This document shows positions 1-64,000 of a DNA stretch of 64,000 nucleotides, one piece after another (the first letter of the stretch is position 1; each line of letters starts with the position of its first letter). Location: NCBI GenBank assembly GCA_965198175.1, contig OZ240245.1, positions 2,160,164 to 2,224,163 of the forward strand, written 5' to 3'. The notes below the pieces were generated by a model. The model had not been told where the DNA came from. It saw nothing but the letters and a program-made list of their open reading frames with translations, and searched no databases. A program made the position numbers and the translations under genes. The stretch comes from Candidatus Poribacteria bacterium. GTDB lineage: Bacteria > Poribacteria > WGA-4E > PCPOR2b.

Positions 1-1358
1 GGAAACGTTGCCTCCGGATTCTCAAGTAAATCCAAAGCCCCAATCGCATATTTGCCATCGGGTCGTTGCGTGCCGTATGCCATAGTGTGAATGCGGGTCT
101 TGCCGATTTTGACATCGGGGTAGGTACTCGCAATGATTGAGGCAGTGAGGTGGCTAGCATTGGGCATAATATCAGCCCCGACAAGATTATTCTCTACCAT
201 TTGTTGGTGAATGTCTCTCCCGCTCCCACCGCTTTGTTCATACAGCGCCAAAATCCGCTGGTAAAGTCCGTTTAACAGTGCCCCAGTGCCACAAGCAAAA
301 TCGGCAACCTTTGGGAAAGTAAATAGCCCGTCCCCTAGGGTAGGCTGTTCGTTGGGTAAGACGAGGGCGGAAAGCAATGCAACGGACTCGGGGCGCGTAT
401 AATTCGCCTTGATGAACCTCCGGTCAACAATCAGCCGTTGAAAGACGATGCCCGCCAACTCATGCACCTGTTCCAGCCCTCGTGCAATCAGTCCTTCGGC
501 GGTGTCGCGCAATATCTGCAACACCTGCCCCACTAGCCCATCATCTGTTGCCAGCACCTCTTCCGTCAAACGATACGCAACATCAAAAATTGGACGGTAG
601 TTGACCTGTCGAACCAATTCCCAAGCGTTCAAGACTTCATTGACGTTAAGTTGTGTACCTATTCTTTGGAGTTGGACGAGGGACGGTACTGTTTCCATTT
701 CCGGTGTGCCGGCAAGCGCGCTCTGAAAAACGAAAGCATTTGTGATGATTAGCATCGCCATCCGATAGGTCTGTTCACCCGCTTCTTGATAGAGGATTTC
801 CTCGATTGTTTCTGTGATGTGGGGGCGCGTCTCTGCGGCAGCAGCAAGGAGAATTGCAGCTTCATTTACGCCGCTCTCTAGATGTTCGGCGGCTTGGGCA
901 ACCTTGGAAACGGGGATGGCACCGATTCGTAGCGCAGTGGCAACGTCACTGATGTTGCCGACAAACCAACCGCTACTGGGAAAACGGTGGGGTGCATCTA
1001 CACTGAAAAGTGCATAATGGAGGTCATTAACATCTCGTAGTGCGTCCGAGATTTCGGCACTACTGAATTGTCGAAACCGATAGGGGACTCGTAATGCCAT
1101 GGCGGTTCTAACCGTCTCAAACGATGCCAGGCGTTTTCCGAGTCGTTTTCTTGCTTGTTCTTCGCCCTCCAAGTTCGGTGAGTGAAGACGATCAATTTTT
1201 ACCTCTATGACCACTGGCTCTCTGCCGGTTTCTGTTACGGTTATATCGGGACGTTGGGCTTCGCGTAGTAGTGTTTCCTGAGGTTCGACGCTCCAAGTGT
1301 TTCTTCGCTCTCGTAATATATCCGCTATATAGATCGAGATTGTATCCTCATTTCGCAT
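1..1358 (-). CDS. Fused restriction endonuclease / N6-adenine DNA methyltransferase (type IIG-like), runs off the left edge
   Basis: Manual translation from ATG 1358 (GGAG RBS): MRNEDTISIYIADIL...RPDITV...VVIEVK (PD-(D/E)xK-like), later KVADFACGTGALL (SAM-binding motif I) and VGADIMPNASHL. Absent from the ORF track because it has no stop in the window. Confidence 0.8.
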   Translation of the reverse strand, partial: MRNEDTISIYIADILRERRNTWSVEPQETLLREAQRPDITVTETGREPVVIEVKIDRLHSPNLEGEEQARKRLGKRLASFETVRTAMALRVPYRFRQFSSAEISDALRDVNDLHYALFSVDAPHRFPSSGWFVGNISDVATALRIGAIPVSKVAQAAEHLESGVNEAAILLAAAAETRPHITETIEEILYQEAGEQTYRMAMLIITNAFVFQSALAGTPEMETVPSLVQLQRIGTQLNVNEVLNAWELVRQVNYRPIFDVAYRLTEEVLATDDGLVGQVLQILRDTAEGLIARGLEQVHELAGIVFQRLIVDRRFIKANYTRPESVALLSALVLPNEQPTLGDGLFTFPKVADFACGTGALLNGLYQRILALYEQSGGSGRDIHQQMVENNLVGADIMPNASHLTASIIASTYPDVKIGKTRIHTMAYGTQRPDGKYAIGALDLLENPEATF

Positions 1359-1742
1359 CCGTATCTCCGTCTTTCTTCCTAGCCGGCACAGATGAACAAA
1401 CTGCGTTGATTGCAATTCCGGTTTTTTGACTGTTTCCTGCTTCTAATCTGAGCTAATTCTGCGGTGCTTCTGACATGTCGTGTGCTCGTGTTTATTTTGA
1501 TTTGTGGATAGCAACGCTCCGGTGTGGTTAGCTAGGGGTTAGTAGCTTACTGTGAAACTTTTTCATCATGGCATGAATCGTCCGCAGTGTCAAGCATTTT
1601 ATGCTGCGTTTTAAAGTAATTGGTAGGGTGGAAACGCGAGGGAGAAACTGTGGTTATGATATGATTGACCATCTGTAAAACAGCGTTGGTTGCCATCTTT
1701 TCGGATAAATTCGGCGAAAATAATTCTGGGGCAATTTTTTTC

Positions 1743-1771
1743 TTGACTAGGTAACGTATACATAGTAATAT
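1743..1771 (+). promoter_or_regulatory. Sigma-70 promoter of the imuB-dnaE2 cassette, overlapped by an imperfect palindrome
   Basis: TTGACT-17bp-TAATAT; 1746-1766 ACTAGGTAACGTATACATAGT is a dyad ACTA.GTA-N5-TAC.TAGT. Confidence 0.6.
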
Positions 1772-1811
1772 TTAGTTAAGTATTTTAGATGGGTTAGGAA
1801 TTCATACAATT

Positions 1812-2624
1812 GTGATTGCTTGCTGATAGACAACCTTAACAATCACATTAAAGAAATACTGGCTTACGAAGTGGCTGTCTGAGGTGTGAAATTGGAAAGG
1901 ACTGCATCTATATAAATTTAGGGGTGACTGAGATGACGGATGAAGCCAGTGAAGCCGTCATATTCATTAGGCATCTACATTCTGAGTTGAGAGGGATTTA
2001 CCCTGGAATCCAAACCGGCATTGCATCGTCCCGTTTCGCCAGTTATGCCGCAGCGCAAAACGCAGCCCCTGATGAGCCGTGTGTTGTGTCATCAGAGGAA
2101 ACGCCGGCGTTCTTGGCGGATCAGAGCGTTTCGGTTCGGCAATTGATGCGGAACTTCTCCGGCGTCTGGGCAGATTGGGGCTCAGCGCCTTGGGGCAGTT
2201 GGCGAACATCAACAAGGTAGATCTTATCAGACAGTTTGGAAAACAAGGCGTTATGATGTCGGAGTCAAAGTCAGGAAAGGGAGTTGACCCATCCCCGCCC
2301 GCTTTTGATCGCCCGTCAAAAACGGTTAGCACGAATTCTTGGCAGCGAAGGATTTGGGGCGACGAGACGAGAATCAGCGGCAGCGCGCCTCCGATCCCTG
2401 TTGCGATTGTGTCAAATAAAAATGGACACCAGATTGATTTTCCGCAAAAACTTTTATTTGACAACAAATGGCAACATGTTGACCGAATTATTGAATATTG
2501 GAAACGAGAAGATAGATGGTGGACGGAACAACCGGAAAATTCCATGTACTTTAAAATAGTTGTGGCTGGTCAGGAATTAACAGTGTGCCGTGATCTTACT
2601 AGTCTTGAATGGAGTTGGTACTAA
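1812..2624 (+). pseudogene. imuB: Frameshifted, shortened ImuB-like Y-family polymerase accessory protein
   Basis: ORF 1924 frame gives TGIASSRFASYAAA...PAFLADQSVSV; ORF 2079 frame continues IDAELLRRLGRLGLSALGQLA...QFGKQG and ends in the ImuB-C-like IIEYWKREDRWW...YFKI. Frameshift near 2136-2143; directly upstream of dnaE2. Start is approximate. Confidence 0.7.
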
Positions 2625-2626
2625 GC

Positions 2627-5092
2627 ATGAATTACACCGAACTTCACTGTCATAGCTTTTACAGTTTTTCGGACGGCACTTCTAGCCCGGACGTACTTGC
2701 GGATCGAGCGCAGAAACTCGGACTTAGAAGTTTGGCGTTAACGGATACAGCGGGTTTGTACGGCGTCATTCCGTTTATCAAGCGATGCGAAGAGATTGGG
2801 CTTCACGGCATCGTCGGTTCGGTAATTTCCGTAGCCTTAGACGAAAAAGTTGATAAAGTCGTTTTGTTGTCTCAGGACATAACGGGTTATCATCAACTTT
2901 CCCGGCTGATTACCCGCGCTCATGCCAACGCAACATCCGACCCGCAAGTAACGGTGGAGCAACTCAACGAATGCTCATTTAATCTCATTTGCCTGATTGG
3001 AAAACAGAGCCACGCCGCCACGCTTTTGCGGAACAACCAGATTAAATCGGCGCGGGCGCGTTTAGATGAGTACCGTCAAATCTTTTCCGATAATCGTCTT
3101 TATATCGAACTCAACAATCATCTCGAACTCGCCGATATCGGTCTTTGTAAGACACTGTATCAGCTCGCGCGTGAGTTTTCCCTGAAATGTGTCGCTAGCA
3201 ATGCGGTGCTTTATGCGACTCCGGACAAGGCGCGATTGCACGATGTGATGCGGGGCATTGCACATAAGACCACGCTCGAACAATCTGATTCAATTCGTGC
3301 GCTCAACCACGAACGCTATCTCAAGTCGCCGCAAGAAATGCAGGCGTAATTCGCCGAAATCCCATCGGCGATAGCAAATACGCAAGTAATCAGTGAGCAA
3401 TGCAATCTTGCACTTGATTTTTCTGAATATCGGTTTCCCAGCTATGCTGTGCCTGCGGGCTACACGGAAAGTACATATTTGACCATGCTATGTGAGACAT
3501 CGCTCTCTAAAAAGTATGCCTCAATAACGGATCAGATTAGAGCTAGACTGCGCGAGGAACTTACGCTTATCAGGCGCCTAGGTCTTGCCGGATACTTCTT
3601 AATGGTGTGGGATATCGTGCAATTCGCCCAATCTAAAGGAATCCCAACGCAGGGACGCGGTTCGGCGGCGAATTCGCTCGTGACTTATCTTCTCGCTATC
3701 ACCACGGTAGATCCGATCGCGCATAATTTGGTATTCGCCCGATTTCTCAACGAAGAACGATCTACGATTCCGGACATCGATCTCGATTTCGCCTCTGCGC
3801 GCGATGCTCAGTTGCCCGATCGAGATGATGTCCTCAACTACGTTCAGCGTAAATACGGCGTTAATCATGTAGGATTAACTTGCACGTTCATCACTTTCGG
3901 CGTCAAGATGGCTATCCGTGAGATTGGGAAGGTCGTTGGCTACCCGAAATCCCTGTTGGAAAAGATGTCACGCTTCACGGAAGGGCGAAAAGATCCAGAG
4001 CCTGCCTTTAGCAAGATTGAGACATTCAGGCAATTTGATTGCTATACCAAACAAGCAAAGTGGCGGTATTTCCGCGATCAGGTTCAGGCGGTGATCGGCA
4101 CGCCTCGCCACGTTTCGACACATCCGGGCGGGATGATAATCACTTCGTGTGAACTTACGAAGTTGGTGCCACTACAGTATTCAACGATACAAGGACAACG
4201 AATCTGTCAATGGGACAAGGATATGGTGGAAACCGCAGGTCTTGTAAAAGTGGACCTATTAGGCTTGGGTATTCTCGCCGTAATTAGAGAATGCCTTATT
4301 TTGATTGGGGAGGCTTACGGACTCAAAATCGACATAGCGGACATAAAAACTGATGATCCTGCCGTATACGATATGATCACTCGCGCGGACACGATTGGGT
4401 TGTTCCAGATAGAATCACGCGTCCAAATTCAGACGTTGCCGCGCGTCAAACCGCGCAATTTGTTAGACCTAGCGATTGAAGTGGCGATAATTCGCCCGGG
4501 CCCAGTCCAAGGCAACATGGTCAATCCGTACATTCGTCGGCGACAGGGACGTGAGAGAATTCAGTATCAGCACCGTCTCCTTGAGCCAATTCTTGAAGAG
4601 ACCCTAGCGGTGGTGCTCTTTCAAGAACAAATCATACAAACGTTGCCAAGAATTGACTCATAGTCTCAGTTGGCGTGGGAATATCGCGTGCAGGGGTTTT
4701 CAACGCACACCCATCCGATGCAGTACATCCGGAATAAGCTCAGCAAGAGTGTCCGTCGTGGCGACACGCTGAAAAATCTGCGAAATGGCGTAAGAACCTG
4801 CGTAGCCGGACTGGTCGTGTGTATACAAAAACCTGCCACTGCAAAGGGAGTTGCCTTCATGCTAATTGAAGACGAGGAAAGCCTCCTCAATGTGATTATT
4901 TTCCGCGATGTCTATAATCGGTGTCGATCAATCTTTAAGCTTTCTCCGTTTGTGTGTGTTTACGGAATTTTGAAGCGTGAGGGTGAGCTAATTAACATCC
5001 AAGCACAATCTTTTACAGAAATGTCTTTCAGCAAAGGTTCATCGGCGGATTCACGTAGAAATAGATATGCTCACGGAAAAAACTGGACATGA
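2627..5092 (+). pseudogene. dnaE2: Error-prone DNA polymerase III alpha (DnaE2/ImuC), disrupted
   Basis: PHP motif YTELHCHSFYSF, GRGSAANS, PDIDLDF, C-terminal OB fold QKPATAKGVAFMLIEDE. All three track ORFs share one frame, broken by TAA 3347-3349 and TAG 4661-4663, with a large internal segment missing after LFQEQII. Confidence 0.88.
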
Positions 5093-5145
5093 AAGGGAAC
5101 GCAATTTATAATTAACTATCATCTAAGAAAAGAGAGGAGATAATG

Positions 5146-5817
5146 ATGTGTGGACGATTCACACTCTCCGCTACCCTTACCACCTTAACGAAAACCTTTC
5201 CCGAGTTCGAACTCCCCGACCAAATTATCCCCCGATACAACATTACACCCACACAAGAGGTCGCTGTCGTTGCGAATGATAAAAACACAAAAATACAGTT
5301 CTTTCGTTGGGGACTGATTCCGTCGTGGGCAAAAGACCCGACAATCGGCAATAGAATGATTAACTCGCGGTCCGAGACACTGGCGGAAAAACCCTCATTC
5401 CGAACCGCGTACAGACGTTGGCGATGTCTCGTCTTGGCAGACGGTTATTACGAGTGGCGAAAGGAGCCGGGCGGCGGCGCAAAAACGCCGTTTTACATCC
5501 GCATGGCGTCGGAGAAACCCTTCGCCTTCGCGGGGCTATGGGAGCAGTGGCAACCATCGAGAGACGCAGATACGGTTTTATCCTGCACAATCCTCACGTG
5601 TCCACCCAACGAGATTTTGGAGCGAGTTCATAATCGTATGCCGGTGATTCTCGATTATGATGCGTATGACCTCTGGCTAGAGCCAACCAACCAAAAGCCA
5701 GCCGAGCTAAATCACCTTCTGAAGCCATATCCTGCCGATGAGATGACAGCCCACGCGGTTTCGCGTCTAGTGAATCAACCGAAGAACGATAGGGCGGAGT
5801 GCATTTTGCCGGTTTGA
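5146..5817 (+). CDS. SOS response-associated peptidase (SRAP/YedK/HMCES family)
   Basis: MCGRF N-terminus, RYNITPTQ, WGLIPSW, INSRSET, HNRMPVIL. Confidence 0.95.
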   Translation: MCGRFTLSATLTTLTKTFPEFELPDQIIPRYNITPTQEVAVVANDKNTKIQFFRWGLIPSWAKDPTIGNRMINSRSETLAEKPSFRTAYRRWRCLVLADGYYEWRKEPGGGAKTPFYIRMASEKPFAFAGLWEQWQPSRDADTVLSCTILTCPPNEILERVHNRMPVILDYDAYDLWLEPTNQKPAELNHLLKPYPADEMTAHAVSRLVNQPKNDRAECILPV

Positions 5818-5880
5818 CGAGATTGGACAAGAAGTTGCAATAGGAGCGCGTTTGGGGAGAATCCTATAACGTAGAGGTAA

Positions 5881-6252
5881 ATGATGCAACGCTTTTTCTT
5901 CATTTTAGGTTCTGGATTTGCGATGATTGGTGTCATTGCCGGCGCGTTCGGCGCGCATGGGCTTAAGGGAAGAATCTCAGGCGAGATGCTGGAGACCTTT
6001 GACGTTGCCGTCCGATATCAGATGTACCATGCACTAGGACTGCTCGCAGTTGCATGGGCTATCTCTCGGTGGCACAGCCAACCAATCCACATGGCGGGAT
6101 GGTTATTCATCATCGGCATCCTCATTTTTTCAGGGAGCCTATATATTCTGAGCTTGACTGGAATCCGCTGGTTTGGGGCAATCACGCCCGTCGGTGGACT
6201 TGTCTTGATTGTAGGTTGGGTATGTCTCATCTGGGGGACGATACGCAGCTAA
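5881..6252 (+). CDS. DUF423 (YgdD/TMEM256) membrane protein
   Basis: GAFGAHGL, RYQMYHAL, FSGSLY, GAITPVGG motifs. Confidence 0.92.
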   Translation: MMQRFFFILGSGFAMIGVIAGAFGAHGLKGRISGEMLETFDVAVRYQMYHALGLLAVAWAISRWHSQPIHMAGWLFIIGILIFSGSLYILSLTGIRWFGAITPVGGLVLIVGWVCLIWGTIRS

Positions 6253-6380
6253 CAGAGAATGTTGGCTATTCCATTTCTCTAAAACCGACTGCAATAACAT
6301 CAGGATCACGATTTTTCTTTTTTTGCGGAGTATCGTTGTTCTGTTGATTCGCCCTTTCTCACGCATTGCACATCATGGAT

Positions 6381-8798
6381 CTATCCCGATATCTTGGTGA
6401 ACTGAACACTGACGTGCACGAAATCAGCTGTGGGGCTGAACTCAACTGTATAGATGGGTTTGTTCCAGAGAAAGTGGTAATTAGAACCATAACACGCCGT
6501 CGCAACGGGAATATACTCTTCAGGGACGTGGACAAACAGTGTTCCTTTACTATGTCTGGGGGGTTTGCAAACCGCTAAAAAGCTCTGGCTCCGTTGATCC
6601 CAACCGGCGGACAAAATTTCCACCGAACCTTGTGTGAAGTGGAGATCCGTCGCGAGCAGTTGAGGCGATTTCTGCTCGGCGCGTATCCCCAGCAGCTTGA
6701 CGGAGCGCGGGGGTAGATTTAGCAAAGTGACGCTGCCTCGCGCGGCGCCCAAATATTCTTGACCCCAGAAATCATGTATAAGATAGTATTTGGATGGATC
6801 CAAACCGAGCGAATCTAAAGGAAAATAGATTTCGTCTACATTATCTCCCCAATTGAACACACCAACGACATTCCAAGAATCATACGGCGTGTGAACTCGC
6901 AAATTCCAAATCCGCGGGAGTTCGTTTTCATATAGATCCACCGGCGTTGCCGCCTGCCCGATCAGGGGAAATAGCTTGGCGATCAACTCTGCCCGAGCTG
7001 GTTCAAGTTTTGTGAAGTCATCTCCCCAGGTGACAACCCCGCCACTCAACCCCGCCGCCGTAATTGTGACGAGTGCTTCATTTAATGGGATGGGCTCATC
7101 AATGACTAACGGGCCAAACTCACCGGTCCATGCGATGCCGTGCTTAGGTAGATGGGCTGCATAGGCGCTGATAAGCTGTTTGGCTCCGGCTTTGTGGTTC
7201 CAGGATTCATCGCCAATATTTCCTCGATAGTCCGCAAGCACGGAATGGACTGGGAAGCCGCCAATGCTCGGTCCATTGCATACATCTCCGGCTGCGAGGA
7301 TTACGCTGCTGGGACTTTCTTCAATCACTTCATTAAGAGTTTGAATCCCGAGCCGGTAAAGCTCAACGGCAGTGAGCGATTGATTATGCCAGACATAACT
7401 GTCCGGATCCGACAACGGTCCCGCGGCATAATCCGATAAATCCACTTTGACCAAATCATATCCCCACTCGTTAACAATCTGCTGAAGTCGATTGCGAATG
7501 TATGTTTGCGCTCCCGGATGCGAAACATCAAGCAGCGCTACTGTTGTTCCTGTTTCTGGCAAGGCAACCGTCGCCGGCTTATTCCGCACGCTTTGTAGAA
7601 AATACTGTGGGTGCGCTGTCAGTAAATCAGAGTCGAGGTTAACATGAAATGGAGCTAGTCGGATACCAGCTTTTAATGCTTTGGAATGAATCTGATCGAC
7701 AACCGGCTTCATGCCATCCGGAAAGTTGTGGGGATTGACCTTGAGGCTGTCAGCCGTTAGCTGCCATCGGTCTTCGATTAGGATATACTCCATACCTCCT
7801 GCTGGGGGTGGGTAGAACAATCGGTTTTGGGCAACCTGATTGACCTGCTCACTTATCCGTTTCGCAGTGATTGAATGCTGATTGCGGGCGGCATACACAC
7901 TCCAACCAGAAAAAACACGATCGAGTTTTTTGGCATTCATGCATTTGGCAAGCATTTCGACATAGAGTCGATACGATTCTGTAACCTCGCTCGTAAAATT
8001 GAGATAAGCGGGTTCCGACTTTATTATCTCACCCGATGCACAAGGAAAACTTTCACATGTGTGGTAAAGTGACCAGAGATTGATCCCTTGGTTTTCTCCT
8101 TTGTTCAGTTGTGGCTGTGAATTATATCCAACTTGAATTGCTGAACTCCATTTTTGAGAACTTAGAAAACCGAAAACAAGGGATTGTTTGCTATCTGTAT
8201 CATAAAACGCACCGTTATAAAACGGCTCTGTGGAAACCTCTTTGTTAATGCTAAAACCGTCGTGAATGGTTTTGAGAGCTTGATTCGATGTCCTTTTCGT
8301 ATCCAAGAAGATACGATAGCCAGATGGAGCACCGCCCAAGTAAACACATCCTTCCGTGCCGGTCCGTGCTTTATCGTGGGGCGAGGAGACGCCGATGACA
8401 CTAATCCGATCGATCGCAATCGGCTTTCCACTCAAATTTTCGACGCCGGCATGTAATACAATATAAGGCTTTCTGTTATAGCATTTCAGGTAAAGATGAG
8501 TTTGGATATCCCGGTTTTCCGGTTGATGAGAAAACGTAATGGGATGGCAAATGCCGAAGTCATCCTCGGTGATGGGGTGAGTTATAAAATCGCGAGATCC
8601 TACATCTAGCGTGGTGAACACCGTGCCGTCTTTTACGATAACCTTAGTATATGCGTTCCGAATGATAGTCTGTCCTGCCTGATTCAAGTAGTCCCAAGTT
8701 CCTTGTGAAAGGTCATAACTAATCTGGAATAGATTATTTTTCATTACGACCAAGTTGCCTTGTCGCTCAACAATTGAGTCGTATGTCCCTTGCCTCAT
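6381..8798 (-). CDS. Alpha-galactosidase-like glycoside hydrolase (GH36/clan D)
   Basis: 805 aa; GWS, ILIEDRWQ, FPDGMKPVVDQIHSKALKAGI, LDVSHPGA, WGYDLVKVD; GGAGG RBS. Confidence 0.78.
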   Translation of the reverse strand: MRQGTYDSIVERQGNLVVMKNNLFQISYDLSQGTWDYLNQAGQTIIRNAYTKVIVKDGTVFTTLDVGSRDFITHPITEDDFGICHPITFSHQPENRDIQTHLYLKCYNRKPYIVLHAGVENLSGKPIAIDRISVIGVSSPHDKARTGTEGCVYLGGAPSGYRIFLDTKRTSNQALKTIHDGFSINKEVSTEPFYNGAFYDTDSKQSLVFGFLSSQKWSSAIQVGYNSQPQLNKGENQGINLWSLYHTCESFPCASGEIIKSEPAYLNFTSEVTESYRLYVEMLAKCMNAKKLDRVFSGWSVYAARNQHSITAKRISEQVNQVAQNRLFYPPPAGGMEYILIEDRWQLTADSLKVNPHNFPDGMKPVVDQIHSKALKAGIRLAPFHVNLDSDLLTAHPQYFLQSVRNKPATVALPETGTTVALLDVSHPGAQTYIRNRLQQIVNEWGYDLVKVDLSDYAAGPLSDPDSYVWHNQSLTAVELYRLGIQTLNEVIEESPSSVILAAGDVCNGPSIGGFPVHSVLADYRGNIGDESWNHKAGAKQLISAYAAHLPKHGIAWTGEFGPLVIDEPIPLNEALVTITAAGLSGGVVTWGDDFTKLEPARAELIAKLFPLIGQAATPVDLYENELPRIWNLRVHTPYDSWNVVGVFNWGDNVDEIYFPLDSLGLDPSKYYLIHDFWGQEYLGAARGSVTLLNLPPRSVKLLGIRAEQKSPQLLATDLHFTQGSVEILSAGWDQRSQSFLAVCKPPRHSKGTLFVHVPEEYIPVATACYGSNYHFLWNKPIYTVEFSPTADFVHVSVQFTKISG

Positions 8799-9189
8799 AC
8801 AAATCCTCCATCCGTGATTTTTCCTTCAAGATTGGTTAATTAGTGGCGTTGTTTAATTTTTATTGGTGTAGTGGTAGGGTTTACCGGCTTACGAGAATGG
8901 GATTGTTCTTTTATTGATTACGCAATTTAGTCTCTAAACTAGCACCATAATGATTTCCATGTACCAAAATTGGAACAGCAAAGGAGACTCGTCAAACCGA
9001 TGCAACACGTTGGATATGTTAACCTTTTGCGTCCGGCTTGCTTTTGCGTCGTCACAGAATTTCGCGATTCTGGAATCCGTCAAGATTATGAATTATAAGC
9101 GAGTCTCACGCTGAAATGTTAGAGATTCGCCCGGCTGTTAGACATCAATTCTCCCGTCTGCTACACTTTAACTTGGATTAACTACAGTT

Positions 9190-9218
9190 ATTATAACTGA
9201 AAATCACACAGAAATCAA
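9190..9218 (-). promoter_or_regulatory. Sigma-70 promoter (leftward)
   Basis: Minus strand TTGATT-17bp-TATAAT. Confidence 0.6.
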
Positions 9219-9241
9219 GGTTAATCTTCATGCTTTTTCCC

Positions 9242-9270
9242 TTGACATTCCCTAAGTCACGTTGTAATAT
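9242..9270 (+). promoter_or_regulatory. Sigma-70 promoter (rightward) of the RHH-dinG operon
   Basis: TTGACA-17bp-TAATAT. Confidence 0.68.
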
Positions 9271-9308
9271 GAAAAAAGACATTTACAAACGAAAGCGAGG
9301 TGCGACAA

Positions 9309-9512
9309 ATGAAAGGATTCAGAGACAGGTTGACTGTTGATATTTTCTCGTCGTTCACGGAGAAAGATGCAGAGAAAATCAAAGAGGCTGCGAAGCGATT
9401 GAACGTGAGCCGTTCTGAATTGATACGTGTCTGTGTGCTTAACGAATTGCCGAAACTACTCGAACGCGAAAACAAGCGGAGAAACTATCGTAGAACCTGT
9501 AGAGAAAACTAA
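9309..9512 (+). CDS. Ribbon-helix-helix (CopG-like) regulator
   Basis: FTEKDAEKIKEAAKRLNVSRSELIRVCV pattern; GAGG RBS before ATG 9309. Confidence 0.75.
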   Translation: MKGFRDRLTVDIFSSFTEKDAEKIKEAAKRLNVSRSELIRVCVLNELPKLLERENKRRNYRRTCREN

Positions 9513-9556
9513 TCCGAACCCACACCACGCTTGAGTTTGAAGCAGGGAGATTTATC

Positions 9557-9658
9557 ATGCCAGTTGAAACTTGGAAGCGCCTATCACTGCAGCGAATTGA
9601 AAGAATTGATGCAGCGCTCAATTGTTACATTCAGCAACGGAAACGTGACAACACATGA
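9557..9658 (+). CDS. Small hypothetical protein (33 aa)
   Basis: GGGAG RBS; MPVETWKRLSLQRIERIDAALNCYIQQRKRDNT; ATGA overlap with the next ORF. Confidence 0.5.
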   Translation: MPVETWKRLSLQRIERIDAALNCYIQQRKRDNT

Positions 9659-9864
9659 TAGCGACACACATCACCCATGAGCACGCCTACCAGCAGATTA
9701 ATCAAGAAGACATGATTAAGCCATCCCGTCCCCTTCGCCCAAGTCTGGAAGGGTTCGGAGGGTACGGGTTCGGGGCAGACGGGTTGGCAGGCGATAGCCG
9801 TTTCGTGTTCTTGAGTCTAAACGAATACCTAAACCATGGGAGACTAGACGATGAAAACGACTGA
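9655..9864 (+). CDS. Small hypothetical protein (69 aa)
   Basis: Overlaps both neighbours (ATGA at 9655; overlaps dinG start 9851). Confidence 0.4.
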   Translation: MIATHITHEHAYQQINQEDMIKPSRPLRPSLEGFGGYGFGADGLAGDSRFVFLSLNEYLNHGRLDDEND

Positions 9865-11806
9865 TGCAGGAGCGAAGGCGAGAAAAATTCTCGGTCCCGG
9901 CGGATTGATTGCAAAACATTTAACAGACTATGAGCATCGGCCCCAGCAACTTGCAATGGCGGAAGCAGTTGGCAGCGCATTATCTCAAAAGGAACATCTT
10001 ATCGTTGAAGCTGGAACTGGTGTTGGTAAGAGTTTCGCCTACCTTGTACCTGCAATAGTATACGCTTTAGCCACCGACGAAAAGGTGGTAATCTCGACTA
10101 ATACGATTAACTTGCAAGAGCAACTGATTAACAAGGATATTCCGTTCCTCAAACAAGTGATTGGGGAGGACTTCAAAGTCGCGTTGGCCGAAGGGCGTAG
10201 CAATTACCTATCAATCCGTCGTCTCCGTCGTCATGAGGAAAAAGGGCGAGGCATTTTTGACCGAGAATCAGATTTTAATGAATTTGAGCGAATTAAGGAA
10301 TGGGCTTCCCAAACATCGGATGGAAATAAAGCATCTATTGAACCCCAACCGTCACAATCAATTTGGCTTGAGATTGCTTCGGACAGACATGATTGCCTAG
10401 GGAAAGAATGTCCGACTTACTCTAAATGCTTCTATTTCAAGATGAGGAAGCTAGTGTCTCAAGCCGACCTCATTATAACCAATCACCATCTCCTTTTTAC
10501 AGATCTGGAGATAAAAATGAAGGGAGGAAAAGGTGTTCTGCCCAACTACCTTTACCTTATCCTTGATGAGGCGCATCATATTGAGAAGGCTGTAACGAAA
10601 CAGTTTGGGATAGAGTTAAGCAACACCCGAGTGGAAAGATACCTTAATTCGCTTTACAATGTGAAAGGTACAAAGGGACTCTTTATTCGCAAAAATTCCC
10701 CGACTGAACTTGTCGAAGATACATGGAGAGCATGGGAAAATCAATTTGCAGCTATCAGGCAGTTTACTGGCGGTTTGCCAACGCGCTTAATCGAGTCTAC
10801 TTATTTTGTGGAAAACCTATTGAGCGAACCACTATCCAAAATAGGAACTCACTTAAAAAAGTTGAGCGACAATGCAGTTAGCGAAGACGACAAACAAGAA
10901 CTTTTTTCACATAAAAATAGATGCGATGATATCCGTTCCGATTTCGAGTTGATGCTTGACCATAGGCGCCACGATCATGTGTACTGGATAGAGGAAAACC
11001 AGTCTCGCAACGTGCTTCATGCAAACCCGTTAAACGTCGGCGATACTTTAAATGAGAATCTATTCCAAAAAAAGAATTCCGTAATCATGACCAGCGCCAC
11101 CCTTTCAACCAACCGGAATTTCGACCACATTCGAAAGCGGTTGGGGCTGACTCAAGCTCGTTCTTTACTTGTTGGTTCACCATTCAAATATCAACAGCAG
11201 GTCAAATATTATTGTCCCTCTGACATGCCAGACCCTAATTCTCCTCATTTCACAAAAGCCTCCGCATCGAAAATTCGCATTTATCTTGAACACACGCATG
11301 GTAAAGCATTCGTCCTTTTTACCAGTTACCGTATGATGGACGAGGTTTATCAGGAAGTGCAACCTTATGTTGAGCAACTTGGGATTGACGTAATTAAACA
11401 AGGTCAGGGGATTTCACGTAGTGCTATGTTGGCGGAGTTTAAGAAGAATTTAAATTCGGTTCTGTTCGGAACTTCCAGTTTTTGGGAGGGCGTTGATGTG
11501 CAAGGCGAATCATTGAGTTCTGTGATTATTGTCAAGTTACCCTTTGAAGTCCCTACACACCCCTTAGTCGAGGCGAAACATAAACGGATAAAAGCAAACG
11601 GCGGCGATCCCTTTTCGGAGTTAAGTTTGCCTGAAGCGATTATCCGATTCAAACAGGGGTTTGGTCGGTTAATCCGAACAAAAACTGACACGGGGATTTT
11701 CGTTGTGCTTGATCCCCGCATAAACTCCAAGGAGTACGGTAAGCAATTTTGGAAATCGCTTAACGTCCAAAAGGAGACTATCAATCCATGCATCGAGAGC
11801 GATTAA
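9851..11806 (+). CDS. dinG: ATP-dependent DNA helicase, DinG/YoaA family
   Basis: Q motif RPQQ, EAGTGVGKS, Cys cluster CLGKECP..C, DEAH, TSATL, SFWEGVD, QGFGRLIR. Confidence 0.93.
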   Translation: MKTTDAGAKARKILGPGGLIAKHLTDYEHRPQQLAMAEAVGSALSQKEHLIVEAGTGVGKSFAYLVPAIVYALATDEKVVISTNTINLQEQLINKDIPFLKQVIGEDFKVALAEGRSNYLSIRRLRRHEEKGRGIFDRESDFNEFERIKEWASQTSDGNKASIEPQPSQSIWLEIASDRHDCLGKECPTYSKCFYFKMRKLVSQADLIITNHHLLFTDLEIKMKGGKGVLPNYLYLILDEAHHIEKAVTKQFGIELSNTRVERYLNSLYNVKGTKGLFIRKNSPTELVEDTWRAWENQFAAIRQFTGGLPTRLIESTYFVENLLSEPLSKIGTHLKKLSDNAVSEDDKQELFSHKNRCDDIRSDFELMLDHRRHDHVYWIEENQSRNVLHANPLNVGDTLNENLFQKKNSVIMTSATLSTNRNFDHIRKRLGLTQARSLLVGSPFKYQQQVKYYCPSDMPDPNSPHFTKASASKIRIYLEHTHGKAFVLFTSYRMMDEVYQEVQPYVEQLGIDVIKQGQGISRSAMLAEFKKNLNSVLFGTSSFWEGVDVQGESLSSVIIVKLPFEVPTHPLVEAKHKRIKANGGDPFSELSLPEAIIRFKQGFGRLIRTKTDTGIFVVLDPRINSKEYGKQFWKSLNVQKETINPCIESD

Positions 11807-11904
11807 CCCAAAATGGGTGACCGTGAAAACAAGCGGTGAAACAACTGAAGAACCTACGAGCAAAACTAGGAGCAAACCCCGTCCACTACTGTTCATTTGT
11901 GCAC

Positions 11905-13098
11905 CTAGCACACATCCTTATAAGCTGTATAGTCCGGATCAATCTCATCAACCCGAACAGGGCGCCCTTCACGGGCTGAACGAATTGTCGCTAAGGTGCA
12001 CCGCACGGTATGTACTCCATCCTCGCCAGCGGAGCGCGGCTGACGGTCTTGCAAGATGCAGTCGATGAGGTGGTGAACCTGGTTAACATGGCCTTGGCTG
12101 TAATAACAGATATCCGACTGCCAGACATCGTCTCCGCCTTCATCGAAGCGAAAATAGCGTGTCTCTCTACCTTCTTGGTGGAGAACAAGATGCTGCTGCT
12201 GTCCTTCCCACAAGAGGTTGTGACCGCCCTCTCCTAGGACTTCAATCGCCCCCTTTTCGCCGATTATCGTCGTGCTGAAGCCTCGCATGTAGTCGTATTT
12301 TCCGTTTAACCTCTCGGCTCGCATCCAAACGCCCTGGCAATCGGTATCGTCATATTTCCATGTGATGATGGGGATATCGACCTCAGGGATTGTATATGGG
12401 TCATGATCCGCCCCGCTCTTTTTCGCATTGATTCGGCAGGTGCCTGCAACCGTGTGGACCTCAGTGATTTTCCGATCTAACATCAAGTATTCAGCTGCAG
12501 CAAAGAAATGTACTGCATGGTCGAAGATCCACGGATAATCACCACCGCCGGACTTTTCCCCATCCACGCGCCAGTGACGCGCGGCGGAATCTATATGCGC
12601 TGAACCCCTTTTCCGCTCCAGCCAAGCCCCATGCCGTTGTCGCATCTGCAAGGGGCGTCCGATTTCGCCAGCTTCAATTAACTCACGTGCTTTCATATGC
12701 GAAGTAATAAAGACATAAGTTTCGCCCACAACTAACTTTACCCCATTCCGGTGCGCGGCTTCGCAGGCTTCGAGCCCTTCGATCATACTGCGGCAGAAGG
12801 GTTTTTCACAGTGTACATGCTTTCCAGCCCCGCTAGCCTGTCGCGTCATGGCAGCGTGCAGGAAAGTCGGTGTTCCAATATCAACGGTGTTGATTGAAGC
12901 TCGTCCCAGCATGTCTTCATAAGCTGTATACACATTCGCAACGCCGTGTGTCGCTGCGAATTGTTCGGCTCTCCCTCTATCCAAATCGCAGACAGCCACG
13001 ACTTCGGCGTGTGGATGGCTTTCATACCCTTTTAAATGGGAAGTTGCCACATGTCCCAATCCGACCATACCAACCCTTACAGATTCCGAACTCATCAA
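11905..13098 (-). CDS. Gfo/Idh/MocA family oxidoreductase
   Basis: VGMVGLGHVA, GKHVHCEKP, DHAVH. Confidence 0.92.
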   Translation of the reverse strand: MMSSESVRVGMVGLGHVATSHLKGYESHPHAEVVAVCDLDRGRAEQFAATHGVANVYTAYEDMLGRASINTVDIGTPTFLHAAMTRQASGAGKHVHCEKPFCRSMIEGLEACEAAHRNGVKLVVGETYVFITSHMKARELIEAGEIGRPLQMRQRHGAWLERKRGSAHIDSAARHWRVDGEKSGGGDYPWIFDHAVHFFAAAEYLMLDRKITEVHTVAGTCRINAKKSGADHDPYTIPEVDIPIITWKYDDTDCQGVWMRAERLNGKYDYMRGFSTTIIGEKGAIEVLGEGGHNLLWEGQQQHLVLHQEGRETRYFRFDEGGDDVWQSDICYYSQGHVNQVHHLIDCILQDRQPRSAGEDGVHTVRCTLATIRSAREGRPVRVDEIDPDYTAYKDVC

Positions 13099-13148
13099 AA
13101 TATCCTCGGAGAAATGTCCGCGCGTGTTTGTTTAACTTTATGAAAGGT

Positions 13149-15062
13149 TCACTTATAACTGCGTTGGGTAGGTTCGATATTTTCAAAGGTTAGAGGTTCT
13201 TTGTGAAGAATCGGATTATGATCTTCGCCTGCGTATTCCCATGCTGCAACATACGAGAACTTCTCATCGTCGCGTTTAGCTTCGCCCTCCAGCGTTTGAC
13301 ATTCTTCACGGAAGTGGACGCCGCAGGACTCTCGGCGATGCAGGGCGTCCCGTGCCATCAATTCGCCTAATTCCAGATAATCTGCGACCCTGCCGGCGAA
13401 CTCGAGGTTCTTATTCAACGTCTCGCCACTACCTGGGATCATGACGTTTTCCCAAAATTCGTTACGCAGTCTGCAAATTTCTACTAACGTATGTTTTAGC
13501 CCTACTTCATGGCGTGATATCCCCACGCGGTTCCAGAGAACATGACCGAGTTCGCGGTGAAATTGCTTTACGGTTTTTTTGCCTTCGATGGAGAGGAGTT
13601 TTCTGATCTTCGCGTTGACTTCCGCCCCTATTTCTTTGAACGCTGGATGAGCTGTTGTGACTTTTGGGAGTTCAGCGCCGGCAAGATAATTGCCAATGGT
13701 CGAAGGGATGATGAAATACCCATCGCCTAACGTTTGCATCAAAGCGCTTGCGCCGAGACGGTTGGCGCCGTGGTCGGAGAAATTTGCTTCGCCCAACACG
13801 TGCAAACCAGGGATGGTACTCATTAAATTATAGTCTACCCACAACCCACCCATCGGGTAGTGTGCAGCCGGATAGATGCGCATCGGCATCTCGTAAGCGT
13901 TTTCGCCCGTAATTCGGTGATACATATCAAACAGGTTGCCGTATTTCTCGCTGATGTATTCTACCCCGCGTTCTTTGATGGCATCAGTAAAATCCAGATA
14001 TACAGCAAAGCCCGTTTCACCGATGCCATAACCTTCATCGCACATTGCTTTCGTGCTTCTTGATGCGATATCGCGAGGCACCAGATTTCCGTAGCTGGGA
14101 TATTGCCGCTCAAGGTAGTAATCTCTTTCTGACTCCGGAATCTCATTGTGCCGGCGCTTATCACCCTTCTTTTTCGGCAACCAAACGCGGCCATCGTTCC
14201 GAAGACTTTCACTCATCGCAGTTAGCTTCGATTGATGATTGTCGGAAACAGGGAGACACGTGGGATGAATCTGCACAAAGCATGGGTTGGCAAAGAAGGC
14301 TCCTCGCTTGTGACAGCGCCAGATAGCCGTCGCATTGGAATTCAAGGCATTCGTAGAGAGATAGTAGGCATTTCCGTAGCCGCCTGTCGCCAGGACCACG
14401 GCATCCCCCGCATGGTACTCAATTTCGCCGGTAATCAGATTTCGGGCGACAATCCCCCGGGCTTTCCCGTCAATGACGACAAGTTCCAACATCTCCCGAC
14501 GTGGATACATCTGCGCCCTTTCCGCATTGACCTGACACATTAAGGCGCCGTATGCGCCGAGCAACAATTGTTGCCCCGTTTGTCCACGACAGTAGAACGT
14601 TCGGGAAACTTGCGCGCCGCCAAAAGATCGGTTTGAAAGCAAACCGTCATACTCCCTATTAAATGGAACGCCTTGTGCTACACTCTGGTCGATAATGTTA
14701 ACGCTTATCTGCGCAAGTCGATATACATTCGCTTCCCGTGAGCGGAAATCCCCACCCTTGATGGTGTCGTAAAACAATCGCCAGATACTATCGCCGTCAC
14801 CTGCATAGTTCTTTGCCGCGTTGATACCACCTTGGGCGGCAATACTATGGGCTCTTCGAGGGGAATCCTGAATGCAGAAACTCTTAACATTGTAACCTAA
14901 ACCAGCAAGTGTGGAGGCGGCAGACGCTCCTGCCAAACCTGTGCCGACAACCAATATAGTGAATTTTCGCCTGTTAGAAGGGCTGACGAGCTTCATCTCA
15001 AATTTGTGTCTATCCCATTTTTCGGGCAGCGCTCCGCCTGGAATTTTGGCGTCGAGTTTCAT
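13149..15062 (-). CDS. sdhA: Succinate dehydrogenase/fumarate reductase flavoprotein subunit
   Basis: [43 protein letters not shown]. Confidence 0.95.
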
Positions 15063-15136
15063 TACAAGTCTCCCGTAAAATTAATTGTGTCAGTAGATAA
15101 GATTTTCCCTGCAATATGATAGTACAATGTAGTCTC

Positions 15137-17059
15137 TTAATTCAACACCGGATGCCAGCCCATGTTATATACTGTAATTTTGAAAGTTGCATTGATGATG
15201 CTCCAAAGACAGCCAAAGGTGTAGTCTCCCAGTATCAAGCCCGCAAAAAACGGAATGGCGCGCCGGTATGCTTTCAAACCGCCATACCGAAGGATGCTTA
15301 ATTTGATAGCCCAGCTGATTAACACCGGCACCCAAATATAAACCATCTCTGCCGGACTCACTCCCAGCACATAACCTACCGGGTGAAACGGCCACCACAG
15401 GAATCGCATCTTCATCGCTAATAGGAGGCCGGTTATAGCCACACCGAGTCCCATAAATCCGGTTGTCACGTAGTTGTGTCCCGTCGGGAAAGTTAACCAC
15501 CCTTGAAGGCGCTGGTCAAAGATTTCCCGTCCTAGACCCGTGATGCCGGCGCCACTATGTTGATACGCGAGGCAGAGATGTATTAGAAAGCTCACCGGTA
15601 TCCCCACAGCGAAGGCGAGAATCATCGCCCAAACGAGCGTTCGATTATTGATATGGGCTTGTTCGCCAATCCGAAAAGCCTCGAGCTGATTCGGCATCGG
15701 ATGAGCGGGTTGGTCCCGATTTAATCCATAAAAGAACGCGAGCACCGTTAAGTTTCGTGGACCAATCGTCCGCGTTCCCATCGAGGTCACAAGTGTTCGC
15801 CCGGGATCTATCCATAACAACTCATGAACAGCCGCGCCAAGGCCAGCCCTAACCTTCGTTACACCAAGGGCACTGCAGCAATATATCCCCAGAAATAGCA
15901 GAAGTACCCATGAAGATAGCCCCGCCTTATAGCTAAAAAATAGGAGACATAGCAATCCTCCGCTGATGCCCAAAAGCGCGGTACGGTACGGTATCGGCTC
16001 ATTGGCATCATCTATCCGATTATTTCCTGTAAACGCTTGCGTGAAAACACGTTTTAGGTGTCTCCGTCCTACCCAAAGCGCCAGAACGCCCAGAGCTATC
16101 CACGCGCCCTGTGCCTGTTCATCCAGATACAGATTCCGCCAGCCCATCGTGGTGCCAAGGAACAGTTGTGTAAATTTCTTTAAGAAGTAGAAGAACCATG
16201 CAGAAAATGCCAAATCGAGCGGCATGAAATAGGAAAGCCCAATCACAAAGGGCTGGAAGGAGATACGTGTATAAACCATGTAGCTCCACGGCTTCTCCTG
16301 GAAATTGATTCGCTGCCACCCGATAGGGATGGAAGGGAGAAAAGGATAGAAAACGGCCAAGCCATTGAGAAGACTAATGGCGGCGGCAATGCCGAAGCCC
16401 GCCCACATAAGCTTATTTCTTAAAAACGCAACTGGATCTCGTCCCATTTCCAGCGGCATCCAGGTGATCGGATACGTAAGTCGTTCATGCTCGCTGAATT
16501 GCTTTCGGATAACCGAGTTAATGCAAATGAGGACAAAGTATAGCACAAACGTAAAGGCTGACCAATAGAGCAGCGGTCCGAGCCAAGCCTTGACGTGCAG
16601 TCGGGTAAAGAACGAGGTTTCGCCTAGAAAAAAGCCGCTGAGAACATTTTCGTCCTCGACTGTAAACCAATCGGGAACATGATGCCAGAAAAGATTCCGC
16701 CAGTCATTTTCTGCCGTAGCGAACCAGAAGGGGTGAATTAGCGGGGCTAGCAGCCGGGTCATACGATGTCCAGACACCGTTGACGCCATAACCACCATAA
16801 TGTAGATGACTAGCAGGTCTGATTCGCGCAGCACAATTGCCGACCGAAGTTTCTGCGACAGAAGGTTTATGAGAATCAGCGCAAACAAGGTGAAGACCGC
16901 ATTGCTGAACAGCGACATATAAGTGTGCGCTAGACCGAGTGTGAGGTCATTGACTGAAATCCAATAGGCATTTACGACAACCAAAATGAGCCCGAGGACC
17001 AGCACTCCAAGATTGAAGCCCCTTGACTCGTTTTTTTTGATGACAGAGAACTGATTCAC
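15137..17059 (-). CDS. Polytopic membrane protein, DUF6785/DUF6784-like
   Basis: Many TM segments; ERLTYPI, WWPFHPVGY, RYGGLKAYRRAIPFFAGLILGD. Confidence 0.7.
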   Translation of the reverse strand: MNQFSVIKKNESRGFNLGVLVLGLILVVVNAYWISVNDLTLGLAHTYMSLFSNAVFTLFALILINLLSQKLRSAIVLRESDLLVIYIMVVMASTVSGHRMTRLLAPLIHPFWFATAENDWRNLFWHHVPDWFTVEDENVLSGFFLGETSFFTRLHVKAWLGPLLYWSAFTFVLYFVLICINSVIRKQFSEHERLTYPITWMPLEMGRDPVAFLRNKLMWAGFGIAAAISLLNGLAVFYPFLPSIPIGWQRINFQEKPWSYMVYTRISFQPFVIGLSYFMPLDLAFSAWFFYFLKKFTQLFLGTTMGWRNLYLDEQAQGAWIALGVLALWVGRRHLKRVFTQAFTGNNRIDDANEPIPYRTALLGISGGLLCLLFFSYKAGLSSWVLLLFLGIYCCSALGVTKVRAGLGAAVHELLWIDPGRTLVTSMGTRTIGPRNLTVLAFFYGLNRDQPAHPMPNQLEAFRIGEQAHINNRTLVWAMILAFAVGIPVSFLIHLCLAYQHSGAGITGLGREIFDQRLQGWLTFPTGHNYVTTGFMGLGVAITGLLLAMKMRFLWWPFHPVGYVLGVSPAEMVYIWVPVLISWAIKLSILRYGGLKAYRRAIPFFAGLILGDYTFGCLWSIINATFKITVYNMGWHPVLN

Positions 17060-17244
17060 AAATAACCTTGCTTTGACGTTGGTCTCAGTTTGGCTTGTAA
17101 CATTTCACAAACCGACATTCGTGGCAATCGTCCCTCACTAAGTCGAGATAGAATACTATCTCCCTGAAGATCAATCCGCGTTGGACTTCTAGGTACAACG
17201 ATTCTGTAGGCTGGACTTTGTCAACAAACCGTTCAGAAACTCTC

Positions 17245-18324
17245 TCATGCCTCCCAGAGCAAGTTAATTGCGCTTGCCTTGATGATAATGTAACATACCA
17301 TCCCTTCTACAAGGGCAAGTTCATTGAGGGCTTCACTCGTAATCCCTATGGAAAACAGATGGTCTTCAACATCTACGGACAACATCACACGACCTCCTTG
17401 GTCAGCAATCTGCCAAATCGTCCCGCTCAAAATATTGCGAGCGCTAATAGAGAGGTGGCGATCTGTAGCGACGATAATATCCTGCGCTCTGATGGCAACG
17501 GGAACTAAGTCCCCAACCTTTACTTGGGTATAGGGTACAAACAGTTTCTGTGTTCCGAGTGCTAGTTCGGTCACGCCACGCCGTTCGTGAGACGCGACAA
17601 TCGGTAAAGAGAAGACATTTTCGACTCCCGTTAGCAGTGCGACGGGTAAAACCGAGGGTGTCATCAACAGTTTATAGGGTTCTCCGTGTGCGATGATGCG
17701 ACCGTCAGACAGCCAAAAGCCTTCATCTGCCAGTGTCATCGCTTCCGCAACGGAATGGGTCACGTAAAGGATGGGTATGTCAAAGACCTGTTTGATGTGA
17801 TATAAGTAAGGCAGGATGCGATTTTTTAATCCCAAGTCGAGGGAAGCCAACGGTTCATCCATCAATAACATCCGTGGGCACATCGCTAGTGCACGCGCCG
17901 TCGCAACCCGCTGACGCTGTCCACCGGAAAGCTGGTGGGGATAACGCGTTAAGAGGTCGCCAATCTCAAGGATGTCGATGATTAGCTCTGGATCAATCTC
18001 AAGATCTCTGCGCAATCGACGGGGGCAGCCGTAGAGGATATTTTTCTGGACAGTGAGATGCGGAAAGAGATGCCCCTCTTGAAAAACATACCCGAAACCT
18101 CGTCGCTCCGGTGGGAGTTGCACCTTCTGCTTCGATGCGTACAGTGTCTGACCGTTGAAGGAAAGCTCTCCTCCATCCGGATGCAAGATGCCGCTGATAC
18201 AGTTGAGCAGTGTACTCTTACCACTGCCCGAAGGTCCAAAAAATGCGCTGACTTTTTTGGTAATCGTGTGATCTACCTCGAGCTTAAAACTGCCAAGCTG
18301 CTTACGGAAACTGAGTTTTAACAT
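17245..18324 (-). CDS. modC: Molybdate ABC transporter ATP-binding protein
   Basis: GPSGSGKS, LSGGQRQR, DEP, TOBE motif ISARNIL. Confidence 0.92.
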   Translation of the reverse strand: MLKLSFRKQLGSFKLEVDHTITKKVSAFFGPSGSGKSTLLNCISGILHPDGGELSFNGQTLYASKQKVQLPPERRGFGYVFQEGHLFPHLTVQKNILYGCPRRLRRDLEIDPELIIDILEIGDLLTRYPHQLSGGQRQRVATARALAMCPRMLLMDEPLASLDLGLKNRILPYLYHIKQVFDIPILYVTHSVAEAMTLADEGFWLSDGRIIAHGEPYKLLMTPSVLPVALLTGVENVFSLPIVASHERRGVTELALGTQKLFVPYTQVKVGDLVPVAIRAQDIIVATDRHLSISARNILSGTIWQIADQGGRVMLSVDVEDHLFSIGITSEALNELALVEGMVCYIIIKASAINLLWEA

Positions 18325-18514
18325 AGTGTGGACGAATTCATAGATTCGGTCGGAAGCAAGCTATTATCACTATGTAAAAAGCTGTACAAACGTACGACAC
18401 ACAGGTGAAATGTGAAAACGGAATTGCTAATATACATTTCTCCTAATGGTTTACGCGACACCTAGTAAAACAACGGGCAGGATGGAAGAAACTTGAGTGA
18501 TTTTACAGAATTAT

Positions 18515-19210
18515 TCAAAACTCCGGTGTTTCCTCCTCGAAATCTTCTATTTCTTCCGTTGGCGATTCAATCTCCATTTGCTTTTCTAGAGGTTCTGTTT
18601 TCTCTTCAACTGCTTCCGCCCTTTCAGTGTTTTCGCGTTTTTTGTCATCTTTATTTTCTAATCCGTATAATTCAATTTCATGAATCAGGGTATTCGCACG
18701 CTTCACCTGACGTCCTCTCATTACACCGCTTGGTGTAGGTACACCAGGCATCCGCTGGTCATCGAATGTGCCGCCAACCTGCAATCGAATTCGATCCGTA
18801 ACGGCACTCACTCGCAAATCAAGCGTCGGCTCGCGGTTATTCTTCACCTGCTTAACCACTTTCCAATGCCCCTGACCGCCTAGTCCGCCCAGTCCCTGGT
18901 AGACGATCACGTCCTCAATGTTTGTGCCTCTGATGACAACTCGGTGAATCGGCTTTCGGGTTGGCAGTGTGACAATAATCCGGTGACCGGCTTTGTTGCC
19001 GGTTCCCAGATCGCCGTCAATCATCTCTAGCACGGGATATTCAGAATTCTTGAAGACATAAGTACACCTTGTTCCATCAAGGGCAGCATGGTTTTCACTC
19101 CAGCCCTGCGGTAAAACGAGGTTGTTTACCAAACCCGAACATCCGACTGCAAAACAGGATAAGATGAACATGAATATGTGTAGGAGATATTTCATTGCGA
19201 TTTCTGGCAA
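18515..19210 (-). CDS. Hypothetical lipoprotein, discoidin/F5-8-like core, acidic tail
   Basis: Lipobox AVGC; MIDGDLGT and IHEIELYG motifs. Confidence 0.55.
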   Translation of the reverse strand: MPEIAMKYLLHIFMFILSCFAVGCSGLVNNLVLPQGWSENHAALDGTRCTYVFKNSEYPVLEMIDGDLGTGNKAGHRIIVTLPTRKPIHRVVIRGTNIEDVIVYQGLGGLGGQGHWKVVKQVKNNREPTLDLRVSAVTDRIRLQVGGTFDDQRMPGVPTPSGVMRGRQVKRANTLIHEIELYGLENKDDKKRENTERAEAVEEKTEPLEKQMEIESPTEEIEDFEEETPEF

Positions 19211-19962
19211 GACTTTGCAAAAAGGTGTAATTCAACAGGATCGGTTTAGAGACCGTTATCCATTGACAATCCGATCGGCTCGTGATAAGATATTAAGCAG
19301 GTTTACTAAGGTGAAATAGAAGCCGGTCAGTGTTAAGTGAATGAGTTCGGAAATCAGGGGATTACAAATCCTTCTGTGCCTTCAACATCCTAATCTTCTT
19401 TGTTCATTTCATTTTTGAACCACAATTTAACAGATGCTGCTGCATAACAACCAGATTTAACAACGTTGGCTTTCCTTTTCCTGATGGTGAAGTGTAACAA
19501 AGTTTAGCTTCGTTTGCAAGCACAAAATCTCTGTACCGAAATGAGCTACCTAAGGGTATCAAAGCAACCCTTAAAGCTGACTACAATAATTGCCTTTGCG
19601 ACACGATTTCGATACGGTCCTGAATTGAGCGAATAGACCAACCCGGATAATGACATGACTCTCTTTTTCCTGATGAACCCCTCAACAGCCGAGTGAGATC
19701 TGGCAACTACTCTATTGTTAGCTTTCCTCCGTAGCAGATTGGAATCTGTTGCCTTGTTCACGTTTTGCCTGTAAACACGGACATGTATCAGGTGCGGGAT
19801 TGCCCTCTATCTCCACCCCAATAAAGTAATGGCTTCTGCGTGAACAAGGAACCTCCCACTTTTGTGGGCGAGCTATAAAACCCTTCGAACAGCCGTTATC
19901 CGTATCAATGGGCAATCCTTATTCTGCTTGCGCTTTACGGAAGAATTAGTGGGGAGAGACAG

Positions 19963-20379
19963 ATGCCATTTAGAATTTGTCCAACAGCCACTTCAGACGC
20001 ATCGACGACTTTTCAGATTGAGTTGGATCCGCGTGCGATTACAGCGATGGGGGAGATTGAAAGCTGCGGCGCACGGGGTGCGAAGCGTGAAGTAATATTG
20101 CGCAAACATCTCGGCACAGATTACGATAAGGGATACCGAGGAACAGCATGGGGGCGATTCGGATTTTCAGAAGGACTTACTCCCGCGAAACTAGCTGAAA
20201 TGCTCGTTGAACATGGAGAATCTTTTGATCCATGCGCTGAACGCGAGACATTCGATTACAGCATGATGATTAACGTCGAGTCGGAGTTGGGTTCCCAATT
20301 GGAATTTGTCTCTGAACACATATTGAACGCCATTACGGAGGCGTACAAGGGGCGGATTATCGAGCGGATAGATCATTAA
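19963..20379 (+). CDS. Hypothetical protein
   Basis: 138-aa ORF after a GGGGAG RBS; no recognised motif. Confidence 0.55.
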   Translation: MPFRICPTATSDASTTFQIELDPRAITAMGEIESCGARGAKREVILRKHLGTDYDKGYRGTAWGRFGFSEGLTPAKLAEMLVEHGESFDPCAERETFDYSMMINVESELGSQLEFVSEHILNAITEAYKGRIIERIDH

Positions 20380-20421
20380 TGATGGCATCTAGATGCTTAA
20401 TTCGACTATCTTGAGGGACCC

Positions 20422-21525
20422 GTGTTTATGGATGAAACTACAAAAATCGCCTTGATTGGAATCACACACCCGCACGCAGTTGCGCATTTGAAAACGCTTA
20501 ACTGGATTAATTCAGTTACTAGTGTTCCGATTTATGATTCAGATGAATGCGCGTTGCAGGATTTCAAGGAGAGACCGGAAGGAAAGAAGGTCGAAAAAAG
20601 TTATACCAATCTTGATGCGCTGTTAGAGCGAAGCGACGTGCGGGTGCTATTCGTCTGTCTACGCAATGACGAAACGCCTGATGTCCTCATCCGCGCGGCA
20701 GAAGCGGGAAAGCATATTGTTGTCGAAAAACCTGTCGCCCGGTGTGCTAAAGAGCTTGAACCTGCGTTGCAAGCTGTAAAGAAGGCGGGTGTCAAATTGA
20801 CGGTTTGTTTTCAGAACCGTTATCACCCTGTCTCCCAAGCAATCTACAAACTAGTCGCAGAGGGTATTTTGGGTCAGCCGATGGGCGTTGAGATACGCTT
20901 GGTTACATCTCAGGTAAAGCATCGCAACCCAGAGCATTGGTTGTTCAAAAAAGAGTCCGCCGGAGGCGGCATTCTTTCGTGGCTTGGTTGTCACTATCTA
21001 GACTTGATTTGCTACTTCATGCGGGAAGAAATTACTGAAGTCAGCGCTGTCTTGGCTACACGTAGTGGTGTAGCCATTGATGTTGAAGATTCGGCATCGC
21101 TCTCCCTACGTTTTCAGAGTGGAATGATTGGAACGCTTCAGGCGGGTTATATGTTGCCGTTCAGCGGGCAAGGCTACTTGGGACCGTCATACGATACCTA
21201 CATTGCTATTCGTGGTACAGCGGGTAATATCGTTTGGGACCCGACACAAGAGGGCACCCCTTCCTTTTCCGCCGAAAGTACGATTCCTGCGTGGGAAGCG
21301 TCTCACCATCGAACTTTCCGATACGAACTCCCCCAATGTGATGCTTATGGTGGCGTACATGGCGTGCAATTTGTCCAGGATTTTCTAGACGCAATCCAAA
21401 GAGACACTGAACCGATGATTACCGGCAGCGACATGCTTCGTGTTTTGCGCGTTATCGACGCTGCCTATGAATCGAACAAAACCGGTCGTCATGTGCAAAT
21501 TAAATGGGAAGGGCAATCCACATGA
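20422..21525 (+). CDS. Gfo/Idh/MocA family oxidoreductase
   Basis: GKHIVVEKP, GGGILSWLGCHYLD. Confidence 0.92.
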   Translation: MFMDETTKIALIGITHPHAVAHLKTLNWINSVTSVPIYDSDECALQDFKERPEGKKVEKSYTNLDALLERSDVRVLFVCLRNDETPDVLIRAAEAGKHIVVEKPVARCAKELEPALQAVKKAGVKLTVCFQNRYHPVSQAIYKLVAEGILGQPMGVEIRLVTSQVKHRNPEHWLFKKESAGGGILSWLGCHYLDLICYFMREEITEVSAVLATRSGVAIDVEDSASLSLRFQSGMIGTLQAGYMLPFSGQGYLGPSYDTYIAIRGTAGNIVWDPTQEGTPSFSAESTIPAWEASHHRTFRYELPQCDAYGGVHGVQFVQDFLDAIQRDTEPMITGSDMLRVLRVIDAAYESNKTGRHVQIKWEGQST

Positions 21526-21648
21526 ACATCATTGCATGAGTTAGGAAGAATAAGCTATGAAGCCGTTTAATCTCCTCAGTCGAGCGTGGGAAAGAGCTGA
21601 AGAGAAACCGCTTCTCGTAGGCAAAGATGGCCTATCAAGGGCAATTAT

Positions 21649-22146
21649 ATGACACAATTGAATTACACCTGTTTCAAATCTCCGTTTGGATGGGTTGTTG
21701 TTGCGGGTTCAAATCGAGGCATCGCACGAATTATGTTTGGCGCTTCAACTGAAGCAGAAGTTGAAGGTTTGCTGGTTAATGAAATGCAGGCAGTCAAATC
21801 CCATTCGGGTTTATCGGAAGCTGTCAATCTCCTCACACAGTACTTTAACGGCACACTTGTGGATTTCGCGCTCGATCTCGACTTGAGTGCTGGAACACAA
21901 TTCCAAATCGCCGCTTGGGAAACAGCCCGTCAGATTCCCTATGGATCGGTTCGAAGCTATAGTTGGATTGCGCGAGAGATTGGAAAGCCAAAAGGAGCAC
22001 GAGCTGTTGGTCAGGCAATGGGCGCCAACCCGCTGTCAATCATTGTTCCGTGCCATCGCGTCATCCGTAGCGATGGAGATCTCGGCGGTTATTCAGGGGG
22101 GCTACACTGGAAGCGTCAACTGCTTGCACTGGAAGGAAAAACATAG
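21649..22146 (+). CDS. ogt: Methylated-DNA-protein-cysteine methyltransferase
   Basis: ARAVGQA...NP...VPCHRV. Confidence 0.95.
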   Translation: MTQLNYTCFKSPFGWVVVAGSNRGIARIMFGASTEAEVEGLLVNEMQAVKSHSGLSEAVNLLTQYFNGTLVDFALDLDLSAGTQFQIAAWETARQIPYGSVRSYSWIAREIGKPKGARAVGQAMGANPLSIIVPCHRVIRSDGDLGGYSGGLHWKRQLLALEGKT

Positions 22147-22338
22147 GGATTTCATACAGATTATACGAGATGATAATGCCTTGCACACTGACCTTGTACA
22201 GCGTCAGACAAATGTTGGCAGTGTGTCGTCCCATCCGCGTGAAATAAAAGCATAAGGCGGATTAGAGTGATTTCTGTAGTCTGTCGTATTAGTGATTCTC
22301 TATCACACATTTATACATGAAAAATACAGTGGAGTGAA

Positions 22339-23481
22339 ATGAAAAAACACTTCCTATTCACCCCGGGCCCAACGCCCATCCCTCCAGAATCGTTGCTGGC
22401 GATGGCAAGCCAGATCGATTACCATAGATCAGCTGAAGCTGTGGTGCAGATTAAAGACGTATCCGAAAAGCTCAAACAGGTGTTCCAAACCCAGAATGAT
22501 GTGCTGATTTTGACTTCATCGGGAACCGGTGCAATGGAAAGTGTCGTGGCAAATCTCCTTTCCCGTGGCGATGAGGTCGTTGTCATTCGAAGCGGCAAAT
22601 TCGGGGAGCGATGGGGTGAAATTTGTTCGGCGTACGGAGTCGAGTTTTTTCCAATCGATCTTGAGTGGGGTGAATCCGTTGAGCCGCAGATGGTTGCAGA
22701 CCTCCTCAATAAACGCCCAGACGCGAAGGCTGTATTCTCAACCCTTTGCGAAACTTCGACAGGCGCATTACATGATATTAAAAGTCTAGGAGAGATTACT
22801 AGACGCAGACCTACATTACTAGTTGTTGATGCAGTCAGCGCGCTCGGTGCCGATGATTTTCAGATGGACAGTTGGGGTGTTGATGTTGTTATCTCATGCT
22901 CTCACAAGGGACTGATGACACCGCCAGGACTTGCCTTTGCTGTGCTCAGCCAATCGGCTTGGGAAGCATCAAAAAATGCAACACTTCCCAAATACTATTT
23001 CGACCTTCGGAAGGCACAGCAGGCAAGCTGGGACGGTTCAGCACCTTATACCCCAGCGATTACGTTCATCACTGCCCTACAGCGTGCCTTGAATCGGATA
23101 AGTGCAGATGGCATCCGGAACGTCATCACACGTCACGCCTGTCTCGCTGAAGCGACGCGAAGCGCTGTTAAGACGATTGGACTGAATATCTTCGCGACGA
23201 AGCCAGCAAACACGTTGACCTCCATTCGCCTTCCCGAGCAAATTGATGGTGTGAGATTTGTGAAGATGATGCGAGAAAAACACGGGATTACTCTCGCAGG
23301 GGGGCAGGGCAAGCTGCGCGGGAAAATCATCCGAATCGCCCACCTCGGCTGGATGGGTGAATACGATATAATTGTAGCAATCGCTGCACTTGAGAGAGGG
23401 TTGACGGAGATTGGCAAAGAGGTCCCGCTCGGCGCCGGCGTTACCGCGGCTCAAGAAGTTTTTCATCGAAAATCTCAATGA
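22339..23481 (+). CDS. Class V aminotransferase (serine-pyruvate/alanine-glyoxylate)
   Basis: FTPGPTP, SSGTGAME, ETSTG, VDAVS, SHKGLM. Confidence 0.93.
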   Translation: MKKHFLFTPGPTPIPPESLLAMASQIDYHRSAEAVVQIKDVSEKLKQVFQTQNDVLILTSSGTGAMESVVANLLSRGDEVVVIRSGKFGERWGEICSAYGVEFFPIDLEWGESVEPQMVADLLNKRPDAKAVFSTLCETSTGALHDIKSLGEITRRRPTLLVVDAVSALGADDFQMDSWGVDVVISCSHKGLMTPPGLAFAVLSQSAWEASKNATLPKYYFDLRKAQQASWDGSAPYTPAITFITALQRALNRISADGIRNVITRHACLAEATRSAVKTIGLNIFATKPANTLTSIRLPEQIDGVRFVKMMREKHGITLAGGQGKLRGKIIRIAHLGWMGEYDIIVAIAALERGLTEIGKEVPLGAGVTAAQEVFHRKSQ

Positions 23482-23700
23482 TGATTGATTAACCACCAAT
23501 CTTTGGAAGGGGTGTGTAATGCGTACTGTTCGTGCCAATACGTCATGTTCCTGATACTTCAGGAGAATCACGTAATCCTACGCATTACCTACTTCGTTTG
23601 GGCGTTAAACAGGTATTAGCAGCGATTGTGCGGATTCCCACGGGAATCGTGATAGCACAAATTTCTGTGCTGTTTGTCCCACCATAAGGAGTTTGTTGTC

Positions 23701-24165
23701 ATGCGGAGAGGCGCGCAATGGGTTCCTCCACAAAACGCAGAACAGTTTAAGAAATATCTGAAAAGCAACAAATTCAAGATTACCTCTGAGCGTCTAGCGA
23801 TTCTTGAACAGGTCTTTGCCTACGACGACCACTTTCGAGCAGAGGATCTTTTGGTTCGCATGCGCCAAAACGGATATCAGGTTTCCAGAGCGACAATCTA
23901 TCGGACACTGCCCCTGCTTGTCAAAAGCGGTCTCCTAACTGAAGTAATTGATGCACAAAAGCAGTCTCATTATGAACATATCAATGCGCTTCAACAACAG
24001 CATGCCCACCTAATCTGCCTGCGGTGTGGAAAACTCATCGAGTTCAATAACGTTGAAATTGACACGCTCCAAGAATTGGTTTGTAAGGCGTATGGGTTTA
24101 AACCAATCAAATACAGAAATGAGATTTTGGGATACTGTTTTGAGTGCCAAGCAGAGGGACTATAA
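23701..24165 (+). CDS. Fur family transcriptional regulator
   Basis: SRATIYRTL, HAHLICLRCG, GYCFEC; start uncertain. Confidence 0.92.
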   Translation: MRRGAQWVPPQNAEQFKKYLKSNKFKITSERLAILEQVFAYDDHFRAEDLLVRMRQNGYQVSRATIYRTLPLLVKSGLLTEVIDAQKQSHYEHINALQQQHAHLICLRCGKLIEFNNVEIDTLQELVCKAYGFKPIKYRNEILGYCFECQAEGL

Positions 24166-24343
24166 GCAACGCAACCGGCTCAGAACTAGGAACTCGGGAG
24201 GTTCTCAAGCTTAAAAAAGCGACCCAGTCCCAAAAATGAGGAGAGAAATTGCTTGACGAATTCGGACGAATAAGTTATCAATTATCTGTGAGAGGCGGTA
24301 AACCCAATCACCAGAAGTCAATCCGAGGAGGATACACATCTAA

Positions 24344-25570
24344 ATGACAACCGCTGAGATCAAAGCGATGGCGACAGAGTACATTATAAACACTTACGGC
24401 GAGCGAAATCTCGCGCTTGTACGAGGGGAAGGTCCCTACGTTTGGAATGCTGATGGGGTAAGATATCTCGATTTCCTGGGTGGATTAGCGGTCAACGGCC
24501 TGGGACACTGCCATCCAAAGATTGTTGCTGCGATTCGTGACCAGGCAGGTAAACTGATCCATGTCTCTAATCTTTACTACATTGAACCACAAGCGCAGTT
24601 GGCGAAGCTGCTAATCGACAACTGTGATATGGACCAATGCTTTTTCTGCAACAGTGGTGCGGAGGCAAACGAAGCGGCAATCAAGTTAGCGCGGAAGTAT
24701 GCCAAAGACGTGGATATAAGGTCACTACGTCTCGAAAAATTCCCGGACGACGGAACAGATCCCTACGAAATCATCACGATGGAGAATTCGTTCCATGGGC
24801 GAACGATGGCGACTATCACTGCGACTGCACAGACGAAATACCACAGCGGGTTTGAACCAATGCTTGAGGGCTTTAAATATGTGCCGTATGACAATCTTGG
24901 CGCAGCCGAAGCCGCAATTAGTAGAAAAACATGCGCCATTTTGGTGGAACCGATTCAGTCCGAAGGCGGTGTGAATGTACCGAGTGACGGATATCTCAAA
25001 GGCTTGCGGGAAATCTGTGATGAATATAATCTGCTGCTAATCTTCGACGAAGTCCAGACCGCAATGGGACGTTTGGGCACGCTGTTTGGGTATCAGAGTT
25101 ATGGCGTCATCCCCGATATTATCACGATGGCAAAATTCCTCGGCGGCGGTGTCGCGATTGGGGCGATGCTTGCAACAAAATACATCGCTGAGAGCTTCAC
25201 CCCCGGCACGCATGCTGCGACCTTCGGCGGAAATCCGTTGGCAAGCACCGCGGCGTATGCCACAGCGAGAACTGTTATTGATGAAAATTTGGGGGACAAT
25301 GCGATTAAAATGGGCGCCTATTTGACAGAAAAGTTGATGGAGCTTAAAGGGAAGTACCCAATTCAAGAAGTCCGAGGGAGAGGCTTGTTGCTTGGATTGG
25401 TGTTGTCAGTAGATGCCAATGCACTTGCCGCCCGATGTATTGAAAATGGCTTAATCACAATCTGCACGAACAATTATGTCCTCCGCTTTCTGCCACCGAT
25501 TAACATCAACAAAGCGCACGTTGACGAAGCGGTTTCGATTGTCGAAAGATCGCTCGCTGAGACAATTTAA
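24344..25570 (+). CDS. argD: Acetylornithine aminotransferase
   Basis: NSGAEANEAA, SFHGRT, EPIQSEGG, DEVQT, TFGGNP. Confidence 0.92.
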   Translation: MTTAEIKAMATEYIINTYGERNLALVRGEGPYVWNADGVRYLDFLGGLAVNGLGHCHPKIVAAIRDQAGKLIHVSNLYYIEPQAQLAKLLIDNCDMDQCFFCNSGAEANEAAIKLARKYAKDVDIRSLRLEKFPDDGTDPYEIITMENSFHGRTMATITATAQTKYHSGFEPMLEGFKYVPYDNLGAAEAAISRKTCAILVEPIQSEGGVNVPSDGYLKGLREICDEYNLLLIFDEVQTAMGRLGTLFGYQSYGVIPDIITMAKFLGGGVAIGAMLATKYIAESFTPGTHAATFGGNPLASTAAYATARTVIDENLGDNAIKMGAYLTEKLMELKGKYPIQEVRGRGLLLGLVLSVDANALAARCIENGLITICTNNYVLRFLPPININKAHVDEAVSIVERSLAETI

Positions 25571-25660
25571 GTTGACCTTAACAGCTTGGCTGCACCATCG
25601 AAAAAGCGTTGAGATTAGGTTGAGCGGGAAGCTAGTTAGGAGAGAAGCGAAGGCGAAAAA

Positions 25661-26533
25661 TTGAGTTCACGGCTTGCAAAGTACGCATTACGTATTACAT
25701 TCTGTGTATCGCTCTTCACACGTTTCATTATCCCACCAATTATTCTCTGTATCCTTCCCCTTGGTGGATGTAGCAGCCCAAATGCTAACTTTCAGTTGTC
25801 CCCCGTGGACGCTGAAAAGTTAAATCCTATTCTCGATGCTCTACGGGTGAACTACGATCTCACCTCGACCCTAAAAATGGCGATGAAGGTCACAATTGAA
25901 GAGGAGGACCAAAAGGATGAGATTCGCGTACATCTTTGGTACAAAAAATCAGAGAAAGATGGAGATTTACTGCACATTCAAGCGATGGGACCGTATAATG
26001 AACCCCGTGTGATTGCGATTGCAGCACGGGATAAATTTCTACTGCGTTACCACAATGAGAATGAAGTCATCATCCAACCTCTAGCGGACGGCGTGCTACA
26101 GGATATTTTTGGGATAGATTTACGTGTCTCTGATGTTCGCAACACAATCTTCGCCAATCCTTTCCTCAATGGTTCCACAGAAAAATTATCACTAGCGCGA
26201 TCCGGCATGAAATATGTAGTGAGACGTCCGAGCGCGAAAGCGGGAGAAATCGAGATAATCACCATCTTCATGCGAGATTCAGATCCGACCGTTAAAGATT
26301 GGGACATAGTGAATCGATCGGGAGAAATTATTCAAAAGATAAGGTTTTCAGACTACCGCGATGTCGGTGGTATTCTTCGTCCGCATAAGGTTGAAGTTGA
26401 GCGCCCGATTGAAAATACGCGCGTCGTTCTGCAAGTCATCAAACCGGAAATCAACTCGGAGATTAGCGATACGAAGTTCGAATTTGACCGATTGTTGGAT
26501 GAAAACACAAAAATTCGCTCTTTGGGAGAATAG
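25661..26533 (+). CDS. Lipoprotein, LolA/LolB-like (DUF4292-like)
   Basis: Lipobox LGGC; C-terminal FSDYRDVGGILRPHKV; lolB-like position abutting ispE. Confidence 0.55.
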   Translation: MSSRLAKYALRITFCVSLFTRFIIPPIILCILPLGGCSSPNANFQLSPVDAEKLNPILDALRVNYDLTSTLKMAMKVTIEEEDQKDEIRVHLWYKKSEKDGDLLHIQAMGPYNEPRVIAIAARDKFLLRYHNENEVIIQPLADGVLQDIFGIDLRVSDVRNTIFANPFLNGSTEKLSLARSGMKYVVRRPSAKAGEIEIITIFMRDSDPTVKDWDIVNRSGEIIQKIRFSDYRDVGGILRPHKVEVERPIENTRVVLQVIKPEINSEISDTKFEFDRLLDENTKIRSLGE

Positions 26534-27417
26534 TGGCTAACTCGGACCTACGCATACATGCACACGCCAAGATTAACCTATTCCTTGATGTTATTGGCAA
26601 ACGCTCCGATGGGTATCACGAAATCGTAACCGTTTTTCACTCAATTGGGCTTCACGACGATGTGATTATCCGCAAACGCAGCGAGGTGGGGATTACGGTA
26701 CACTGCGATAACCCGCAGGTTCCACTTGATGCACGCAACCTCGCCCATCGCGCTGCGAAGTTGCTAATCGATCAAAGGCTAGATATTCCTGGTGTCGTAA
26801 TTAACATTCAGAAAAGGATACCGGTTGCAGGTGGACTTGGAGGTGGAAGCACCAACGCAGCAGCAGTGCTTTGGGGTATGAACCAATTATTTGAATTGAA
26901 TCTGACTCAACCGGAGTTAATGCGTTTAGGCGCGCGACTCGGCGCAGATATACCATTTTGCTTATTGGGTGGTTCAGCCATCGGACGCGGTATTGGTGAG
27001 AATCTGGCACCTTTACCACCTCTGGCCAACGCTTGGATTGTGCTAGCGAATCCCGGCTTCGGTATTTCTACTGCTTGGGTTTATGAAAATATCTGTTTCC
27101 CGTTGACGAAACCGTCAAAAAGTGTTAAAATCTTGATTCGCCAATTGCGGAACGGTGAGCTTAAATCTACAGCCGTTCAGCTTTATAACAGGTTGGAAAC
27201 GCCGGTTTATTCGAAGTATCCGTCGGTTGGTGAGTTAAAAACGCAACTGGCTCGATGTCCGGGGAGTTATGGGGCATTGATGTCTGGCAGCGGCGCGACC
27301 GTTTTTGCACTTGTGGAAAACCAATCTAAAGCCGATTCGGCTCTCTCTAACCTCGGCGATGAGGCAACTTTTGGGGTGGTAACGACTGTGAGTCCGGTCG
27401 GGCTCTGTCTCGCTTGA
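26533..27417 (+). CDS. ispE: 4-diphosphocytidyl-2-C-methyl-D-erythritol kinase
   Basis: AKINLFL, DGYHEI, IPVAGGLGGGS, GADIPF, MSGSG. Confidence 0.96.
   Translation: MANSDLRIHAHAKINLFLDVIGKRSDGYHEIVTVFHSIGLHDDVIIRKRSEVGITVHCDNPQVPLDARNLAHRAAKLLIDQRLDIPGVVINIQKRIPVAGGLGGGSTNAAAVLWGMNQLFELNLTQPELMRLGARLGADIPFCLLGGSAIGRGIGENLAPLPPLANAWIVLANPGFGISTAWVYENICFPLTKPSKSVKILIRQLRNGELKSTAVQLYNRLETPVYSKYPSVGELKTQLARCPGSYGALMSGSGATVFALVENQSKADSALSNLGDEATFGVVTTVSPVGLCLA
27103..27131 (+). promoter_or_regulatory. Promoter inside ispE, probably driving tRNA-Gln
   Basis: TTGACG-17bp-TAAAAT within the ispE coding sequence. Confidence 0.55.
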
Positions 27418-27489
27418 TGGGCGGTGGCCAAGCGGTAAGGCACGGGTCTTTGGAACCCGTATGCGTAGGTTCGAATCCTACCCGCCCAG
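27418..27489 (+). tRNA. tRNA-Gln(TTG)
   Basis: Acceptor TGGGCGG/CCGCCCA, anticodon arm CGGGT-CTTTGGA-ACCCG, GGTTCGAATCC T-loop; CCA not encoded. Confidence 0.96.
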
Positions 27490-27609
27490 CATCTTCTATC
27501 CTCGGAGGCATCAACAATTGGGTAGGAAACCTTAGAACCCTACTTTTGACCGGGATATTAGCTGTTCCAGCCCGGGGTTTTGTTCCGTTGCGTCGTAGAG
27601 ATGTATCAA

Positions 27610-27650
27610 AAGCCGTAGCTCCCATGACAATAGCTACGGTTTATTATTTT
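27610..27650 (+). terminator. Probable intrinsic terminator after tRNA-Gln
   Basis: AAGCCGTAGCT...AGCTACGGTTT followed by T-rich sequence. Confidence 0.55.
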
Positions 27651-27722
27651 ATTTGGAGAAATTTTGAAGAATTGATTTAGGTGCTTAAGTGGGATGGCGC
27701 ATTCCAGAATTAGGAGAATATC

Positions 27723-28385
27723 ATGCGATTAGCTAGACTTGAAGCTCAAAAACGGAGTATTTTTGGAAAAAGCGCGGGGAGAGGCCTCCGGCGAAGTGGG
27801 ACCATCCCAGCGATTTTGTATGGGCGTCACGAAGATGTTATCCCCCTCCAGCTTGACTTGCGATCCTTTCAGCGGTTTCTTCAATCAAATGGCGAGAATG
27901 TGTTAATCGATTTGGACATTGCAAATCATGGACACGAAACCATTATGATTAAAGAAGTCCAACGCGATCCGGTTGAACAACGCTTGCTTCATACTGATTT
28001 TATCCGCATTTCACTTGAGGAACCGGTGACTTCGGCAGTCCCTATCGTTCTGGTCGGATCTGCTCGCGGACTTGAGGAAGGTGGTATCGTTGAGCTCGCC
28101 CATCGGCAACTCCACATCCGTTGTCTACCAACGATTTTACCTGACACCATTGAGGTTGATATTAGCGAATTGGACCTTGAAGACTTCATTCGGATTGAGG
28201 ATTTGTCGCTCGATGATGGCGTTGAAATGTTAGATGCCCCTCAAACCATCGTTGTCTTGGTTAACCGACCAAGAGTTGAGACAGAGGCTGAACTTGGAGA
28301 GGATGTAGCCGGCGATGTGGATGAAACAGCCGTTGACGAACCAGAACTTATCTCTCGGAAACGCGGCGAAGACGCGGACGAATGA
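27723..28385 (+). CDS. rplY: 50S ribosomal protein L25/Ctc
   Basis: LRRSGTIPAILYG, KEVQRDPV, HTDF. Confidence 0.95.
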   Translation: MRLARLEAQKRSIFGKSAGRGLRRSGTIPAILYGRHEDVIPLQLDLRSFQRFLQSNGENVLIDLDIANHGHETIMIKEVQRDPVEQRLLHTDFIRISLEEPVTSAVPIVLVGSARGLEEGGIVELAHRQLHIRCLPTILPDTIEVDISELDLEDFIRIEDLSLDDGVEMLDAPQTIVVLVNRPRVETEAELGEDVAGDVDETAVDEPELISRKRGEDADE

Positions 28386-29526
28386 TGCAGGACATCTCCT
28401 GCTCATCGCATTCTTGATTTGCACGGGAATCTGTGTTGCGCAGACGCCATTGATTCGCTTCGTTGACGAAGGGGGCAAATCTGTTGCTGAAGTGGAAGCG
28501 AGGATTCACAGTGGAAGCTTGTATCTACCGACTGGTGTCTTGCGAAGAACGTTTGACCCAGATTTGAAGCAACAATATACGTCCCTAACGCAGAAGCTTG
28601 TTCTGAACCTTAGGGGGAAACAGATTAATTTACGCATCGGCAAATTATCGGCAACGACAGATGAAGACGATGGTACAATTATACTCTCCCAGCCCCCCCG
28701 AATCATTGAGGGGAAGCGAATGTTGCCGCTCGACTTTTTCACGAAACTCCTCCCTCAACTTTACAATGTTAAAGTTTTCTACAATTCTCCGCTACAGACA
28801 ATACACATTACGGAAAAGTCGGCACACCTACCCAATTTTCCGCCTCCATCGTCGTCGAGGAAACACGAAGAATTCCTGTTTGTTCTCGATCCAGGGCATG
28901 GTGGGTCAGATTCAGGGTGCCGGGGAAACACCGGCACACTTGAAAAAGATGTAGTGCTCGACCTTGCCAAGCGGATTCAGAGACTCTGCCTGCAAAATAA
29001 CATCCACGTCCAACTGACACGGGAAGCGGATGTTGAACGAAGACCAATTGAGCGCGTTAAAATCGCAATCCAGAATCAAGGACAGCTCTTTTTAAGTCTG
29101 CACTGTAACGCGTCTTTCTCTCCAAATGCCCAGGGTATTCACATCTATATCAACAATCCTATGGGGGAGTTGAGAGCTGACACTGTTACAAGGTCGTCCA
29201 ATCAAACTTCAGGGCGCCGCGCTATCAAGGTGCTCGCACAAGACGACTTTCTGCTGCAGAGCCGCGAGTTCGCAGCAATGCTCCAGGAACAGTTCGCGGC
29301 GACCATACCTTCTTCGGTCTCACTGATGGAAATGCCTCTCGTAACCCTTTCAGATGTCTACATGCCCGCAATCCTAATCGAGATTGGATACCTGTCCAAT
29401 GCGGCTGATGAAGCTCGTCTTGTTGACGCTGAAAATCTAGCGTCTATGTCAATGGCGATATCCCTCGCGGTTCAGCGGTATATTACAGCGTTTAATCCGG
29501 AGAATGGAGCTGTGAAAGGTAAATGA
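28315..29526 (+). CDS. N-acetylmuramoyl-L-alanine amidase (Amidase_3); true start probably downstream
   Basis: LDPGHGGSD, EKDVVL, SLHCN, ILIEIGYLSN; signal-like hydrophobic segment. Confidence 0.88.
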   Translation: MWMKQPLTNQNLSLGNAAKTRTNDAGHLLLIAFLICTGICVAQTPLIRFVDEGGKSVAEVEARIHSGSLYLPTGVLRRTFDPDLKQQYTSLTQKLVLNLRGKQINLRIGKLSATTDEDDGTIILSQPPRIIEGKRMLPLDFFTKLLPQLYNVKVFYNSPLQTIHITEKSAHLPNFPPPSSSRKHEEFLFVLDPGHGGSDSGCRGNTGTLEKDVVLDLAKRIQRLCLQNNIHVQLTREADVERRPIERVKIAIQNQGQLFLSLHCNASFSPNAQGIHIYINNPMGELRADTVTRSSNQTSGRRAIKVLAQDDFLLQSREFAAMLQEQFAATIPSSVSLMEMPLVTLSDVYMPAILIEIGYLSNAADEARLVDAENLASMSMAISLAVQRYITAFNPENGAVKGK

Positions 29527-29530
29527 TACC

Positions 29531-30151
29531 ATGGGTAGAAATCGAAAATCCAAGGTGATTAGGGGAATCGCAATTGGAACAGCAGTTATAATCGTTGCGG
29601 CTATTTCCGTTGTCATGTTGCGTCCTAGAGAACCAGAGCCGATACCGATGGTACCACAGATGCTTGTTCAAGAGCCTTCCGACTCTGAACTTCCCCTTCA
29701 GGACATAGATCTTTTTTTCTTCGACGTTGAATCCCTTAGACTTGTCCGTGAAAAAAGGGAGTTGCGTTTATCTCTCGAACGCCCAGATCGTCTGAAACAG
29801 ATTATCCGTGCACTAATCAGCGGCTCTGACCATGGCTTGAAAAGTACGGTTCCCGGCGGCACATTTCTTTATGAAGCTTATGTTGATGCGCAATCTACTG
29901 CCTACCTAGATTTTTCCCGCCATTTGGCAGAGTCGCACATCGGCGGCACTACAGCTGAGATAATTACCATAAAATCCATTTTGCAAACGGTTTACGCCAA
30001 TTTTCCTGAGAAGATCCAAAGCGTGCAAATCCTCATTGAAGGACAAGAAGTGAATACAATCGCTGAGCACATTGATATTTCAAATCCCCTCGTCCTCACG
30101 CCCGATTTCCAGGTGCCAGTGGAAGAAAAGGAAGCGAAGCCTCCTAGATAA
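29531..30151 (+). CDS. GerMN domain protein
   Basis: N-terminal TM, AYLDFS, GGTTAE, VQILIEG, HIDIS. Confidence 0.85.
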   Translation: MGRNRKSKVIRGIAIGTAVIIVAAISVVMLRPREPEPIPMVPQMLVQEPSDSELPLQDIDLFFFDVESLRLVREKRELRLSLERPDRLKQIIRALISGSDHGLKSTVPGGTFLYEAYVDAQSTAYLDFSRHLAESHIGGTTAEIITIKSILQTVYANFPEKIQSVQILIEGQEVNTIAEHIDISNPLVLTPDFQVPVEEKEAKPPR

Positions 30152-30414
30152 CCTTGCATCAATGTCGTGGTGCCAGATGCCAATTCAACCGTTCGCATAA
30201 GGATCTCAAAACAGGTATATCCTCCCTCGCTCTCCCTTCGCAAGAGGGAGGACGTTTTCAGTTCCTTCTTAAGTAAGGACATCCCTTGTGGGTGCCCTCT
30301 TGGGGCAGCACTGACTGCAATCTTTTTTACGATTACGCGGTGCGGTAACCGACAGGCATGTTTTCGCCCCAAACGCCATCGCTGTTGGGTTGATTAAACG
30401 CTGTCGCCAAAAAG

Positions 30415-31008
30415 ATGTCACAGCGCATGAAGTTAATCGTTGGGCTTGGGAATCCCGGTCCACACTACAAAAACACCAGGCACAATGTCGGGTTTCGAGT
30501 CATTGATGAACTGTTACAGCGGACCCAATCGACGCAGTTAGAAAATATCTGCCAATCTCTCGTAGCTCGAACTAATGTGCGGGGGAACGAGGTTATCCTT
30601 GCCAAACCGCTTACCTACATGAACAATAGCGGGCGCGCCGTAAGTGAGATGGTTCACCAATTTGACATCTCTTTGGAGCTTTTGTGTATCGTCTATGACG
30701 ACCTCCATTTGGACATCGGTGTGCTGCGCATGCGTCGATCCGGTAGTGATGGTGGACACAAGGGGATACAATCAATTCAGCATTTGCTGGACACACAAGC
30801 GTTTCCACTTCTACGTATCGGCATCGGCAAGCCGGAAACTGGACACTGGATTGATTACGTTCTCAGTGAGTTTTCACCAGCAGAGAGTGAGGAAATTGAT
30901 TATATGATTCAACGTGCTGCGGACGCAATTGAAACATTGATTTCAGACGGTATCCATAGCGCGATGAATCAGTTTAACGGGCGTGCTGAACAATTGTCGA
31001 TCGATTAA
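30415..31008 (+). CDS. pth: Peptidyl-tRNA hydrolase
   Basis: VGLGNPG, TRHNVGF, KPLTYMNNSG, GGHKG. Confidence 0.96.
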   Translation: MSQRMKLIVGLGNPGPHYKNTRHNVGFRVIDELLQRTQSTQLENICQSLVARTNVRGNEVILAKPLTYMNNSGRAVSEMVHQFDISLELLCIVYDDLHLDIGVLRMRRSGSDGGHKGIQSIQHLLDTQAFPLLRIGIGKPETGHWIDYVLSEFSPAESEEIDYMIQRAADAIETLISDGIHSAMNQFNGRAEQLSID

Positions 31009-31112
31009 GTGGACAACGTAGTTGGGTTCAACATCAAGCGACCGAATAGGGAGTCCGATAGAGTTCCCAATCCAACCCAACACCTCAATCCAACCGATCA
31101 AGTGTTGGGTTT

Positions 31113-31512
31113 TGACCTGCCCCCAAGAAACTGGACAGAGAGCTAAGCAGGATTTTATAATAGCTAAAGGTCCAGAAAGGGGCTATCATGGCGAAGACAA
31201 GACGTCAATTTACTCCCGAATTTAAGCTCGAATGTGTGTTCGATATTATCAGTGGACAGAAACACCCTGCCGAAATTTGCAATGAACATCAAATTAGCGA
31301 TGCCTTATTGTCCAAATGGCGTCAACACTTCATGAATAACGCTGCAACGCTCTTTGTCGCTGAACAGAATCGCAAGAGTGCCTCCAACGCACGCATCGCT
31401 GAACTGGAGCGTCTAGTTAGACAATTGACATTGGAACTGTCTGCCTCAAAAAAAAGTATTGAGTTACTTCGACTCTCGGTAAAGCAAAAACGGGAATTGG
31501 TGGAACGAGGAA
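31113..31512 (+). mobile_element. Truncated IS3-family element (left IR, orfA 31188, slippery site)
   Basis: TGACCTGCCCCCAAGAAACTGGACA end; orfA RRQFTPEFKLE...RIAELERLV; A8G at 31448-31456; cut at a REP element. Confidence 0.85.
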
Positions 31513-31647
31513 GTTCTTGTAGGTTGGGTTGAACGTAGTGAACCCCAACGCTTTTCTGTCGTCCAGAGGTTTCGAAAGCGTTGGGGTTCGGGAAAAACTA
31601 TCGCCTTCGCTATCCGCTCAGTCGATCTCAACGAAACCTACAAGAGC
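31513..31647. repeat. REP/BIME-like palindromic element, copy 1
   Basis: GTTCTTGTAGGTTGGGTTGA...CCCAAC hairpin units in inverted arrangement; near-identical to 34037-34171. Confidence 0.8.
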
Positions 31648-31775
31648 TTATAATTGGTGAAGCCCTCAAGCGTGCCAATGGAAACCAGACGATTGCAGCT
31701 CAACTCTTGGGCATGTCGAGAAATGCGCTGAACAAGTGTTTAAGCCGTTCCCGAACGTCATCGGACGATATCTGA
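31638..31775 (+). pseudogene. Orphan C-terminal Fis-type HTH of a sigma-54 enhancer-binding protein, copy 1
   Basis: LQELIIGEALKRANGNQTIAAQLLGMSRNALNKCLSR; no AAA+ domain upstream. Confidence 0.82.
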
Positions 31776-31845
31776 AACGGTGTTTGTTTTTCTCAATCTC
31801 TTCGCTTTCTACACTATATTCTTACCGTTTTGCCTTCCACCGCCC

Positions 31846-31976
31846 GAAAGGGGTGTGCCATTTGGCGCTATTGCACACATTTGGCGCACATTGCCCAAAT
31901 CCTTGCCTAGCAAGGCTTCGCTCGCTTCTCGACCCCAATTTTCCCGAATTCTGTCAACAAATGTCACACCCCTTTC
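31846..31976. promoter_or_regulatory. Inverted-repeat-bounded putative enhancer (UAS), module 1
   Basis: GAAAGGGGTGTGCCATTTG ... CAAATGTCACACCCCTTTC (18/19), about 120-250 bp upstream of a sigma-54 promoter. Confidence 0.6.
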
Positions 31977-32094
31977 CATACCCCATCAAAGCGATCCATG
32001 CCCAGACCGAAAAACAATTAAACTGCCCGTATCCCTTGACACATCAGGGTTTCCGAGGCCAAACAGAATCCAAATTGAAGGGGATAATCAATCT

Positions 32095-32109
32095 TGGCAC
32101 ACAATTTGC
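32095..32109 (+). promoter_or_regulatory. Sigma-54 promoter, module 1
   Basis: TGGCAC-ACAAT-TTGC, canonical -24/-12 spacing. Confidence 0.85.
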
Positions 32110-32349
32110 TCATTAAGGTAGCCATATGTAACACCTTGAACTGCGGAACGGTCCGCAAACGATGCCTTTGAGGGCAAAGAGCAGACGATAGTAACCACTT
32201 CAGAGGCATAGAGATTGGCTTGGCTATGCTTTCGGTTTTTCTGGTGTTGTTGGTTATATAATCCTAGCTGTTAATGGCTGGATCACAGTCAGATTGCGAA
32301 TGAAACTGTAATGCCATCGGAAATTTAACCACTAAGGGAGGAATTTCAA

Positions 32350-33210
32350 ATGAAAACCGCATTGTTGATTCTTACGTTGGCGTCTTTGTACTTAACCGTG
32401 TTCATTCAAAATGTGGAATCACACATTAAAAACCCTGAAATCAACGCTAAAGCGAAAGTGTACATTCAAGCAATTGGTAATTCTGAAGTTGTTGATTTCA
32501 TAGCAAAATCGAGTTGCACATTTCGTATCGGTGCCCATGCTGGTGGTGCTAATGATAACCATTTGCATAAGGCAAATTGGTTTGCACAAGTCTATATCCA
32601 CGATCCGGGTGGAAACCCAGACCCCAATGGTCTTTACGCCGTTAAAAATCCAACCGAAGACATATAGGGCAGTGGATTCTGGAGACCCGATTCAAGTCCG
32701 TTAAGTGTTGGGAAAACATTAGCGTTAAATGAATGTGCTGAAGGTGATGCCATTTCATCTGGACGCCTATGGACACCCAATCAGGGGGACGATGTATATG
32801 GTCGTGATGAGGACGGCGATAATCATCTCTCATTCTGTATCTGGGGTACAGGTGCAGCTCCAGGGTTGTTTGGAGCTCAAATTCAAGAACTTGACTTTGA
32901 CGAGTTAGGTGAAGTCTTACGTGATTTAATTGAAACCGCACGTTTGATTGACCCTAACATAGATGCTGCCGTTTACTTCGGTGGGCATATCCAAACATTA
33001 GTGTTTGACGAAAATACAGTTTATGTCTATGAGTCATATTCGCTAGGCGTTCCTGAATTGGTGGAAGAAAACTTGAGGGATAACTTGAGAGCTACTGCCA
33101 ATATCGTGGAACTAGATCCTTTGGACGGTGTAGAATACCATATACCAGTAGCCCCAGCTAAGTATCGGCGAAAATTGACTACTACATGGGCAGACATGAA
33201 ACAGAAGTAG
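32350..33210 (+). pseudogene. Secreted His1-type protein A1 with a single in-frame TAG
   Basis: Signal peptide ...NVES|HIK; TAG 32665-32667; same frame continues GSGFWRP...GAAPG...KLTTTWADMKQK; homologous to 38078 and 34592. Confidence 0.8.
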
Positions 33211-33275
33211 CTAACAAATGAAGGCTACTGTGATCCAGTAGCCTTCTAACTTCCTTGCATAAAAGGAGGATAATA

Positions 33276-33797
33276 ATGAAAGTATTACTGTTGCTATTGG
33301 TAATCGTATTGGCTTGTGGTGAAAATGAAGATACTGACAAGGAACTTATTAACACTGTAATCGTTCCCGGACTGGAAGCTGTAGGCATTAAGCTAGGCGA
33401 TGATTTAGATAGAGTTATGGAACTATATGGCGAACCACGCTTAGACTTTAGACCTGAATGGTATAATTCATACCAATCGAACCGTTGGAATATAGCCTAC
33501 GATTGGAGTGATTTAGGCGTAACTGTTTATTTTGACAATAATGATAGAGCTGTTGAAATAGGAGTACGAAATCCAGAAGCACGAACAATAAGGGGTCTTG
33601 GCGTAGGTAGTACGTGGGACGAAGTACATGAAGTATACGGTAATGAATCAAATGTTGATTCAGGTCAAGGTGGGGTTATTACTTTTGGCGATGGTGGTGC
33701 AAAGTACTCAGATGCTTATACTTCTAGGGGTGTAGAATTTAGATATAAAATCAAGCCGTTCATAGTGGTACAGGTTGTTGTCTTTGATAGGGAATAA
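33276..33797 (+). CDS. Lipoprotein B1 with two BLIP/SmpA-like repeats
   Basis: AGGAGG RBS, lipobox VLAC; GIKLGDDLDRVMELYGEP and GLGVGSTWDEVHEVYGNE. Confidence 0.75.
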   Translation: MKVLLLLLVIVLACGENEDTDKELINTVIVPGLEAVGIKLGDDLDRVMELYGEPRLDFRPEWYNSYQSNRWNIAYDWSDLGVTVYFDNNDRAVEIGVRNPEARTIRGLGVGSTWDEVHEVYGNESNVDSGQGGVITFGDGGAKYSDAYTSRGVEFRYKIKPFIVVQVVVFDRE

Positions 33798-33819
33798 GGT
33801 AAGCATTTGTTGGAAGGTT

Positions 33820-33847
33820 GGGGGCAGTTCACGCTGCCCCTTTTTTT
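33820..33847 (+). terminator. Intrinsic terminator
   Basis: GGGGCAG-TTCACG-CTGCCCC-T7. Confidence 0.85.
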
Positions 33848-34037
33848 ATCCTATCATTCCATCTATATTTACTACTACAATTCCACCTATTCTAACTTCT
33901 ACTATGCCTTCAGGTAGATTTAATCGCTGAAGGTTTATATTCCATTTAGTTCCACTACCATTCGCTATCAAGTTGTTTACTGAAACCTGGTTCACCGAAG
34001 CATCAAGATTTATCACTACCACAGCATTAGGCGGTAG
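33846..34037 (-). pseudogene. 3' remnant of a convergent gene cut at a REP element
   Basis: Open frame LPPNAVVVINLDASVNQVSVNNLIANGSGTKWNINL...DGMIG* ending at the terminator. Confidence 0.55.
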
Positions 34038-34171
34038 TTCTTGTAGGTTGGGTTGAACGTAGTGAAACCCAACGCTTTTCTGTCGTCCAGAGGTTTCGAA
34101 AGCGTTGGGTTTCGGGAAAAACTATCGCCTTCGCTATCCGCTCAGTTGATCTCAACCCAACCTACAAGAGC
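34037..34171. repeat. REP/BIME-like palindromic element, copy 2
   Basis: 135 bp, same length as and near-identical to 31513-31647. Confidence 0.8.
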
Positions 34172-34299
34172 TTATAATTGCTGAAGCCCTCAAGCGTGCC
34201 AATGGAAACCAGACGATTGCCGCAGGACTTTTGGGCATGACAAGACAAGCGCTGCATAACCGTCTAGCCCGCACACGAACATCGTCGGACGATGTGTGA
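34162..34299 (+). pseudogene. Orphan Fis-type HTH tail, copy 2
   Basis: LQELIIAEALKRANGNQTIAAGLLGMTRQALHNRLARTRTSSDDV*; same 138-bp length as copy 1. Confidence 0.82.
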
Positions 34300-34491
34300 A
34301 GAGTCGTTTGCCTTTTCCAACCTCTCTTTCCAATCTGTTCAACCCTCTTCTCTCACCTACAACCCCCCGTTGCCTACCCCATCAAAGCGCTGCCATCCCA
34401 GACTGAAAAAAAAAATAAACTGCCCGTATCCCTTAGCACATAAGCGTTTCAAAGCACATGCCGAGTCCAAATTGAAAGGGATTATTGGTTT

Positions 34492-34506
34492 TGGCATATA
34501 TTTTGC
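34492..34506 (+). promoter_or_regulatory. Sigma-54 promoter, module 2
   Basis: TGGCAT-ATATT-TTGC in a context homologous to 32095. Confidence 0.8.
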
Positions 34507-34591
34507 CCTATATTCCTACCGAAGTACCTGATTCAGTTTCGATAACTTGGTTTCCATGCAAACACCGAACAACAATAAGGAGGATTTACCA

Positions 34592-35371
34592 ATGAAACGG
34601 ACCACGGTTTTCACCATGCTACTTTTATCTGTCTTGGTTCTTCTTGTTGATACATCAATTGCTCACATCACTGTGGCAGATGACACCGCGGTAATACCTT
34701 ATGCACGAGTTTCCCGTGTTGAGCAAGGTGACGAGATAAAAATTCAAACCGCTACTAGCGTTTCTGTGAAAACAGGTCCTCACGGGGCTTCTGAACAGCA
34801 CGAGCATGCCTATTTGATCGTTGAACATCAAGTTATTACAGATGCTGACGACTCAAGCATTGTTCACCTGTTCCAATATTGGATGAAAGGTGGCACATTC
34901 GTAGGTTCGGGGCAGAAATCGGAGGGCAGGCCCCGCAGAAGGACGGTAACCGACGGTGCTAAATGGGGTCTAGCGTGGGCATCCGGCGAGGTAAGTTCGG
35001 TCTATCAAATGGCAAGCCATACCGGCGTAGCTCATCCTAATAATCAAGCCATGGTAAACAACGGCATACCAGAGGAGGTGGGCGTGGTTAGTGGACTAAT
35101 CCCACTTCAGCCAATTGCACCTGATTCTTCGTCGCGTGCTGCGATTGAACAAGAACTCGCAGACGCTCTCGCAGCAAACTCAGATGCGTCAGTGGCTGTG
35201 AACTATAACGGTAGAATCTACACGTTTGGTGAAGATGAGGAGCCTGTGTTTGACGGGACAGGTGCCTTATCTACAGTCACCGAGTCAGTAGCGTTACCCG
35301 CAGCACCTCCGAGGCCCGAACCGCGCATTGGAACACTAACTACGACATGGGCATCAATGAAAAATGGATAA
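34592..35371 (+). CDS. Secreted His1-type protein A2 (intact)
   Basis: AAGGAGG RBS; signal ...TSIA|HIT; TGPHGASEQHEH; ends GTLTTTWASMKNG. Confidence 0.82.
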   Translation: MKRTTVFTMLLLSVLVLLVDTSIAHITVADDTAVIPYARVSRVEQGDEIKIQTATSVSVKTGPHGASEQHEHAYLIVEHQVITDADDSSIVHLFQYWMKGGTFVGSGQKSEGRPRRRTVTDGAKWGLAWASGEVSSVYQMASHTGVAHPNNQAMVNNGIPEEVGVVSGLIPLQPIAPDSSSRAAIEQELADALAANSDASVAVNYNGRIYTFGEDEEPVFDGTGALSTVTESVALPAAPPRPEPRIGTLTTTWASMKNG

Positions 35372-35384
35372 ACTTCAATTATGA

Positions 35385-35419
35385 TGGGGAACGTCTAATG
35401 AGTTAGATGTTCCCCATTT
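35385..35419 (+). terminator. Intergenic hairpin (terminator/attenuator), repeated at about 39829-39865
   Basis: ATGGGGAACGTCTAA-TGAG-TTAGATGTTCCCCAT-TT. Confidence 0.6.
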
Positions 35420-35442
35420 CCTACTAACAAGGAGGATTTGTC

Positions 35443-36245
35443 ATGACACGCATATTGATTCTCACCGCAATTTTAGTGATGTGCTTGGCTTGCAGCGAAA
35501 CCGAAACACCCTTAAATCCACATAGGTCTATTGAGCATCAGCCGCCTGATCCTGATGTCATTGTTGAGCCGGTAGGCGAACGTGTTTTACTAGAAGCGCC
35601 CCCAGACATACCCCATGGTCTTGCTGCATCATTTGCCCATATACGGGGCGAACTAAAAGAGGAGATATATCAAGACTTGCTCAGGCAGGTAGATAGATAC
35701 TGTCAAGGAGCGCTCAGGAGAAATACACTCCTGATATACTTAAAAAAAAGGTTGCCACCTCAGGTTTTTCCGGGCTTAAACCTACATGCCCATAGGCTTA
35801 CCCGAATTCCTGCTGCAACTCGCGCAGACAAAGATCGAATCAGAGTCGCGGCTCAACTTGTAAACCCAAATATGCGTGGGCTTTCCTTTACTCAAGGAAA
35901 CGTATACTATTACTTTAACGCAAATACCATATTTATTTCCACTCGACTCGACGGCTATGATATGATGGGGCATTTTACGGATGATGATGATAGGGCATCA
36001 AATTTTTATAACCGAATTGAAAAACTCACAAAACGCTTGCCCCCGGTAAACCAGTTGTTATCCCAGAAATTCCAGAAGATTTAGAACTGGACATCATCAT
36101 TTTGGACGAAAATGGGTTTCCCAAAAACCCCAAATACAGAGGCTGGGTGGATGATTTCGATGATGCGCCTCGAGCTACCGATGAACAAATTGCGGAATAC
36201 AACCGCATACACAGCCCCAACGCCTATGACTGCGTGGAAGAATAA
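35443..36245 (+). pseudogene. Lipoprotein B2, frameshifted near the C5 tract 36040-36044
   Basis: MTRILILTAILVMCLAC lipobox; shifted frame encodes ...FDDAPRATDEQIAEYNRIHSPNAYDCVEE*, matching the C-terminus of 39890-40696. Confidence 0.82.
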
Positions 36246-36256
36246 AGGGGTGAGTA

Positions 36257-36436
36257 GTGAGGAAGGTAGCGATTCTTGCTGTGTGCGGGTTTCTTAGGGG
36301 TTGTGCTGGTAACGAGACTCATCTCAATCCTCTCACCAAAGGGGGGCAACATTTATGTCTTTACCTTTCATTCCACTTTGAACACTACTTCCCCAGACTA
36401 AAAAAATTCAAACTGTCTGCACACCTCGATACACTA
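36257..36436 (+). other. Lipoprotein-signal remnant fused to a partial promoter module (module 3), cut by IS5
   Basis: MRKVAILAVCGFLRGCAG..., then CTCTCACCAAAGGGG and CCCAGACTAAAAAAATTCAAACTG homologous to the other modules, ending at CTAG. Confidence 0.55.
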
Positions 36437-37019
36437 GGTTCTGTTGACATTTCAACGGGGCCAGATAAGCGTGGCGACAAAACTCAGAAATCCGAAATAA
36501 CGGGCAGCCAGCTTCTCGAAACGAGAGAAGATACGACGATACCGTTTTATCTTGTTGATAAAATATTCAACTAGGTGTGTTTCTTTGTATAAATGTGGGT
36601 CGTATGTTCTTTGAGTATCACGATTACGTCGAGGCTGTATCACTGCAATTGCACCATTCGTTTCAATAACGTTGATAAAACTGTCCGAATCGTATCCCTT
36701 GTCTCCAATTACATGCTCGCTGTTATAGCCAACTATCAACGCTTCGGCTTCAGCTATGTCGTGTCTCTGACCGGGGGTTAGCTGGAGTCTAAGCGGATTA
36801 CCCAGTGCGTCAACTGTGATATGAATTTTTGTGCTAAAGCCGCCCCGAGAGCGGCCTAGTGCTTGGTTGTCGGTACGTCCGTTTTTTTTGAGGTTCCAGC
36901 CGCACATGGGTGAGCCCGGCAAATGGTAGTGTCAATAATAAGCCACTCCATATCTGGGTCAGAGGCAATCGGTGCGTCTGTGAGAAGATTCCTTTGTCAC
37001 ACCAGCAGCCAAACCGCTT
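36437..37019 (-). mobile_element. Truncated IS5-family (IS427-like) element
   Basis: orfA tail IDTTICRAHPCAAG, A-tract frameshift, orfB GRSRGGFSTKIH...GDKGYDSD...RRIFSRFEK; end next to CTAG; 5' part cut at a REP. Confidence 0.88.
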
Positions 37020-37095
37020 GTAGTTCTTCTAGGTTGGGTTGAGATTAACGGTGCGAAAAGCGAAGGCGATAGTTTTCTCCTAAACCCAACGCTTC
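37020..37095. repeat. Half REP/BIME element
   Basis: GTTCTTCTAGGTTGGGTTGAGAT...GCGAAGGCGATAGTTTT...AAACCCAACGCTT. Confidence 0.7.
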
Positions 37096-37296
37096 TAAAG
37101 CGAGTCCAACAATTTGCAAATTCCATACCCCATACGTTCAACGCTCCTCACTTTCCTATCACCAACGGACGTTCTGATTGCTATCGGTTTGATTGCTTTA
37201 ACACACCTTGCATTTCATTCAAAAGCCCCTAACGACTTATTCTGAAATTATTTGAGCGACACCGGGTTCGATTTCTCCTACCACAACTCCTCTCAC

Positions 37297-37429
37297 CAAA
37301 GGGGTGACACATTTGTGTCATGTGTACACATTTGTTTACAACCCCTGAAACCCTTGATGTGGTAAGGGTTCCCGCGATTTTCAATCGTAATTTCCCGAAT
37401 TTTTGTAAACATAATGTGTCACCCCTTTG
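37297..37429. promoter_or_regulatory. Inverted-repeat-bounded putative enhancer (UAS), module 4
   Basis: Perfect 17-bp IR CAAAGGGGTGACACATT/AATGTGTCACCCCTTTG with internal dyad TGACACATTTGTGTCA. Confidence 0.6.
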
Positions 37430-37548
37430 CCTACCCCGTCAAAGCGCTGCCGTCCCAGACTGAAAGAAATTTATAACTGCCCGTATCCCTTGACACATCA
37501 GGGTTTCCGAGTCCGAGCTGTTTCTAAATTGAAGGGGATTATTCGTCT

Positions 37549-37563
37549 TGGCACATAACTTGC
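37549..37563 (+). promoter_or_regulatory. Sigma-54 promoter, module 4
   Basis: TGGCAC-ATAAC-TTGC. Confidence 0.85.
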
Positions 37564-37661
37564 CCATAACCATAGACAATACCTCAAGCTGCAGAACGGT
37601 CTGCAGTAACCACATAAATTTCTCTCAAGCAAGCATTGACAGAGGTAGGAAGGTGATAACC

Positions 37662-37993
37662 ATGTTTACGAGAAAACAGAAACGTTGATGGGTGGCGCAG
37701 TTTTGTTTGCCGTGTTACTGGTTGCGGGTAGTTATTTCGGAAGCCGCTGGCGCTATGGCCCCTATGTTGAGCCTGTACGAGAACACCTGTTGTCGGACAA
37801 ACCGCGCTCCGTAAGCATAAACCGCCCTGTCCACGCTTCTGTTTCTCAAGATATCTTATGGGTGTCAGAAACAGATTTGATGTCCGAAGAGGAAGAGGTG
37901 CACGAAACAGTGCGAGAGTTCGTTCAAACTGCACCGTTTGGTGCAAAGACCAACTCAACAGATCAAGAATTTCAAACTGTTCGCGTGCCTTGA
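37662..37993 (+). pseudogene. Frameshifted, truncated N-anchored membrane protein
   Basis: ATG 37662 (MFTRKQ) is out of frame with TM segment LMGGAVLFAVLLVAGSYFG; ends where the promoter-module motif resumes at 37988. Confidence 0.55.
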
Positions 37994-38036
37994 TACACCA
38001 GGCTTACCTGGTCAAAAATTGAAGTAGATTATCTAT

Positions 38037-38051
38037 TGGCATACAATTTGC
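38037..38051 (+). promoter_or_regulatory. Sigma-54 promoter, module 5
   Basis: TGGCAT-ACAAT-TTGC preceded by the shared AAATTGAAG motif. Confidence 0.8.
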
Positions 38052-38077
38052 CACAAATAAGAATGGAGGATTTCACA

Positions 38078-38603
38078 ATGTTCAGGCACAAAGTAACATC
38101 ACTAGCGATTCTCGTTGTTCTAAGTTTGTTAGTTCAAAATGTAGACGCGCACCTCCCAAATTACACTATAGACCCGATCGTAAGTGTAGAAGTGGTGACG
38201 ACGGGAGACCCTTGCGTCCTAGAAATGATTTGTAGTGCTAGTTGCACCTTTTATACCGGAACGCATTCTAGTAATGAAAGTCATTTACACCACGCCAATG
38301 CCCTTTTGCAAGTTTATGTATATCCCCCTGGTGGTTATCCGAATATGCCGCACCCGCGCAGTGTATTCGACATTAAGCTACGTTCTAAGGAATTAAGGGG
38401 ACAAAGAAATTGGATCGCACCGACGTTGAGGATTTCAAGAACAATAGGCCAAGGCGAATGTTTGACCGTAGGCGCCGTTTCAAGAGGAGTAATATGGACT
38501 AGCGGACAGCTAGACCATAAATATAGTCCGACGGCTCAGGGTCGTCAGACCTATGGTAACCTAGGCGCCGCACCCGGTGTGGGCTTCAATCAAAAAAGGC
38601 TAG
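38078..38603 (+). pseudogene. Secreted His1-type protein A4 with C-terminal deletion
   Basis: Signal ...NVDA|HLP; SCTFYTGTHSSNESHLHHAN; after GAAPG the tail WASIKKG* lies in the +1 frame (38580-38603). Confidence 0.75.
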
Positions 38604-38608
38604 CTTCT

Positions 38609-38640
38609 GAAAAGGGGATGCCCGGGGCATCCCCTTTTTC
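38609..38640. terminator. Intrinsic terminator, bidirectional-type
   Basis: AAAAGGGGATGCCC-G-GGGCATCCCCTTTTT. Confidence 0.8.
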
Positions 38641-38679
38641 TTTAGTTTTTGAACCTGCCGAAAAATATGGAGGTGTATT

Positions 38680-39444
38680 ATGAGATTCTTTTGGGTACGC
38701 TTCAAAGCGCTTGGAGCCTTTGGACTGGATTCAATTCGTTCGCTGGAATACGCGTTGATTTTATCTCTGTGTTTCTGTTCGGTGTGGGGGTGCGGCGAGA
38801 ACGACCTCCTCAACGGGCAACATCGGGATTGCAGTTTTCAAAACCCCCCGAATCCTAACGACACCAATATCCCGCCCGACTGCATTAAATTCAACTCCGG
38901 GCCCATCACTGCCAACCAATCGTCCCAGCGGCGAGTCGAGGCAATGGTGAAATTGAACGCTTGGGAAAAGGGACTTTTTGTTCACCATTCAGAGCCTTTT
39001 AATTATGTTTTGGGGGACCACACCGGACCCAAATACGTGGCGTGGATGGAGATCTATCAAGAAACACCCGACCTCGGCATTGGCTGGGGTTTTGCGTTAA
39101 GCATCGGTACCGAGGTACAAGAACTCTCATGGCACAGAGCAAATATTGAACCCCCATGGGATTTTGATGGGGATGGCGACTTCGATCACGACGATCAGCA
39201 GGTCCTTTCATATAACATCTACCGTCACATTAGATATCGGGAACCTTTAATCGCCAAAGATTTAATTGTCATTGACAGCCGAAGCGGCTATCCCACTGAC
39301 CACCAATACAACGATTTGGTAGTGGTGCTTGACCGAGAAACCGCTCCCCGAGCTGGCGATGAATTGATGAGAAAAGTGGCGATGTTGGAGTGCAAACGGG
39401 CAAAGGAATGGGGCGAGTGCCGGGAATCCGATTACACCGACTGA
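38680..39444 (+). CDS. Lipoprotein B4
   Basis: GGAGG RBS; lipobox VWGC; C-terminal IVID..G.P...Y.D...D..APRA.DE shared with B2/B5. Confidence 0.72.
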   Translation: MRFFWVRFKALGAFGLDSIRSLEYALILSLCFCSVWGCGENDLLNGQHRDCSFQNPPNPNDTNIPPDCIKFNSGPITANQSSQRRVEAMVKLNAWEKGLFVHHSEPFNYVLGDHTGPKYVAWMEIYQETPDLGIGWGFALSIGTEVQELSWHRANIEPPWDFDGDGDFDHDDQQVLSYNIYRHIRYREPLIAKDLIVIDSRSGYPTDHQYNDLVVVLDRETAPRAGDELMRKVAMLECKRAKEWGECRESDYTD

Positions 39445-39492
39445 GATTTTCCGGCTTCATGAGTGATCCTGTGCACGTCTCGTGACAACTTT

Positions 39493-39691
39493 TCACGGTT
39501 TGCTGATTTTTTATCGCTTCAATAGCCACTTGTGCTTTTAATCGGCTATCGTACTGTTTTCTGTGATGCATGATATGGAAACTCCTTTCTTTTTCTCGGC
39601 GTTGCTGAGCCATATTTTCGCTCAGATGATAACCGTTTTGCCAGTCGGACTGCCACCTTGTTCAACTGTACAGTTTTTGGGGTAATTATAG
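39493..39691 (-). mobile_element. IS3-family left-end remnant
   Basis: End TATAATTACCCCAAAAACTGTACA; orfA start MHHRKQYDSRLKAQVAIEAIKNQQTV. Confidence 0.72.
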
Positions 39692-39817
39692 TTTGACGGC
39701 ACTGGTTCCTTATCTACAGTTACCGAATCAGTAGCGTTACCCGCAGCAGCACCTCCCAGGCCCGAACCGCGCATTGGAACACTAACTACGACATGGGCAT
39801 CAATGAAAAATGAGTAA
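39692..39817 (+). pseudogene. Orphan 3' end of an A2-like secreted protein
   Basis: FDGTGSLSTVTESVALPAAAPPRPEPRIGTLTTTWASMKNE*, closely matching 35249-35371. Confidence 0.85.
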
Positions 39818-39889
39818 ACTTCAATCATGATGAGGAACGTCTAATGAGTTAGATGTTCCCCATTTGAAACCTACAAGGAGGCTTTTGCC

Positions 39890-40696
39890 ATGACACGCAT
39901 ATTGATTCTCACCGTAATTTTATCGATGTGCTTGGCTTGCAGCGAAACCGAAACGCCAATTCCGATAGAACCAAAGCCCATCGTCCAAATCGAAACCGAA
40001 ATACCAATCCATTACGAAATCCCTGCTCACATTCCGCTTGCACTTGCAAAGCGTTATGCTAATCTTCAGGTAGACATGACTGAACCCGAATGGCAGGCGT
40101 CCCTTCAATACATTTACGACCTCTGTCAGGGAGACACCCATCACACCGTCATTGACCTGCACTTGAAGCGTGCTGTCTCGGAGGGAGCATACAATCGCGC
40201 CAAAGATGTACCTCACCCCGCGGCTACGCATGACGACCGCAGTCGAATCTTAGTGGCGTCTTGGTTTAAAGATCATAATGTAAAAGTCGCATTCGACCCT
40301 GACCCAACTGGGCTTAAAGTCATCTACTGGAGAGCGAGACACATAATACTGCTGGAGTTATACGAGGGAGAACCTGAACGAGGCTTGGGAGTGAGTAGCG
40401 GTCCCCTCGGAGGCCCTGCAGCCCCGTTGGACCACCCCATGAACGCAGCCGTATTGGATCAGATACTTGAGGACTGGGTGGAAAAAGGCGAGGTGAATAC
40501 ACCTGATGTTCCTGACAAGCACAAGCGTGAGCATACCGCCTACATTGTGATAGATAAAGCAGATGGTTTGCCGGTCGAACCGAAATACAAGGATTGGATA
40601 GTTCATTTTGACGATGCACCCCGTGCAACCGATGAGCAAATTGCGGAATACAACCACATACACAGTCCCGATGCCTATGACTGCGTCGAGGAATAG
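39890..40696 (+). CDS. Lipoprotein B5 (intact paralog of B2)
   Basis: MTRILILTVILSMCLACSETETP...APRATDEQIAEYNHIHSPDAYDCVEE. Confidence 0.82.
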   Translation: MTRILILTVILSMCLACSETETPIPIEPKPIVQIETEIPIHYEIPAHIPLALAKRYANLQVDMTEPEWQASLQYIYDLCQGDTHHTVIDLHLKRAVSEGAYNRAKDVPHPAATHDDRSRILVASWFKDHNVKVAFDPDPTGLKVIYWRARHIILLELYEGEPERGLGVSSGPLGGPAAPLDHPMNAAVLDQILEDWVEKGEVNTPDVPDKHKREHTAYIVIDKADGLPVEPKYKDWIVHFDDAPRATDEQIAEYNHIHSPDAYDCVEE

Positions 40697-40733
40697 CGAA
40701 AGTAGGGCTAACGCCTGACCACAAGCCGCAACA

Positions 40734-40805
40734 GTAGGATCTACACATTTCGTGAAGATGAGGAGCCTGTATTTGACGGAACAGGCGCCTTATCCACAGT
40801 GACCG
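40734..40805 (+). repeat. Internal fragment of an A2-like gene
   Basis: RIYTF.EDEEPVFDGTGALSTVT matching 35211-35283. Confidence 0.75.
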
Positions 40806-40851
40806 CATTTGAATGATGTCTACTGATAATCCCAAGAAGGAGGAATACCCA

Positions 40852-41709
40852 ATGAAAACGTTAATTTCGACTTTACTGATGACCGCGTTGGTCACCGCTT
40901 TCTGCTCTGGAGAAGCCAAAGCAGCCGTAGACAAAGACATAGTGCTTGCCATGCCGTTTGATGAAGGCAGAGGCGAAACTACCAAGGACCTCTCTCCCCA
41001 CGGGAACCACGGCACGCTTAAAAGGAGAGCGAAATGGGGAGTTGGTAAATTTGGCAACGCCATACAGTTCGAGCCGGTTGGCTATGTGGATGCCGGAAAT
41101 GATGAGAGTCTGAGTCTGTTTAAATCAGATTTCACGCTTGCCGTGTGGTTTAACTTGAACGAAACTGTCGGCAAATACGCCTTTATGGCTCAGGACGAAG
41201 GTCGCGGGGAAATGAACAAATGGATTCTTGGAATAAATTTACCCGACTCAAATCCCGCCCTGACGAGTCTCGGTTTACATTCCACTGTCGTTATCAATCG
41301 AGACGGCGGCGTCACATTTATCAGTAAGAAAGAATCTGGACCCGGCGATTGGAACGCGAAGCCTAAGACATGGCGTCACTTCGCTGTGGTCCGAGAGAGG
41401 CACCTCACCACGACGTACACTGATGGCAAACAAAACGGGTGGCATAGAACTTCTATTGATCCCCACGAAGAGGACAACGTTATGGCAGAATTCATCAATG
41501 CACCGGTCGCAATCGGTTGGGCCGAACGACCCATTGCAATGGACGGACTTATTGACGAAGTCCTGATTGCGAGGCGAGCCTTCAGCGCTGAAGAGATTAC
41601 AAAACACTTCCAAGGCGGCGTCAAAGGCGTGTTGGGGGTGTTGGCAGTTCAGCCCGAAGGGAAGTCCGCCGCCGCCTGGGGCGCCGTCAAGGCGAACATT
41701 CTGCACTGA
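40852..41709 (+). CDS. Secreted LamG/concanavalin-like domain protein
   Basis: FDEGRG..KDLSPHGNHG, GKFGNAI, WRHFAVV, GLIDEV; tail AVQPEGKSAAAWGAVK. Confidence 0.88.
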   Translation: MKTLISTLLMTALVTAFCSGEAKAAVDKDIVLAMPFDEGRGETTKDLSPHGNHGTLKRRAKWGVGKFGNAIQFEPVGYVDAGNDESLSLFKSDFTLAVWFNLNETVGKYAFMAQDEGRGEMNKWILGINLPDSNPALTSLGLHSTVVINRDGGVTFISKKESGPGDWNAKPKTWRHFAVVRERHLTTTYTDGKQNGWHRTSIDPHEEDNVMAEFINAPVAIGWAERPIAMDGLIDEVLIARRAFSAEEITKHFQGGVKGVLGVLAVQPEGKSAAAWGAVKANILH

Positions 41710-41867
41710 GATTTTCAATCATAGACCTATTACCTATTAAGGTGAAATAACCAATGAAAGCGTTACTTTTATCATGCCTAGTCAGAACATTACTTTCTCA
41801 GATTGAAAAAATCAAACTGCATAACGGTCTGCAGTGGTCATAAGATTTTTCTTAAGCAAGGCAGGAG

Positions 41868-41969
41868 TTAGAGCCTGTTTGAAAAGCAGCTAGCACAGCC
41901 ATTGTTTAATCGTTTGAAAATCAACATCATTCAATATACAGGGATTTGGACCATTTGAACCGGCTCTAA
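41868..41969. mobile_element. About 100-bp MITE/IS scar with IS5-like ends
   Basis: TTAGAGCCTGTTTGAA ... TTTGAACCGGCTCTAA imperfect IR (13/16). Confidence 0.5.
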
Positions 41970-42041
41970 ATCCGAGGTTGGGCTCAAAAATTAGAAATCG
42001 AATCGATATACCCATAAACTCAAACATGGAGGATTATTCCA

Positions 42042-44240
42042 ATGAAGAAAGCGATGTTTTTCAAGTTTAACCTATTATTCGTCTTCGCTCTATGTTTACC
42101 GCACAGCTTCGCCCAAGATTCTCCGCAATTGGGGCTGCCAGAGGGTGCTAAAACGCGCCTCGGTAAAGGAATTTTTAATCTGATACAGTATTCGCCCGAC
42201 GGCACTCGCCTCGCGGTCGCCAGTGGTATCGGCACTTGGCTTTACGATGCGGCGACCCATCAAGAAGTCGCTCTGCTCACCGGGCACACGGGTAGGGTCT
42301 GGAGCGTATCGTTCAGTCCCGATGGACGCAAAATAGCTAGCGGGAGTTTGGACCGTACCGTCCGTCTGTGGGACACCGGTACAGGAGAACACCTGCACAC
42401 GCTTACCAGGCATGTCGGCAGTGTCTATAGCGTTGCATTCAGTCCCGATGGTCGCACCTTGGCTAGTGGAGGTGAGTCCCCTACCATCCACCTCTGGGAC
42501 GCCGATACCGGAGAACACCTGCGTACGTTTACCGCCCATACGGATGACGTTTGGAGCGTGGCGTTCAGTCCGGATGGTCGCACAATCGCCAGCGGAAGTT
42601 CGGATGAAACCATCCGTCTGTGGGATGCCGATACGGGCGAACGCTTGCGAACACTCAAGGGACATACGCATGCGGTCTGGAGCGTGGCGTTCAGTCCCGA
42701 TGGTCGCACAATCGCCAGTGGGAGTTGGGACAAAACCGTCCGTTGGTGGGACGCTGATACGGGAAGACCCCTGCGAAAGCGCATCGGGCATACGGGTACG
42801 GTCTGGAGCGTTGCGTTCAGTCCCGATGGTCGCACCATCGCTAGTGGGGGTAAGACCACTATCCGTCTGTGGAACGCCGATACCGGAAAACACCTGCAAA
42901 CACTCATCGGGCATACGAATTATGTTAGGAGCGTTGCGTACAGCCCCGATGGACGCACCATCGCAAGCGGGAGTTGGGACAGTACCATCCGCCTGTGGGA
43001 CGCAGATAAGGGAAAACAACTGCGAACGCTTGAGGGGCATACGGGTAGCGTCCATAGCGTTGCATTCAGTCCGGATGGCAGCACCATTGCTAGTGGGATT
43101 CGCGGTGACAGCACCATCCGACTGTGGGACGCAGATAAGGGAAAACAACTGCGAACGCTCACTGGGTCGGGTTGGGTCTATAGCGTAGCGTTCAGTCCCG
43201 ATGGCGACACCATCGCTAGTGGGAGCTCCGACGATACCATCCGATTATGGAACGCGCAAACGGGAGAACATCTACAGATGTTCATTGGGCATTTGGGGAC
43301 GGTCTATAGCGTAGCGTTCAATCCCGAAGGCACCAGGTTAGCCAGCGGGGGTTGGGACGACACTATCCAGTTATGGGACCTCAACAAGGGAAAACACCGG
43401 CGAACGCTCACCGGGCATAGGAACCACGTCTATAGCGTTGCGTTCAGTCCCGATGGACGCACACTCGCTAGCGGGAGTTGGGACGACACTATCCGTCTGT
43501 GGAACGCCGGTGGTAAACATCTGCTAACGCTCAACGGGCACAGGAATCAGGTAAACGACATAGCGTTCAGCCCCGATGGACATACGATTGCTAGTGGGAG
43601 TTGGGACACTACCATTCGATTGTGGGACGTTGATACGGGAGTACACCTCCGCACGCTCAACGGGCATGCGTTTGGGGTCTATAGCGTCGCTTTCAGTCCT
43701 GATGGACGCACAATAGCTAGTGGAGGTCATGATGCCACCGTCCGATTATGGGACGCCGACACAGGAGAACACCTCCGCACGCTCAACGGGCATACAGATG
43801 AGGTTCGCAGCGTTGCGTTTAGTCCCGACGGGCGCACACTCGCGAGTGGGAGCTGGGACGGCACGGTGTTGCTTTGGGAAGTTGCTTCTTCAATCCAATT
43901 AGCGGTGGAACCGTTGGCAAGACGCACCACGACTCTGGGAAACATCAAACGCACGGCGTTGCTGCAGAATTATCCGAATCCGTTCAACCCCGAAACTTGG
44001 ATTCCTTATCAGTTGGCAAACGATTCACTCGTAACCTTGTGCATCTATGACCAGAGCGGTCGTATCGTCCGCACCCTCGACATTGGACGTCAAGTTTCAG
44101 GAGTCTACCGAGACAGAGCAAAAGCAGCGTATTGGGATGGCCGCAACCAAACCGGAGAACCCGTCACGAGCGGCGCCTATTTCTATCAACTCCGTGCGGA
44201 GGATTACAGCGCGTTACGACGGATGGTAATTGTTAAGTAG
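42042..44240 (+). CDS. Secreted WD40-repeat protein (about 14 repeats) with C-terminal FlgD-Ig/T9SS-CTD-like domain
   Basis: Signal peptide; GH..V.SVAFSPDG...SGS.D.TIRLWD repeats; LLQNYPNPFNPETWIPYQL...SGAYFYQL...RRMVIVK. Confidence 0.93.
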   Translation: MKKAMFFKFNLLFVFALCLPHSFAQDSPQLGLPEGAKTRLGKGIFNLIQYSPDGTRLAVASGIGTWLYDAATHQEVALLTGHTGRVWSVSFSPDGRKIASGSLDRTVRLWDTGTGEHLHTLTRHVGSVYSVAFSPDGRTLASGGESPTIHLWDADTGEHLRTFTAHTDDVWSVAFSPDGRTIASGSSDETIRLWDADTGERLRTLKGHTHAVWSVAFSPDGRTIASGSWDKTVRWWDADTGRPLRKRIGHTGTVWSVAFSPDGRTIASGGKTTIRLWNADTGKHLQTLIGHTNYVRSVAYSPDGRTIASGSWDSTIRLWDADKGKQLRTLEGHTGSVHSVAFSPDGSTIASGIRGDSTIRLWDADKGKQLRTLTGSGWVYSVAFSPDGDTIASGSSDDTIRLWNAQTGEHLQMFIGHLGTVYSVAFNPEGTRLASGGWDDTIQLWDLNKGKHRRTLTGHRNHVYSVAFSPDGRTLASGSWDDTIRLWNAGGKHLLTLNGHRNQVNDIAFSPDGHTIASGSWDTTIRLWDVDTGVHLRTLNGHAFGVYSVAFSPDGRTIASGGHDATVRLWDADTGEHLRTLNGHTDEVRSVAFSPDGRTLASGSWDGTVLLWEVASSIQLAVEPLARRTTTLGNIKRTALLQNYPNPFNPETWIPYQLANDSLVTLCIYDQSGRIVRTLDIGRQVSGVYRDRAKAAYWDGRNQTGEPVTSGAYFYQLRAEDYSALRRMVIVK

Positions 44241-44450
44241 GACTACACTGTTGGGGTGATAAACCGAGTATTATTAAACACTGGTTTCTGAAATTGCTTC
44301 GAGTGCTATGATTAGATGCGACTGAGAGTATAAGCACGTAGGTTGGGTTGAAAGGTTTACCCGCCTTGAAATTGTTGGCTGTTTTACATCTAGTTGTTGA
44401 AGGTTATAAGCAGGGCTGCCTTGTCAATCCTAAAATCCCGATTCAGACAA

Positions 44451-44768
44451 AATATGTGATATTGTGTGAGGTTTTGTGACATCCAACGAAGTTTCATCAA
44501 AACTGAAATCCTCTGAACCCCCACGAGAAGTGGACTTCAGCCAATCTCAAATAGATCGTATTTCACATCACGTGACACCTCACAAATATGTGATACAATG
44601 TGACATAAAATTAAGACTTAGCGCACACAATAAATCTTTGAAACTCCATTATAAGCGAGTTCGTGCAGGTTTCGTAGCCGAAAAATATCATATCACAGGC
44701 TACCTCACAAAATGTGACATGGTGTGAGGTAGCCTGTGACATCGAGTTGAGGGTTGGGCAGGTCACAA
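44451..44768. repeat. Cluster of TGTGA/TCACA motifs with a long inverted repeat
   Basis: About 13 pentamers; IR TCACAGGCTACCTCACA/TGTGAGGTAGCCTGTGA at 44693-44739. Confidence 0.7.
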
Positions 44769-45144
44769 ACTAAAATAAAAAACGAGCACATTGTACAACG
44801 GACAAAATCTAATACTTGTCTATTTGCCCACGAGGGGGCTGTGGAATTTCTTCAAACCCAGAGGCTTTTACGTCTCTGGGCATTTTTGTCATTCCATACT
44901 GAATCCAAATGTTACAAAGATAGCTTTGTAGTGGCATCCCTTCGCGTTGTTTATCTTCGAGCGCAGCGATGGGATCAAAGGTCGGCTTTCAATTGCTCTT
45001 TCTTGCAACGATTAAGAATCTGTATCAGATTGCATTCTTCCCTCCTTCTCAACATCACACCCAAAAAATCTCCGAATAAAAAAAGTGCGAATAAATTCCA
45101 AGAAATTTGCCTCTATTAGAGCATAGAGAAACCTTGCTGCTTTA

Positions 45145-45705
45145 ATGGCAATGAATATGGAAATTTCCGATGAAATCTTAGTTCAACACGCACAACAGGG
45201 AGTTGAACGCGCCTTCAGACAGCTAGTCCAGCGATACAACGAACGCATCATCAATGTCTGCTTTCGGATCGTTGGAAACGATCAGGACGCTGAAGAAGCC
45301 GCGATGGACGCATTTCTGGCGTGTTATCAAAGACTCGGTAGCTTTGAAGGACGGTCGCGTTTTTCGACTTGGCTTTATCAGATTGCCCGGCGCTGTGCCT
45401 ACAAACAGATTAGCAGACGTCCGCCGGAAAGTGAATCGATTAACGATCTGGAAATTCCAGAGGACCGTTTGACGATGCAGCCGGACAAAAATTTTCGAGA
45501 ACGCGAAATCCGAGAAAAGGTTGAGCAGGCGGTTGCCTCACTACCGGATCACTTGAAAGAAGTCGTTATCTTCTTCTTCTTAGAGGGCCTTCCCTACCAT
45601 GAAATCTCGGAAATTCTGGAGTGTCCAATCGGAACGGTTGCTTCGCGGATTAACGCCGCGCGTCAACTGTTACAGCGAAAACTTCAACCTTTTGTCGAGG
45701 AGTGA
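45145..45705 (+). CDS. ECF sigma factor
   Basis: DAEEAAMDAF, FSTWLYQIA, LPDHLKEV, YHEISEILECPIGTVASRINAAR. Confidence 0.95.
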   Translation: MAMNMEISDEILVQHAQQGVERAFRQLVQRYNERIINVCFRIVGNDQDAEEAAMDAFLACYQRLGSFEGRSRFSTWLYQIARRCAYKQISRRPPESESINDLEIPEDRLTMQPDKNFREREIREKVEQAVASLPDHLKEVVIFFFLEGLPYHEISEILECPIGTVASRINAARQLLQRKLQPFVEE

Positions 45706-45709
45706 AACC

Positions 45710-46021
45710 ATGGCAACTTTAGACCAGATACTCCTACGTCTGCCCAGAAAAACGCCCCATGCTGATTTTGTGGACAGGTTTTTTGCGCAGATTCGCGGTA
45801 AAGGCACCTTAGCACCTGCACCATCTATAACCCATCAAGATCTATTTCTACTTGAGCCCGACTGGATTGAGTCAGCCCAATCGGCTATGCAGGAAGGTAC
45901 AGAATTCATGCAGACTGAGTCCAATTTTCATCCACCACCGGTATTGCAGAGAGGGTCATCTCCTGACATTTACCGGTTCACTAAGTTAGGTCCACCGAAT
46001 TTTAACCGATTCAGCCCATGA
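45710..46021 (+). CDS. Small protein, possible soluble anti-sigma factor
   Basis: GAGGAG RBS, 4 nt after the sigma stop; LDQILLRLP..TP..DFVDR resembles anti-sigma N-termini; no TM. Confidence 0.5.
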   Translation: MATLDQILLRLPRKTPHADFVDRFFAQIRGKGTLAPAPSITHQDLFLLEPDWIESAQSAMQEGTEFMQTESNFHPPPVLQRGSSPDIYRFTKLGPPNFNRFSP

Positions 46022-46036
46022 AAGGAGAAACTCACT

Positions 46037-48190
46037 ATGATCCTAAAAGAGGCACCGATTATCCGGTGCGACGGAATATTCGACATTATCTTCTACGATA
46101 TCAAAGGGGAAGTCTTTCCCGAAGACCACCGTTTGGCATGTCAGGTTGATGTAACCATTCGCAGTCTAATGAAGGGGTTGGACAAAGTGACATTCGCCTT
46201 GCATCCAACGCTAGAAGTTACTCTGGTGAGGGCGGCGGGTGAAACGCTGGCTTTCGATCGGAATACCAAAGATATTGACCAACATGGGGACGGAAGCGTC
46301 CTGAACATTCATCTAGAACGACCTTTGCAGCATGACGAAGAACTCACAATTACACTCAACTATCACGGTGAATTCATCGTTGGCGTGGATTCACGCTACG
46401 ACGGATACATCGGCGAAGAGGGCGTCTTCATCAGCCCGCACGCTGGCTGGTATCCATACTGTGTTTATGCCGCTGTGCCGAATTATTACCCTGATGTCCC
46501 CTACCTCTTGGAGATGCGTGCCCCATCGGGGTGGATGCTGTTTTTATATCCAGGCGATCCGGAGGTGACAGAACAGAATGGTCAGGTGACTTACCGTTGG
46601 GATTCACGCCAGCCGCACCGGCGACCAAGAGCAAATTGGGGAATAACACTCATCGGTGCGAAGTATCATAAAATTGAGCGGAAAATCGACAACCACAAAC
46701 TAACGTTCTTCAGCCTCGATAAAGATGGCACAGCCATTGATAAATTCCTCAACCTGTTAAACGGATGGTTAGGATGGACGGACAAAATTGGTGACACGGC
46801 TTCGGTGCCGCGCCACATCCAACTAGGAGAGACGGCGCACTTTTTCCAACCCAACCACGCAATGCCATACATCAAATTTTTCTCGCGACAAATGATCGAG
46901 GATTATCCACGCGAGTTGCTGAGGAAGCAATGGTTTGCAAGAGAGGAGATATTGCAGCACTGGGGGGCGCTGTCCGGTGCTAATTTAGCAGGACTATGGA
47001 TGCTTGGGAATTATCTCCATCTCCTGTTTCAGGAGAGTCGAGAGGAGACGCCGGAAGACTGGTTGGCAACAGAGCTAGAAATGCTCTTGCGTAAGTATTT
47101 GAGGTGGCGAATCACGGACCCATGGCTCGGACACAGCGAGCATTTGGCTGGCACCCGAGATCGTTGGATTTTGTGGATGTGGCATCAGATTATCGGCGAT
47201 GAAGCGTTTTATCGCGCTCTCGCTCGTCTGAGTACGGGACCTCTGCCACAGGATCGCCCCCTCACAATGAAAGATTTCTACCAATTGACCAGCGATGAAT
47301 CCGGTATTCCCTTCGATTGGTTTTGGGAGCAGTGGGTCGAAGGGGTTGGTGCAATGCAGTTTTGGTTCGAGAAAACGGTCGTCAAGGCGCGCGACGACGG
47401 CTATTCTGTAGAGGTATGGCTCAATCAAACAGGTGACTTGTATCAGGTGCCGCTTGTGGTGCTATTGCGAACCGAAACAGAGGAAATTCGCCGCCGAATC
47501 TTTATTCGAGAGCGGATGAATCACCTTGTGTTTCGATGCCACGGGAAGCCTTTGGAATTAGAAATCGATCCAGAGAGGAAGGTTTTCAAAGCCTCAACGG
47601 TGAATAGGTGCAAACCCATCGACCTTGGGTTTTCGATTCCTTTTGGAGAGGATAGATGGTCAGAGGTGTTCCGTCACGGAAAACGGCTAGTGATCGCACC
47701 ATCGGAATTGAGATCTGTTGCTGAAGGGTTGCGACCGTATCTGGAAAAGCGAGCTCGGCATTCGCCGCAGATTGTCAGTGCCGACCCGAATTTTGATCGA
47801 AGCCGGCGGTTTAGGGTTCCTGTGGAAATTCTTACGCCTGACGAAGTCAATGCTGACATGTTGAAGGCGCATAATCTGGTTTTGGTTGGAATACCGCAAA
47901 ATAACCCACTCATTGAAGAATATGCGCTTGACTCGCTTAGCTTTGGCGCGGACCGAATCGTCGCAGGAGAAATTGTGATTGATAATACCGACCAAGCCTT
48001 AATCGCTCTTGGTGAACATCCGATAAACCCAGAACGATTCTGTTTGCACGTCACAGGCTTATCAAACGAAGCGATTCAGGAACCACCCGACTTCACAGAG
48101 ATGCCCGGCGATTTCCTCATTTATCGCAGCGGAAAGGCGTTGAGGGTCGGCTATCGGAAGCCGTACCGGCTGAAGTGTAAGCTGCAATGA
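46037..48190 (+). CDS. M1 aminopeptidase-like protein lacking HEXXH
   Basis: M1-like N-domain (LNYHG, WYP), IIGDEAFYRAL, FDWFWEQWV, EIDPERKVF; FAREEILQHWG where AHExxHQW is expected. Confidence 0.7.
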   Translation: MILKEAPIIRCDGIFDIIFYDIKGEVFPEDHRLACQVDVTIRSLMKGLDKVTFALHPTLEVTLVRAAGETLAFDRNTKDIDQHGDGSVLNIHLERPLQHDEELTITLNYHGEFIVGVDSRYDGYIGEEGVFISPHAGWYPYCVYAAVPNYYPDVPYLLEMRAPSGWMLFLYPGDPEVTEQNGQVTYRWDSRQPHRRPRANWGITLIGAKYHKIERKIDNHKLTFFSLDKDGTAIDKFLNLLNGWLGWTDKIGDTASVPRHIQLGETAHFFQPNHAMPYIKFFSRQMIEDYPRELLRKQWFAREEILQHWGALSGANLAGLWMLGNYLHLLFQESREETPEDWLATELEMLLRKYLRWRITDPWLGHSEHLAGTRDRWILWMWHQIIGDEAFYRALARLSTGPLPQDRPLTMKDFYQLTSDESGIPFDWFWEQWVEGVGAMQFWFEKTVVKARDDGYSVEVWLNQTGDLYQVPLVVLLRTETEEIRRRIFIRERMNHLVFRCHGKPLELEIDPERKVFKASTVNRCKPIDLGFSIPFGEDRWSEVFRHGKRLVIAPSELRSVAEGLRPYLEKRARHSPQIVSADPNFDRSRRFRVPVEILTPDEVNADMLKAHNLVLVGIPQNNPLIEEYALDSLSFGADRIVAGEIVIDNTDQALIALGEHPINPERFCLHVTGLSNEAIQEPPDFTEMPGDFLIYRSGKALRVGYRKPYRLKCKLQ

Positions 48191-48260
48191 ACAACATAGG
48201 TTTCTATCACAATTGGGGACACCGATTTAACAATTTTGGAATCCATAGTTCGAGAGCAAT

Positions 48261-48447
48261 GTAGGATGGCTTGAGATCAACTGAGCGAATAGATCAATCG
48301 ACCGAATAGGGAGTGCGATAGAAGACTATGGCGATAGTTTTTCCCGAAACCCAACGATCAACTGAGCGAATAGCGAAGGCGATAGTCTTGTCCGACAGAA
48401 TTATCGCAGGTCTACACTATCGCCTTCACTATTCGCTCAGTTGATCC
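48261..48447. repeat. Composite REP-related repeat between convergent genes
   Basis: GTAGGATGGCTTGA...GAAACCCAAC plus several copies of GATCAACTGAGCGAATAGCGAAGGCGATAGT in both orientations. Confidence 0.7.
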
Positions 48448-48640
48448 CTTATCAAGGGGGTATCTGAATGTGTGTAAATATAAAAGTAAATGGCTGAAAA
48501 GCCTCTGTCGACGTAGGAAAAGCAGTAACCTGTATCTGTCAGCGGGCAACAGCATCGCGGGGCGGCGGGAACCAACAAAAAGGGATTGAGAAATTCCAAT
48601 TCCGATGACGCCAGCTTATTTTGTGAGGGCGGTGTCTCCA

Positions 48641-49408
48641 TCAAACAGTAACATTGCAAGTATCAAAAGCCGTTTGCATTGCCGCGATGGCATCGCCCTT
48701 CGGAGTAAACTCATGACCGACATAGAGATTATAGCTGGTTTCCGCAATCGCACGCATGACCCCCGGATAGTAAATCTCCTGCGTGTCGTCTAGGTCGTTA
48801 CGCCCCGGATTCCCCGCTGTGTGAAAATGTCCGATATACTCGATGTTTTCCCGGATCGTGCGGATGAGATCGCCCTCCATAATCTGCATGTGGTAGATGT
48901 CGTAGAGTAGCTTAACTCGCGGGGAATTGACACCCTTGCAAACCGAAACGCCCCATGCGGTGCTGTCGGACTGATTGTCTGGGTGATCTACTTTGCTGTT
49001 GAGCAACTCGATGCAAAGGTTGACACTGTTTTCCTCGGCTGTTTTTGTAACCCGCAGCAGCCCCTCTATGGTGTTATCCCGTCCTTCCTTGTCCGACTTC
49101 CCGTCTCGGTTGCCCGATAAACAGATGAGACCGGGGATGTCATTCGCCGCGGCGAGTTCAATATTCGCTAGCAATTCCTGCTCGATTCGATTGTGATTTT
49201 CGCGTTTATTCAGCCCGTCGGGCAGCGATTTGTGTCCAACGATTATGGCAACACGCATTCCATTCTCTCGTACAAAATCCCAGTATTCTTGACTGAGCAT
49301 CTCGACGGATTTGTAGCCGATTTTTGCAGCTTCGCGAATCACTAGTTCCGGCGGCGCGCCGCCGCGGGTGAAACAGCCAAAAACGATCGATTGGTTGATT
49401 GAACCCAT
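48641..49408 (-). CDS. Hydroxypyruvate isomerase family TIM-barrel protein
   Basis: IELLNSKVDH, LLYDIYHMQIMEG, HFHTAGNPGR, GHEF. Confidence 0.92.
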   Translation of the reverse strand: MGSINQSIVFGCFTRGGAPPELVIREAAKIGYKSVEMLSQEYWDFVRENGMRVAIIVGHKSLPDGLNKRENHNRIEQELLANIELAAANDIPGLICLSGNRDGKSDKEGRDNTIEGLLRVTKTAEENSVNLCIELLNSKVDHPDNQSDSTAWGVSVCKGVNSPRVKLLYDIYHMQIMEGDLIRTIRENIEYIGHFHTAGNPGRNDLDDTQEIYYPGVMRAIAETSYNLYVGHEFTPKGDAIAAMQTAFDTCNVTV

Positions 49409-49511
49409 TTTTTCTCCTTTCGGTTACTGAGAAAGTTGCTAACGCTCAGAGAAATTTACGCACAAGCATACGCAACATAACGTTGTAGCTGAGAGAAACC
49501 GGATTGCTGGT

Positions 49512-50669
49512 TTATCTGGCATCCTTCGGAATGACTGTCTCGACGATTGCTCCGATTAATCCCTGCTCATTCCATCCGACCGGTCCCGTTCCAACCCGGG
49601 CGACGACCAAATCAAGCGACGGTATGACATAGCAATTATTTGCGTTGTAACCCCTCAGAGCAAAGGCGTCCCTCGGCAAGCCCGCCATCATGGGGAGTTT
49701 CGGCCAGCTTGTCCCCTCGCTATTCACCCACCACGTATATCCATAGTTAGGGTTTATTTCTTGCGAGGCTTTGGTGGCGAGTTCCATCCACCACATGGGG
49801 ATCAGTTGCTGTCCGTCCCACACCCCGTTGTGGAGCGCAAGATAACCGAAACGCGCCAACTCTCTCGACGAGATGTATATTCCGCTATCCCCGTTCGTGT
49901 GGGGTCCTATGAACCCGCGGCCCCCTAGTACATTCCAACTCAATTCTTCTATGCCAATCGGAGCAAAGACTCGCTCCTGCATATAATCTCTCATCTCGAC
50001 GCCCATTATATTTGCAAATGCCAAAGCCAGATGCTGCAACCCGAGGTCGCTGTACTCCCAATGCGTCCCCGGATTGGCTGCCAGTGTATCTGCCCAATAA
50101 CCGTGCCGATTCGGACATCTTCCAAGCACGTGTTCAAAGGCGCCCTGCCCTTTTTCCATCGGCATGCCGACGCAGCCTGACGAATGTCCAGCAACTCCTG
50201 AGGTCATTGTGAGCAAATGTCGAGTGGTGATTTGCTCCTTGCGTGAATCTGTAAGCGGATACCCGTCGGGGATAAACGGGTAAGCCGGAGTGTCTAAGTC
50301 CACCTTCTGCCCGTTTGGAAGTTCGTTTTGACGGCTTGCCTCTAGGAGAAGTCCCCACGCTGTGCCTGTGAAGGATTTGGTGCCCGACCAAATGTTGAAG
50401 CGGGTAGGAATTGGGATATTAAAGGTGTGAAACTCGCGCACTAAATAACCGTGCCTGACGATCACAATGGACCACTGGTCGCCGCCGTAATGAAACGCTT
50501 GGCTTTGGAGAACGAGGTCGAGTTTTTCGGGATCCATTCCTGCTAGGTTGCGAACCTGCTCGGGATCTTCGATAAAACGCCATTCGCCCTTTGACTCCGG
50601 CGGAGGGTAGTAACGATCAACATCGCGGGAAGGGATTAACATACCTGAACCTCCTACTTGATTGAACAT
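49512..50669 (-). CDS. Serine hydrolase, beta-lactamase class C / 6-aminohexanoate-dimer hydrolase family
   Basis: SGTK (SxxK), HLLTMTSG, WEYS, RELARFG, YGYTWW. Confidence 0.9.
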   Translation of the reverse strand: MFNQVGGSGMLIPSRDVDRYYPPPESKGEWRFIEDPEQVRNLAGMDPEKLDLVLQSQAFHYGGDQWSIVIVRHGYLVREFHTFNIPIPTRFNIWSGTKSFTGTAWGLLLEASRQNELPNGQKVDLDTPAYPFIPDGYPLTDSRKEQITTRHLLTMTSGVAGHSSGCVGMPMEKGQGAFEHVLGRCPNRHGYWADTLAANPGTHWEYSDLGLQHLALAFANIMGVEMRDYMQERVFAPIGIEELSWNVLGGRGFIGPHTNGDSGIYISSRELARFGYLALHNGVWDGQQLIPMWWMELATKASQEINPNYGYTWWVNSEGTSWPKLPMMAGLPRDAFALRGYNANNCYVIPSLDLVVARVGTGPVGWNEQGLIGAIVETVIPKDAR

Positions 50670-51271
50670 CTAAGCTTCCTAGACGATCGATGAAGACTCT
50701 AAACCGTCTTCAATCCAGTTTGCCGGAGCATGTACTCCTGAGTAAACGCCGAATTGAGGGGTGCTCCCGACTAAGGACACCGATTATATCAGTCGTTTCA
50801 ATTTGCTGTCAACCGTTTTTATAAAGTGAAATTGAGGATTTGTGATTCGATCTCTAGATCGGTGAGATCGTTAGCACGAAGCCTCGGGACGTCAGAATCG
50901 GGAGGAGCTAATAAATCGAATCATAAATCTTGGATTCTCTGCGAGAGAAAAGCATCATCTGAGTGTATTAAGTGCGATAAATAGCGGCTAAACCCGCGGT
51001 GGGACTAAGTTTGTAACGACTTGCCTGTCAAGATTTCAGTTGTGATGCTCGACAGTCGAGACGGAGATTGACCTTGAACCACCAAAAATGTGCGAAGATG
51101 TAGATAATCTGTCTTCCCTAAAATCGACCGAGAAACACCTTAACCGCAGATATTGCCGCCACTGTATCAGCGTGGCGAGCATGTGCAGTTGATAGCTCTT
51201 ACACTACCTGCGAGGAACAGATTTGCGAAATACTGATAAGCAAGCAGATTCTGCACAAGGAGGTAGATTTT

Positions 51272-51680
51272 ATGTTCATCTTGGTCACCGGTGCTGCTGG
51301 ACGCATCGGTTTCCATTTGACCCGGTCCCTCATTCGAGAGGGCCATCGGGTGCGAGCTTTTGTCCTACCTGGCGACTCTAGAGTTGCCGATATCGCGCTC
51401 CCGTAGGTGGAGTTATGGCCGATTGGAAGATGTCGATGCGCTGACGGCAGCTGCGCAGGGCGTAGAAGCGGTGTTTCATCTGCGGGACGCACTCACCTCA
51501 CGGGGCAATACTGACGAAGAGTTTTTTGAGTTCAATCTGCGAGGCACTTTCAATCTGCTTATGGCGGTACGTGACCATGCACCGGCGATTCAGCGTTTCG
51601 CGTATGCTAGCAGCGATGCAGTTTACTGGAGCGGATCGACAGCGGGCGCCTTCTATCTGCCTGTGGACGAAGTGCACCAT
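51272..51680 (+). pseudogene. NAD-dependent epimerase/dehydratase fragment
   Basis: MFILVTGAAGRIG..., stop/frameshift near 51405, continues GVEAVFHL...YASSDAVY...LPVDE, then truncated. Confidence 0.8.
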
Positions 51681-52060
51681 ATCCACACTGTCCTAGAGTT
51701 CGTTGTGCATCTGAGCACGCTCATTGGCGGATTGGTTTCGCGCCCGTAATGGTTGCATTAGGAGCGCTATTGAAGTGAACAAAACCGTAGGTGGCAAAGG
51801 CTTGACGAAGGAATGAACACGAACAACATCACCTGCCATCCAGCGAAAGAAGCAGATCTAGAACGCACCTTTGAAGTGTTTATTACTCAATAAACGACTT
51901 GTATGCGGCAAATAATGTTCCAAGATTCAAGAGCAATGGAAGAAGAAACCGCTTGAGCAGCTGATTCATTGGCTTGACGGCTAAGGTCCCGTCAATCATT
52001 AAAAGTCATTAAGTATTTAGCGGGGGAACCATTTAGTTTTCGCATGAGCCAATTTTTTTG

Positions 52061-52088
52061 TTGACTTTCTTCTGGGTGCTGTTATGAT
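52061..52088 (+). promoter_or_regulatory. Sigma-70 promoter for the TPR-SUMF1-ASPIC genes
   Basis: TTGACT-16bp-TATGAT with extended -10 TG. Confidence 0.55.
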
Positions 52089-52207
52089 AGCAAAAGTTGT
52101 AATGTAAATCTGCATCATTTTCGAATCTGTTAGACAGTCGAGAGATAGTGCCGAGTCCTGTGATGGGCGAGTTTACCGCAAAAGGTTAGCTAGGTGCATA
52201 TGAAGCG

Positions 52208-53416
52208 ATGCCTCTCCTACAGAGTTTTGAAACCATGGGTCGAAGAACAACAAGAACAGTGTTTACGGCTGCCTTGTGTTTGATAGTGTTTGCAATCACG
52301 AACTTGAGTCAAGCAGATGAAAATAATTCTCACTTGGAGTATGTCGACCGCCTACAAGTGGGGTTCATACGGCTGTTCCAGGGAGATAACCCCGGCGCCA
52401 TAGAGGCGTTTGAGAAAGCGCTGGAAATCGAACCTAATCACTATGAGATTCACCACTACCTTGGAATGACCTATGCAGATAACGATTTCCGGAATAGGGC
52501 GGTGGCGGCTTACCGCCGATCTCTGGAACTGATGCCAGATAATGTAGCGGTGTTGTACTCACTTGCAAAGGCCTATTACAAACTTGGTGAATGGGCAAAA
52601 ATGTCGGCGACCCTTCAACAGAGCATCGCTCGTTCGCCCATGGATGCTCGGGGTTATGAGTTGCTTGGAAAAGCCCAAGTCAAGCTACGACAGTTTGCCG
52701 TGGCGACAAAGACGCTAAAGCAGGCCATGGAGTTGAATCCCACGGCGCCGGAAATCTACTATGAACTGGGAACTGCTTATCTCAATCAGAAAAAATTTAA
52801 GGAGGCCATCCCGTACTTCAAAAAAGCCCTCCAATTCGGGCATCGAAGTGCTCAACCGTATCACGGCCTAGGTATAGCCTATTTTCGTATGGGAAAGCGG
52901 GAAGAGGGAAAAACCCACATGCTTCGATTTCGACAGTTAGATGAAGAATTAGCAGAATTTCACCGACTGTCACGGCTCACACGCGTGGAACCGAACAATA
53001 TTGAGGGCTGGGCAGGATTGGGGATGCTGTTGATGCACCAGAAGAACTATGCAAAGGCGGTACCTGTGCTTCAAAAATGTATTCAACTGTCACCCGAAAA
53101 CACTTCCTTCTATTTCGGACTTAGCCGAGCTTTACTTAACCTAGGGCAGCCTGAACCAGCACGCAATGCGGTCCGCTATGCCATTCAACTTAAACCGCAT
53201 GAAGCGATTCTATACGACACACTTGGCAATACCTATGCTATGCAAAACGATATACCTAACGCTATTAAGGCGGTTCTCAAAGCCGTCGAACTCGATCCGG
53301 AATTCCCTTACTATTATCTCAATCTCGCGAAGCTATACAAACAGATGGGCCAACAAAATCGTGCTGAAGAACACTACCAGTTGTACGAACACTTTAAAAG
53401 AAAAACATCACGATGA
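52208..53416 (+). CDS. Secreted tetratricopeptide repeat protein
   Basis: Signal-like N-terminus; repeated LG..Y...G...A...KALE..P pattern. Confidence 0.92.
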   Translation: MPLLQSFETMGRRTTRTVFTAALCLIVFAITNLSQADENNSHLEYVDRLQVGFIRLFQGDNPGAIEAFEKALEIEPNHYEIHHYLGMTYADNDFRNRAVAAYRRSLELMPDNVAVLYSLAKAYYKLGEWAKMSATLQQSIARSPMDARGYELLGKAQVKLRQFAVATKTLKQAMELNPTAPEIYYELGTAYLNQKKFKEAIPYFKKALQFGHRSAQPYHGLGIAYFRMGKREEGKTHMLRFRQLDEELAEFHRLSRLTRVEPNNIEGWAGLGMLLMHQKNYAKAVPVLQKCIQLSPENTSFYFGLSRALLNLGQPEPARNAVRYAIQLKPHEAILYDTLGNTYAMQNDIPNAIKAVLKAVELDPEFPYYYLNLAKLYKQMGQQNRAEEHYQLYEHFKRKTSR

Positions 53417-54249
53417 TGCAAGGTACACAACCGCTTTTACTCAACTTCGGAATCATTCTCATGGTCGCAACGCAATCTCTCGCTGCAGAAGAGAGCGTGA
53501 AACACATTCCTGCCGGCGTATTTACGATGGGAATGGAATCCCGTGGTCCAAACGAAAAACCCGCCCACAAGGTAGAGCTCGATGCCTACTATATCGGTAA
53601 ATATGAGGTGACAAATCAGGAGTATTACCGCTTCTGGCAGGCGACCGGTAAACACACGCCAGAGAGCTTCCCGGATGACTATGGTATCGGTGCATGGCCC
53701 GGGCGGGCACTGAAGTATCCGGATTATCCCGTAGTCGGGGTTTCCTGGTATGACGCGGTCGCTTATGCTAAATGGGTCGGCATGCGGTTACCTACAGAAG
53801 CGGAATGGGAAAAGGCCGCACGGGGCGGCACCAATCGACGCTGGCCATGGGGCAATTCACTCCACCCTTATGCCAACACGTGGAACGGTGAAGATGGATA
53901 CGATAACGGCATCGCACCGGTTGGCAGCTACCCAGAGGGAAAGAGTGACTACGGTGTGATGGACTTGGCTGGCAACGTTTGGGAATGGACAGCCGATTGG
54001 TATAGCGATACCTATTACCCCACCAGCCCCAAGCGCAATCCCAAGGGACCAGAGATGGGAAGCTGGCGGGTGATTCGCGGCGGTTCATGGATAGACAATA
54101 TCAATCTGTGTGAAACCACGGTTCGACTCCAGTTTTATCCGGGGCTCAGTACTTCCTTCATCGGTTTTCGGCTCGCCCAGACAGCTGAACCCTGCCCTTC
54201 CTCGGAGAAATGTAAGACGCAATCCGTCAACCCCGGCCCCCAAAAATGA
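53413..54249 (+). CDS. Formylglycine-generating enzyme (SUMF1) domain protein
   Basis: YEVTN, RLPTEAEWEKAARG, DLAGNVWEW, RGGSW, GFR. Confidence 0.93.
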   Translation: MMQGTQPLLLNFGIILMVATQSLAAEESVKHIPAGVFTMGMESRGPNEKPAHKVELDAYYIGKYEVTNQEYYRFWQATGKHTPESFPDDYGIGAWPGRALKYPDYPVVGVSWYDAVAYAKWVGMRLPTEAEWEKAARGGTNRRWPWGNSLHPYANTWNGEDGYDNGIAPVGSYPEGKSDYGVMDLAGNVWEWTADWYSDTYYPTSPKRNPKGPEMGSWRVIRGGSWIDNINLCETTVRLQFYPGLSTSFIGFRLAQTAEPCPSSEKCKTQSVNPGPQK

Positions 54250-54374
54250 AGCCATGAACAGCCTAACTTCATTAGACTTGCCTAGTCCACAAATTTTGGG
54301 ATTTCATAATGCTTCTATCATTTTCTTCCTGTACAGACCTAATCTACACCTGGAAATTACAAGTAGTAACCTGC

Positions 54375-56030
54375 ATGAGGATAACCCCCGTCCAATCTCA
54401 ACTTCTACCCACCGTTGTCCTCGTACTGGTCGCTATGAACAGTTTTGCCGATCTGCCCTCTGTGTTCGTGGATGTGACTGAGGAAGTCGGCATCCACTTC
54501 AAACACACCAATGGCAAGATCGACCGTTGGCATGTCATCGAAACTATGGGGTCTGGCGCCGTCTTCTTCGATTATGACAACGATGATCGGCTCGATCTTT
54601 ATGTCGTCAATAGTGGATATGTACCAGGCACGACTCAGAAACCTTCGCCTGGAAATATGTTATATCGCAACGATGGGAATGGTGGCTTTACCGATGTCAC
54701 CACCGCTTCAGGGACAGGAGATACCAGATATGGGATGGCAGCGGCAACCGCTGACTATGATAACGATGGAGATCAGGATTTGTACGTCGCCAACTTTGGC
54801 GCAGATGTGCTTTACCGCAACAACGGAGATGGCACCTTTACCGATGTCACTGAAGCGGCGGGCATCAATAATGAACTCTGGGGCGTAGCAGTTTGCTATC
54901 TAGATTTCGATCTAGATAGCGATTTGGACATCTTTGTCGTCAACTACGTAGTGTACGATCTGTCGATGCCCCCTTATATTACCTATAAGGGCGTGGTTGG
55001 CTATGGTCCCCCACGTACCTACGAAGGAACGCCAGATGTGCTTTACCGAAACAATGGGGATGGCACTTTTACCGATGTTTCACAGCAAGCCGGTGTCTCA
55101 AATCCGGTCGAAGGACGAGGTATGAGCGGGGTGGTATGTGACTACGATAACGATGGTTGGCCGGATATTTATGTTCCCAATGACACCAACCGGAACTTTC
55201 TGTATCATAACGATGGGGATGGGACGTTTACAGACGTAAGTTTATTTAACGGTACGGGATATGATGAAAACGGCATTGCTGAGGGATCTATGGGCGCGGA
55301 CTGTGGGGATTATAACGCGGATGGATGGTTAGATTTGCTAATCGCCAATTCGGAAACGGCGACCCTCTACAAAAATGATCGGGATGGCGGATTTACCGAC
55401 GAGACCGCCGCTGCGGGCCTGCGAGAGGCTACCTATCTATTTGTGGGTTTCAGCGCGCTATTCCTGGATTATGATAATGACGGACATCTCGATATTTTCT
55501 CTGCGAACGGGCATCCGCAAGCGATTATCGAACAACTGACCGATGAAGAGACCTACGCGCAAAAAGATCAACTGTTTCGCCATAATGGAGATGGAACGTA
55601 CATGGAGGTGTCAGCAACTTCTGGAGCATATTTCTCGGAGGCGTTTGTGGGGCGGGCAACTGCCAGCGGGGACTATGACAATGATGGAGATACGGATATT
55701 TTTATTGTGAATTCCAACCAGCGCGCGATTCTGCTTCGCAACGATGGGAACGATCGGCATAACTGGATTCGCATCAAGCTGGTGGGCGCCCGCAGCAATC
55801 GGGATGGCATCGGCGCGCGAGTCCAGGTTACAACGGGTGGAAGAAGTCAGATTGCCGAGGTGAAGAGTGGTTCTAGTTACGCTTCCGGTAGCGATAAGCG
55901 TCTGCTGTTCGGTTTAGAAACGCATCGTCGAGTAGATCAGCTTGAGATTCGGTGGCCAAGCGGGATAGTCCAGCGTCTCACGAGTATTCGTTGTAACAAA
56001 ACCGTTACCGTCGTTGAGCGTGGATCTTAA
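54375..56030 (+). CDS. CRTAC1 family (FG-GAP repeats + ASPIC/UnbV) protein
   Basis: ETMGSG, repeated DYDNDG.D, SNRDGIGARV, IRWPSG; start uncertain. Confidence 0.92.
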   Translation: MRITPVQSQLLPTVVLVLVAMNSFADLPSVFVDVTEEVGIHFKHTNGKIDRWHVIETMGSGAVFFDYDNDDRLDLYVVNSGYVPGTTQKPSPGNMLYRNDGNGGFTDVTTASGTGDTRYGMAAATADYDNDGDQDLYVANFGADVLYRNNGDGTFTDVTEAAGINNELWGVAVCYLDFDLDSDLDIFVVNYVVYDLSMPPYITYKGVVGYGPPRTYEGTPDVLYRNNGDGTFTDVSQQAGVSNPVEGRGMSGVVCDYDNDGWPDIYVPNDTNRNFLYHNDGDGTFTDVSLFNGTGYDENGIAEGSMGADCGDYNADGWLDLLIANSETATLYKNDRDGGFTDETAAAGLREATYLFVGFSALFLDYDNDGHLDIFSANGHPQAIIEQLTDEETYAQKDQLFRHNGDGTYMEVSATSGAYFSEAFVGRATASGDYDNDGDTDIFIVNSNQRAILLRNDGNDRHNWIRIKLVGARSNRDGIGARVQVTTGGRSQIAEVKSGSSYASGSDKRLLFGLETHRRVDQLEIRWPSGIVQRLTSIRCNKTVTVVERGS

Positions 56031-56631
56031 CAAAACGCCTAAAGTTCCACCGAATCAGCTAGCCCAATCTGTTGCGCCGTTTTGCCGTCGAACGGTTCTT
56101 TGCGCAACATAAGCCACTCAGCCTTCTGCAAGCCAATCACATCAATTAACTGGAAACGCCCCAAGGAGATGACTAACCATAGCTACTTCTGGCAAGTCGG
56201 TATTCACCTCGCGAGCAGCAAGATGGAGGTTTTAGTAAACACCCAAGAAAAGCCCACCGCCTAGGACATACCTACGGCATGCAGCCGCAGCACAGTGACC
56301 TGTAGTAACGACTCTAGTTGAATGAAGACCCGTCCGTGCTCAGCTTCAAACTCGGTCACTTGTTGAATAAACATTCGTCAACTCCTTCAAATCATTGCCC
56401 GCTGAATACGATTGCTTGCTGCCCTAAGTCACAAACACCACTGCCTCTGAGGACTGGTACACTTTATGCGGCACCTTGTCGAACTCGACTAACATCGCTT
56501 GATTGATGGTGTTGAAGAACTCCAGGACGACACCGTGTGAGCTTGGCGACCCGATTACAAAATTCTAGTTTAACTCGTGGCATCGTACATACAGCCTACT
56601 GGACAGTGGCTATGGGTGAGGCAAACCCACA

Positions 56632-56997
56632 TCAGCGGCACATAATTGATTCAACTTCTGGCAGAACAGCTGAAACGGCAGCTTGATCCACCTTTGCAGC
56701 AACACTATCATAGCCGGCTGTACGGATCATTTCTACTAGATGCTGTCCAAGCTGTTTAATTGTCCAGTTGATTGGATCCAGTGTGGCGTTTTTGTTCATA
56801 GGGTATACATCGTTCTGCCCCGATGGAGCATAGTGATAATGGGGATTTTTACGGAAGCAGTCGAATCGTAGCAGTTGCACTGATGTGCCATCAACATTAC
56901 CAAAAACTCTAACAGCCGGACCTCTGTTATCATCCAGTCCGCGGTTTTCAACGTGAAGTTCAATCCCACCAACATGGAAAACTTTTCCCTGACCCAT
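56632..56997 (-). CDS. Conserved hypothetical protein
   Basis: GGAGG RBS; LLRFDCF..NPHYHY motif. Confidence 0.7.
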   Translation of the reverse strand: MGQGKVFHVGGIELHVENRGLDDNRGPAVRVFGNVDGTSVQLLRFDCFRKNPHYHYAPSGQNDVYPMNKNATLDPINWTIKQLGQHLVEMIRTAGYDSVAAKVDQAAVSAVLPEVESIMCR

Positions 56998-57364
56998 ATC
57001 TCTACCCTCCTGGATTGTGAGTGTTCAGTTTTCGGACATTGAAAAGTCAGATTTCACAGAACCTGTTAGATCTTAACTCGCTGATTATTGTAACACTTTC
57101 AGATAAAATACACAATTGCCATAACTGACGTGAATCCTCTTGACAGAGCATCAGCCAACGAGTAAAATATCCAAGATCCGTCTTGTAATTTAATCCGGGT
57201 AGCTTGTTAAGTCGAGGCTTCTGCAAGCTTTCAACCACCTAATCATAGCTCGCTAGCTAGAGATGATTGGGTACCTATCATACGTAAAAGAATCAAGTTT
57301 TGTACCGATAGATAAAGTTAACCTACGTGGGACTTAAACTACCGTAAGGAGGTATACCTAAACT

Positions 57365-58618
57365 ATGAACGCTTATTGCACTTGCTTAAATCCCTTCTTA
57401 AAAATTACTAGTTATTTAACAATCATGTTGTGGCTGTTGATAGTGCCCGGGCTAGATGGTATCGCCGCATCAAAGCGAGTCGCCGTCTTGTACTTTGAAG
57501 ATCACAGTCGTTTCGATTCTGCGACCGGCTGCGGTTGCATCCCAAATCCGTTTGGGCTTTTCGGCACCGGAAAGGGGCGAACAAAGTGGAATCTCAAGGA
57601 GGGATTCCCAGAGCTGTTGAACCGAAAACTTAAACAGACACAGGTCTACGAACCTATTTCCGATGAGGAAGTTAAAGATGCCATGGCGCAGCTGGGATTA
57701 TCATTAAAAGCCGTTCGATCCAACGCTGAGAAGCGGGAACAGTTGGCTAAAGCGCTGAACGTGGAAGCGTTCATTGTGGGTAACATCCGGAAGTTCAACC
57801 AAGAGAGAGCCAAGGCAACGCGTTTTCAGACACTCAAGGGGAGAGGAGGCGGGTTTAATATGGCGGCAGGGTTCGTCGGCGGCGCACAGCTTATAGGATA
57901 TTATTATAGTGCTACCGTTCACCTGAAAATGAAATTCTACGGCAGTTCCGGGGATGAAATTGCAAAGCGCAAAATTGCTGCGACCAAAAGGCACCAGCTT
58001 GGTGGAGCCAAGTTCGCCGCCTTAGAAGCTGTGGTAAGCGAACAGGGAACTGAGCTCCAACTTGGACAGATGCCGAATCGCCAAAAAAAACCTCGCCCAA
58101 TCGTTAGTTATGCGAAGCTAAATCAGATAAAGTTTGCTAGCCCAGAATACGATCTAACCTTATTCGGTCTTGCTACTGACGACGCCTTAACGAAGGTGGT
58201 ATTGGCATTGCGCGATACCATTGGTCCTGAATTCATCATGCCGGGAACCACAGTTTCGCAGAAAGGTGAGGGAACATCAAGTCCATCTTCGGGCGAATCC
58301 CCCCGTCGCCTTAGAGCAAAGGTTCTTTACGTTAATCCAGACGATCCAGCAGATGCGTATATTAACGTCGGTTCTTCCAAGGGAATTCTGGTAAGGCAGC
58401 AGCTGGCAGTCTATACTGACGGTGAGCCGCTAATCGATCCAGACACAGAAGAAGTGCTTGGTAATGTCCCCAAAATGATTGGTAAAGTCGAAGTTGTTGA
58501 AGTCAAAACCGATCGGCTTTCCCGAGTCCGCGTCATCGAAGGTTTGGGTGTAATCAAGAAAGGAGATAAGGTCGAAGAAACAGAGCCCCCACTATCGGGT
58601 ACCCAGGTGCAGAATTAG
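57365..58618 (+). CDS. Exported CsgG/FlgT-like protein
   Basis: RVAVLYFED N-domain; C-terminal YINVGSSKGI...LIDPDTEEVLG...IGKVEV...IKKGDKV. Confidence 0.65.
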   Translation: MNAYCTCLNPFLKITSYLTIMLWLLIVPGLDGIAASKRVAVLYFEDHSRFDSATGCGCIPNPFGLFGTGKGRTKWNLKEGFPELLNRKLKQTQVYEPISDEEVKDAMAQLGLSLKAVRSNAEKREQLAKALNVEAFIVGNIRKFNQERAKATRFQTLKGRGGGFNMAAGFVGGAQLIGYYYSATVHLKMKFYGSSGDEIAKRKIAATKRHQLGGAKFAALEAVVSEQGTELQLGQMPNRQKKPRPIVSYAKLNQIKFASPEYDLTLFGLATDDALTKVVLALRDTIGPEFIMPGTTVSQKGEGTSSPSSGESPRRLRAKVLYVNPDDPADAYINVGSSKGILVRQQLAVYTDGEPLIDPDTEEVLGNVPKMIGKVEVVEVKTDRLSRVRVIEGLGVIKKGDKVEETEPPLSGTQVQN

Positions 58619-58653
58619 GTCTGGTATTCGCGGCGAAGCTAGCGGAGGAAAAG

Positions 58654-59685
58654 ATGATTTGCAAAATAAGAATCATTCTTGTTGCTGTTTATTTCCTTAC
58701 AGCTATAATTAGTTATGGTAGCGAAAGTAATCAACAGCAGACAAATGGAAAAAGCATTAAAATTGGACTGTCAATGGACTCGTTGCGAGTTGAACGTTGG
58801 CGGAAAGATCGAGACATCTTCAAAAAGCGTGCAGAGGAATTAGGCGCAGAGGTGATTGTGCAGCACGCCGACGGGGACGCCCGAAGGCAAAATGAGCAAG
58901 CGGAGAACATGATTACACAGGGCGTTGATGTGTTGGTTGTGATCCCGAAAGATGGAGTTGCCGCGGCACAGATTGTTGAAGCCGCTCACAAGGAAGGAAT
59001 CAAGGTCTTAGCTTATGATCGTTTGATTATGAAAAGTGATGTAGATCTTTATATCTCCTTTGACAACGAGCAGGTCGGTTATTTACAGGCGGAGTACATT
59101 GCACGTAGAATTCCTAAGGGAAACTACTTTTTGCTGGGGGGCGCCCCTACAGACAACAACGCACATCTTCTACGAAAGGGGCAGATGCGGGCACTACAAC
59201 CACTAATCGATTCCAAAGACATCAATATAGTTGCAACGCAATGGGCAATTGATTGGGACGCCCGAGATGCACTGAAAAAAACAGAGCAGGTTTTGACACG
59301 TTATAATAACCGCATTGATGCAGTTGTTGCTTCTAACGACGGTACTGCAGGTGGGGTTATCCAAGCGCTTGATGCGCAAAAGCTAGCGGGTAAAGTGCTT
59401 GTTTCTGGGCAAGATGCAGAGAAAGCTGCGTGCCAGCGCATTCTTGAAGGGACACAAGCGATGACCGTTTACAAACCGATACACCTAATCGCTACAGCAG
59501 CCGCAGAAGCGGCAGTCGCACTTGCGAAAGGCGATGTGATTCCGCAGGCAACACAGACGGTGAATAATGAAAAAACGGCTGTTCCTTCTATTCTCTTAAT
59601 CCCGATCCAAGTGGATAAAGATAATCTTGATGTGGTCATCGAAGATGGGTTTCACAAACGAGAAGAAATCTACAAGACGAAGTAG
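58654..59685 (+). CDS. xylF: D-xylose ABC transporter substrate-binding protein
   Basis: ERWRKDRD, AYDRLI, YISFDN, PTDNNA, SNDGTAGG, SGQDA, MTVYKPI. Confidence 0.92.
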   Translation: MICKIRIILVAVYFLTAIISYGSESNQQQTNGKSIKIGLSMDSLRVERWRKDRDIFKKRAEELGAEVIVQHADGDARRQNEQAENMITQGVDVLVVIPKDGVAAAQIVEAAHKEGIKVLAYDRLIMKSDVDLYISFDNEQVGYLQAEYIARRIPKGNYFLLGGAPTDNNAHLLRKGQMRALQPLIDSKDINIVATQWAIDWDARDALKKTEQVLTRYNNRIDAVVASNDGTAGGVIQALDAQKLAGKVLVSGQDAEKAACQRILEGTQAMTVYKPIHLIATAAAEAAVALAKGDVIPQATQTVNNEKTAVPSILLIPIQVDKDNLDVVIEDGFHKREEIYKTK

Positions 59686-60131
59686 AGCCGTTCGAAACGC
59701 CGCTACTTCCAATGAAACCACAGGAGGAGTGGTCGATATTACATAGTTTGAATACCGCTGAATTGACAGCATCTTGCCTATTGAATGCTTTAGCACGCTG
59801 TAATTGGCGCGACGACTGGATTTTTTTGCAAGTAATTTATAGGGACGCTTAGCTACGTTTCTCGGATCTCTAGGACACAGAAAGCTGATTAACGTACAAA
59901 GCATTGGCCATATCCGAATTGAAACTGTCCGACGTAAAGACAGGCAGCTTCACAAACATGTCCTCTACCGTACCTAGAACCATGCTGATGCTTAAAACGG
60001 TGACCGATGCAAGTTCGTTGTCATGAAATTTGAGAACCGTGAGGATATTTGCGCCGTTTGGGCAACCCCATTGACCGACGCAATGATGTCGTGATTCGCA
60101 TTGAAATCCCGCAATTCTAAAAGGATTTAGC

Positions 60132-60596
60132 ATGGATTATGATCCTTATTTCATACACATTAGCCTTTCGTCGCTCACTATATGGATATTTACCAAGCGC
60201 TCCGCGCTACGCTGGGGCAGTGGAATAGGTTGGTTTGCAGGTCTAGCATCTAGGGTGGATATCTTTATCGCATACTACCTCATTGTGTCTGCGGTGGGTG
60301 CAAGTGTCCTCTTGGTAATCCGTTGGGTTATCGCCAAAAAGAGCTACACGAGTATTAGGCTCATTTGGAACGAAGGACTCAAGCGAGTGCTATTACTCTT
60401 GTCCATTGTTGCTGGATTCATTTCTGCATTTTATATGTCAGCCGAAAATTCTAAATATTCATTTTCACTCTTTCTCACAGGTGCCCTGTTTACGCCTCTA
60501 TCAATATACGCTGGCGTGTATTGCGCAGGAGTAGTAATTATTCACTTAACTCGCTGGATTGCAGCTGGTTTCAAATCCAGCAACTCCAACAATTAA
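60132..60596 (+). CDS. Hypothetical membrane protein
   Basis: AAGGA RBS; about five hydrophobic segments. Confidence 0.6.
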   Translation: MDYDPYFIHISLSSLTIWIFTKRSALRWGSGIGWFAGLASRVDIFIAYYLIVSAVGASVLLVIRWVIAKKSYTSIRLIWNEGLKRVLLLLSIVAGFISAFYMSAENSKYSFSLFLTGALFTPLSIYAGVYCAGVVIIHLTRWIAAGFKSSNSNN

Positions 60597-60848
60597 CCAC
60601 TACTCTGGGGGAGGTTAACTTACCACCCCCTTTGTGGCAGGAGAGATGGAGATTTGTTTGAATGTACCACACAAGGTAGTGGGGTAAGGTGTAACTTCAA
60701 TTGAATTGCCCGTTAATCTCAATTTGGTGGCGCGCCATCTCTCGCCGCCACCATTATGGTGGAGGGGGTAGAAGTTGGTACTACTACAATGCGCGGCTTC
60801 TATCTAGCCCACTACCGCCGCCACCAATCAAACAAAGGAAAATTATAA

Positions 60849-61046
60849 ATGTAAACTGAGTTCAAGCTGAACCTCCTAAAACACGACAATGGATGTCGTA
60901 TAGATATTCACTATTTCGATTCTGATTACGATGATGTTGTGAATGACTTTATTCAAACCGAGAAAGCATCCCCTATAGTACAAACGGTGGGAGTTAGTGC
61001 AGTGCAAGGAGTAACTTGGCGTTTGTATTGTGTCTCAGCAGCCTGA
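60849..61046 (+). pseudogene. Small hypothetical gene with a stop at codon 2
   Basis: AAAGGA RBS, ATG-TAA then 63 open codons TEFKLNLLKHDNGCRIDIHYFDSD...VSAA*. Confidence 0.4.
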
Positions 61047-61490
61047 TGAAATAGACCGCCCCCACATCGTACTATGTCGTACGGGCCTGCTGCTCACGGT
61101 TTCATTAAAGTGTCCAACCAATGACAAGTTTCAGCTAATGCCTTTCAAGCATCACATGTCTACGAAATGTCTCCACGCGATATGAGTTTATCAAGCGATT
61201 TCACGCCGGCGAATTTGGCGATCTGCTTGATTGGTGCGGTCAATTTAGTCTGATAGCTCGACTCCGGCTGCTTGAAATACACCTCAAAAACTGCACGAAC
61301 AAAAATCCTTCCCACGACCGATTCTCAGCGCCGAGGTAGTGTTAAATCGTCAGATTTGTGTATCATGCCTGTGTCTCTACGCAAGAAAGGGACGGTTGGA
61401 ATTCCATTAATGTAACAGGCTTTTCAGTTAGAACTGATATACACGCTGCCACTTCGGCGGATTATACAATTGACACAAGAGATGTAATTT

Positions 61491-63179
61491 ATGATATTTG
61501 AACGCATAGACAGACAACCTGTACCGCGGACAATATTTCTCATTTGTATTCTGAACCTCTCCATGTGCATACAAGAGCCACCTCCTGCGGATGCGCTTCC
61601 TGAGTTTGTCGAGATAACTAAGACGGCAGGAATTGACTTTGTCCACAATACAGGCGCCTTTGGGAAAAAGTACCTTCCGGAAACGATGGGTTCCGGTTGC
61701 GCATTCATTGACTATAACAACGATGGTTGGAGCGATATTGTGTTGCTGACCTGCAAAGATTGGACAGGATACCCGACCGGAAAGCGTCAATCAATGGCGC
61801 TCTATCGAAACAATCACGACGGGACTTTTGCGGATGTCACAAAGAGCGCTGGGTTAGCCGTTGAGTTGTACGGAATAGGCGTCGCGGCTGCTGACTACGA
61901 TAACGATGGCGATGACGATCTCTATGTCAGTTGTCTTGAGGCGGATCGGTTGTTCCAAAATCAGGGCGATGCAACCTTTGTTGATGTAACGAAGCAGGCG
62001 GGCATTCATAATCCTAGCTTCGGAACCAGTTGTGCATGGTTCGACTATGACAAGGACGGCAATCTAGACTTGTACGTTGCTAATTATGTGGAATGGACCA
62101 TCGAAACCGATATTTTCTGCACGTTAGATGGCACAAACAAAGCATACTGTACGCCCGAATCTTATCATGGGCAGTCGAGCCGGTTATTTAGAAACCGTGG
62201 CGATGGCACCTTCGTTGATGTTTCACGGATTTCTCGGATTGAAGATCGGACCAGCAAATCACTAGGGGTCTGCATCTTCGATTACAATTCTGATGGATTG
62301 CCCGATATTTTCGAGGCGAATGATACACAACCCAATAAACTCTATCACAACAATGGCGACGGAACTTTTATCGAAACAGGACTCAACGTGGGCATCGCCT
62401 ATAGCGAGAATGGGGTTGCAACCGGCGCAATGGGAATTGATGCTGGAGACTATGATGGAAGCGGCAGAGAAAGTCTGGTGATTGGCAATTTTTCTAATGA
62501 GATGATGAATCTCTACCATAATGAGGGGGAGATTTTTATTGATGACGCGCCCATTGCCAACATCGGAAATGCGAGCCTATTGACACTCACATTTGGGTGT
62601 TTCTTTTTTGATTTTGACCTTGATGGAAGGCTTGACATTTTTGCCGCGAACGGACACGTTGAAAATGAAATCAACGCCGTACAGAGTGAGGTTACTTACG
62701 CACAGGTTCCTCACCTGTTTCGCAACACCGGTGACGGAAAGTTCCAGGACGTCGCGCTGAAGATCGGCACTGACCTTGCAAACCCGATTGTCGGACGTGG
62801 TGCAGCGTACGGAGACATCGACAACGATGGCGATTGGGATATCCTGGTCACGACTTCTAATGGGCTTGCCCATTTATATCGCAACGACGGAGGAAATCAG
62901 AATCACTGGATAAAACTGAAATTGATTGGATCCAAAAGCAATCGAAACGGTATCGGTGCAAGGGTTACGATAACGTCGAAATCTGGCACGCAGACGCGAA
63001 CATTGAAAAGCGGTTGCAGTTATTGTTCACAGAGCGAGCTGTCGCTAATCTTTGGAATTGGACAAACTCCCCGAATTGACATGATTGAGGTGAATTGGCC
63101 CAGCGGGGTTGTCGATCGACTCGTTAACATAAATGCGAATCAACTTCTTGTTGTTGAAGAAGGGAAGACCAATGAGTGA
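61491..63179 (+). CDS. CRTAC1 family (FG-GAP repeats + ASPIC/UnbV) protein
   Basis: PETMGSG, DYDNDGD repeats, SNRNGIGARV, VNWPSG. Confidence 0.92.
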   Translation: MIFERIDRQPVPRTIFLICILNLSMCIQEPPPADALPEFVEITKTAGIDFVHNTGAFGKKYLPETMGSGCAFIDYNNDGWSDIVLLTCKDWTGYPTGKRQSMALYRNNHDGTFADVTKSAGLAVELYGIGVAAADYDNDGDDDLYVSCLEADRLFQNQGDATFVDVTKQAGIHNPSFGTSCAWFDYDKDGNLDLYVANYVEWTIETDIFCTLDGTNKAYCTPESYHGQSSRLFRNRGDGTFVDVSRISRIEDRTSKSLGVCIFDYNSDGLPDIFEANDTQPNKLYHNNGDGTFIETGLNVGIAYSENGVATGAMGIDAGDYDGSGRESLVIGNFSNEMMNLYHNEGEIFIDDAPIANIGNASLLTLTFGCFFFDFDLDGRLDIFAANGHVENEINAVQSEVTYAQVPHLFRNTGDGKFQDVALKIGTDLANPIVGRGAAYGDIDNDGDWDILVTTSNGLAHLYRNDGGNQNHWIKLKLIGSKSNRNGIGARVTITSKSGTQTRTLKSGCSYCSQSELSLIFGIGQTPRIDMIEVNWPSGVVDRLVNINANQLLVVEEGKTNE

Positions 63180-63528
63180 TATCCAGAAGCATTTGCCTCC
63201 GATGCACCACCTCGCCTGCTTTGATAGCGCAAGCGTATCACTCCACACCTAGCTTTGATCGCTTCTCAACCTTGTGGAGGGATTTCTGCGTTCATCCCTT
63301 TCGACGATCAAATCCTATCCGTACAGACTCTTTCGGTAGTGCAGGGCATATCAGCGCACCTTGTCTCGGACTTGGATTCCTAATCCAGTGCCCAGCCTTC
63401 GATTTTTCCCCTTGGCGCCTTATTTCTACGAGAGAATAAGTTCCTAAACCTCACCCCACCTGCTGCGTCTAAACAGAGCAATCCGGACCTAGGTAAGCAC
63501 TGAGAACGGGGTAGAAAGGACGCAACAA

Positions 63529-64000
63529 ATGCTAAATGCACCAGCTAAATCATTGGCTCAGGCGATGCTCGATTCAAACCTCATTTCCGAAGACGTGCAT
63601 CGACAGGTTATCGAAGAGATGGAAAAAACGGGTGTTTCGATTGATGAATCGCTGAAAAAGCGCGTCGGTGAAAGCGCGCTTGGGCTTGCCAGGAAAAGCA
63701 TTGAGTACGGCGTCCCGTGCGTTTTGTTGGAGAGGACTATCCCAGAATCTGAGGCAACAGCGAAGGTTCCTGCAGGCTTTGCTTATAAGAACAAGATTTT
63801 CCCGATACGTCTCGAAGACAAAACGCTTACCTTGGCAATGGCGGATGCGCTAGATGTAATCTTGATTGATGAAATTCGGTTGGTAACAGGGTGTGAGATT
63901 AATCCGCTGCTTGCGGACGAAGAAGACATCGAAGCCGCAATCATCCGCTTTTATGGCAAGACAGCAGCCCAAATCCTTAGTGAAAGCATTAAAGGCCCTG
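63529..64000 (+). CDS. GspE/PilB-type ATPase N-terminal domain, runs off the right edge
   Basis: Manual translation: VPAGFAYKNKIFPIRLEDKTLTLAMADALDVILIDEIRLVTGCEINPLLADEEDIEAAIIRFYG. Confidence 0.85.
   Translation, partial: MLNAPAKSLAQAMLDSNLISEDVHRQVIEEMEKTGVSIDESLKKRVGESALGLARKSIEYGVPCVLLERTIPESEATAKVPAGFAYKNKIFPIRLEDKTLTLAMADALDVILIDEIRLVTGCEINPLLADEEDIEAAIIRFYGKTAAQILSESIKGP

Follow-up and report, generated by a model that had tools for sequence, protein, structure and literature searches.

The closest described systems are the NtrC-family bEBPs of the response-regulator class. Full-length members of the family examined here resemble them in having a receiver, an AAA+ domain with the GAFTGA motif, a lid and an HTH_8 domain, but differ in that the target promoter lies directly 3' of the activator gene in every member seen, with about 80 nt between the DNA-binding tip and its presumed enhancer. 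The two gene tails that are the subject of this study, tails A and B, depart further from the NtrC pattern, since they keep the HTH only and so would neither contact sigma-54 nor hydrolyze ATP.

A second comparison is with the orphan C-terminal tip and immunity modules of CDI and Rhs systems and the silent pilS cassettes of Neisseria. There, a truncated 3' end has a short conserved stretch before a variable tip, its own partner sequence follows, and tips could be exchanged by recombination within the conserved part. Tails A and B appear to share this layout, each having a short conserved run, then a variable tip and after it a partner sequence. Unlike those cassettes, however, they form an array that no full-length gene heads, they start at a repeat, and they carry damaging changes, including the loss of the partner site of B. 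A third comparison is with gene conversion or ectopic recombination between paralogues and with mobile-element pseudogenes in symbionts, which share with this locus sharp changes in identity, insertion sequences or repeats at the breaks and recurring truncations; here, in contrast, the exchanged blocks match functional modules, one being the sensor/ATPase body and the other comprising linker, tip and enhancer. A literature search, judged from its listings, returned nothing on this activator family or on the exchange of tips in enhancer-binding proteins.

Mosaic sequence of two activator tails

The window, by which we mean the whole 64,000-nt stretch of DNA that was analyzed, contains two tails on the forward strand. 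Tail A (31646-31775, stop codon at 31773-31775) comprises the last ~43-45 codons of an NtrC-type activator with a Fis-type HTH, and tail B (34170-34299) the last ~43-45 codons of a different paralogue. Both match Pfam HTH_8 above the curated cut-off (E 3.8e-08 for A and 2e-09 for B), in agreement with the translations and the Fis-type assignment of the first-pass annotation. HTH_8 is the sole Pfam match of either tail, and the sigma-54 AAA+ domain with its GAFTGA motif is absent from both. The recognition helix reads SRNALNKCLSR in tail A and TRQALHNRLAR in tail B.

The same annotation had described the tails as near-identical up to 31696/34220 and abruptly divergent beyond, and pairwise alignment gave just this pattern: 1 of 50 bases differs up to that point, compared with 23 of 79 positions from there to the stop codon (Fisher P 4.5e-5). 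The single difference within 31638-31696 falls at 31657, which is G in A and C in B. Immediately downstream lies a constant segment, EALKRANGNQTIA (31659-31696, forward strand), that is conserved throughout the family and identical in A and B, forming a 38-nt exact match with 34183-34220 (2 matches, 0 expected from 100 shuffles); the A/B breakpoint is at its 3' end. The near-identity of the 5' half therefore stands as described, but the extent given for the shared block does not. It begins at ~31509/34033 and not at 31638, running on for 135 nt upstream of the tails into a repeat element, and its first ~137 nt are repeat and not activator. Across the repeat and the first 50 nt of the tail, A and B have 6 differences in 185 nt.

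Because all 17 family tails in the comparison are conserved at the DNA level in this half (0-16 differences in 50), its constant appearance is only partly peculiar to A and B. The A-B value is nevertheless the lowest among the 102 pairs with at least 15 differences in the 3' half; the other comparably diverged pairs have a minimum of 4 and a mean of 9.4 differences in the 5' half, and the family ratio predicts 9.8 for A and B (Poisson P 6e-4, from pairs that are non-independent). In their 3' halves the two tails come from separate lineages of the family. Tail A is nearest to an orphan tail at C1:4402830 (orphan4402), from which it differs at 7/50 positions in the 5' half and 7/79 in the 3' half, and tail B is nearest to a full-length gene, FL_2452 (5/50 and 13/79). 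The abrupt A/B switch is a recombination breakpoint, and one of several in the family. The event would have been a homologous recombination with its right end where family-wide DNA conservation stops, either copying the repeat and the 5' half as one block between cassettes A and B or replacing one of the 3' halves. At 31657, tail A keeps the G that it has in common with orphan4402, inside an otherwise B-like block. An A/B exchange in either direction, in one event or in several, would fit the sequences, and any donor named would be a putative one.

A MITE-like repeat at the break

At both A and B, a repeat stands in place of all of the activator except its last ~43-45 codons. Element A (31512-31648) has 22-nt inverted ends (31511-31532/31628-31649) and an inner 15-nt perfect hairpin, and element B (34036-34172) has 21-nt inverted ends (34036-34056/34152-34172) that are 95% complementary and a DNA fold z of -8.8. 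The element is 137 nt long and non-coding, and its inverted ends of 21-22 nt are 86-95% complementary. Elements A and B differ at 5 positions (96% identity). Of 177 genomic hits to this repeat family, only 3 are near full length and the remainder are ~70-nt sub-units; every copy other than A and B is either incomplete or, compared over the full length, no more than 77% identical. No target-site duplication is visible at element A, at element B or at the copy in the closest relative, G001, so transposition of the repeat stays putative and, given also how few copies are full length, we term it MITE-like only. An Rfam scan of 30900-38600 at E values up to 0.1 gave zero matches, and thus neither the repeat nor the promoter module described below corresponds to a described RNA family.

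Homology between the tails and the other five genomic copies begins at the right end of the element. In G001, element B and its left flank likewise come after the orthologue of the second cassette A gene, but the right flank is unrelated, which identifies the element as the marker of a rearrangement junction. A search of our genome for the reciprocal junction, using the G001 right flank of element B, yielded IS-like matches of ~75% only. Other remnants of mobile DNA lie close by. A fragment of an IS3-type transposase OrfA (31188-31532, forward strand; Pfam HTH_Tnp_1, E 8.1e-11) abuts the left end of repeat A and has copies at ~87% identity elsewhere in the genome and in congeners. Additionally, a fragment of an IS5-type DDE transposase, recognized by Pfam (36452-36922, reverse strand), lies between cassettes B and C, and a partial copy of the same repeat family sits in reverse orientation upstream of cassette C (37021-37141, reverse strand).

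Could two paralogues each have received the repeat in a separate insertion at a favored target, with no A/B recombination and with strong selection keeping the 5' halves nearly identical? Conservation of the 5' half in all 17 tails would agree with this, and a third truncation about 8 nt from the repeat junction might point to a site that breaks easily or is targeted. We nonetheless hold independent insertion to be very unlikely indeed: the A-B count of 1/50 is well under that of every comparably diverged pair, the two elements are far closer to each other than to any other copy, and both places lack the activator sequence upstream, which a simple insertion would not remove.

We read the tails as products of decay in a recombining paralogue family and not as a reservoir of specificity cassettes. 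Most probably each is a 3' stub without function, left from one of two paralogous genes for NtrC-type sigma-54-dependent response regulators that were cut at the MITE-like repeat. The ancestral unit would have consisted of a histidine kinase gene, a receiver-AAA+-HTH gene, a pair of CATTTG-core sites ~80 nt past its stop codon, a sigma-54 promoter module and genes for small secreted proteins. A and B now lack all sequence ahead of the last ~43 codons, and the 137-nt repeat is located exactly at the break. Tail A has a Cys at a position that is Arg in the other 16 tails compared (a contig of DNA run X3 has CGT, for Arg, at 31737, where tail A has the Cys), and its cargo gene contains an in-frame TAG; tail B has neither a start codon nor the enhancer stretch. 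Truncated tails also recur, with 4 of 7 in this genome and 11 of 36 over 21 genomes, which we count in support of decay. Decay of duplicated activator genes had been offered before only as the alternative to specificity swapping, and it turns out to be the best fit for tails A and B.

The stubs are probably translated into nothing useful. On the opposite reading, each stub yields a small HTH protein of its own, which sits on the enhancers and damps or insulates neighboring promoters. Both stubs do keep a full HTH_8 match, and the 77-codon open frame of tail A includes a TTG, located in the repeat, that would open a reading frame of 64 codons and from which a small HTH peptide could conceivably be made. 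Tail B, however, has 49 codons between stops with no ATG, GTG or TTG ahead of the HTH, so the frame is not conserved between the copies, and B has no enhancer left to occupy. Fis-type HTH domains of NtrC-type activators usually dimerize only with the rest of the protein, which also counts against free-standing HTH proteins, and we judge them to be extremely unlikely here.

Promoter modules, candidate enhancers and cargo genes

As the first-pass annotation had proposed, each tail is followed by a promoter module of its own, a conserved unit of ~140 nt with a TGGCAY-N5-TTGC site. Module A occupies 31968-32111 (sigma-54 -24/-12 elements at 32095-32109) and module B 34365-34508 (elements at 34492-34506), both on the forward strand. 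A third forward-strand module, C (37422-37565, elements at 37549-37563), belongs to a cassette without a tail (cassette C, 37305-37563, forward strand). The motif occurs 4 times in the window, always on the forward strand (32095, 34492, 37549 and 38037), where 0.33 are expected.

Between tail A and its module lies a candidate enhancer pair (31854-31888), composed of two CATTTG-core sites 19 nt apart and of the type GCCATTTGGCGC; a third, related site is at 31952-31967. Cassette C has a candidate pair with TGACACATTTGTGTCA at 37305-37320 and a second site at 37324-37339. Cassette B lacks ~125 nt between the stop codon of its tail and module B, the stretch in which relatives have their enhancer pair. 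The CATTTG-core sites are candidate binding sites for the activators.

The genome has one rpoN gene (Sigma54_DBD, E 8.8e-58). An intact activator stands in front of only 3 of the 12 promoter modules in the genome, and with 9 modules orphaned it may be that the whole promoter set is now run by the few regulators that remain. If promoters A and B are active, they are presumably driven in trans by surviving paralogues. Contigs of low depth from an RNA run (X17) cover parts of cargo gene A (32340-32668) and cargo gene B (34803-34974), and given these the two promoters may still be firing, with DNA carry-over as the alternative.

Cargo gene A (32350-33210, forward strand) belongs to a secreted-protein family and has its in-frame TAG at 32665-32667. 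It is followed by a second gene for a small lipoprotein-like protein (33255-33797, forward strand), with a terminator at 33820-33841. Cargo gene B (34593-35371, forward strand) encodes a secreted protein without a Pfam family that is 77% identical to the cargo behind a truncated activator at C1:296020-296418. Among 8 cargo proteins and fragments searched against Pfam, 7 had no family and one had a weak, sub-threshold match to DUF7738.

Full-length relatives and exchange between them

The genome, which is that of a sponge symbiont, has 7 family tails by a six-frame regex search; the open frame is 477-533 aa long for 3 of them and 49-132 aa for the other 4. A sigma-54 promoter and genes for secreted proteins follow each tail at a distance of ~190-320 nt. 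The three full-length members are receiver-AAA+-HTH activators; one of them, FL_286, contains Response_reg, Sigma54_activat (E 2.7e-55), AAA_lid_14 and HTH_8 domains and the GAFTGA motif. A histidine kinase gene precedes the full-length genes, and a TGGCAY-N5-TTGC promoter with paired upstream sites follows them. Of 36 family tails in 21 related genomes, 25 lie in frames of at least 450 aa and 11 are truncated. Among congeners, full-length genes carry both A-like and B-like helices. L033 of genome G002 (501 aa) shares the enhancer type of A and has the helix SRNALNKRLNR; the helix is SRQALHNRLAR in L038 and L039 and TRQALHNRLSR in L047. Tip types differ among paralogues, and they mostly go with different types of adjacent CATTTG-core enhancer.

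The prediction that full-length activators share the constant segment was accordingly borne out, by the 3 in this genome and the 25 in its relatives. The first-pass annotation had gone on to suggest that recombination at this segment could graft a new tip, with its enhancer and cargo, onto a full-length activator, the stubs serving as orphan donor cassettes like those of polymorphic toxins. The shared segment is compatible with such a reservoir, as are the breakpoint at its 3' end, the existence of body/tip chimeras among full-length loci and the usual match between tip type and adjacent enhancer type. For A and B themselves, several observations leave the toxin-like model without support. There is no full-length activator in the window or beside the stubs: Sigma54_activat has 14 matches in the genome and 0 within the 64-kb window, and the nearest family member starts ~227 kb past the window end. 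The stubs begin at a repeat, and the Cys for Arg in A, the missing enhancer of B and the nonsense codon in cargo gene A all indicate damage. The documented chimeras, moreover, join full-length loci. Finally, in the listed contigs of three DNA runs the stub junctions are either unchanged (31513-31712 in X3 and 34143-34300 in X6) or accompanied by a further IS-linked cut at 34249, and no listed contig connects a stub with a full-length gene; like the RNA contigs, these are short-read contigs broken at repeats, and no piece from any of the four runs spans the stretch. A donor role for the stubs is, in our estimation, very unlikely. Tails A and B are relics and not a new specificity-swapping device, and this result is mainly corrective.

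Part of the grafting proposal does survive among the full-length genes. Over ~5.9 kb, covering the kinase, receiver and AAA+ domain, FL_286 and FL_2452 have one and the same sequence, after which the two loci differ in linker, tip, enhancer and cargo; the part of the pair that was overwritten can be recognized by comparison with the G001 orthologue. Judging from these sequences, a single sensor and ATPase body has been combined by recombination with more than one set of tip, enhancer and cargo. Besides the constant segment, breakpoints in the family occur at the end of the AAA+ domain, at the stop codon and after the enhancer. With one 100% identical kinase-receiver-ATPase unit on two tips, the pair is a natural example of the rewiring of a two-component/sigma-54 circuit and a ready-made test of output specificity in the last ~110 residues and the adjacent sites. 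We did not count as a mosaic the common cargo (83% amino-acid identity) that FL_2452, L033 and L037 carry behind different tips; the regulator gene is more diverged there than the cargo, so that block replacement is indistinguishable from fast evolution.

A broader interpretation, which we offer tentatively and regard as unlikely, is that in this lineage of sponge symbionts the helix and the enhancer, ~80 nt apart across the stop codon, make up a single, physically linked block of specificity. Conserved DNA would flank it at both edges, the promoter module at one and, at the other, either the first HTH helix or the point where the AAA+ domain finishes. Homologous recombination in these flanks would repeatedly move the block, or the sensor/ATPase body relative to it, rewiring which signal is paired with which secreted-protein operon without uncoupling an activator from its site; the stubs would be by-products that could occasionally donate.

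At C1:4402830, the orphan tail is fused to a sigma-70 region-4-like fragment. This truncation and that at the A/B repeat junction are independent and yet only ~8 nt apart in a 1.4-kb gene, a near-coincidence that decay alone does not predict. We claim no recognition code for the family, as the sites are too variable beyond the genus for a simple rule; there, the regex found the tail in 8 of 18 loci, and 7 of those 8 have the sigma-54 motif.

Breakpoint in tails A and B

Two 3′ helix-turn-helix (HTH) stubs of sigma-54 activators, tail A (31646-31775) and tail B (34170-34299), lie in the window, and in pairwise alignment their copies match from ~31509/34033 to 31801/34325. The first-pass annotation had described near-identical 5′ halves that diverge abruptly after 31696/34220, and we confirmed this: 6 of 185 positions differ over 31512-31696, compared to 23 of 79 from 31697 to the stop codon. 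The shared block is real and extends further upstream than was claimed, but its initial 137 nt are a repeat element rather than activator sequence. This repeat has inverted ends of 21-22 nt (31511-31532/31628-31649 in element A, 34036-34056/34152-34172 in element B) and a perfect inner hairpin of 15 nt, and its fold as single-stranded DNA is far more stable than those of shuffled sequences (z = -8.8). Because the Fis-type HTH reading frame exits through the right inverted end, each tail opens with codons that belong to the repeat. Elements A and B are 96% identical, and the genome holds one other near-full copy, at 77% identity. In G001, the closest relative, element B has the same left flank and an unrelated right flank, and that genome lacks tails of either type, A or B.

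Family-wide, the DNA sequence of the 5′ half is conserved, but A and B stand out with 1 difference in 50 positions. For the 102 pairs with at least 15 differences in the 3′ half, 5′ counts average 9.4, and the lowest after that of A-B is 4. By the 3′ half, the closest kin of A is a stub at C1:4402830 (7/79 differences), and that of B is the full-length gene FL_2452 (13/79). The single 5′ difference, the different 3′ kin and the common repeat together show that the repeat plus 5′ half are identical by descent and sit on two different 3′ halves; 31696/34220 is a recombination breakpoint.

Short-read contigs cross both junctions, and the uncoded run labels read “sponge metagenome”. X3 contigs cover that of A (31513-31712) with a 17-nt deletion within the repeat, and X6 contigs cover that of B (34143-34300) and are identical. 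A further cut of tail B appears in one X3 contig, where 34249 is fused to an IS3-like sequence in inverted orientation.

Relic tails in the activator family

A genome-wide DNA search with copy A as query and a subsequent six-frame regular expression identified exactly seven family tails. Three of them form the 3′ ends of full-length genes (FL_286, FL_2452 and FL_4635; 477-533 codons), each preceded by a histidine kinase gene; FL_286 encodes receiver, sigma-54 AAA+, lid and HTH_8 domains with a GAFTGA motif. A fourth, trunc_296, ends a 132-codon remnant adjoining an IS5-type transposase, and the short stubs are A, B and the C1:4402830 tail (C1:4402729-4402959), which forms an in-frame fusion with a preceding sigma-70 region-4-like fragment. 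This fusion point is no more than about 8 nt from the A/B repeat junction, a proximity of two independent breaks not expected from decay alone. There is a single rpoN gene in the genome, and all 14 Sigma54_activat matches fall outside the window.

HTH_8 is the only Pfam match of A and B, and the 5′ part of an activator is absent at both loci. An IS3-type OrfA fragment lies upstream of element A, and the terminator of the preceding gene plus a short gene fragment upstream of element B. Between its flanking stop codons the frame of B spans 49 codons and offers no ATG, GTG or TTG before the HTH; that of A is open for 77, or 64 when counted from a TTG within the repeat. The two copies therefore do not share a conserved frame. 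The recognition helix of A carries a Cys where the other 16 tails compared have Arg; an X3 contig has an Arg codon there, indicating a recent change. Cargo gene A, which encodes a secreted protein behind the tail, contains an in-frame TAG (32665-32667). Low-depth RNA-run contigs on cargo A and cargo B give a weak hint that both are transcribed. In congeners the genes are found at full length, with an A-like helix in L033 and B-like helices in L038, L039 and L047. Truncation also recurs: 11 of 36 family tails across 21 related genomes sit in frames of <450 codons, as do 4 of 7 in the genome under study, which alone has any shorter than 80 codons. On the basis of the frames, the Cys, the TAG, the full-length genes of congeners, this recurrence and the G001 flanks, we conclude that tails A and B are relics, decay products bounded by the repeat element. 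We saw nothing in favor of the earlier proposal that such stubs are a specificity reservoir; its alternative, plain decay of duplicated activator genes, is the better fit for both tails.

Module exchange and candidate enhancers

Mosaics also occur outside the window. FL_286 and FL_2452 are identical over about 5.9 kb save a few scattered changes (C1:~281000-293000 and ~2446400-2452300), a block comprising part of a repeat-protein gene, a 464-codon gene, a 554-codon histidine kinase gene and most of the regulator gene. It ends within the latter at the codons for PFPGN(I/V)RELEGMV, past which identity falls to 42-78%, leaving two regulators with different DNA-binding tips and one sensor sequence. 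Compared with its G001 orthologue L030, FL_286 carries about 17 mismatches in every 100 nt of the gene body, whereas the final 300 nt of the gene have only 5 in all and the 135 nt immediately downstream have 9, implying that a 2452-type body overwrote the 286 locus while the native linker, tip and enhancer stayed. The last 500 nt of the trunc_296 gene and of L031, its counterpart in G001, differ at 8 positions, the following 100 nt at 44, and the two loci have enhancers of different types. Breakpoints in the family are thus found at several borders between modules, and the constant segment (31659-31696) is only one of these. We conclude that the sharp A/B switch marks a genuine recombination breakpoint within a family of module-exchanging paralogues. 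Tails and mosaics are of a kind already known, namely mobile-element-linked pseudogenes and gene conversion among paralogues, and the rewiring seen at the level of the family is a natural example of modest interest.

A conserved ~140-nt promoter module with TGGCAY-N5-TTGC lies downstream of all seven tails. From stop codon to motif start the distance is 189 nt for B, compared with about 295-320 nt for the remaining six tails. Another five modules in the genome, including cassette C in the window, have no tail. In most cassettes, about 80 nt past the stop codon, there is a pair of CATTTG-core sites at a spacing of 19 nt. Type GCCATTTGGCGC lies behind A, the 4402830 stub, the tail-less module p256 and L032 and L033 of G002, with helix S[RK]NALNK; type TGACATTTGTCAC behind FL_286, trunc_296 and L030, with SRYALHK; and GC.ACATTT.TTGC behind FL_2452, FL_4635, L034 and L035, with [TS]RQALN. 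The exception is L031, which pairs SRYALHK with the GCCATTTGGCGC type. No such site pair was found behind B, which lacks about 125 nt exactly where its closest relatives have theirs. Helix type appears to track the type of the candidate enhancer, at which binding is predicted; as the loci are kin, this association is only suggestive.

The window contains four sigma-54 motifs against 0.33 expected, all on the + strand upstream of secreted-protein genes. The fourth (38037-38051) lies directly 5′ of such a gene starting at 38079, without the conserved module of cassettes A, B and C.

Other repeats and rearrangement

Directly 3′ of pth is a palindromic repeat of GTTGGGTT type (31009-31110). At the orthologous G001 locus, pth is joined at once to a cassette-C-like promoter region, indicating that this 14-kb stretch is heavily rearranged between genomes. 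Another short repeat occupies 32160-32250, after promoter A and ahead of cargo A; genomes from other genera (G006, G017, G020) contain numerous copies at 83-88% identity, and an RNA-run contig of 940 nt overlaps 32194-32250. Across 35207-35510, where cargo B ends and the following lipoprotein gene begins, stretches of 88-93% identity are shared with a second gene pair 4.4-5.5 kb downstream (39691-39957 and 40730-40833), a further case of patchy duplication among cargo genes. A tandem array at 42275-43886, probably a gene for a repeat-domain protein, has a 126-nt unit in at least 12 copies with 63-78% identity. Finally, a 46-nt unit occurs in eight copies at 54652-55609 and 61792-62377; by sequence it resembles FG-GAP/VCBS-type repeats.
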